The notes: generated by a model from the sequence alone, not told the origin. A stretch of DNA of 64,000 nt from TPA_inf: Saccharomyces (GCA_000146045.2 BK006947.3:480001-544000); one strand, 5' to 3'. Shown: positions 1-64,000, numbered from the stretch's first letter. Numbers and translations are program-made.

Positions 1-991
1 CGACAGCTTCAAACCATATATGGAGTACCACGATGCTTCGCACTTGAGGAACCGTAACATAAGCAAAGCGGACCAGGTTGAAAGCACTGAAGTGATGGAA
101 CAGTTTACGCAATGGTCGAATTATAAGATGAGGTCTCGCTCTCCTACCATAAACGCAAAGCCAATTCGACACACTTCACAACGAAGAACAGACTTTACCA
201 GCAAAAATGAACTCTCCAAGTTCAGCAAGAATCATAATTTCATTTTTCACAAAGGGTTTTTGAAGAGGCAACACTCCATACGCAGGGAAGACAGGCAAGC
301 AAAGGTACGGTCAAGATTCAGGAGCAAGAAGGAGCTGACATCCGTTTTGAACTATATAGAACTGGAACAAATGGATATTGCAAATGTCCTGGCTTCGCAA
401 CCGGTAAACTTACACGCTATCAGAAATCTCACTAGCAGGGACCCTGCGGTAACTCCTATCCCATTTTTAAGAAGCCAGATGTATGCAACCAGTAGTCGTC
501 CACCGTATCTAAGGAACCGCTCCATAAGTAGGAAACTACCCAAATCACAACCAGGTAGTCTCCCGACGACTATGCCTGCGACGGCGACGAAAACAATTAA
601 ACAGAATTCAACGACCCCAACCACAAGATCTGTTTATAACAAGAATGTGGGGCGGTCCAATACTTCCCCTAGTGTGTTGTACCACCCAAAAAGAAGAGGA
701 AAATTGAACACCAAATCGCATGCAAGAAAGGAGCAACTGCTGTTGGAACTGTGGAGAGAATACTTAATGCTGGTTATAACACAGAGGACGCAACTGCGCC
801 TGACTTTGCTTTGCTCTCCGGGTTCAGCATCGAATGAAAGCTCTGTCTGCTCTTCTAACGCCAGCGACTTAGACATGTCCCTTTTATCTACTCCTTCAAG
901 TCTCTTCCAGATGGCAGGTGAGACCAAAAGCAATCCTATAATTATACCCGACAGTCAAGACGATAGTATACTTAGTAGCGACCCCTTTTAA
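1..991 (+). CDS. NIS1: 3' part of a bud-neck/septin-interacting protein gene. The ORF is open to the window edge, and the first in-window ATG at 20 is probably not the true start.
   Basis: The frame is open from nt 2 and stops at 989-991. The Ser/Thr/Asn-rich protein sits immediately upstream of APJ1 in the same orientation, as expected for YNL078W. Identity rests on synteny, so it is weaker than for the neighbours. Confidence 0.55.
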   Translation, partial: DSFKPYMEYHDASHLRNRNISKADQVESTEVMEQFTQWSNYKMRSRSPTINAKPIRHTSQRRTDFTSKNELSKFSKNHNFIFHKGFLKRQHSIRREDRQAKVRSRFRSKKELTSVLNYIELEQMDIANVLASQPVNLHAIRNLTSRDPAVTPIPFLRSQMYATSSRPPYLRNRSISRKLPKSQPGSLPTTMPATATKTIKQNSTTPTTRSVYNKNVGRSNTSPSVLYHPKRRGKLNTKSHARKEQLLLELWREYLMLVITQRTQLRLTLLCSPGSASNESSVCSSNASDLDMSLLSTPSSLFQMAGETKSNPIIIPDSQDDSILSSDPF

Positions 992-1390
992 GTAGGTAAC
1001 CCCCCCTGGATTGCATAGCCATTGCATAGCCTTAGACATCAAACTTTATTTAATCACATTATCCTTCTATGTATCTTTTTCCCCCGCTCGATTTCTTCTA
1101 GAACATTACGGAAAATAAAGGAAAAAAATGACTGGAGCATCGAATCTGTAGACTAAAAAGGTAATGACGCGTTCTTCGTTCCCACAAGTATGTGAAATCG
1201 TTTGAACGCTTTTATATACTGATAGGAATAGATTATAATAGTATTCAACATTCATCAAACAGTTTATATCGGTAATAAACCAACCTCACGATACAGTGAT
1301 TATTTCTCTAAACAACACGAGCCGTACTGTACCTACGATAAAGTAAAACACATTTTTCTTTTGCTACCAGTGGACACAAGATAACGGAGA

Positions 1391-2977
1391 ATGCAACAAA
1401 ACACGTCTTTATATGACTCTTTGAACGTTACTGCCGCTGCATCCACATCTGAGATTAAGAAAGCTTACAGGAACGCTGCATTAAAATATCATCCTGATAA
1501 AAACAATCATACAGAAGAATCCAAGCGAAAGTTTCAAGAGATATGCCAGGCATACGAAATACTTAAAGACAATCGTTTAAGAGCTTTGTATGACCAGTAC
1601 GGTACCACAGATGAAGTCCTGATTCAAGAGCAGCAGGCGCAGGCGCAACGCCAACAAGCCGGGCCGTTCAGTTCATCCTCAAATTTCGATACGGAAGCAA
1701 TGTCATTCCCGGATCTATCTCCAGGTGATCTTTTCGCGCAGTTTTTTAATAGTTCTGCTACCCCCTCTTCTAATGGCTCCAAAAGCAGTTTTAATTTTAG
1801 CTTCAATAATAGCTCTACGCCGAGCTTCTCCTTTGTTAATGGCAGTGGCGTGAACAATCTGTACTCCTCGTCAGCAAAATACAACTCCAACGATGAGGAC
1901 CATCATTTGGATAGAGGCCCTGATATCAAACATAATCTAAAGTGCACATTGAAGGAACTCTACATGGGTAAGACTGCAAAGTTGGGTTTGAATAGGACAA
2001 GGATTTGCAGTGTTTGTGATGGGCACGGTGGTCTAAAGAAATGCACTTGTAAAACATGCAAAGGGCAAGGTATTCAAACCCAAACTAGGCGTATGGGACC
2101 TCTAGTACAAAGTTGGTCTCAAACTTGTGCAGATTGCGGGGGTGCCGGGGTTTTTGTCAAAAATAAAGATATTTGCCAACAGTGCCAAGGTCTTGGCTTC
2201 ATTAAGGAGAGGAAGATTCTACAAGTCACCGTTCAACCGGGATCGTGTCATAACCAACTTATAGTACTTACGGGCGAAGGTGACGAAGTTATTAGTACTA
2301 AGGGAGGCGGTCACGAAAAGGTAATACCTGGTGACGTCGTTATCACCATTTTACGTTTAAAAGATCCGAATTTCCAGGTTATCAACTACTCCAATTTGAT
2401 ATGTAAGAAGTGCAAAATCGACTTCATGACCAGTTTATGTGGAGGCGTAGTTTATATTGAAGGGCACCCTAGCGGTAAGTTGATCAAACTTGATATTATA
2501 CCTGGCGAGATACTGAAGCCTGGTTGTTTCAAGACTGTTGAGGACATGGGGATGCCCAAGTTTATCAACGGTGTTCGGAGCGGTTTCGGTCATCTATATG
2601 TCAAATTCGATGTGACGTATCCAGAGAGACTGGAACCTGAAAATGCTAAGAAAATACAAAATATTCTGGCTAATGATAAATACATTAAAGCAGAACGTTC
2701 CACCATGGAAACCGCAGATTCAGACTGCTATTGCGATTTGGAGAAGTCATATGACAGTGTGGAAGAGCATGTGTTAAGTAGCTTTGAGGCCCCTAATTTA
2801 AACAATGAAGTTATTGAAGACGACGACCTTGGTGATTTGATTAATGAAAGAGATTCTCGGAAAAGGAACAACCGTCGATTCGACGAAAGTAATATTAATA
2901 ATAATAATGAAACGAAACGAAATAAATATTCTTCACCGGTAAGCGGTTTTTATGACCATGATATTAATGGATATTGA
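1391..2977 (+). CDS. APJ1: Type I Hsp40 (DnaJ) co-chaperone, 528 aa. It has a J-domain with HPD and four CxxCxGxG zinc-finger repeats.
   Basis: ATG at 1391. The J-domain motif YHPDKN and the repeats CSVCDGHG, CKTCKGQG, CADCGGAG and CQQCQGLG are visible. The length matches YNL077W. Confidence 0.9.
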   Translation: MQQNTSLYDSLNVTAAASTSEIKKAYRNAALKYHPDKNNHTEESKRKFQEICQAYEILKDNRLRALYDQYGTTDEVLIQEQQAQAQRQQAGPFSSSSNFDTEAMSFPDLSPGDLFAQFFNSSATPSSNGSKSSFNFSFNNSSTPSFSFVNGSGVNNLYSSSAKYNSNDEDHHLDRGPDIKHNLKCTLKELYMGKTAKLGLNRTRICSVCDGHGGLKKCTCKTCKGQGIQTQTRRMGPLVQSWSQTCADCGGAGVFVKNKDICQQCQGLGFIKERKILQVTVQPGSCHNQLIVLTGEGDEVISTKGGGHEKVIPGDVVITILRLKDPNFQVINYSNLICKKCKIDFMTSLCGGVVYIEGHPSGKLIKLDIIPGEILKPGCFKTVEDMGMPKFINGVRSGFGHLYVKFDVTYPERLEPENAKKIQNILANDKYIKAERSTMETADSDCYCDLEKSYDSVEEHVLSSFEAPNLNNEVIEDDDLGDLINERDSRKRNNRRFDESNINNNNETKRNKYSSPVSGFYDHDINGY

Positions 2978-3555
2978 AGGTTATATAGTCATGCAGTAAT
3001 GTTATACATTTTCTATTTTTATTTTTTGTATCAGTACTCTATCTATAAGGACATTCCTTTTTTTAAGCAATGCGGAAAGATACGCTATTCTTCCTGTGGA
3101 TGGTTTACCGCGGTTTGGGTGGTAATATCATTGCAGCCCTAGTCCTTTAGCAGTTTTTTTAGCGTGTAATACATTGTTATTCATCTTTTTCTTAGTGCCT
3201 GCCAAGAGATCGTGGGAGGTTACTTAACAGAAAAGCAAAAAAAAAAACCGATTAGAATGTGCATGCCGTTGTTACAGAGAAGCAAGGGAAGTTCACCACT
3301 GATCATATTTCTAAGTTCATCAAAATATCGTTTTGGTTTCAGCAGTAGGGATCTTTAACCCAAGTGTTCATTTTCTTTCCTTTTTGCTTTTTATTTGAAT
3401 GATCTGAACAAAAGGAGAAACATATACTGTACTATTGCGTGAAAACGAACAGAGCACAACCCTCAAGAAAAAAGAGAACTACCCCTTAGTTCCATCTCAT
3501 TTACTTAAGCAACACTTCCTAATTATTCTCTAATCCTAATAAAAAAAAAGAACTG

Positions 3556-5310
3556 ATGTCGCGGGAGGCATTTGATGTACCGAATATAGGTACTAACAAG
3601 TTTTTAAAAGTCACACCTAATTTATTTACCCCAGAGCGATTGAATTTATTTGATGATGTCGAACTATATCTTACGTTAATAAAAGCATCCAAATGTGTCG
3701 AGCAGGGAGAAAGGCTGCACAATATAAGTTGGAGAATTCTGAATAAAGCTGTTCTAAAGGAGCATAATATTAATCGATCTAAAAAAAGAGACGGCGTGAA
3801 GAACATATATTATGTGTTAAATCCAAACAACAAACAGCCAATAAAGCCAAAGCAGGCAGCAGTAAAGCAGCCACCATTACAAAAGGCCAATTTGCCTCCC
3901 ACAACGGCAAAACAGAACGTTTTAACTCGGCCAATGACATCACCAGCTATCGCACAGGGTGCTCACGATAGATCCTTGGATAATCCTAATTCTACAAACA
4001 ATGATGTGAAAAATGACGTTGCTCCAAACAGACAATTCTCCAAATCTACTACGTCAGGGTTGTTTTCAAATTTTGCAGACAAATATCAAAAAATGAAAAA
4101 TGTGAACCATGTTGCTAATAAGGAAGAACCACAAACTATTATCACTGGTTTTGATACAAGCACTGTTATAACCAAGAAACCTTTACAATCAAGACGCTCA
4201 AGATCACCTTTCCAGCATATAGGAGACATGAACATGAACTGCATTGATAATGAGACTTCCAAGAGTACCAGTCCTACTCTTGAAAATATGGGAAGTAGAA
4301 AATCCTCTTTTCCTCAGAAGGAATCTTTATTCGGAAGGCCAAGGTCTTACAAGAATGACCAAAATGGTCAACTGTCACTTTCGAAAACATCCTCTAGAAA
4401 AGGAAAAAACAAGATATTTTTCAGCAGTGAAGATGAAGATTCCGATTGGGACAGCGTTTCGAATGATTCAGAATTCTACGCTGATGAAGATGATGAAGAG
4501 TACGATGATTATAATGAGGAAGAAGCAGATCAGTACTATAGAAGACAATGGGACAAGCTTTTATTTGCCAAAAATCAACAGAATCTTGACTCAACGAAAT
4601 CATCTGTTTCATCAGCGAACACAATCAACTCAAACACATCCCATGATCCCGTACGAAAAAGTTTACTCAGTGGACTATTCCTTAGTGAGGCAAATAGCAA
4701 CAGTAATAACCACAATACTGCACATAGTGAATACGCTTCTAAACACGTTTCGCCGACTCCTCAGTCCTCTCATAGTAATATCGGTCCTCAACCGCAGCAA
4801 AATCCACCGAGCGCTAATGGTATAAAACAACAAAAACCTTCTTTGAAAACAAGCAACGTGACAGCTCTAGCATCGCTATCTCCCCCGCAACCATCCAACA
4901 ATGAGCGGTTATCGATGGATATACAAAAGGACTTCAAAACTGATAATGAGTCCAATCATTTATATGAATCTAATGCTCCGCTAACTGCTCAAACTATACT
5001 GCCCACCGCCTTATCTACTCACATGTTTTTGCCAAATAACATTCACCAACAACGAATGGCGATTGCCACTGGTAGTAATACGCGACATCGTTTTTCGAGG
5101 CGGCAGTCGATGGATATCCCATCCAAGAACAGGAATACTGGGTTTTTGAAGACCAGAATGGAGATCTCTGAGGAAGAAAAGATGGTACGTACAATATCAC
5201 GGCTTGACAATACGAGTATTGCAAACAGTAATGGAAATGGTAATGATGACACCTCTAATCAGAGAACGGAAGCACTGGGGCGTAAGACGAGTAATGGAGG
5301 GCGAATATGA
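3556..5310 (+). CDS. MKS1: Negative regulator of the RTG/retrograde pathway, 584 aa. The protein is Ser/Asn-rich and low in complexity.
   Basis: ATG at 3556. Length and position between APJ1 and IMP4 match YNL076W. It has an acidic block (EDEDSDWDSVSNDSEFYADEDDEEYDDYNEEE). Confidence 0.85.
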   Translation: MSREAFDVPNIGTNKFLKVTPNLFTPERLNLFDDVELYLTLIKASKCVEQGERLHNISWRILNKAVLKEHNINRSKKRDGVKNIYYVLNPNNKQPIKPKQAAVKQPPLQKANLPPTTAKQNVLTRPMTSPAIAQGAHDRSLDNPNSTNNDVKNDVAPNRQFSKSTTSGLFSNFADKYQKMKNVNHVANKEEPQTIITGFDTSTVITKKPLQSRRSRSPFQHIGDMNMNCIDNETSKSTSPTLENMGSRKSSFPQKESLFGRPRSYKNDQNGQLSLSKTSSRKGKNKIFFSSEDEDSDWDSVSNDSEFYADEDDEEYDDYNEEEADQYYRRQWDKLLFAKNQQNLDSTKSSVSSANTINSNTSHDPVRKSLLSGLFLSEANSNSNNHNTAHSEYASKHVSPTPQSSHSNIGPQPQQNPPSANGIKQQKPSLKTSNVTALASLSPPQPSNNERLSMDIQKDFKTDNESNHLYESNAPLTAQTILPTALSTHMFLPNNIHQQRMAIATGSNTRHRFSRRQSMDIPSKNRNTGFLKTRMEISEEEKMVRTISRLDNTSIANSNGNGNDDTSNQRTEALGRKTSNGGRI

Positions 5311-5606
5311 TTACTAAGTTAAATAAATCAGATACAGTATTTAAAGTTCTTTCAAAAAAAGATAATGTCATATATTTTACTATCTACGCAGTGAAAGAGT
5401 TCCTTCTAATGACACACTATTCACTTCGGGTAACGGATATTGTGTACTGAAAAATATAAAAAATTTTATCCCGGAAATGCGATGAGATGAAAATGCATGA
5501 AGTAGCGTATATATTGATTGCATGAGGTTGGACTTGAAAGGGCATATATACTCGGTTTTATCATTGATTCAAGTGTTCCCATAAATAATAAAACAGTTAA
5601 ATCGAA

Positions 5607-6479
5607 ATGCTAAGAAGACAAGCCCGTGAAAGGAGAGAATATCTATACAGAAAAGCGCAAGAATTACAAGATTCTCAACTGCAACAAAAACGTCAAATAA
5701 TTAAACAAGCGCTAGCTCAGGGGAAGCCATTGCCAAAGGAACTAGCAGAAGATGAGAGTTTACAAAAGGATTTCAGATATGACCAAAGTTTAAAGGAGAG
5801 CGAAGAAGCAGATGATCTACAGGTTGATGATGAATATGCTGCCACAAGTGGTATAATGGATCCAAGAATCATCGTCACAACATCTCGTGACCCAAGCACT
5901 CGTCTCTCGCAATTTGCCAAAGAAATTAAACTGCTATTTCCAAATGCTGTCAGGCTGAACAGAGGTAATTATGTGATGCCAAATCTAGTGGATGCTTGTA
6001 AAAAATCCGGTACTACAGATTTGGTGGTATTACATGAACATAGAGGTGTTCCAACTTCTTTGACCATATCACATTTTCCACATGGACCCACTGCACAGTT
6101 TAGTTTACACAATGTTGTTATGAGACATGATATTATAAATGCTGGTAACCAAAGCGAAGTGAATCCACATCTAATATTTGATAACTTTACTACCGCTTTA
6201 GGGAAAAGAGTAGTCTGTATTTTAAAGCACTTGTTCAATGCGGGGCCCAAAAAAGATTCCGAAAGAGTAATCACTTTTGCGAATAGGGGTGATTTCATTA
6301 GCGTTAGACAGCATGTATATGTGAGAACAAGAGAGGGAGTAGAGATTGCCGAAGTTGGTCCTAGATTTGAGATGAGGTTGTTTGAACTGAGGTTGGGAAC
6401 TTTAGAAAATAAGGACGCTGATGTTGAGTGGCAGTTGAGAAGATTCATAAGGACTGCCAATAAAAAAGACTATTTGTGA
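5607..6479 (+). CDS. IMP4: U3 snoRNP protein of the Brix/Imp4 family, 290 aa.
   Basis: ATG at 5607. The N-terminus [20 protein letters not shown] and the Brix-domain sequence are recognisable. The length matches YNL075W. Confidence 0.9.
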
Positions 6480-6552
6480 ATTTTTTTATAGATTTGTAAA
6501 GGTTAAAATAGAAGGCCGATGAGGCCTTATGTAAGTCTAATATGGTATTCTT

Positions 6553-6573
6553 AAAAAAAAAAAAAAAAAAAAA
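6553..6573. repeat. Poly(dA) tract of about 21 nt in the convergent IMP4/MLF3 3' intergenic region.
   Basis: A homopolymer A run. Confidence 0.9.
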
Positions 6574-6765
6574 GCGTCTTAGAGGGAATATAAGAGAAAA
6601 GAAGAGATAGCATAACACATGATTTATTTTTATTTTTGCGTTTTTTTTTTTTCTTAATTGTTTATCAATGTATCTGTGAGAGTATCTACATAAAAAAAAT
6701 AACCATATGAAGACATAAATTTAAAAGAACAAAACGAACGAAGGGAAGAGGTGCAGAAAGGAAAT

Positions 6766-8124
6766 TTATGTATCACAACTATTAAATTCAGTTGAAAATC
6801 CACCATTTGAAACTTTTTTCTTAAGCACTTCACTGACTTTTTCAACTCTTAACTCATGTTCGGAGGATAACGTATTAGAAGAAGACACGTAAGAAGGATC
6901 TGTTGATAAAGGCATGGGCTTGCCTATTGCTGTATATGACGAAGATGTCGATAAAGGCGTCTGGGTTGCTAATTCGGGATTACTTGCCAAGTTTGCACTT
7001 GAACGCAAAGACGAACTTAACGGAAAGGAAGGATCTAGCATGTCCATGGTTAAATCTTCTTCTTCGCTGTCACTTGATTCTATTTGGAACTTGGGATTCT
7101 TGTGCATGTTTGCAACAGGGTCAACGTTTGATAAAATGGATTGTCTTTGAAATAGTATCGAAGATGACCGGTTTTTTGGGGATTTTGCATTGTTATTAGC
7201 ATTATTTGAATATTGTCTCGCAGATTGCTGCGGAGATACATAAGGCGAAGTAGCTGGTAATTCTGTAGTTTTGATGAAGGGGTTGGAAAATGTCGTTGTT
7301 GCTGACGATGAAGAATAGGCTTGTGGTGGGGACCTCTTGAGGATGAAAGGGCATGAGTACGCTTGGGATTTCATAGGTGGTCTAGATGTAGGCGTATTAT
7401 TGGCCTGTGCAAGTTTTTCATCATTCAACATATCGACGTAAGAGTAGAATCTTAGTATTCTGGAGTTTGGTTCGCCATTTGAAGTTGTGGTGGTCATCCC
7501 GGTGTTATTGATGTTATTCAAGGTGGGACGTGTAGCCGCAGAATGCGAATGAGATCTCGAAAGTTTAAGATCTGGCGATGCTGGCGAAGATTCTGATGAG
7601 GGAAGAGTGGCACTATTCGTTCTAGCCAACAGGGCCATGTTTAGGCTCACAGCAGAGGAAGGTCTTCTTGAATAAACCATATCGACATCGCTCAGGTCAG
7701 TGTTCTCATCGTTCACTATTGAGCAACTAGCATCTAAAGCTGGAGCCACCGAGTTTTCTAACGTACGACGGCGATGGTGATGATTTTGCATGTTGCAAAT
7801 GGGGTTCAAGATGTACTCTTGATGTGCTAGCGAGCTTGTGGTGGAGTTCGACGCCGACCTAGACGTTGGTATGACGTTATCTAGCGGAGAGGAAACATTA
7901 TTGGAGTTCTTCCTCAACGATGGAGTTCTAACCTCGCTACCAGAGATAGGTATCGGAGAAATGGTCTGCAAGTTGTAAAAACTATTAGATCTTGAGCTAT
8001 GAGATGTGTTGGAGGCGGAAACCGGAGGTTGAAGAAATAAATCGTTTGAACTTGCCTCTTGCACGGTTCTTTCGAAGATAAAAGAAGGGTTGCTGTTGTT
8101 CGAATTTGACTTGTACACGCACAT
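6766..8124 (-). CDS. MLF3: Serine-rich protein, a multicopy suppressor of leflunomide sensitivity, 452 aa.
   Basis: The track ORF starts at a GTG at 8157. The first in-frame ATG (MCVYKSNSNN...) is at 8124 and gives 452 aa, matching YNL074C. Confidence 0.8.
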   Translation of the reverse strand: MCVYKSNSNNSNPSFIFERTVQEASSNDLFLQPPVSASNTSHSSRSNSFYNLQTISPIPISGSEVRTPSLRKNSNNVSSPLDNVIPTSRSASNSTTSSLAHQEYILNPICNMQNHHHRRRTLENSVAPALDASCSIVNDENTDLSDVDMVYSRRPSSAVSLNMALLARTNSATLPSSESSPASPDLKLSRSHSHSAATRPTLNNINNTGMTTTTSNGEPNSRILRFYSYVDMLNDEKLAQANNTPTSRPPMKSQAYSCPFILKRSPPQAYSSSSATTTFSNPFIKTTELPATSPYVSPQQSARQYSNNANNNAKSPKNRSSSILFQRQSILSNVDPVANMHKNPKFQIESSDSEEEDLTMDMLDPSFPLSSSLRSSANLASNPELATQTPLSTSSSYTAIGKPMPLSTDPSYVSSSNTLSSEHELRVEKVSEVLKKKVSNGGFSTEFNSCDT

Positions 8125-8385
8125 ACCGTCTTTTTTGGCAGTTTCCTTTGACAGCACTTAGATTCTCCTCAAGCTCTTTTTACCGTACCTGTTCCTATTT
8201 GAAATATTTAGATCTGTGAAAGGATTAGTCTTTTATTCGTGATAAAAGCGAAAATCTAATCCCCTGGGCGCCGCGGAGTGCTCTTCGCCGAGATAAATAT
8301 ACTAAAAGAGAGGCTTTAATTAGTACCCGAAATGACGGTGAATAGTGGGATACTTTTATAATGGTGTTATGTTACATGATTGCCG

Positions 8386-10116
8386 ATGAATGTGCTGTTA
8401 AAAAGACGCAGTTTAACGTTTGCACCGAGATGGCTGTGGTGCAAGTGTCGAAGTAGCAGGAGCAGGCCGTATTCTCTGGCACACGCGGTCGACACAAGTA
8501 AGATGGAGGCAACCAGGAGGAACGGTCAGATTGTGAAGGACCTGGGTAGATACTATCCGTCAATGTCAGAATCAGCACTCCACGATCTTTGCCAGGAGTA
8601 TAAAGAAGTCACTATCGCAGACTTTAATGAGAGATTCTTGGGCAACCCAGCCACATTACACCATGAGGATAATCCTAATTTGTTACTTAGTATTAATGGC
8701 AGGATTAAAAGCATTAGGTTTTCAGGCCAGAAGATTGTTTTTATAGATCTTTACAACGGCAGTAGCGGATTGAAGAATGATACGCAACTGCAGTTGATCG
8801 TAAACTACAATAAAATTGGTGGGAGTAGTGAGGATAAGGCGAATTTCTCAGAATATATGAACTTTTTGAAGAAAGGAGATTATATTAAGGCGCTCGGTTA
8901 TCCCGGGTTTTCCCAATCCAGAGTCAAGATGCTGTCCTTGATATGTAATAAGCTACCTATAGTATTGTCTGTTTCGCAACTGCCGTTACCTTCCAGACTG
9001 AATGATGAAACCAAGATCAAATCTAATAGAGTTGTTGACTACCAATTAAACGGCACTCAGACACTGCTAGTAAGGGCGCGTATCATCAAACTTTTGAGGA
9101 AGTTTCTCGACGACAGAAACTTCGTTGAGGTTGAAACGCCTATACTGTCATCAAAGTCCAACGGTGCCATGGCGAAGCCCTTTATAACGTCGTCCAAGGA
9201 CTTCGACCATTTGGAGTTGCGTATTGCACCAGAATTATGGCTGAAGAGGCTTATAATTAGTGGTTTACAAAAAGTATACGAAATAGGAAAGGTCTTTCGA
9301 AACGAAGGCATTGATTCCACGCATAATGCTGAGTTTTCCACTTTAGAATTCTATGAAACTTACATGTCAATGGACGATATAGTCACAAGGACTGAAGATT
9401 TGTTCAAATTTTTGATTACTAACTTGCAAAAGTTCTTTCAAGATACCCGTCTGCCTGTCCCTAAGACGTTTAGTGAATTACATCTGGCACTATCCGAGAA
9501 TAATTGGAAGTTTAGAAAAGTCGAATTCCTGCCCACTTTGAACAAAGAGCTTGGCATTGATCTAATGAACTCTGGATTGGATATCAATAAGCCGAGCGAA
9601 CTTTTGAAGGCTTTACCGAAAGACATTGCGAAGAAGTATTTTCCTTCTGCAGATAACACTGGGCAATTATCTTCGCTGCAAATCCTAAATAAACTATCGG
9701 ACGTGTTCCTCGAGCAGCGCCATTGTCAATCAACCTTGCCTACGGTAATATACCATCAACCTGCAATATTATCGCCCTTAGCCAAGACGGATCCGCAAAA
9801 TAAGCAAGTCACGAAGAGATTCGAAGTCTTCATCAAAGGTAAGGAATACATCAATGCTTACGAAGAGGAAAATTGCCCCCAATTACAACTGCAGAAGTTT
9901 CTACAACAAAAGCAGATTAACGAATTGACAGGAAACAAAACTGAGACCTTATCGCCTGTTATTGACTACCAGTATGTTGAGACGATGAAATACGGTATGC
10001 CTCCAGTAGGTGGCTTTGGCCTTGGCATAGATAGATTGTGCATGCTATTTTGCGACAAGAAGAGGATAGAAGAGGTTCTGCCCTTTGGCTGTGTGGATGA
10101 TGTAAACAGGCAGTAA
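8386..10116 (+). CDS. MSK1: Mitochondrial lysyl-tRNA synthetase (class II), 576 aa.
   Basis: The track start at 8380 is TTG. The first ATG is at 8386 (MNVLLKRRSL...). Class II aaRS motifs are present (FRNEGIDSTHNAEF, GGFGLGIDRL). The length matches YNL073W. Confidence 0.85.
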   Translation: MNVLLKRRSLTFAPRWLWCKCRSSRSRPYSLAHAVDTSKMEATRRNGQIVKDLGRYYPSMSESALHDLCQEYKEVTIADFNERFLGNPATLHHEDNPNLLLSINGRIKSIRFSGQKIVFIDLYNGSSGLKNDTQLQLIVNYNKIGGSSEDKANFSEYMNFLKKGDYIKALGYPGFSQSRVKMLSLICNKLPIVLSVSQLPLPSRLNDETKIKSNRVVDYQLNGTQTLLVRARIIKLLRKFLDDRNFVEVETPILSSKSNGAMAKPFITSSKDFDHLELRIAPELWLKRLIISGLQKVYEIGKVFRNEGIDSTHNAEFSTLEFYETYMSMDDIVTRTEDLFKFLITNLQKFFQDTRLPVPKTFSELHLALSENNWKFRKVEFLPTLNKELGIDLMNSGLDINKPSELLKALPKDIAKKYFPSADNTGQLSSLQILNKLSDVFLEQRHCQSTLPTVIYHQPAILSPLAKTDPQNKQVTKRFEVFIKGKEYINAYEEENCPQLQLQKFLQQKQINELTGNKTETLSPVIDYQYVETMKYGMPPVGGFGLGIDRLCMLFCDKKRIEEVLPFGCVDDVNRQ

Positions 10117-10316
10117 ATTTTGCGACGCCTGCCAATGCTTTTGTAAATAAATCAGACATATACTGTAAATAATTAGAATGGCATTTAATTTTTTTTTTTT
10201 CTCTACACCAATAAACTACGCTACGCGAAAAATCCAATATAAATATTCAGTTATAGCTAATGAGAGTGTCGAAAAACCTTGAAAACAACTACTGCACACC
10301 AAATTGATACGATTAA

Positions 10317-11240
10317 ATGGTACCCCCCACGGTAGAAGCATCCTTGGAGTCTCCTTACACTAAGTCGTACTTTTCACCTGTCCCAAGCGCGCTCTTGGAA
10401 CAGAATGACTCTCCAATAATAATGGGTATCGATGAAGCTGGCAGAGGGCCCGTATTAGGGCCAATGGTCTACGCAGTAGCCTATTCTACACAGAAATATC
10501 AGGACGAAACTATAATCCCTAACTACGAGTTTGACGACTCTAAAAAACTTACAGATCCCATCAGAAGAATGCTGTTTTCCAAGATATACCAGGACAACGA
10601 AGAACTAACCCAGATCGGCTACGCAACTACGTGCATCACTCCGTTGGATATCTCTAGAGGAATGAGCAAGTTCCCACCGACGAGAAACTATAACTTGAAT
10701 GAGCAGGCGCACGATGTCACAATGGCACTCATTGATGGCGTGATAAAGCAGAACGTGAAGCTCAGTCACGTGTATGTGGATACTGTTGGACCACCAGCGT
10801 CCTATCAGAAGAAACTGGAGCAACGATTTCCTGGTGTCAAGTTTACGGTCGCCAAGAAGGCAGACTCGCTCTACTGCATGGTCAGTGTGGCGAGTGTCGT
10901 TGCAAAAGTGACCAGAGATATACTAGTCGAATCCTTGAAGAGGGATCCCGATGAGATCCTGGGTTCTGGATACCCCTCCGACCCGAAGACAGTCGCATGG
11001 CTGAAGCGCAACCAGACAAGTCTTATGGGCTGGCCCGCCAACATGGTAAGATTCTCATGGCAGACATGCCAGACTCTGTTAGATGACGCCAGTAAGAATA
11101 GTATCCCTATCAAGTGGGAAGAACAATATATGGACAGCAGGAAGAACGCCGCACAAAAAACCAAGCAATTGCAGCTCCAGATGGTCGCTAAGCCTGTTAG
11201 AAGGAAGAGGCTGAGAACCCTAGATAATTGGTACCGGTGA
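10317..11240 (+). CDS. RNH201: RNase H2 catalytic subunit, 307 aa.
   Basis: ATG at 10317. The catalytic-site sequence [16 protein letters not shown] is visible. The length matches YNL072W. Confidence 0.9.
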
Positions 11241-11522
11241 TCACCTCCAGTTTGCACATACTATATATCTTCATGTAATACTACATATGTCATAACTTCA
11301 ATAACTCATACAAGTCATCTGCTACTATGCTTTGCCGTTTCTACTATCCGTGAAGCGTGACCGGCCCTTCTCACCCCCCGTGTTACGCAAAGAACAACAA
11401 GAGGTCGAGACAACCAACCGGAACGACTAGAAGAGAGGCTGTTACGTTTCCTGTTTGTTCACGCTCAACATCTTCCATTGCTGTAAACTGCATCCAGTAA
11501 AATTAATAGTTATTAGCGTACT

Positions 11523-12971
11523 ATGTCTGCCTTTGTCAGGGTGGTTCCAAGAATATCCAGAAGTTCAGTACTCACCAGATCATTGAGACTGCAATTGAGA
11601 TGCTACGCATCGTACCCAGAGCACACCATTATTGGTATGCCGGCACTGTCTCCTACGATGACGCAAGGTAATCTTGCTGCTTGGACTAAGAAGGAAGGTG
11701 ACCAATTGTCTCCCGGTGAAGTTATTGCCGAAATAGAAACAGACAAGGCTCAAATGGACTTTGAGTTCCAAGAAGATGGTTACTTAGCCAAGATTCTAGT
11801 TCCTGAAGGTACAAAGGACATTCCTGTCAACAAGCCTATTGCCGTCTATGTGGAGGACAAAGCTGATGTGCCAGCTTTTAAGGACTTTAAGCTGGAGGAT
11901 TCAGGTTCTGATTCAAAGACCAGTACGAAGGCTCAGCCTGCCGAACCACAGGCAGAAAAGAAACAAGAAGCGCCAGCTGAAGAGACCAAGACTTCTGCAC
12001 CTGAAGCTAAGAAATCTGACGTTGCTGCTCCTCAAGGTAGGATTTTTGCCTCTCCACTTGCCAAGACTATCGCCTTGGAAAAGGGTATTTCTTTGAAGGA
12101 TGTTCACGGCACTGGACCCCGCGGTAGAATTACCAAGGCTGACATTGAGTCATATCTAGAAAAGTCGTCTAAGCAGTCTTCTCAAACCAGTGGTGCTGCC
12201 GCCGCCACTCCTGCCGCCGCTACCTCAAGCACTACTGCTGGCTCTGCTCCATCGCCTTCTTCTACAGCATCATATGAGGATGTTCCAATTTCAACCATGA
12301 GAAGCATCATTGGAGAACGTTTATTGCAATCTACTCAAGGCATTCCATCATACATCGTTTCCTCCAAGATATCCATCTCCAAACTTTTGAAATTGAGACA
12401 GTCCTTGAACGCTACAGCAAACGACAAGTACAAACTGTCCATTAATGACCTATTAGTAAAAGCCATCACTGTTGCGGCTAAGAGGGTGCCAGATGCCAAT
12501 GCCTACTGGTTACCTAATGAGAACGTTATCCGTAAATTCAAGAATGTCGATGTCTCAGTCGCTGTTGCCACACCAACAGGATTATTGACACCAATTGTCA
12601 AGAATTGTGAGGCCAAGGGCTTGTCGCAAATCTCTAACGAAATCAAGGAACTAGTCAAGCGTGCCAGAATAAACAAATTGGCACCAGAGGAATTCCAAGG
12701 TGGGACCATTTGCATATCCAATATGGGCATGAATAATGCTGTTAACATGTTTACTTCGATTATCAACCCACCACAGTCTACAATCTTGGCCATCGCTACT
12801 GTTGAAAGGGTCGCTGTGGAAGACGCCGCTGCTGAGAACGGATTCTCCTTTGATAACCAGGTTACCATAACAGGGACCTTTGATCATAGAACCATTGATG
12901 GCGCCAAAGGTGCAGAATTCATGAAGGAATTGAAAACTGTTATTGAAAATCCTTTGGAAATGCTATTGTGA
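11523..12971 (+). CDS. LAT1: Dihydrolipoamide acetyltransferase, the E2 component of mitochondrial pyruvate dehydrogenase, 482 aa.
   Basis: It has a lipoyl domain (IETDKAQMDFE), an Ala/Pro linker and a catalytic domain with the DHRTIDGA motif. The length matches YNL071W. Confidence 0.95.
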   Translation: MSAFVRVVPRISRSSVLTRSLRLQLRCYASYPEHTIIGMPALSPTMTQGNLAAWTKKEGDQLSPGEVIAEIETDKAQMDFEFQEDGYLAKILVPEGTKDIPVNKPIAVYVEDKADVPAFKDFKLEDSGSDSKTSTKAQPAEPQAEKKQEAPAEETKTSAPEAKKSDVAAPQGRIFASPLAKTIALEKGISLKDVHGTGPRGRITKADIESYLEKSSKQSSQTSGAAAATPAAATSSTTAGSAPSPSSTASYEDVPISTMRSIIGERLLQSTQGIPSYIVSSKISISKLLKLRQSLNATANDKYKLSINDLLVKAITVAAKRVPDANAYWLPNENVIRKFKNVDVSVAVATPTGLLTPIVKNCEAKGLSQISNEIKELVKRARINKLAPEEFQGGTICISNMGMNNAVNMFTSIINPPQSTILAIATVERVAVEDAAAENGFSFDNQVTITGTFDHRTIDGAKGAEFMKELKTVIENPLEMLL

Positions 12972-13365
12972 GGTTAGAATGAAAATAAAATTCGCCAGTA
13001 AATGCGTATCTTGGAGAAAATATCAATTTGTTATTTTGTATATATAAAAAATTAAAAAAAAAAAAAAAAAAATACTCAAATACTCAAATACGTATACATT
13101 ATACTGAAATACTTCGCTTGTCTTCGAATCTAAATCCTCTCTCTCTTCTGTCTCAAAATGATATAAATAAATCACGTCAAACGGTGCGTCAACATCTTTG
13201 TTTTTTCACCTCATGTGGAATTGGTTGAAATTAACAAAGGAGTGGGATATAGGATATAACGCATAAAGTTTAGCATACTACTTTCGTATATTATTGTTCG
13301 GTGAAAGAAACTAGTTCCCTCTTATCTCTCAATATTTGCCAAAATTAGCTTTTAACAAATAAACC

Positions 13366-13548
13366 ATGAGTTTCCTACCATCTTTTATCTTAAGCGATGA
13401 ATCTAAAGAACGTATTTCCAAAATTTTAACTTTGACTCATAATGTAGCACATTATGGCTGGATCCCATTTGTTTTGTATTTGGGCTGGGCACACACTTCT
13501 AATAGACCAAACTTTTTGAACTTACTGTCTCCGTTACCAAGTGTTTAA
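13366..13548 (+). CDS. TOM7: TOM complex small subunit Tom7, 60 aa.
   Basis: ATG at 13366. The 60-aa protein MSFLPSFILSDESKERISKILTLTHNVAHYGWIPFVLYLGWAHTSN... is recognisable. Confidence 0.9.
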   Translation: MSFLPSFILSDESKERISKILTLTHNVAHYGWIPFVLYLGWAHTSNRPNFLNLLSPLPSV

Positions 13549-13955
13549 AAACATCAGTTCGATACAACTTGGGTGAGAGAGGAAGCCCATATTTCCAATT
13601 TTGAATTACTTGACCGTTACTGCAAATAATAAAAATTGACATGTACATAAAGTATATATATAATAAAATATAAAATTCATTTTGCATATTGTTATTCTTT
13701 CACGCTTTGTTTTGATATGGTGAAAATTCGAAGTCTCTAGAATGTCCTTTAGGTACCTTTCTTTAAGATGTGGTTCATATTCAAAAAATCTGATCAATTA
13801 GAATTTATACCAGTGTTTTAATATGTTTATTTATCTGTTATTGATATTATTTAAAATGTGAAACAAAATAAATAAAAATAACTAAAAATGTAGGGTGGTT
13901 TGTTGTTTTGCAAAAAATAAAAGATAAGATTGATCACAAATTCATTTCATGAAAT

Positions 13956-14973
<1,018 letters not shown>

Positions 14974-15001
14974 CATCAATAACAACGACTGGTTGAGACA
15001 T
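14974..15001 (-). CDS. RPL16B: Ribosomal protein L16B, exon 1 (28 nt: ATG TCT CAA CCA GTC GTT GTT ATT GAT G).
   Basis: The minus-strand ATG at 15001 encodes MSQPVVVID, then runs straight into GTACGT. Phase-1 splicing to exon 2 gives MSQPVVVIDAKDHLL. Confidence 0.8.
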
Positions 15002-15384
15002 CTTTTATGGTTGGTTGGTTGTTTAATACCTTAACAAAATGCACTTAGTGGAATATCTACATGTGTTATAGTTTTAAGAATCAGTTTTACCAATATCAGA
15101 ATAATTTTCCAGAATTCGAAATTGCAGCGGTCCGCAGTGCGAATGTTTAGCCGGAGGGACCAAGTGTCTGCCTAAGAAGAGATCACCACCCTCCCAAGCT
15201 GATACAAGGATCAAATGGAAAATCACCCACTTGGGGACAGCCCAGGAGACGCTTTAGCGGGCAGTTTCAGGTTCTAGGAGCGTTCTCCGAAGGAAGTCCT
15301 TCTGCCGCTGTTTTTCACCCGTTGGCCGAAGCGTTGAGAAACAGCCAAATTTTCTGATTCATAGGAAATTTTTAAAGGAGGTTT

Positions 15385-15400
15385 GGGTGTGTATAGTGTA
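15385..15400 (-). promoter_or_regulatory. Candidate Rap1-type site (minus strand ACACACCCAAAC) about 385 bp upstream of the RPL16B ATG.
   Basis: GGGTGTGTATAGTGT is on the plus strand. Its reverse complement resembles the RP-gene Rap1 consensus ACACCCATACAT with one or two mismatches. It lies within a GC-rich block (15120-15340) that is unusual for yeast intergenic DNA. Confidence 0.3.
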
Positions 15401-15700
15401 CGGATTGAATATGTCAAGGATGCAAACACAGCAGCGAAAATAAAGTTCAGTTGCATAAATTAGAGTGAACATTGCGGGGTGTTCAAAATCATAAAGGTCA
15501 GATGATCAAACGCATGAGGAAGAGTAAAATAGGGAATGCACGGTGATTAAATATTATATATGAAAGACAGTTATATATGTACTTCGTGACATAGATTCGG
15601 ACGACAATAGAATGAAAGGAAAGCAGCTCATATGACTGGCTGCAGCTTAGCCATTTCTCATTCATTTCTTTAGTCTTAGTGATTCACCTTGTTTCTTGTC

Positions 15701-18289
15701 TTAGTTGTTGATAATACTGATCTTTGCACCATCCGTATCTAGTATTAGTTCCTTGGCATTGGCGGTGCTACCACCTTGGTTTTTCAAAGGTGAAGAATTA
15801 ATATCTTTAGTTTCCAGATCATTTGAGTTAGAGTCCGAATCTTTTTCTGAAGTAGCATTCTCGTTTTCTTTGGCTTTAATGTCCGGATTTATGGAAAATC
15901 CTCTCTTGTTGCCTCCGCTATCTGCGGCAGGAGTGTTGTTTGTTGAGCTAAACTGCAATAAATTCCATACACCTGGAGAACTTTTGACATTCTGCGATTT
16001 ACTTGTTGATGGTGTCAGCCGTCTATTATCATTGTTTGATTCCATGCTTTTCAAGACATTAGAATCCAATACTAGACCTGTTTGTTTGTTTTCCATTCCG
16101 CTAGTCTGTAAATTAGAATTATTTGCGCCGTTATTATTAGTATTGTTGCTATTACTATGAAGAGGTGACCTAGCCCTATTAGCGCTTCCTCTTTCTGGTG
16201 TATATGCTTCCATCGCAGTAATATGAAATGCCTTAGTAGGAGATCGTAATAGCGTGTCATATGGTTGAGAAAGGCGTAGACTGTTCGCTGCCAATGAGGA
16301 AGTTGTTGTTCCAGTTTGCGGAACTGAGTTAGAATTACCGGAAGACGTGGTAGTTGTCGGCTCCAAATTACCATTTTCATCAAGTGAAGAAGTAGATATG
16401 GCGGGTAGATTCATTTTGGTACCGCCGTTATTGTTTGTCGATTTGTCGGCGCTATCGCTGATGTTGTTTATTATTTTGGAATTAGCACATGCATTAGTGA
16501 ACGAGACTAGAGCGTTGTTTGGAGATTGCCTATTCATTTGTGATATTGATATTGCAGGCGGATGAAGTGACTCTTTGTATTCTTTCATATTGTTTTGATT
16601 TAAGTTAGCATTTGAATTGGGAGCTTGCAATTGTGGCGTCTTGATAGGTCTTGCTAACGCTATATTTCGATTTTGGGTATCCGCGAAGGTAAATTGAATC
16701 TCTTGACGTTGTTCCTGTGGTGGCGGCTGCTGTGACTGATTTTGATGTGACACAGGGGGCTGTGATTGTTGCGATGCAGGAAGGTTACCTTTGGATGGGA
16801 CATGTTGTACGAACCCTTCTATGATGTTATTGTTGGATGGTTCTAGCACATTGTGAGATTGTAGTTGTCGTTTAGGGGGTTGAGCCATGTTAAGCGATAA
16901 CCTATAGTCCATTTCCATGGGTAAACTGTTGAATTTTGCCATATGTAACTGTAGTTGCCTTGCTACTGAGGATCCCCGCCTGATTTTCCCCACTTTTCCG
17001 GTATTCCACTTGTTTAGAAATTCTTGCTGATAAGATTCGCTAATTCTCCATTTCATACCTTTGCCCGGCTCATTGGGTCTTCTCGGAACCTTTTCAAACG
17101 CCTTATTTAATGATAAATTATGCCTAATGGAGTTTTGCCAACCGGATTTAGCAAACCTGTAGTATGCATAATTGGAAGAAATATACTTGTAGATATCGGC
17201 TAGTGAAATAACTCCCTCCGGCGACGACAGTATGGCCTGTGTTATCATAGTTGCGTATGAATGAGGTGGTTTAACGTTCCTGTTTTCGTCATGGGATAGG
17301 TCCGAAGTAAAATCCAAAGCTTGAGGATAGGCATTTGATGACTTGTATGAATCTACAAAATTTGCAGCGATGATGGTATTTGGAGGACCCTGTGGAGAAG
17401 CCGCTTGTGGATTGATGGTATTGCTTGTTGTTGTAGATGCTGTATAGTTTGGGTTTATGGACGTAAAGTAGCCATTCTTGTTCTTACTATTATTATTGTT
17501 GTTGAAGATGCCTTGTTCGCTAGGGCCCAAGTTCGCTCCGCTACCAAAAGGAGCATTGCCACCACTTCCATAAAGCTTAAACCCTTTGATTTGTTGATTA
17601 GAGGTTAATTGCCTTTGCTTAGCATAATTAGACTGTTTTATAATGTCTCTTAGCAGGGGGTTGTTGTTGCCTTCCAATCCGAACATGTTTATTAAATTAG
17701 GCATCAGGTGTTCTATACAAATAGGAGCAACAACCGGGTCACTGTCGGGCAGGATAAACATCATTTGTGTTCCTCCTATGTCTAGCAGGGTTCCGGAAGA
17801 TAATCGAATGGGAGGATTGTTGGGTCCATTATGAGTCCTTTGAAAGTTTACTTTAGCGCCGTTACGGCCCAATATGTGCAATTCCCAACCGCCGATATTC
17901 ATGTTGTATTTTATTATGGCGTGCTTTCTAGAAACGACTTTGGCAGGTCCGAGATCAATATTCACTCTATATGAGTTTTTTACACCATCTGAATTTTCCT
18001 GTAGTGCACTGTTTAAGGGATCAGTATTTCTACCAATAGAAACTTCCAAATCCTTCACATAATAGGTCCAGTTTGGTCCGGAGAGTTTAGCATAAGCTTG
18101 TATTTCCGTCGCCATGTTCTTGTCGTTGGAATATTGTAATGATACGGTAGTTGGCTGATCTGGGGCTGTCAGTGAAGAGATGATGGCATTTATTACACCT
18201 TGATGATGCTGAGCGGTATATTTTGTGCTGCCATAATTTGTTTGAGTCATATTTAGTTCGTTCATCTCGTTAAAATTGCTGCTGGACAT
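15701..18289 (-). CDS. FKH2: Forkhead transcription factor, 862 aa, with FHA and forkhead domains.
   Basis: ATG at 18289. The forkhead DNA-binding region (KPPHSYATMITQAILSSPEGVISLADIYKYISSNYAYYR...WQNSIRHNLSLNKAF) and an FHA domain are visible. The length matches YNL068C. Confidence 0.95.
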   Translation of the reverse strand: MSSSNFNEMNELNMTQTNYGSTKYTAQHHQGVINAIISSLTAPDQPTTVSLQYSNDKNMATEIQAYAKLSGPNWTYYVKDLEVSIGRNTDPLNSALQENSDGVKNSYRVNIDLGPAKVVSRKHAIIKYNMNIGGWELHILGRNGAKVNFQRTHNGPNNPPIRLSSGTLLDIGGTQMMFILPDSDPVVAPICIEHLMPNLINMFGLEGNNNPLLRDIIKQSNYAKQRQLTSNQQIKGFKLYGSGGNAPFGSGANLGPSEQGIFNNNNNSKNKNGYFTSINPNYTASTTTSNTINPQAASPQGPPNTIIAANFVDSYKSSNAYPQALDFTSDLSHDENRNVKPPHSYATMITQAILSSPEGVISLADIYKYISSNYAYYRFAKSGWQNSIRHNLSLNKAFEKVPRRPNEPGKGMKWRISESYQQEFLNKWNTGKVGKIRRGSSVARQLQLHMAKFNSLPMEMDYRLSLNMAQPPKRQLQSHNVLEPSNNNIIEGFVQHVPSKGNLPASQQSQPPVSHQNQSQQPPPQEQRQEIQFTFADTQNRNIALARPIKTPQLQAPNSNANLNQNNMKEYKESLHPPAISISQMNRQSPNNALVSFTNACANSKIINNISDSADKSTNNNGGTKMNLPAISTSSLDENGNLEPTTTTSSGNSNSVPQTGTTTSSLAANSLRLSQPYDTLLRSPTKAFHITAMEAYTPERGSANRARSPLHSNSNNTNNNGANNSNLQTSGMENKQTGLVLDSNVLKSMESNNDNRRLTPSTSKSQNVKSSPGVWNLLQFSSTNNTPAADSGGNKRGFSINPDIKAKENENATSEKDSDSNSNDLETKDINSSPLKNQGGSTANAKELILDTDGAKISIINN

Positions 18290-19680
18290 TTCTTGCGCAT
18301 TGATAAAGTTTCAATAAAGGAAACGGAGGGAGCACACCAATATTTATGTGTATCGTACTGTTTTTTTTTTTTTTTTCTAGCAATGATCACTTATGCGAGG
18401 GAATCGGGAAGATTGGCTTTGAAGTGTTTTTAGCCTTTTGTTCCTTAGTATGATCTTGATTATTGAGCGGTTCAATTCAGTGGAAAAGGACTGCTCTATA
18501 GTGTTTTAAGTTTTACAGAAATATAGTGATCCTATGAATGTCACTTTTTTGTTTACCTTTAGAAATGCGGAACCATTGGCATTTTTTTTCTTTATTTACT
18601 AATTTACCTAGAAAATCCAAATGGCACAGGGCGAGCGAATTTTTTTTCCCTCTTTTAATGAGCGAAATCGAAGATTTTCGGTAATGTTGTGCGAAGGGTT
18701 CTGGGGCGGGGTCCGGCATAAGTCATCATCAATGCTAAGGGAACGATTATATGGCACAGAAAGAGACAGGAAGAAGAGGCCATCAAAATGTTGCAGCTTA
18801 AGGGATAAGCATAAAGCGTAATCAATAAAAAACAGCCTGTACCCAACAGGCAGCAAATTTTTGAAAGCCTGTTGCAAGATACATATGACACAAATTATTA
18901 AAATATGTTGAATTAATATTCAGTTCTTACAGTTGACATGATCCGACTCAAATGTTAATGTTCTTGAGGTTCTATAGTTTCAAAATAGCTTTTTACTTTC
19001 TGCTATTGGACCCTTTTGGACCAGCCGAAGGAAGTTTTTTTTCTTTATGTTTAGCTCTTTTTTCATCACTTCTAATTCGCAAATAGAAGGGGAAGGAGGA
19101 CAGCAATTATGTAAAAATTAATTAGTATGTCAGTAACAAAAAGAAGAGATAACAGAGGTAGTTCCTCTAGACATTTTTAAGACGACTATTGATGCCAGGC
19201 AAATTTTGGATTTACTGCTCCTCTTTTAAGAAGACAAGTGTGTGATATCGTAGCGGTAGGAACCAATTTTGCAATCGATTTACTTACAGCCAAGAAAATC
19301 TATTTTCATGTTTAGCATTGCCATTTCTTCTGTGTCACACGTTGTGCTTGCCAGGAACTATAGGAGAGACGTATACAAGCATCAATGTTACGAATGTACG
19401 ATCCCGTTTGCATCTGATGTGTAAACTCATGTGGTGCACTGGTGTTGTTTCCAAGACTGCACTATTAACTGGGAATTTTTTTTTTTCTTCTAGTGAATTT
19501 TTTTTTAAAGCGACGCACAGGAAAAGTGAAAATTATTTAAACGGACGGCAAACATGAAAAAAAAAATTACCAACCATATTTCTATTTCCTTTCCCTTTAC
19601 CTATTCTCTTTTTGAAATAGTTCATTTTCTCTCTCTGAAACGACAATAAACCAAACTCTAGCCTCCAATAGTCACTAAAG

Positions 19681-20256
19681 ATGAAGTACATTCAAACCGA
19701 ACAACAAATTGAAATCCCAGAAGGTGTTACTGTCAGCATTAAGTCCAGAATCGTCAAGGTTGTCGGTCCAAGAGGTACTTTGACCAAGAACTTGAAGCAT
19801 ATTGATGTTACCTTCACCAAGGTCAACAACCAATTGATCAAGGTTGCTGTTCACAACGGTGACAGAAAGCACGTTGCCGCTTTGAGAACCGTTAAATCTT
19901 TGGTTGACAACATGATCACTGGTGTCACCAAGGGTTACAAGTACAAGATGAGATACGTCTACGCGCATTTCCCAATCAACGTCAACATTGTTGAAAAGGA
20001 TGGTGCTAAATTCATTGAAGTCAGAAACTTTTTGGGTGACAAGAAGATCAGAAACGTCCCAGTTAGAGATGGTGTTACTATCGAATTCTCTACTAACGTA
20101 AAGGACGAAATCGTCTTATCTGGTAACTCTGTTGAAGACGTTTCCCAAAATGCCGCTGACTTGCAACAAATCTGTCGTGTTAGAAACAAGGATATCCGTA
20201 AGTTTTTGGATGGTATCTACGTTTCCCACAAGGGTTTCATTGTCGAAGACATGTAA
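19681..20256 (+). CDS. RPL9B: Ribosomal protein L9B (uL6), 191 aa, no intron.
   Basis: ATG at 19681. The highly conserved uL6 sequence MKYIQTEQQIEIPEGVTVSIKSRIVKVVGPRGTL... is present, and codon usage is biased as for a highly expressed gene. Confidence 0.95.
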   Translation: MKYIQTEQQIEIPEGVTVSIKSRIVKVVGPRGTLTKNLKHIDVTFTKVNNQLIKVAVHNGDRKHVAALRTVKSLVDNMITGVTKGYKYKMRYVYAHFPINVNIVEKDGAKFIEVRNFLGDKKIRNVPVRDGVTIEFSTNVKDEIVLSGNSVEDVSQNAADLQQICRVRNKDIRKFLDGIYVSHKGFIVEDM

Positions 20257-21505
20257 ATGGAACAAAAAAGTGTCTTTGCGCTTAGAGGCGCTTAAATATG
20301 TACATTATTCCTACTTTTTTATTTAGTATTATGTAAAGACTGAGGTTCTTTGTCATTGGATGTGCCTCACTTCCAATGATGAATTGACAGGCTCTCTAGG
20401 GAATGCTGTCAAGGGGAAACGTTGCTAGTGCTCATTGAAATAAAGAGCCACTTTACGTTTTCTCAAATTGCTTTTGTTTTTTCTTCTATTGATGCTAATT
20501 GCATATTTTTTGGTAAAGGAAAGAAACACTAAAAAATAAATATTCTCTAATACGTTACAAATGATTTTCTTTTTTCTTGAGTCTTGCAATCATACCCGTA
20601 GCTTTCTCTTGTTCTTCGGCTATTGCTTTAAATCAAAATGATATCTGGGTGTACCAGCAAGTTTCGAAATGAAAACATAAAAATATGGTTACCCGACATA
20701 TATGCTGGTTTAATACTGGTTAAACTGAACAGAAGCATCTCTTTTCTCTATTAGGACGTAAACGACAACGTTTTTTTTTATAGGAAAAGTAAACAAAGCG
20801 CAGTGGAAGGCAGCGAAAGGAACCTGCACAGCGCGAAGTTTATAAACAATGACTTTTCCAGATCTCGGATTTTTTTCTCGCACGTTCCCTTCAGCATGAA
20901 TCTTATTTAAACACTTACTTTCGAGAAAAATAACAGTAGTTTCCCCAAAAAAAATAGTACTATCACACGTATTTTAAATATAATCGCCGTATTATTCACT
21001 ATATTCAATTTCAACTTTATAGCAAGAAAAGGAAAGATCGATTCGTTCTTTTACCATTATCCAACTACTCTACACTCCTTTTTCGCCGAAGAAAAGAACT
21101 CTTCCAACTAATTTTCACTCCTTTAAGCATTTTTTTTTTTTACTTTTTTACAAGTCGTATGTTTAATTTAATGATAAGACCTTTCATGTTACTATATTTT
21201 GAGTTTGCAAATTATTCCACTGATTACGAAATTGCTGTGCTTTTTTCGCTTCGGTGCATCGTCATTTTTCGAGAATAAAGCAAATTTTTACATGCCCGTT
21301 ATTTTTCCGTGCACAACTTCTTTTTGGCTTTTTTGGCCGTCGGATTTACGGCGCGAAAATAAGTTTCTGACTTCTCGAGATATAGCCATTGTAGAAACTA
21401 AAACAATATTGATTGATTCAATTAGCACTAATCTTAGAAAATTTGCAATCCTACTCTTTTCGCAATGATTTTATTTACTAACCCATCCCAAATTTATTTT
21501 AGTAA

Positions 21506-22777
<1,272 letters not shown>

Positions 22778-23723
22778 ACTTAGGCGCATCAACAGTTGAG
22801 TAAGTTGATTGTATTATTACCCCATTCTTTTCTGCCCGTCCATTTTATTGTCTGTTTAACATACACTAAAACCCACGCCGGATTAATATCAATTTTTTTT
22901 TACTTTGTTTCTATTTATCATTCTTCCAGACATAAATTATTTTGTAATATTAAAGACATTTGAAAACCTACATACATCGCACACCTCTTCTTTCATTGTC
23001 CTAAAAACCACCCAAAAAAAAAAAAAAGACATCAAATCTCTTTTTTTTTTTTTTGTAGTTCTGTTGCCGTATGCTATCTACTCCTAAGGCTTTTTTCTAC
23101 TACGGCAATCTATTCACAATGTGCAATTAGGCTAAATGCTAAAAAAAGAAAAAAAAATCCGGAGCCCCTCGATGACTCCTGTTTCCGTTTTATACTGTCC
23201 AGCGCAGACCGCACTTCCTACGTATACTTCTTACGGGGAAGGGAGCATACACGAAAACAAAAGGACCCGTAATGACTCGGAAACTCCATAGATCGGTAAA
23301 TACCGGCTCGTTACCCGTCCTCCATCGGAAAATCTCTCACCGATTTGTTCCGGTATCGGATAATTTATGAATCACCCGGCTTGATGGAACCGTTTTTGTT
23401 CCGTGAAATGCCCGGCCTGCATTGTTTTCTTCAGACGAGAAGCCGTTCCAACGTTTCTTTTTCTCGTCACCGGGAAGTTGCGGGCACCTTAGGGCAAGGA
23501 AAAAGAAACTTCTCTGCCCTCATCGAGGATACAGTTGATCATACTCAATATTATATAACGCTTAACACTGTCAAGGTTATACACTTTTTACTAACTTTTT
23601 ATTGCTAATATTGTCGTTCTATATAAAATTATGGATTTTTCCAGGCTTACAAAGTTAGCATTTATACGGAGATAAATTTATTTTTTTGAGAATCCAAGCT
23701 AGATTCAGAAAGTCGAATCAGCA

Positions 23724-35762: not shown

Positions 35763-36713
35763 CTAGATTATTTCTCTACCATTCAGGACATCATCCAAAA
35801 ACATCGATGGCGCCTGTCTTTTATGAGCCTTTTTAGGAGAGCTAGTATTTGAGGTAGCAGAAGCGACTGGTATGAGGCCCAAGGAGGATTGGTTTCTCTT
35901 ATGGTAGCCTTCCATTGAGTTAATTTTCTTTTCCTTTCTTTCAGGTGACGCTGCTCTTTGTGGTCTATTGAGGTTCAGCTTTCTCTCTTCTTCTTCTTCT
36001 TCTTCTTCTTCTAGATAGGTACCTACGTATAAAAATGGATCGTCAATAAAAATGTTAGTGTCTTTTGATTGATGGCGGCTATGACTTTTTTCATATTGTG
36101 ACACTTGTAAAGTAGGAGATATAAATAAGGATCTTCTGTTGTCTGTGAACGGATCCTGAATTGGGTTGAATGGTGAGGCAGCATCCTCGTATTGGCTAGA
36201 TTCTAATTGGCTCATAGAATCCCAATCATCCTGCATATATGATTTCTCATCATTGATGTCAAAGGGATTGCTTTGTAAAGAAGAACTATGCTTGTGGTGT
36301 CCCCTGTACAAATTTTTACTATCATTTGCATAAGAATTTGTCATTGTGAAACGACGAGACAAATAACTGGACACTAACCACCATATAAGAATACTGATAA
36401 AAATGGCACCTATGACAGCACCCACAGCAATGTATACAGTTCCATTTGGTTTATCAGCAGCATTTAAAATAAATGGGTTTCCTGCTGTAGATGGGGGTGT
36501 TATACTTGCGACAATTAGTGATGAGGAGGATGTTGCTCCACTGGAAGTTGAGAAAGCCGAAGATGTTAACGATGGAAGGGACTTGGAACTCGTTTCGGAC
36601 ACTACACTTGACGTGGGCTTTGACAGGGCGGTTGAACTAGTTGTAGTAGTAACTAAAGTAGGAAGGTCTCTTCTGACCAGCGATACAGACGGGATAAAGT
36701 TTTTCTTAACCAT
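35763..36713 (-). CDS. YNL058C: Uncharacterised single-pass membrane protein, 316 aa, with an EEEEEEEEE run encoded by a (CTT)n repeat.
   Basis: The track start at 36746 is TTG. The first ATG, at 36713 (MVKKNFIPS...), gives 316 aa. There is a Ser/Thr-rich ectodomain and one TM segment ([22 protein letters not shown]). Confidence 0.7.
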
Positions 36714-37248
36714 CTCTGCCGATGTTTCTTTCTGAACTTTTGACAAGGTATGAGTCTAGTTGATTATAATACAAGAGTGTGGGTATGTTATTAATAAACA
36801 TTATAAATTATTAACCCATATAGCTGCTAAATATAATTGAAAATCTAGTAATTTCTAATTATACATTTTTTTTTTTTACAAATGTTTTATGATATGTTTA
36901 CTATTTCCCGCTTTAGGAAATCATATTAAGGGTTTCATGAAAGAATTCTGCAGAGTGATCATTGGAAATCGGCAGAAAGTGAGAAGGGAGGCTGTCACCA
37001 GGTTCCCCTATACTATTCATGTGAGTGGTAGCATGCAAAGTAAAGACCCTTTTTCATTTAGTGATTCATCCATGAATAGCTCTTGGTGCTAGCCCAGATT
37101 TTTCAGTAATTTTTGTTTTTTCTTCTGAATTTTCCAGAATTAAAAAAAAGATCAGAAAAAAGCGAGAGTTTACTTAAGATATTAAAGTCTAGTTGATATA
37201 TCAACAAGTGAAGGCAAAATACCAATAGAGTGCACGTTTCTTGATGCT

Positions 37249-37842
37249 ATGAAATACATACCCCCATTAAATTTTTCGCCAGTGGTGAGCACGGATGTAT
37301 CGTTATATCGATCGGGATACCCGATGCCGTTAAATTATAGTTTCATCAAGCATCAGTTACACTTGAAGACCATAATATATATTGGCGATAAAGATAGGCC
37401 TCTCGAAGAATATCAAAGCTTCCTGGAGTCAGAAAAGATAAAATACTATCACATATTTATGGATTCAAGCCGCGATGAAGGAATTCAAGAAAGAATGAAC
37501 CAGGTCTTGCACTTGGTGCTGGATGTCAGAAACTATCCCATCTTAGTGCATTCCAATAAGGGCAAGCACCGTGTTGGTGTAGTTGTGGGAATCATAAGAA
37601 AGTTGTTACAGGGATGGTCCACTGCAGGTATATGCCAAGAGTACGGGTTATTTTCTGGTGGGATGAAAGATGGAGTAGATTTGGAGTTTATCACAATGTT
37701 CGAAACCAATCTGAAAATACCGAGAAACGTTATCCCTGGCTTTGCTAAACACTGCTTGTATTTGAATGAGCTAGAGGCTGCGGAAGGAAGTGATGATGAG
37801 TCAGGAAGTGAGTCTATTCTCACTGCCAAGCAACCAATATGA
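37249..37842 (+). CDS. OCA2: Tyrosine-phosphatase-like (Oca/Siw14 family) protein, 197 aa. It appears catalytically degenerate.
   Basis: ATG at 37249. Its size is that of a PTP fold, but HSNKGKHR stands where the CX5R motif is expected. Length and position match YNL056W. Confidence 0.8.
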   Translation: MKYIPPLNFSPVVSTDVSLYRSGYPMPLNYSFIKHQLHLKTIIYIGDKDRPLEEYQSFLESEKIKYYHIFMDSSRDEGIQERMNQVLHLVLDVRNYPILVHSNKGKHRVGVVVGIIRKLLQGWSTAGICQEYGLFSGGMKDGVDLEFITMFETNLKIPRNVIPGFAKHCLYLNELEAAEGSDDESGSESILTAKQPI

Positions 37843-37993
37843 TTATGAGAACCAGCCGTTACAAAGAATATTTTCTGTCATTAATATATTTGTATAAATA
37901 AAACAACAAGTCTAAAGATCAAGTAGAAAAATGGAAACAAGAACGAGCACATATATGGTATATAGTGAACATATATATATTAGATATATACGT

Positions 37994-38845
37994 TCAAGCG
38001 TCGAAGGACAAAGACCAACCTAGCTTGTGAACAGGTTCAGACAACTTCAAAGCATCGAAAGAGGAACCGACACCCAGAGTGACGCCAGGTCTTAACAATT
38101 GCTTGTAAGCCAAAGTGACAATACCGGAATCGGACACCTTAGCCTTAACTTGGGAAGATGCATCAGGCAAATATCTAGTGGCGAATTCGATGTTGACATT
38201 GGAGTTAGGTAGTTTGCAGTTCATTGTAGCCTTAGCACCGACCTGTAAAAAGGCGTTGACGTTTTGGAAGAAGTCAACGGTAGTTATTTGCTCGTTGTTC
38301 AATGTAGCGCCCAAGGAGTAGTCTTTGGCGAAATAACTTAAAGCCATGGCATAACGAGAAATGGAACCGGCGCTGATATCGTAACCAAACTCTGCGCCAC
38401 CAACAATACCTTCGTGGGCCATAGTTAAGTCACCAACAAATGTTGGTGACTTCAAACACAAGTCAAAGGCACCTCTTGCGGTGAAGAAAGGTTGTGTGAA
38501 CGTAGTGTTTAAGACGGCGGACTTGGCGACGCCTGGAGTCAAAGAAGTGATCAATTCGTTCTTTAGACCAGGGGTCAAGTTGGCAAACTCTAATTTGGTT
38601 TGCAAGTTGTTTGTGTTAGACCAGCCTTGAGTTAGACCCAAGCCGGTTTGCTTGTCATTCAACTTTGCTTCCACGTTAGTAGACAGTGGACCGTCTTTGA
38701 CAGGCTGTTTAGCCTTCAATGAGAACTTAATGCCATTGGCGGTTGTTGTTTGCACATCAAAGGCAGCTGGGGTAGCATGATAGAAATCCTTGTTCAATAG
38801 GTCATTGATATTTCTGGAGATATCGCTGTAAACTGGAGGAGACAT
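37994..38845 (-). CDS. POR1: Mitochondrial outer-membrane porin (VDAC1), 283 aa.
   Basis: The sequence MSPPVYSDISRNINDLLNKDFYHATPAAFDVQTTTANGIKFSLKAKQPV... is recognisable. It has high-expression codon bias. Confidence 0.95.
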   Translation of the reverse strand: MSPPVYSDISRNINDLLNKDFYHATPAAFDVQTTTANGIKFSLKAKQPVKDGPLSTNVEAKLNDKQTGLGLTQGWSNTNNLQTKLEFANLTPGLKNELITSLTPGVAKSAVLNTTFTQPFFTARGAFDLCLKSPTFVGDLTMAHEGIVGGAEFGYDISAGSISRYAMALSYFAKDYSLGATLNNEQITTVDFFQNVNAFLQVGAKATMNCKLPNSNVNIEFATRYLPDASSQVKAKVSDSGIVTLAYKQLLRPGVTLGVGSSFDALKLSEPVHKLGWSLSFDA

Positions 38846-39098
38846 TGTTGAGAGGTTGGTTTGATTTTTGCTTTGGGTACGCTTGGCTGTTTCGTGTTGG
38901 GAGAATCCGTAGCACTAATGAGTAGTGGAACGAGTTGGGGGTAGTTATATAGTAGATCAACTCGTGCTCTGCTGGCTATAAAAGGGGTTCTTTGTTGAGG
39001 AACGGCCGAAATGGCGGTGTTTGATTGGGCCGCAGCCGGCAAAAAGCACCGGAACCGTGAAAAAAGCTCGTCTGACGCGGAAACGTGCGGCAAAAAAT

Positions 39099-39162
39099 CT
39101 CCGCGACGGGGAATTGAACCCCGATCTGGCACGCGACAAGCGCCCATTCTGACCATTAAACT
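39099..39162 (-). pseudogene. 3' fragment (tRNA positions 9-72) of a tRNA-Asp(GUC) gene, cut by the Ty1 5' LTR.
   Basis: The minus strand reads AGTTTAATGGTCAGAATGGGCGCTTGTCGCGTGCCAGATCGGGGTTCAATTCCCCGTCGCGGAG, which is yeast tRNA-Asp from nucleotide 9 to the discriminator base. The anticodon GTC and the B box GGTTCAATTCC are intact. A T6 terminator follows (plus-strand aaaaaa at 39092-39097). The first 8 nt (TCCGTGAT) are missing here. Confidence 0.85.
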
Positions 39163-39496
39163 TGTTGGAATAAAAATCAACTATCATCTACTAACTAGTA
39201 TTTACGTTACTAGTATATTATCATATACGGTGTTAGAAGATGACGCAAATGATGAGAAATAGTCATCTAAATTAGTGGAAGCTGAAACGCAAGGATTGAT
39301 AATGTAATAGGATCAATGAATATTAACATATAAAACGATGATAATAATATTTATAGAATTGTGTAGAATTACAGATTTCCTTTTATGGATTCCTAAATCC
39401 TCGAGGAGAACTTCTAGTATATTCTGTATACCTAATATTATAGCCTTTATCAACAATGGAATCCCAACAATTATCTCAACATTCACCCATTTCTCA
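39163..39496 (+). repeat. Ty1 5' LTR (delta), 334 bp.
   Basis: It begins TGTTGGAATAAAAATCAACTATCATCTACTAAC and ends CACCCATTTCTCA. It contains the TYA ATG at 39456. Confidence 0.95.
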
Positions 39497-40778
39497 TGGT
39501 AGCGCCTGTGCTTCGGTTACTTCTAAGGAAGTCCACACAAATCAAGATCCGTTAGACGTTTCAGCTTCCAAAATTCAAGAATATGATAAGGCTTCCACTA
39601 AGGCTAACTCTCAACAGACAACAACACCTGCTTCATCAGCTGTTCCAGAGAACCCCCATCATGCCTCTCCTCAAACTGCTCAGTCACATTCACCACAGAA
39701 TGGGCCGTACCCACAGCAGTGCATGATGACCCAAAACCAAGCCAATCCATCTGATTGGTCATTTTACGGACGCCCATCTATGATTCCGTATACACCTTAT
39801 CAAATGTCGCCTATGTACTTTCCACCTGGGCCACATTCACAGTTTCCGCAGTATCCATCATCAGTTGGAACGCCTCTGAGCACTCCATCACCTGAGTCAG
39901 GTAATACATTTACTGATTCATCCTCAGCGGACTCTGATATGACATCCACTAAAAAATATGTCAGACCACCACCAATGTTAACCTCACCTAATGACTTTCT
40001 AAATTGGGTTAAAACATACATCAAATTTTTACAAAACTCGAATCTCGGTGGTATTATTCCGACAGTAAACGGAAAACCCGTACGTCAGATCACTGATGAT
40101 GAACTCACCTTCTTGTATAACACTTTTCAAATATTTGCTCCATCTCAATTCCTACCTACCTGGGTCAAAGACATCCTATCCGTTGATTATACGGATATCA
40201 TGAAAATTCTTTCCAAAAGTATTGAAAAAATGCAATCTGATACCCAAGAGGCAAACGACATTGTGACCCTGGCAAATTTGCAATATAATGGCAGTACACC
40301 TGCAGATGCATTTGAAACAAAAGTCACAAACATTATCGACAGACTGAACAATAATGGCATTCATATCAATAACAAGGTCGCATGCCAATTAATTATGAGA
40401 GGTCTATCTGGCGAATATAAATTTTTACGCTACACACGTCATCGACATCTAAATATGACAGTCGCTGAACTGTTCTTAGATATCCATGCTATTTATGAAG
40501 AACAACAGGGATCGAGAAACAGCAAACCTAATTACAGGAGAAATCCGAGTGATGAGAAGAATGATTCTCGCAGCTATACAAATACAACCAAACCCAAAGT
40601 TATAGCTCGGAATCCTCAAAAAACAAATAATTCGAAATCGAAAACAGCCAGGGCTCACAATGTATCCACATCTAATAACTCTCCCAGCACGGACAACGAT
40701 TCCATCAGTAAATCAACTACTGAACCGATTCAATTGAACAATAAGCACGACCTTCATCTTAGGCCAGAAACTTACTGA
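39456..40778 (+). CDS. Ty1 TYA (Gag) ORF, 440 aa.
   Basis: The ATG lies inside the LTR. The protein is the canonical Ty1 Gag. Confidence 0.95.
40758..40764 (+). promoter_or_regulatory. Ty1 +1 programmed ribosomal frameshift heptamer CTTAGGC.
   Basis: CTT-AGG-C is in the TYA frame near the end of TYA. The +1 frame from GGC (40762) is open through to 44706. Confidence 0.9.
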
Positions 40779-43700
40779 ATCTACAGTAAATCATACTAAT
40801 CATTCTGATGATGAACTCCCTGGACACCTCCTTCTCGATTCAGGAGCATCACGAACCCTTATAAGATCTGCTCATCACATACACTCAGCATCATCTAATC
40901 CTGACATAAACGTAGTTGATGCTCAAAAAAGAAATATACCAATTAACGCTATTGGTGACCTACAATTTCACTTCCAGGACAACACCAAAACATCAATAAA
41001 GGTATTGCACACTCCTAACATAGCCTATGACTTACTCAGTTTGAATGAATTGGCTGCAGTAGATATCACAGCATGCTTTACCAAAAACGTCTTAGAACGA
41101 TCTGACGGCACTGTACTTGCACCTATCGTAAAATATGGAGACTTTTACTGGGTATCTAAAAAGTACTTGCTTCCATCAAATATCTCCGTACCCACCATCA
41201 ATAATGTCCATACAAGTGAAAGTACACGCAAATATCCTTATCCTTTCATTCATCGAATGCTTGCGCATGCCAATGCACAGACAATTCGATACTCACTTAA
41301 AAATAACACCATCACGTATTTTAACGAATCAGATGTCGACTGGTCTAGTGCTATTGACTATCAATGTCCTGATTGTTTAATCGGCAAAAGCACCAAACAC
41401 AGACATATCAAAGGTTCACGACTAAAATACCAAAATTCATACGAACCCTTTCAATACCTACATACTGACATATTTGGTCCAGTTCACAACCTACCAAAGA
41501 GTGCACCATCCTATTTCATCTCATTTACTGATGAGACAACAAAATTCCGTTGGGTTTATCCATTACACGACCGTCGCGAGGACTCTATCCTCGATGTTTT
41601 TACTACGATACTAGCTTTTATTAAGAACCAGTTTCAGGCCAGTGTCTTGGTTATACAAATGGACCGTGGTTCTGAGTATACTAACAGAACTCTCCATAAA
41701 TTCCTTGAAAAAAATGGTATAACTCCATGCTATACAACCACAGCGGATTCCCGAGCACATGGAGTCGCTGAACGGCTCAACCGTACCTTATTAGATGACT
41801 GCCGTACTCAACTGCAATGTAGTGGTTTACCGAACCATTTATGGTTCTCTGCAATCGAATTTTCTACTATTGTGAGAAATTCACTAGCTTCACCTAAAAG
41901 CAAAAAATCTGCAAGACAACATGCTGGCTTGGCAGGACTTGATATCAGTACTTTGTTACCTTTCGGTCAACCTGTTATCGTCAATGATCACAACCCTAAC
42001 TCCAAAATACATCCTCGTGGCATCCCAGGCTACGCTCTACATCCGTCTCGAAACTCTTATGGATATATCATCTATCTTCCATCCTTAAAGAAGACAGTAG
42101 ATACAACTAACTATGTTATTCTTCAGGGCAAGGAATCCAGATTAGATCAATTCAATTACGACGCACTCACTTTCGATGAAGACTTAAACCGTTTAACTGC
42201 TTCATATCAATCGTTCATTGCGTCAAATGAGATCCAACAATCCGATGATCTTAACTTCCAATCTGACATCGAACTACATCCTGAGCAACCGAGAAATGTC
42301 CTTTCAAAAGCTGTGAGTCCAACCGATTCCACACCTCCGTCAACTCATACTGAAGATTCGAAACGTGTTTCTAAAACCAATATTCGCGCACCCAGAGAAG
42401 TTGATCCCAACATATCTAAATCTGATATCCTTCCATCAAAGAAGAGATCTAGCACCCCCCAAATTTCCGATATCGAGAGTACTGGTTCGGGTGGTATGCA
42501 TAGATTAGATGTTCCTTTACTTGCTCCCATGTCCCAATCTAACACACATGAATCGTCGCACACCAGTAAATCTAAAGATTTCAGACACTCAGACTCGTAC
42601 AGTGACAATGAGACTAATCATACAAACGTACCAATATCCAGTACGGGTGGTACCAATAATAAAACTGTTCCGCAGACAAGCGAACAGGAGACTGAGAAAA
42701 GGATTATACACCGTTCACCTTCGATCGATACTTCCTCATCAGAAAGTAATTCACTACACCACGTCGTTCCTATCAAAACGTCAGATACCTGTCCTAAGGA
42801 GAATACAGAGGAATCTATAATTGCTGATCTTCCACTTCCCGATCTGCCTCCAGAACCTCCTACCAAATTATCAGACTCCTTTAAAGAACTTCCACCGATC
42901 AATTCTCGTCAAACTAATTCCAGTTTGGGTGGTATTGGTGACTCTAATGCCTATACTACTATCAACAGTAAGAAAAGATCATTAGAAGATAATGAAACTG
43001 AAATTAAGGTATCACGAGACACATGGAATACTAAGAATATGCGTAGTTTAGAACCTCCGAGATCGAAGAAACGAATTCACCTGATTGCAGCTGTAAAAGC
43101 AGTAAAATCAATCAAACCAATACGGACAACCTTACGATACGATGAGGCAATCACCTATAATAAAGATATTAAAGAAAAAGAAAAATATATCGAGGCATAC
43201 CACAAAGAAGTCAATCAACTGTTGAAGATGAAAACTTGGGACACTGACAAATATTATGACAGAAAAGAAATAGACCCTAAAAGAGTAATAAATTCAATGT
43301 TTATCTTCAACAGGAAACGTGACGGTACTCATAAAGCTAGATTTGTTGCAAGAGGTGATATTCAGCATCCTGACACTTACGACTCAGGCATGCAATCCAA
43401 TACCGTACATCACTATGCATTGATGACATCCCTGTCACTTGCATTAGACAATAACTACTATATTACACAATTAGACATATCTTCGGCATATTTGTATGCA
43501 GACATCAAAGAAGAATTATACATAAGACCTCCACCACATTTAGGAATGAATGATAAGTTGATACGTTTGAAGAAATCACTTTATGGTTTGAAACAAAGTG
43601 GTGCAAACTGGTATGAAACGATCAAATCATATCTGATTGAACAATGTGATATGGAAGAAGTTCGCGGATGGTCATGCGTATTTAAGAATAGTCAAGTAAC

Positions 43701-44706
43701 AATTTGCTTATTCGTTGATGATATGATATTGTTCAGCAAAGACTTAAATGCAAATAAGAAAATCATAACAACACTCAAGAAACAATACGATACAAAGATA
43801 ATAAATCTGGGTGAAAGTGATAACGAAATTCAGTACGACATACTTGGATTAGAGATCAAATATCAAAGAAGCAAGTACATGAAATTAGGTATGGAAAAAT
43901 CTTTGACAGAAAAATTACCCAAACTAAACGTTCATTTAAATCCAAAAGGAAAAAAACTTAGCGCTCCAGGTCAACCAGGTCTTTATATAGACCAGGATGA
44001 ACTAGAAATAGATGAAGATGAATACAAAGAGAAGGTACATGAAATGCAAAAGTTGATTGGTCTAGCTTCATATGTTGGATATAAATTTAGATTTGACTTA
44101 CTATACTACATCAACACACTTGCTCAACATATACTATTCCCCTCTAGGCAAGTTTTAGACATGACATATGAGTTAATACAATTCATGTGGGACACTAGAG
44201 ATAAACAACTGATATGGCACAAAAACAAACCTACCAAGCCAGATAATAAACTAGTCGCAATAAGCGATGCTTCATATGGTAACCAACCATATTACAAGTC
44301 ACAAATTGGTAACATTTTCCTACTCAACGGAAAAGTGATTGGAGGAAAGTCGACAAAGGCTTCGTTAACATGCACTTCAACTACAGAAGCAGAAATACAC
44401 GCAGTCAGTGAAGCTATTCCGCTATTGAATAACCTCAGTCACCTTGTGCAAGAACTTAACAAGAAACCAATTATTAAAGGCTTACTTACTGATAGTAGAT
44501 CAACGATCAGTATAATTAAGTCTACAAATGAAGAGAAATTTAGAAACAGATTTTTTGGCACAAAGGCAATGAGACTTAGAGATGAAGTATCAGGTAATAA
44601 TTTATACGTATACTACATCGAGACCAAGAAGAACATTGCTGATGTGATGACAAAACCTCTTCCGATAAAAACATTTAAACTATTAACTAACAAATGGATT
44701 CATTAG
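40762..44706 (+). CDS. Ty1 TYB (Pol: protease, integrase, reverse transcriptase, RNase H). It is expressed as a Gag-Pol fusion by +1 frameshifting.
   Basis: The +1 frame is continuous from the frameshift site to the TAG at 44704-44706. The integrase zinc-finger and DDE region and the RT YVDD-type motif (FVDDM) are visible. Confidence 0.9.
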
Positions 44707-44728
44707 ATCTATTACATTATGGGTGGTA

Positions 44729-45062
44729 TGTTGGAATAAAAATCAACTATCATCTACTAACTAGTATTTACGTTACTAGTATATTATCATATACGGTGTT
44801 AGAAGATGACGCAAATGATGAGAAATAGTCATCTAAATTAGTGGAAGCTGAAACGCAAGGATTGATAATGTAATAGGATCAATGAATATTAACATATAAA
44901 ACGATGATAATAATATTTATAGAATTGTGTAGAATTACAGATTTCCTTTTATGGATTCCTAAATCCTCGAGGAGAACTTCTAGTATATTCTGTATACCTA
45001 ATATTATAGCCTTTATCAACAATGGAATCCCAACAATTATCTCAACATTCACCCATTTCTCA
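44729..45062 (+). repeat. Ty1 3' LTR (delta), 334 bp. By eye it is identical to the 5' LTR.
   Basis: It has the same sequence as 39163-39496 as far as I can compare manually. It is preceded by the polypurine tract. Confidence 0.9.
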
Positions 45063-45075
45063 AAACTATCACGGA
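45063..45075 (-). pseudogene. 5' fragment (positions 1-13, TCCGTGATAGTTT) of the same tRNA-Asp(GUC) gene, on the far side of Ty1.
   Basis: The plus strand reads AAACTATCACGGA directly after the 3' LTR. Its reverse complement is the tRNA-Asp 5' end. AAACT is repeated at both Ty1 junctions as the target-site duplication. Confidence 0.8.
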
Positions 45076-46085
45076 ATACTAATCGAAGACTAGTGACGCA
45101 CGTTACGCTATAGCAACAACGTCACAAGGATAACGTTAGTAGTTTTTTGGAAGGACAATTGCAAACTATATGTAAACGAACGAAGACACACAGTCCAAAG
45201 CTGTAACAACAACCACATATATAAATGGTAGTCTTCTAGGAAACTTCACTGTAAGATTAGATACGTAGAGGTGAAAGACAAGTTGAAGTTTGGATCGGAA
45301 GTTCCATTAATATTTGGGTAAGTAAGTTCGCCGCGCGGCAGAAACGGTGAGTACTTACTCACTTTTGTTCTAACTACAACAAAAAACTGTAAAAGTGGTG
45401 TAAGGTTTACGTTCCGTTTTGGTTGCAAATCATCAGCCCTGGTTTAAGCTTTATGTCCAACATTGGTTAGCGAAGGCACCGTACTGGTCTCGATGTCGGT
45501 GAGCAGGGGCGGCGAAATTCATTCCAATCTTGGATAATATATATGTATATATCTATACACGCGGCGAGATCTTGTCCTCTAATTTCCCTTCGCTAAATCA
45601 TTAAGAGGTCATTCATGAAGTTAATTCAGCACCAAAGTTGGACTGTTAGACACGAGATACACATTGCAGTCCAAATGTGCAGATTTTTCAGATAATTGTC
45701 GTCGCACAAGACTGCCCCTCCCGTCCTCAGACAGACACAAAATTAGATTTTACGTTTACATAAAGATGTACATAACTTGAAAAAACGTTAATCCCTCTTA
45801 AATTTAGACCTTGTAAGTCTTCCTGGCCACTCTTTGTGATATATTGTAGTGCAATATATTGATTCGTTCTTCTTATTTCTTTGTTCTTAGGCATTTCCGC
45901 TTTAGAAAATTCGTTGGGTGGTTTCTGCGACGGGTATCCCCTTCGATTTTGCATAATGATCTTCAATTCTACAACTAAAATCAAGTAGATACAGGAAAAT
46001 ATTCCATAAATTATAGTGTAAATCGCCCTGTATACACCTTATCGTTTCATCTCAGGCAAGTTAAAGCATTTGGGAAACGTGCTAG

Positions 46086-49000
46086 ATGACAGAAGAAGAT
46101 AGAAAGCTCACTGTAGAGACAGAAACAGTTGAGGCACCCGTGGCAAATAATCTTTTATTGTCGAATAACAGTAATGTAGTAGCACCTAATCCTTCTATTC
46201 CCTCTGCCTCCACATCTACCTCTCCGCTACACAGGGAAATAGTTGATGATTCTGTCGCTACTGCTAACACCACCAGCAACGTTGTACAGCATAATTTGCC
46301 CACCATAGATAACAATTTAATGGATTCCGATGCCACGTCACATAATCAAGATCATTGGCATTCAGACATAAACAGGGCAGGAACATCAATGTCAACGAGT
46401 GATATCCCAACAGATTTACATTTAGAACATATCGGCTCTGTTTCATCAACTAATAATAATAGTAACAATGCCCTAATCAACCACAACCCTCTGTCATCTC
46501 ATCTTTCCAATCCGTCATCTTCATTACGAAACAAGAAGAGCTCTTTGTTGGTAGCTTCTAACCCTGCGTTTGCTTCAGATGTTGAACTCTCGAAGAAGAA
46601 ACCTGCCGTCATCTCCAATAATATGCCTACAAGTAACATTGCCCTTTATCAAACAGCGAGATCGGCGAATATTCATGGTCCATCATCAACTTCCGCATCT
46701 AAAGCGTTCAGAAAGGCTTCGGCCTTCTCCAATAACACGGCACCCAGCACTAGTAATAACATCGGCTCGAATACACCTCCAGCTCCTCTTTTACCTCTAC
46801 CTTCACTATCACAACAAAATAAGCCAAAAATAATAGAGAGGCCCACAATGCACGTCACTAATTCAAGAGAAATACTTTTAGGTGAAAACCTGTTAGATGA
46901 TACAAAGGCGAAGAATGCTCCCGCGAATTCAACCACACACGATAATGGTCCAGTAGCAAATGATGGGCTGCGTATACCGAATCACTCGAACGCAGATGAT
47001 AATGAAAATAACAACAAAATGAAGAAGAATAAAAACATTAATAGTGGGAAAAATGAACGTAATGATGACACCAGCAAAATATGCACTACATCTACTAAAA
47101 CAGCGCCTTCAACCGCACCTTTGGGCAGTACAGACAATACTCAGGCTCTCACTGCTAGTGTCTCCAGCAGTAATGCTGACAATCACAATAATAACAAGAA
47201 GAAAACCAGCAGCAACAACAACGGCAATAACAGTAATAGTGCATCCAATAAAACCAATGCCGATATCAAGAATTCTAACGCCGACTTGAGCGCTTCTACC
47301 TCTAACAATAATGCAATAAATGACGACTCACATGAGAGTAATTCAGAAAAACCAACAAAGGCGGATTTTTTCGCTGCAAGGCTGGCTACAGCTGTAGGTG
47401 AAAATGAAATTAGTGATTCTGAGGAAACATTTGTTTATGAATCGGCAGCTAATTCGACTAAAAACCTAATATTTCCTGACTCCTCCAGCCAGCAGCAGCA
47501 GCAGCAACAGCAACCTCCAAAACAACAGCAACAGCAACAAAATCATGGAATAACCTCAAAGATAAGCGCCCCATTGCTAAACAATAACAAAAAATTATTA
47601 AGCCGACTGAAAAATTCAAGACATATTAGCACTGGTGCCATATTGAATAACACAATCGCGACTATAAGCACAAATCCGAACTTGAATTCTAATGTGATGC
47701 AGAACAATAACAATCTGATGTCGGGACACAATCACCTGGACGAGTTGAGCAGTATAAAACAGGAGCCACCGCATCAATTGCAGCAGCAGCAACCACCAAT
47801 GGATGTACAATCGGTAGATTCGTATACCTCTGACAACCCAGACAGCAATGTTATTGCCAAGTCGCCTGATAAGAGGTCAAGCTTAGTATCCCTATCTAAA
47901 GTTTCTCCACATTTACTTTCATCCACATCAAGCAACGGTAACACAATATCGTGTCCCAATGTTGCCACAAATTCGCAGGAATTGGAACCAAACAATGATA
48001 TTTCAACGAAGAAATCTCTTTCCAATTCTACTTTGAGACATTCCTCTGCTAATAGAAATTCTAATTATGGTGACAACAAAAGGCCTCTTAGAACAACAGT
48101 GTCAAAGATATTTGATTCAAACCCTAATGGAGCTCCTTTACGGAGATACTCTGGGGTACCGGATCACGTTAATCTAGAAGATTACATCGAACAGCCGCAT
48201 AATTATCCAACAATGCAAAATAGTGTGAAAAAGGATGAATTTTATAACAGCAGGAACAATAAGTTTCCCCATGGTTTAAACTTTTATGGTGATAACAATG
48301 TTATTGAAGAGGAAAATAATGGTGACTCGTCTAATGTAAATCGACCGCAACACACTAACCTTCAGCATGAGTTTATTCCAGAAGATAACGAAAGTGATGA
48401 AAACGATATTCACTCCATGTTTTATTATAATCATAAGAACGATTTAGAAACAAAACCGCTAATATCCGATTATGGTGAAGATGAAGACGTAGATGATTAT
48501 GATCGCCCAAATGCTACTTTCAACAGTTACTATGGCTCAGCATCCAACACGCACGAACTTCCATTACATGGAAGGATGCCTTCAAGATCAAATAATGATT
48601 ACTACGATTTTATGGTTGGCAACAATACTGGCAATAACAACCAATTGAATGAATATACCCCCTTAAGAATGAAACGTGGTCAAAGACACCTATCAAGAAC
48701 AAACAATAGCATAATGAATGGTAGCATCCATATGAATGGTAACGATGACGTTACCCATTCCAATATCAATAATAACGATATTGTTGGTTACTCACCGCAC
48801 AACTTTTACTCAAGGAAGTCCCCATTTGTGAAAGTAAAGAATTTTCTTTATCTTGCATTTGTTATATCATCACTATTGATGACAGGATTCATTCTGGGAT
48901 TTTTATTGGCCACTAATAAAGAACTACAAGATGTAGACGTGGTAGTGATGGATAATGTGATTTCAAGTTCGGACGAGTTGATCTTCGACATCACAGTAAG

Positions 49001-49583
49001 TGCTTTTAATCCAGGATTCTTCAGTATAAGCGTTTCCCAAGTCGATTTGGACATTTTTGCAAAAAGTTCTTACCTGAAGTGCGATTCTAATGGTGACTGT
49101 ACAGTAATGGAACAGGAACGGAAAATTTTACAAATAACGACAAATCTTTCGTTAGTTGAAGAGAGTGCTAATAATGATATTAGTGGTGGGAACATAGAGA
49201 CGGTATTACTAGGAACCGCTAAAAAACTAGAGACACCATTAAAGTTCCAGGGCGGCGCATTTAATAGGAACTACGATGTGTCAGTCTCGAGTGTCAAGCT
49301 TTTAAGTCCTGGGTCTCGTGAAGCCAAGCACGAAAACGACGATGATGACGATGATGATGGCGACGATGGTGACGATGAAAACAATACTAATGAAAGACAA
49401 TACAAAAGCAAACCAAATGCTAGAGATGACAAAGAAGATGATACTAAAAAATGGAAGCTACTAATCAAGCATGATTACGAATTGATAGTCCGTGGAAGCA
49501 TGAAGTATGAGGTGCCCTTTTTCAATACGCAAAAATCTACGGCTATTCAAAAGGATTCCATGGTCCATCCTGGTAAGAAGTGA
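46086..49583 (+). CDS. VAC7: Vacuolar membrane protein and regulator of Fab1 PI3P 5-kinase, 1165 aa. It is Asn/Ser/Gln-rich with a C-terminal TM segment.
   Basis: ATG at 46086. Length and position match YNL054W. The sequence is low-complexity with a poly-Q tract and one TM helix (LYLAFVISSLLMTGFILGFLLA). Confidence 0.9.
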   Translation: MTEEDRKLTVETETVEAPVANNLLLSNNSNVVAPNPSIPSASTSTSPLHREIVDDSVATANTTSNVVQHNLPTIDNNLMDSDATSHNQDHWHSDINRAGTSMSTSDIPTDLHLEHIGSVSSTNNNSNNALINHNPLSSHLSNPSSSLRNKKSSLLVASNPAFASDVELSKKKPAVISNNMPTSNIALYQTARSANIHGPSSTSASKAFRKASAFSNNTAPSTSNNIGSNTPPAPLLPLPSLSQQNKPKIIERPTMHVTNSREILLGENLLDDTKAKNAPANSTTHDNGPVANDGLRIPNHSNADDNENNNKMKKNKNINSGKNERNDDTSKICTTSTKTAPSTAPLGSTDNTQALTASVSSSNADNHNNNKKKTSSNNNGNNSNSASNKTNADIKNSNADLSASTSNNNAINDDSHESNSEKPTKADFFAARLATAVGENEISDSEETFVYESAANSTKNLIFPDSSSQQQQQQQQPPKQQQQQQNHGITSKISAPLLNNNKKLLSRLKNSRHISTGAILNNTIATISTNPNLNSNVMQNNNNLMSGHNHLDELSSIKQEPPHQLQQQQPPMDVQSVDSYTSDNPDSNVIAKSPDKRSSLVSLSKVSPHLLSSTSSNGNTISCPNVATNSQELEPNNDISTKKSLSNSTLRHSSANRNSNYGDNKRPLRTTVSKIFDSNPNGAPLRRYSGVPDHVNLEDYIEQPHNYPTMQNSVKKDEFYNSRNNKFPHGLNFYGDNNVIEEENNGDSSNVNRPQHTNLQHEFIPEDNESDENDIHSMFYYNHKNDLETKPLISDYGEDEDVDDYDRPNATFNSYYGSASNTHELPLHGRMPSRSNNDYYDFMVGNNTGNNNQLNEYTPLRMKRGQRHLSRTNNSIMNGSIHMNGNDDVTHSNINNNDIVGYSPHNFYSRKSPFVKVKNFLYLAFVISSLLMTGFILGFLLATNKELQDVDVVVMDNVISSSDELIFDITVSAFNPGFFSISVSQVDLDIFAKSSYLKCDSNGDCTVMEQERKILQITTNLSLVEESANNDISGGNIETVLLGTAKKLETPLKFQGGAFNRNYDVSVSSVKLLSPGSREAKHENDDDDDDDGDDGDDENNTNERQYKSKPNARDDKEDDTKKWKLLIKHDYELIVRGSMKYEVPFFNTQKSTAIQKDSMVHPGKK

Positions 49584-49941
49584 GTGTTAAGAATGTAGCT
49601 TTTTCGTCAAAGCTGGGTATTTTTCTTTTTATAGCGCAGGAGCGGAAGGCAATTTCCAAAACAGGAATGTACTTTCCAAAAAAGGAAAATGTAGTTTGTT
49701 TTTTGATGTTTTTTTCTCTTTGACTATTTCAAATTTAGAAGTGAAAAAATACAAAAATGTTACATAGGATTCGATACAGTGTAATATATCATTATTATTA
49801 CTTTTAAATAAAGCGTTTAGTAAACAAGAGTGAGGGTTATGCAACTCGTTTAGTAAACATTCTTTTTTTTTTCTTCATTTAAGTATAAGACAACAATAGT
49901 AGCGGAAGCGATAGTAATACATTTGGTAGCGATAAGTGCAC

Positions 49942-51411
49942 ATGCAATTTCACTCAGATAAGCAGCATTTGGACAGTAAAACCGACATCGATTTCAAGCC
50001 AAACTCACCGCGTTCCTTACAAAATAGGAATACCAAAAATTTATCTTTAGATATAGCAGCACTCCATCCATTAATGGAATTCTCATCGCCAAGCCAAGAT
50101 GTGCCAGGTTCAGTAAAATTCCCATCGCCGACACCTTTGAATCTATTTATGAAGCCCAAACCTATTGTGTTGGAGAAATGTCCACCAAAAGTAAGTCCAA
50201 GGCCAACGCCACCATCGCTGTCGATGAGGCGAAGCGAGGCCTCTATATACACACTACCAACATCTTTGAAGAACCGAACTGTTTCTCCAAGCGTGTATAC
50301 AAAATCATCCACAGTATCGTCTATCAGTAAGCTGTCATCATCATCACCGTTATCGTCATTTTCAGAAAAACCTCATCTGAATAGAGTCCATTCATTATCC
50401 GTGAAAACTAAAGACTTGAAGTTGAAGGGAATTAGAGGACGTTCTCAAACGATCTCAGGGTTAGAGACATCCACGCCAATTTCTAGTACTCGTGAAGGTA
50501 CTTTAGATAGTACGGATGTCAACAGATTTTCTAACCAAAAGAATATGCAAACAACATTGATTTTCCCGGAGGAGGACTCGGATCTGAATATTGATATGGT
50601 GCATGCAGAGATTTATCAACGAACGGTTTATTTAGATGGACCATTGCTGGTACTGCCGCCTAATTTGTATCTATATTCAGAACCCAAACTAGAAGATATA
50701 TTATCGTTTGATTTAGTCATTAATGTTGCCAAAGAAATACCGAACCTGGAGTTTTTAATACCGCCGGAAATGGCACATAAAATAAAATATTACCATATTG
50801 AATGGACACACACATCCAAGATCGTCAAGGACTTATCCCGATTGACACGCATTATACATACCGCTCATTCGCAAGGCAAGAAAATACTCGTACACTGTCA
50901 GTGTGGAGTATCAAGATCGGCGTCATTGATTGTGGCGTATATCATGCGATATTATGGCTTGAGTTTAAATGATGCATACAATAAGCTGAAAGGTGTTGCT
51001 AAGGATATAAGTCCAAACATGGGTCTCATCTTCCAACTTATGGAATGGGGAACCATGTTGTCCAAGAACTCACCGGGCGAAGAAGGAGAGACTGTTCACA
51101 TGCCTGAGGAAGATGACATCGGAAACAACGAAGTTTCCTCGACTACGAAGTCCTACTCTTCTGCGTCCTTTAGAAGTTTTCCCATGGTAACGAATCTATC
51201 ATCGTCGCCGAATGACAGTTCTGTCAATTCTTCGGAAGTAACGCCAAGAACTCCTGCTACGTTGACTGGAGCAAGGACCGCACTGGCCACAGAACGCGGG
51301 GAAGATGATGAGCACTGTAAAAGTTTGTCTCAACCCGCAGATTCACTGGAAGCTTCTGTGGACAACGAATCAATATCTACTGCCCCGGAACAGATGATGT
51401 TTCTTCCTTAA
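49942..51411 (+). CDS. MSG5: Dual-specificity MAPK phosphatase, 489 aa.
   Basis: The track start at 49936 is GTG. The first ATG, at 49942, gives 489 aa. The DUSP catalytic motif HCQCGVSRS is present. Confidence 0.9.
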   Translation: MQFHSDKQHLDSKTDIDFKPNSPRSLQNRNTKNLSLDIAALHPLMEFSSPSQDVPGSVKFPSPTPLNLFMKPKPIVLEKCPPKVSPRPTPPSLSMRRSEASIYTLPTSLKNRTVSPSVYTKSSTVSSISKLSSSSPLSSFSEKPHLNRVHSLSVKTKDLKLKGIRGRSQTISGLETSTPISSTREGTLDSTDVNRFSNQKNMQTTLIFPEEDSDLNIDMVHAEIYQRTVYLDGPLLVLPPNLYLYSEPKLEDILSFDLVINVAKEIPNLEFLIPPEMAHKIKYYHIEWTHTSKIVKDLSRLTRIIHTAHSQGKKILVHCQCGVSRSASLIVAYIMRYYGLSLNDAYNKLKGVAKDISPNMGLIFQLMEWGTMLSKNSPGEEGETVHMPEEDDIGNNEVSSTTKSYSSASFRSFPMVTNLSSSPNDSSVNSSEVTPRTPATLTGARTALATERGEDDEHCKSLSQPADSLEASVDNESISTAPEQMMFLP

Positions 51412-51554
51412 GGGACAGCATCTCCCAAAAGAATCTTTATGACTATCAGATCTGCAGGCAGACCGCCTCCCTACGCTTCTAAATAGAATGTACTTAGCAC
51501 TTCTGCCTACATAGTAATTATTCATCATTGTAAGTGTCACATTGCAAAAATCGT

Positions 51555-51584
51555 CCAATAGACGTTTTCCTCGTTTGTGATTGG
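51555..51584 (+). promoter_or_regulatory. CCAAT / ATTGG boxes, candidate HAP2/3/4/5 sites, about 145-170 bp upstream of COX5A.
   Basis: CCAAT is at 51555-51559 and TGATTGG at 51578-51584. COX5A is a classical HAP-regulated respiratory gene. Confidence 0.4.
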
Positions 51585-51724
51585 CCCTACGTTTTGCGCC
51601 GATACAAGCGGCGGCGAAAAGTTAAAAAGAACAATCAATTAAATAAGAACCATCAGTCCTCGTATTTTGTCTTCTGTTTGCAAGCAATGCACCAAACACA
51701 AGATCAACTAAGAACGCATCTACA

Positions 51725-52186
51725 ATGTTACGTAACACTTTTACTAGAGCTGGTGGACTATCACGTATTACATCCGTAAGATTCGCTCAAACACATGCTC
51801 TTTCCAACGCTGCTGTAATGGATCTGCAATCCAGATGGGAGAACATGCCCTCCACTGAGCAGCAGGATATTGTCAGTAAGTTGAGTGAACGTCAAAAATT
51901 ACCATGGGCACAGCTTACTGAGCCTGAAAAGCAAGCTGTGTGGTACATTTCTTACGGAGAATGGGGCCCAAGAAGACCTGTATTGAATAAGGGTGATTCC
52001 AGTTTTATTGCCAAAGGTGTTGCTGCAGGCCTACTATTTTCAGTGGGACTTTTTGCTGTCGTCAGGATGGCGGGTGGCCAAGACGCAAAGACCATGAATA
52101 AGGAGTGGCAGCTAAAGAGTGACGAATATTTGAAGTCGAAGAATGCTAATCCTTGGGGTGGTTATTCTCAGGTCCAATCTAAATGA
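51725..52186 (+). CDS. COX5A: Cytochrome c oxidase subunit Va, 153 aa.
   Basis: The sequence MLRNTFTRAGGLSRITSVRFAQTHALSNAAVMDLQSRWENMPSTEQQDIVSKLSERQKLPW... is recognisable. Confidence 0.95.
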   Translation: MLRNTFTRAGGLSRITSVRFAQTHALSNAAVMDLQSRWENMPSTEQQDIVSKLSERQKLPWAQLTEPEKQAVWYISYGEWGPRRPVLNKGDSSFIAKGVAAGLLFSVGLFAVVRMAGGQDAKTMNKEWQLKSDEYLKSKNANPWGGYSQVQSK

Positions 52187-52658
52187 ACAGGCCAGAAATT
52201 TTGAAAGGAAATCAATAGGGGTTAACGATTGTCATGGTTTTTTCAGCTAGTCTGTGACCTGTACGAAAGTGAATATCTTATTACATTATAAGTGTATCCA
52301 TGGGCATCCGCCCAATACAATGCCAACATATCAAACATAAAATTGGCTGATTGCCACTCTCACATTTTTTCTTTATTTATTTACTCAAATTTTGTAATTT
52401 TTTGTTAGACATATAATTTTATATCATTATTCTTATTATTCTTATATTTAAGGGAACCCCCCTGGAATGAAATAAGCTAATATAGTATGAGGGAATCCTG
52501 TATAAATGGGTTTACCTTGTTATTCTATGCCTCCCTTTCAAAGACGTATTTCTTAAAAACTTCTCCATTTGGTTGAATACTATGAAAAAAAAAAAATCAA
52601 CTAGAATAGATATGGAAGATAAAAATGTGTAACAAAAAAGAAGAAAAGAGCTGGAGGT

Positions 52659-53870
52659 ATGACAATAGCGCCAATGGCAAACGATTTAGAAGATTTTGAG
52701 TCTCTGCTGGAGCCTGATTTTGATGCTAAACAATTTGGTAATGACTTACTGAAGGCTACTAATAACAATGACACAACCATTTTAGACCTTAACACGCCTC
52801 TTAAAAAGCTAAACTATGATCTACATGAGATTGACTCTAGAATAGACCAATTGATGAATAGCAACCCATTGGAGATAATAGAGTTAATTTACAAAAATGA
52901 ACACGTCAATTCAACCATAGTTGGTGAGTTGAAACCAAGTTTGGGATATATGAATATGTCGTACGATAGACTAAAGAATCAAGTTCTAGATCCTTATGAA
53001 AGAGCGAGGAAAGTCCAACTAGCGTTGAGTAAAGTTTACCAAACATCTTTTCTCTTGCGCGGAGCATTGCTTTATATTCATTTATCAAACAAATTAAACG
53101 CACTGTCTAAAACAGCCCAACTAAGCACATCAACAGCTATTAATTTAGCCTCCTTACACTACCAACTTGAAATTACTTTGGAAGAAAATAAAAATCTAAA
53201 ATCCTTGCGGAAAATTAAACAATTAGATCAGGACATTGTTTCCCCCAACAAAAGAGAGTTAATAACATTTTTGTCTTTACAAATGTGTAAAGAGTGCTTG
53301 AACTCTATTAAAATCAAATCGAACAAAGAAATAATATCTCAGCTGGCCTACTCCTTATATCTACTTTCATCTCAAGAATTCGAGTCTGCAATAAACAAGA
53401 TTGTACTATCTAATGTTACAATGAGCTCACAAATCCTATCAAAAATTTTAAATTCTATCAGGATGTTTCCTGATGCGTTCAATGAAGTTGTTGAAAAAGG
53501 TTATAACATCTACATTTTAGAAACACTACTACAGAACATCAAAACGGATAATGTTACGAATTCCTCGAGATCTATTGCTGCTAATAAATCACGCCTTGGC
53601 AATCTTTTATCAGAATATACCTCAATGAAGAGTAAAGCAGGTTCTGGTACACCGAGAGATCTGTTTTGGAGCAAAGTTTCATCTGCCTTCAAAAAGGACT
53701 TTGATATATCTGTTAATAGAGGAGGCCCTGTGGGCAAGTCGCTGTTAAAAAATAAAGATTTTATTATAAACACTATGAAGCAAAGTATGAAAAAATCTTC
53801 TGATAATAGTGATTACCAAAGCTACTTGGATGTAATGCTAAACTCAGTATCTATTTCTCTAAATAAGTGA
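52659..53870 (+). CDS. COG5: Conserved oligomeric Golgi complex subunit 5, 403 aa.
   Basis: ATG at 52659. Length and position match YNL051W. Confidence 0.8.
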   Translation: MTIAPMANDLEDFESLLEPDFDAKQFGNDLLKATNNNDTTILDLNTPLKKLNYDLHEIDSRIDQLMNSNPLEIIELIYKNEHVNSTIVGELKPSLGYMNMSYDRLKNQVLDPYERARKVQLALSKVYQTSFLLRGALLYIHLSNKLNALSKTAQLSTSTAINLASLHYQLEITLEENKNLKSLRKIKQLDQDIVSPNKRELITFLSLQMCKECLNSIKIKSNKEIISQLAYSLYLLSSQEFESAINKIVLSNVTMSSQILSKILNSIRMFPDAFNEVVEKGYNIYILETLLQNIKTDNVTNSSRSIAANKSRLGNLLSEYTSMKSKAGSGTPRDLFWSKVSSAFKKDFDISVNRGGPVGKSLLKNKDFIINTMKQSMKKSSDNSDYQSYLDVMLNSVSISLNK

Positions 53871-54078
53871 GACAGTTTACATAAAATTAAGAATGTTGAT
53901 GAAATAGGATGAATCTAAAGCAATTTTCAATAGCATGTGCATATGTTTAATAAAAATTACATGAAATGTAATATTTGTTTATATTATTAAAGATTATACT
54001 AGTAATAGTTATTATGAGAAATCCAATATCGGTTAGTTTATATGAAGTATTAATATGTATATATATACATTTACGTGG

Positions 54079-54874
54079 TCATTCTGTCCTAAACTTAGGG
54101 GTACTGCCAGCTTTTGCCAGTGGGTTCAAAGGTACCTTTTTTTTGTTTTTCTTTCCACCACGCTTATGAAACTTTTTCTTCAACTGTTTCTTTATCTCAC
54201 GAGCTTTGGTATCACGCTCCTTGGTTCTTTCAAGTGCCAGTTTTTTGGCTGCACGTTGCTTTTGACCAGGTCTCCTCTTTTTAATCTTCAATTCCTTCTG
54301 CTGCTCTAACTCTATTCTCGCATTGTGCTTATACAGATCTATTATTCGACCCTGGCAATATGGCCATTTATCACGAATACGTAGATCATCCTCCAGAATT
54401 TTTGTACTTTCTTGTATTATCACATCATAGTCGATAGAGCTCTGTTGGAATTGCAGCTTTTGGTCTGCAGAATAGCTTGCAAAGTAGTAGTCTTTGGGCC
54501 TTTCTTGGTTGATTATTTCTTCTTCAGGTTCCTTCAATGAAATTTTCATCAAACTTACTTCAGTCTGTGGCGTATCCTTCTCTTGAGTTGATGAACCTTG
54601 TTCTTCTTGAGCTGGGCTAGTCGATGCTTCAACCACACCAAACGAAAATAACGGGAACTCGAATTCTTCTTGTTTTTCTTCCTTTTGTTCATGTGCGCTG
54701 TTATTACTTTCTTTGAGATCTAATGATGAGTCGGTTCTTTCAACTTCAACGAATTCAAATTCTGTTGGCGGTACTAATACCTCTACATGCTCACTATTAT
54801 TTTTACTACTACTATTGGAATCATAATCTTCTCCTAATCCCTCTCCTTCATTATAAAGATCTTTTCTTGATACT
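54079..54874 (-). CDS. YNL050C: YNL050C exon 2 (phase-2 acceptor). The protein is acidic, then Lys/Arg-rich, with no known function.
   Basis: The frame is open from the 3' splice site TTTTGCAG|A, with the AG at 54876-54875, down to the stop at 54079. The track ORF started at an internal GTG at 54636. Confidence 0.7.
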
Positions 54875-54965
54875 CTGCAAAATAATTAGAATATTAAACG
54901 ATTCGTTGAAAAGTTAGTAAAAAAATGAAATTAGAGGCAAACTTGTATCTTATGTCAAAGCATAC
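54875..54965 (-). other. YNL050C: YNL050C intron, about 91 nt, with a non-canonical GTATGC 5' splice site.
   Basis: The minus strand has the 5' splice site GTATGC at 54965-54960, the branch point TACTAAC (plus-strand gttagta at 54913-54919) and the 3' splice site CAG at 54877-54875. Confidence 0.65.
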
Positions 54966-54982
54966 ATCTTAAATTCAGACAT
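54966..54982 (-). CDS. YNL050C: YNL050C exon 1, 17 nt (ATG TCT GAA TTT AAG AT).
   Basis: This is the only ATG upstream whose splice joins in frame. It gives MSEFK-I-VSRKDLYNEGEG... and a total of 270 aa, the length I recall for YNL050C. Confidence 0.6.
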
Positions 54983-55280
54983 TTTTATACTGAATTTCAA
55001 TGTTTTTCTTTTTTTTTCATTAGAGGAGATTTTTCCATTGCTGTTTAAATGAAACTGGTCGTATTTTAAGTACTTCAAATTTTTCTTTTTCGTACTGATC
55101 CGATGACTTGAAAATACTTATTTTTTATGTAGGAACAGAATGGCATTTTTGAAGTACATAACTCTCACACGCAAAGGCCAAAATCTTTCACGATTTACTT
55201 TTATTTCTATCTGTATTGTATATCAAAATCTATACATGATGATCGGTTAATAAAGATAAAGATTAAAGAAAGACTGATTG

Positions 55281-64000: not shown

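Follow-up and report, generated by a model that had tools for sequence, protein, structure and literature searches.

The 64,000-nucleotide stretch analysed here (the window) comes from Saccharomyces cerevisiae S288C chromosome XIV and carries a Ty1 element between POR1 (YNL055C) and VAC7 (YNL054W), together with two separated pieces of a tRNA-Asp gene. This element, YNLWTy1-2, splits tD(GUC)N, one nuclear tRNA-Asp(GUC) gene copy. Neighbouring genes in the window are POR1, ARP5 and VAC7, the first two supported by matches to yeast porin and Arp5; VAC7 was identified by exact-sequence look-up, and a search for a PDB relative of it found none. The Gag-Pol, Gag and Vac7 products are identical to S288C proteins (exact matches to Q99337, Q12470 and NP_014344, respectively). 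No other tRNA gene or Pol III target was found in the 64-kb window by ARAGORN or by an Rfam scan at gathering thresholds, and BLAST with delta, sigma and Ty1-internal sequences plus a repeat search found no other LTR or Ty debris there.

The Ty1 element is 5,900 bp long (39163-45062) and oriented opposite to the tRNA gene (Table 1). Its LTRs with TG...CA termini, 5-bp target-site duplication, primer-binding site and polypurine tract, the +1 overlap of TYA and TYB at CTTAGGC, the copia-type domain order (Gag-PR-IN-RT/RH) and a Ty1-type Gag identify it as Ty1 (Ty1/copia, Pseudoviridae). The motif TGGTAGCGCC is taken, from established Ty1 biology, to be the primer-binding site, which pairs with the 3' end of initiator tRNA-Met, and GGGTGGTA is likewise presumed to be the polypurine tract. 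The frameshift heptamer occurs only once in the whole element, and the reconstructed Gag-Pol fusion of 1,749 amino acids has no internal stop, with Pfam matches to TYA (17-400, 769 bits), Pol_BBD (459-533), rve (663-763) and RVT_2 (1275-1449). From its sequence, YNLWTy1-2 looks structurally intact and, because its two LTRs are identical, young.

Table 1. Features of the split tD(GUC)N gene and of YNLWTy1-2, in window coordinates (TSD, target-site duplication; a slash marks a junction)
Feature	Position	Strand	Remarks
Pol III terminator T6 of the tRNA-Asp gene	39092..39097	-	minus strand ...CGCGGAG A TTTTTT GCC
3' fragment of tD(GUC)N, tRNA-Asp nt 9-72	39099..39162	-	64/64 match; Rfam RF00005
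B box GGTTCAATTCC	39120..39110	-	intact, in 3' fragment; B-box motif scan
Anticodon GTC	39137..39135	-	intact, in 3' fragment
TSD, left copy AAACT	39158..39162		tRNA nt 13..9 on minus strand; adjoins LTR start TGTTGG...
Junction LTR / tRNA nt 9 onward			...TTTTTATTCCAACA / AGTTTAATGGTCAG..., also given as TTCCAACA / AGTTTAATGG; unique
Ty1 5' LTR (delta), 334 bp	39163..39496	+	TGTTGG...TCTCA; 334/334 identical to 3' LTR
TYA (Gag) ORF, 440 aa, YNL054W-A	39456..40778	+	exact match to UniProt Q12470, 'Transposon Ty1-NL2 Gag polyprotein'
Primer-binding site (presumed) TGGTAGCGCC	39497..39506	+	directly after 5' LTR
+1 ribosomal frameshift heptamer CTTAGGC	40758..40764	+	in Gag frame; next codon in Pol frame
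TYB (Pol) frame, YNL054W-B	40762..44706	+	order PR-IN-RT; exact match to Q99337 / NP_001268465.1, 'Ty1-NL2 Gag-Pol'
Polypurine tract (presumed) GGGTGGTA	44721..44728	+	adjoins 3' LTR
Ty1 3' LTR, 334 bp	44729..45062	+	334/334 identical to 5' LTR
Junction tRNA nt 1-13 / LTR			...TCCGTGATAGTTT / TGAGAAATGGGTG...; unique
TSD, right copy AAACT	45063..45067		adjoins LTR end ...TCTCA (45062)
5' fragment of tD(GUC)N, tRNA-Asp nt 1-13	45063..45075	-	13/13; collinear with intact alleles
Orphaned native upstream region of tRNA gene	45076..45130	-	excised window aligned with eight Ty1-free alleles
GTCTT, Ty3 target site	45090..45086 (positions -15..-11)	-	empty in S288C

A reading made from the sequence alone had proposed that the DNA flanking the two LTRs represents the halves of one tRNA-Asp gene, and this proved exact to the base. 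The reverse complement of 39099-39162, AGTTTAATGG...GTCGCGGAG, matches nucleotides 9-72 of the 72-nt yeast gene throughout, and that of 45063-45075, TCCGTGATAGTTT, matches nucleotides 1-13. The anticodon, B box and terminator described as intact are all in place, and the AGTTT (plus-strand AAACT) recognized as the target-site duplication is found at both ends of the element. It covers tRNA nucleotides 9-13, which lie inside the A box, as had also been claimed, and belong to the D stem, on its 5' strand. Two exact and collinear matches, of 64 and 13 nt, that overlap by precisely this duplication are far beyond chance. The 3' fragment lies 253 bp upstream of the POR1 ATG.

ARAGORN makes no tRNA call in the intact 64-kb window, and it calls a 72-nt tRNA-Asp(gtc) once 39163-45067 is deleted in silico, which is the outcome that the sequence-only reading had predicted for this excision. 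The Rfam tRNA model matches 39107-39162 on the minus strand with 34.8 bits, and the match lacks the acceptor stem and 5' end because only model positions 9-63 are covered. Chance similarity or misread coordinates are ruled out by the exact matches and the positive excision test.

Strains lacking the element had been expected to carry the gene intact, and they do. Eight further S. cerevisiae assemblies have no Ty1 at the orthologous site between POR1 and VAC7 and carry an identical, uninterrupted 72-nt tRNA-Asp gene; AAACT is present once in these empty-site alleles, versus twice in S288C, and the terminator is kept as T5 or T6. No Ty1-free strain among the eight assemblies lacks a contiguous tRNA-Asp at the site. 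Both junctions recur with identical sequence in independent assemblies (L002/L011, L004, L012 and seven similar contigs), and the junction between the 3' LTR and the 5' tRNA fragment is also found in short-read Logan contigs (L014 and 13 similar ones). Among contigs with the S288C VAC7 allele, all 24 of those read either have the Ty1 junction sequence or, at the LTR, end or run into a gap of Ns, and no S288C-lineage sequence spanning POR1-VAC7 without both junctions was found among the assemblies and contigs tested. The insertion thus goes with the S288C haplotype only, the gene being uninterrupted in other strains.

In S288C the gene is in two pieces 5.9 kb apart: a 5' stub of 13 nt that remains joined to the native upstream region, and a 3' piece of 64 nt. 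A contiguous tRNA-Asp of about 72 nt that can form a cloverleaf is absent from S288C, whereas one is present after excision and in the other strains. The locus in S288C is therefore a disrupted gene, a pseudogene, and its structure shows that no functional tRNA-Asp can be made from tD(GUC)N in this strain, in agreement with the earlier proposal that the interrupted gene is non-functional. Presumably the cell can do without it, since many other tD(GUC) copies exist in S288C. The insertion cuts the 3' fragment off from the 5' acceptor strand (nt 1-8), from the native start site and from the native upstream region, in which TFIIIB and the start site would be located. The 3' fragment itself keeps A-box nucleotides 9-19 and, with T8 replaced by an A from the LTR end, 10 of the 11 A-box positions remain, at native spacing from the B box and the T6 terminator. 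The upstream side of the insertion keeps A-box nucleotides 8-13.

The suspicion, voiced in the sequence-only reading, that this might be a known S288C feature was well founded. Patterson et al. 2019 (Genome Res 29:1298, PMC6673722) placed YNLWTy1-2 within tD(GUC)N, the same locus, and reported that the gene is bound by TFIIIC (Tfc1) and unbound by Brf1 and Ty3 integrase, that Brf1 occupancy is absent in two independent studies, and that Ty3 insertions are very few, almost none. The reason given was that the insertion effectively removes the A box (PMC6673722), and our account differs from theirs only in this description. As we read the sequence, the wording 'effectively remov[es] the A-box' does not fit a near-complete A box that lies beside the B box.

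This arrangement bears on the earlier speculation that Pol III could still produce an LTR-tRNA chimera. The 3' fragment could be a weak Pol III unit in which TFIIIC, bound to the A-box remainder and the B box, puts TFIIIB on the AT-rich LTR start and gives a short LTR-tRNA(9-72) transcript ending at T6. We consider this improbable. The sequence is compatible with the speculation, since the 3' fragment keeps the terminator, the B box and 10 of the 11 positions of the A box; the LTR minus strand also has, by our own reading, a TATA-like ...TATATGATAATATACTAGTAA... some 30 bp upstream of where transcription is predicted to start, and Tfc1 occupancy is reported (PMC6673722). Against it are the published ChIP results, with Brf1 absent in both studies, and the near absence of Ty3 integration, although Ty3 needs TFIIIB (PMC6673722). 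In addition, the predicted RNA has an anticodon arm and a T arm and lacks an acceptor stem, and it folds no more stably than shuffled sequences (z = 0.09). Such a chimeric RNA would be unprocessable and is probably unstable; without the 5' acceptor strand it could not become a tRNA.

The absence of Brf1 and the scarcity of Ty3 insertions could be partly mappability artefacts, because the start site and TFIIIB footprint of the 3' fragment fall in multi-copy LTR sequence beside multi-copy tRNA sequence, where reads map poorly. According to a commentary, all but two tRNA genes took many de novo Ty1 insertions, and tD(GUC)N is not one of the two exceptions that it names (PMC3545840), a statement that is hard to reconcile with our account. 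The functional part of that account relies on published ChIP; the structural account stands without contradiction.

ETC sites, which are conserved across Saccharomyces species, lie in intergenic DNA, have an extended B box and, as Moqtaderi and Struhl reportedly found in 2004, bind TFIIIC without TFIIIB or Pol III. The 3' fragment of tD(GUC)N is like them in its reported occupancy, with Tfc1 and without Brf1 (PMC6673722), and in its intact B box. In contrast to the conserved ETC sites, the fragment is recent and strain-specific and arose by gene disruption. By analogy it may work like an ETC site, and it is placed outside the conserved ETC set because it derives, recently and in S288C only, from a normal tRNA gene. 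We therefore put forward, tentatively and as a rather unlikely outcome, that the 3' fragment persists as a transposon-created, ETC-like TFIIIC platform, which could serve as a chromatin boundary with the Ty1 5' LTR on one side and the POR1 promoter on the other, or else that it is a low-level Pol III unit. In the latter case, unstable LTR-tRNA chimeras may have been missed by the published ChIP as the region maps poorly. If true, the locus would be a natural example of TFIIIC-only sites arising from tRNA genes.

As to how the gene came to be split, Ty1 integrase is tethered via Pol III subunits such as AC40/Rpc40. The usual targets of Ty1 are nucleosomes in a window of about 1 kb upstream of Pol III genes, with hotspots in phase with the nucleosomes, the gene body being nucleosome-depleted (PMC5911963, PMC3545840). 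In the mechanism that we propose, integrase tethered to Pol III would have been drawn to tD(GUC)N and would have made a staggered cut within tRNA nucleotides 9-13, in the normally nucleosome-free gene body, so that AGTTT was duplicated. We are close to certain that integrase-mediated insertion of a full-length Ty1 split tD(GUC)N in S288C and duplicated AGTTT at these nucleotides. Because tD(GUC)N is the sole Pol III target in the 64-kb window and no other Ty sequence is present there, the most plausible view of the insertion is that normal Pol III-directed targeting had a rare, off-register outcome.

Ty1 cDNA can also recombine with resident elements (PMC5911963), and the element could in principle have entered by homologous recombination or gene conversion with an older LTR, the tRNA pieces being older debris. 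This is very improbable: the identical LTRs and matching 5-bp duplication are the signature of a single integration, and the eight Ty1-free alleles are uninterrupted and none has a solo delta within or at the tRNA gene, which rules out entry into an older solo LTR. Later conversion of internal Ty1 sequence is possible and would leave the insertion site unaffected either way. That the reference is wrong here through an artefact of assembly or cloning (a mis-joined Ty1, for example) has a negligible probability, for although Ty1 repeats are often mis-assembled and one assembly (L013) has only Ns at the site, both junctions are reproduced in independent long-read and short-read assemblies, the 5-bp duplication is perfect, removal of the element yields the natural allele, and the junctions common to independent assemblies rule the artefact out.

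YNLWTy1-2 resembles canonical Ty1 insertions in its family, in its 5-bp duplication and in lying at a tRNA gene, here the only Pol III target nearby (PMC5911963, PMC3545840). It differs from them in position, since canonical insertions lie on an upstream nucleosome whereas YNLWTy1-2 lies at +9..+13, inside the transcribed gene body, and has therefore destroyed its own target gene. It is the textbook exception to the 'safe-haven' targeting of Ty1, since here the attracting Pol III gene fell victim to the insertion. A search of the literature on genes interrupted or disrupted by Ty1 returned otherwise unrelated cases only. The insertion is real, correctly interpreted and already known, and the split gene was presumably noted in the genome papers of the 1990s.

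One tRNA gene that is usually counted in the S288C set is thus non-functional, which is relevant to models of tRNA gene copy number, to tAI calculations and to Pol III ChIP analyses in which tD(GUC)N counts as normal. The near-complete A box beside the B box is a small correction, and it makes the state of TFIIIC without TFIIIB slightly more interesting; otherwise the split tD(GUC)N means little beyond bookkeeping and opens no new question.

The same tRNA gene has been targeted by Ty3 in other strains. Six of the Ty1-free strains carry a 341-bp Ty3 sigma with a GTCTT duplication at positions -15..-11 of the gene. Ty3 integrates at sites of TFIIIB assembly (PMC5911963) and needs this factor, so the Pol III promoter of the ancestral gene was active. 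These insertions lie just upstream and leave the gene intact, whereas in S288C the sigma is absent from tD(GUC)N and the disruptive Ty1 is found there instead.

We identify the element between POR1 and VAC7 on S288C chromosome XIV as YNLWTy1-2 (YNL054W-A/B), because the Gag-Pol reconstructed from it has exactly the sequence of UniProt Q99337 / NP_001268465.1 ('Transposon Ty1-NL2 Gag-Pol polyprotein'), its Gag is identical to Q12470, the neighboring Vac7 is also an exact match, and Arp5 and porin are encoded nearby. The element is 5,900 bp long and lies on the + strand, opposed to the tRNA gene, with its 5' LTR towards the 3' tRNA fragment and POR1. The two 334-bp LTRs are 100% identical, with a PBS (TGGTAGCGCC) directly 3' of the 5' LTR and a PPT (GGGTGGTA) directly 5' of the 3' LTR. 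Gag comprises 440 aa, a CTTAGGC +1 frameshift site occurs at 40758, and the 1,749-aa Gag-Pol fusion contains zero internal stops and has Pfam domains in copia order (TYA, protease beta-barrel, integrase core, RVT_2). The element is thus structurally intact, and the identity of its LTRs indicates that it is young.

Features of the POR1-VAC7 region (window positions; nt, positions in the 72-nt tRNA-Asp(GUC) gene)
Feature	Position	Strand	Identification
Arp5	32668-34971	-	ORF, identified as yeast Arp5
POR1	37994-38845	-	ORF, identified as yeast mitochondrial porin
tD(GUC)N, 3' fragment	39162-39099	-	AGTTTAATGGTCAGAATGGGCGCTTGTCGCGTGCCAGATCGGGGTTCAATTCCCCGTCGCGGAG; nt 9-72, 64/64 identical
YNLWTy1-2	39163-45062	+	Ty1
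tD(GUC)N, 5' stub	45075-45063	-	TCCGTGATAGTTT; nt 1-13, 13/13 identical
Vac7p	46086-49583		ORF, sequence identical to NP_014344.3

The sequence-only reading had proposed that Ty1 splits a tRNA-Asp(GUC) gene into nt 9-72 and nt 1-13, and both pieces and their junctions are exactly as it described, by direct reading and comparison to the 72-nt gene. The tRNA-Asp(GUC) reference sequence used for this comparison later matched the natural allele of eight other strains. AGTTT is common to both pieces, and the proposed 5-bp duplication is present as plus-strand AAACT at 39158-39162 and 45063-45067, directly adjoining the LTR termini TGTTGG... (39163) and ...TCTCA (45062). ARAGORN called no tRNA gene in the whole 64-kb window, and the Rfam tRNA model gave one above-threshold match (39107-39162, minus strand, 34.8 bits) covering model positions 9-63 only. 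In-silico removal of 39163-45067, as that reading suggested, restored an intact tRNA-Asp(gtc) call with a full cloverleaf.

The accompanying suspicion that this is a known S288C feature was justified. The Ty1 in tD(GUC)N is already known and our result is a correct rediscovery, since Patterson et al. 2019 (Genome Res 29:1298; PMC6673722) describe this insertion within the gene. They report Tfc1 occupancy from Harismendy et al. 2003, absence of Brf1 in both studies, absence of Ty3 integrase and very few Ty3 insertions (0.67 +/- 0.35). To this we add base-level junctions, natural alleles which prove that the site was formerly empty, the linkage of the insertion to the S288C haplotype, and a polymorphic sigma (Ty3 LTR) at the same gene. 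We also correct the published description on one point. The A box has not been removed: the duplication splits it, and 10 of its 11 positions remain with the B box. This retention fits the reported TFIIIC binding. It also means that the reported lack of TFIIIB is less obvious. We expect unique mapping of ChIP-seq and Ty3-insertion reads at the 3' fragment to be difficult, because both the start site and the TFIIIB site predicted for it fall within an LTR that exists in many copies, beside tRNA sequence that is itself multi-copy.

The split leaves the 13-nt 5' stub attached to the native start site and upstream region, and the 64-nt 3' piece lies 5.9 kb from it. On its 5' side the 3' piece borders on the LTR start in reverse complement (...TTATTCCAACA|AGTTTAATGG), and it retains A-box nt 9-19 (with T8 changed to A), the B box GGTTCAATTCC and the T6 terminator. 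In a hypothetical Pol III transcript of this piece the anticodon and T arms are predicted to fold, the acceptor stem is absent, and the whole is no stabler than shuffled controls (z = 0.09); such a transcript could not mature to tRNA-Asp. The 3' fragment might persist beside the POR1 promoter as a transposon-made site resembling an ETC (extra-TFIIIC site, bound by TFIIIC without TFIIIB or Pol III) or as a weak Pol III unit, which we consider unlikely and, if true, of modest interest. The suggested residual Pol III transcription yielding LTR-tRNA chimeras is improbable: the sequence permits it, but published data on Brf1 and Ty3 (PMC6673722) speak against it.

The S288C POR1 upstream region is cut off by Ty1 just past the dead tRNA gene fragment, because the 5' LTR starts 318 bp upstream of the POR1 ATG (window 38846-39162). 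Ty1 and POR1 are divergently transcribed, and effects on POR1 expression, such as lost tRNA-gene-mediated silencing or a Ty enhancer effect, are possible.

Ty1 integrase is tethered to Pol III, and its interactions with Rpc40, Rpc53, Rpc34 and Rpc31 have been reviewed (PMC5911963). About 90% of Ty1 insertions target phased nucleosomes that lie upstream of Pol III genes, at a distance of up to ~1 kb, and the gene body itself is nucleosome-depleted (PMC5911963, PMC3545840). According to the commentary PMC3545840, every tRNA gene except two took up many de novo Ty1 insertions, and tD(GUC)N is not among the two that it names. In contrast to these usual upstream insertions, YNLWTy1-2 entered by a staggered cut within the gene, at nt 9-13, and may be a rare off-register product of normal Pol III tethering. 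BLAST detected no other delta (Ty1 LTR), Ty3 sigma or Ty1 internal sequence in the window beyond YNLWTy1-2, nor did ARAGORN and Rfam detect another tRNA or Pol III-type RNA there, which leaves tD(GUC)N as the one plausible Pol III 'beacon' that could have drawn YNLWTy1-2 here.

Ty1-free alleles were found through exact POR1 protein look-up in public assemblies. Eight S. cerevisiae chromosomes or contigs (loci L001, L003 and L005-L010) lack Ty1, with POR1 and VAC7 about 1.3-1.7 kb apart. As anticipated for strains without the element, ARAGORN placed an uninterrupted tRNA-Asp(gtc) at the orthologous place in all eight, identical over all 72 nt to the excised S288C sequence and with matching flanks. 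Loci L002 and L004 have both Ty1/tRNA junctions as in the window, and their Ty1 copies are 99.86-99.98% identical to that of the window. In a second sample, all 24 contigs read with the S288C allele of Vac7 were consistent with the insertion: both junctions are present in long assemblies L011 and L012 and seven similar contigs, L013 has an N-gap at the expected Ty1 place, and short-read contig L014 and 13 similar ones start within the 3' LTR and cross the LTR/tRNA-5' junction. Given the empty alleles elsewhere and the junctions shared among S288C-Vac7 contigs, the sequences show a real and precise insertion that is linked to the S288C haplotype. It is very unlikely that Ty1 entered an older LTR by recombination, as no Ty1-free allele has a solo delta at the tRNA-Asp gene. 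An assembly artefact is excluded by the empty natural alleles and by the same junctions in independent assemblies and short-read contigs.

Just downstream of the tRNA gene (alignment columns about 1439-1445), L001 has a terminator run of T5 where S288C and all other alleles have T6, and L008 differs in length by 1 bp further downstream. Both differences are small length polymorphisms or errors of sequencing.

Six of the eight Ty1-free strains (L001, L003, L006, L007, L008 and L010) carry a 341-bp Ty3 sigma solo LTR (TGTTGTA...ACAACA), at 7321-7661 in L001 and at equivalent positions in the others. It lies in inverse orientation to the tRNA gene and has GTCTT duplicated at -15 to -11 from tRNA nt 1. 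S288C and L009 lack it, and the corresponding S288C site (45086-45090) is empty. This is the classic Ty3 position, at the Pol III start site (PMC5911963), and its occupation by sigma shows that TFIIIB assembles on the intact gene in nature. With sigma in six Ty1-free strains and lacking in S288C and L009, the tRNA-Asp gene is polymorphic for two different Ty families, Ty1 and Ty3. No other locus fetched apart from L009 is free of Ty1 as well as of sigma at the tRNA gene, and the L009 allele therefore looks most like the pre-insertion state. In L005, the place upstream of the tRNA where sigma would stand (about 7620-7675) is taken by an unusual stretch, TTTGTTT-G11-T18-ATTACATTTTGAATACAC. This is probably not biology but a homopolymer artefact or a sigma that was collapsed or mis-assembled.

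Compared with the Gag-Pol proteins of four other S288C Ty1 elements, the Ty1-NL2 Gag-Pol (39456-44706) shows just 95.5-97% identity; the Gag proteins of those four are ~99% alike. Six residues (IESDHD) are deleted from Ty1-NL2 after residue 933, and its differences are concentrated in the Gag N-terminus (residues 1-100) and the integrase C-terminal/linker region (about 900-1200), extending in some comparisons to the C-terminal RT/RNase H part (about 1400-1749). This pattern suggests that Ty1-NL2 is a mosaic or belongs to a variant Ty1 subfamily.
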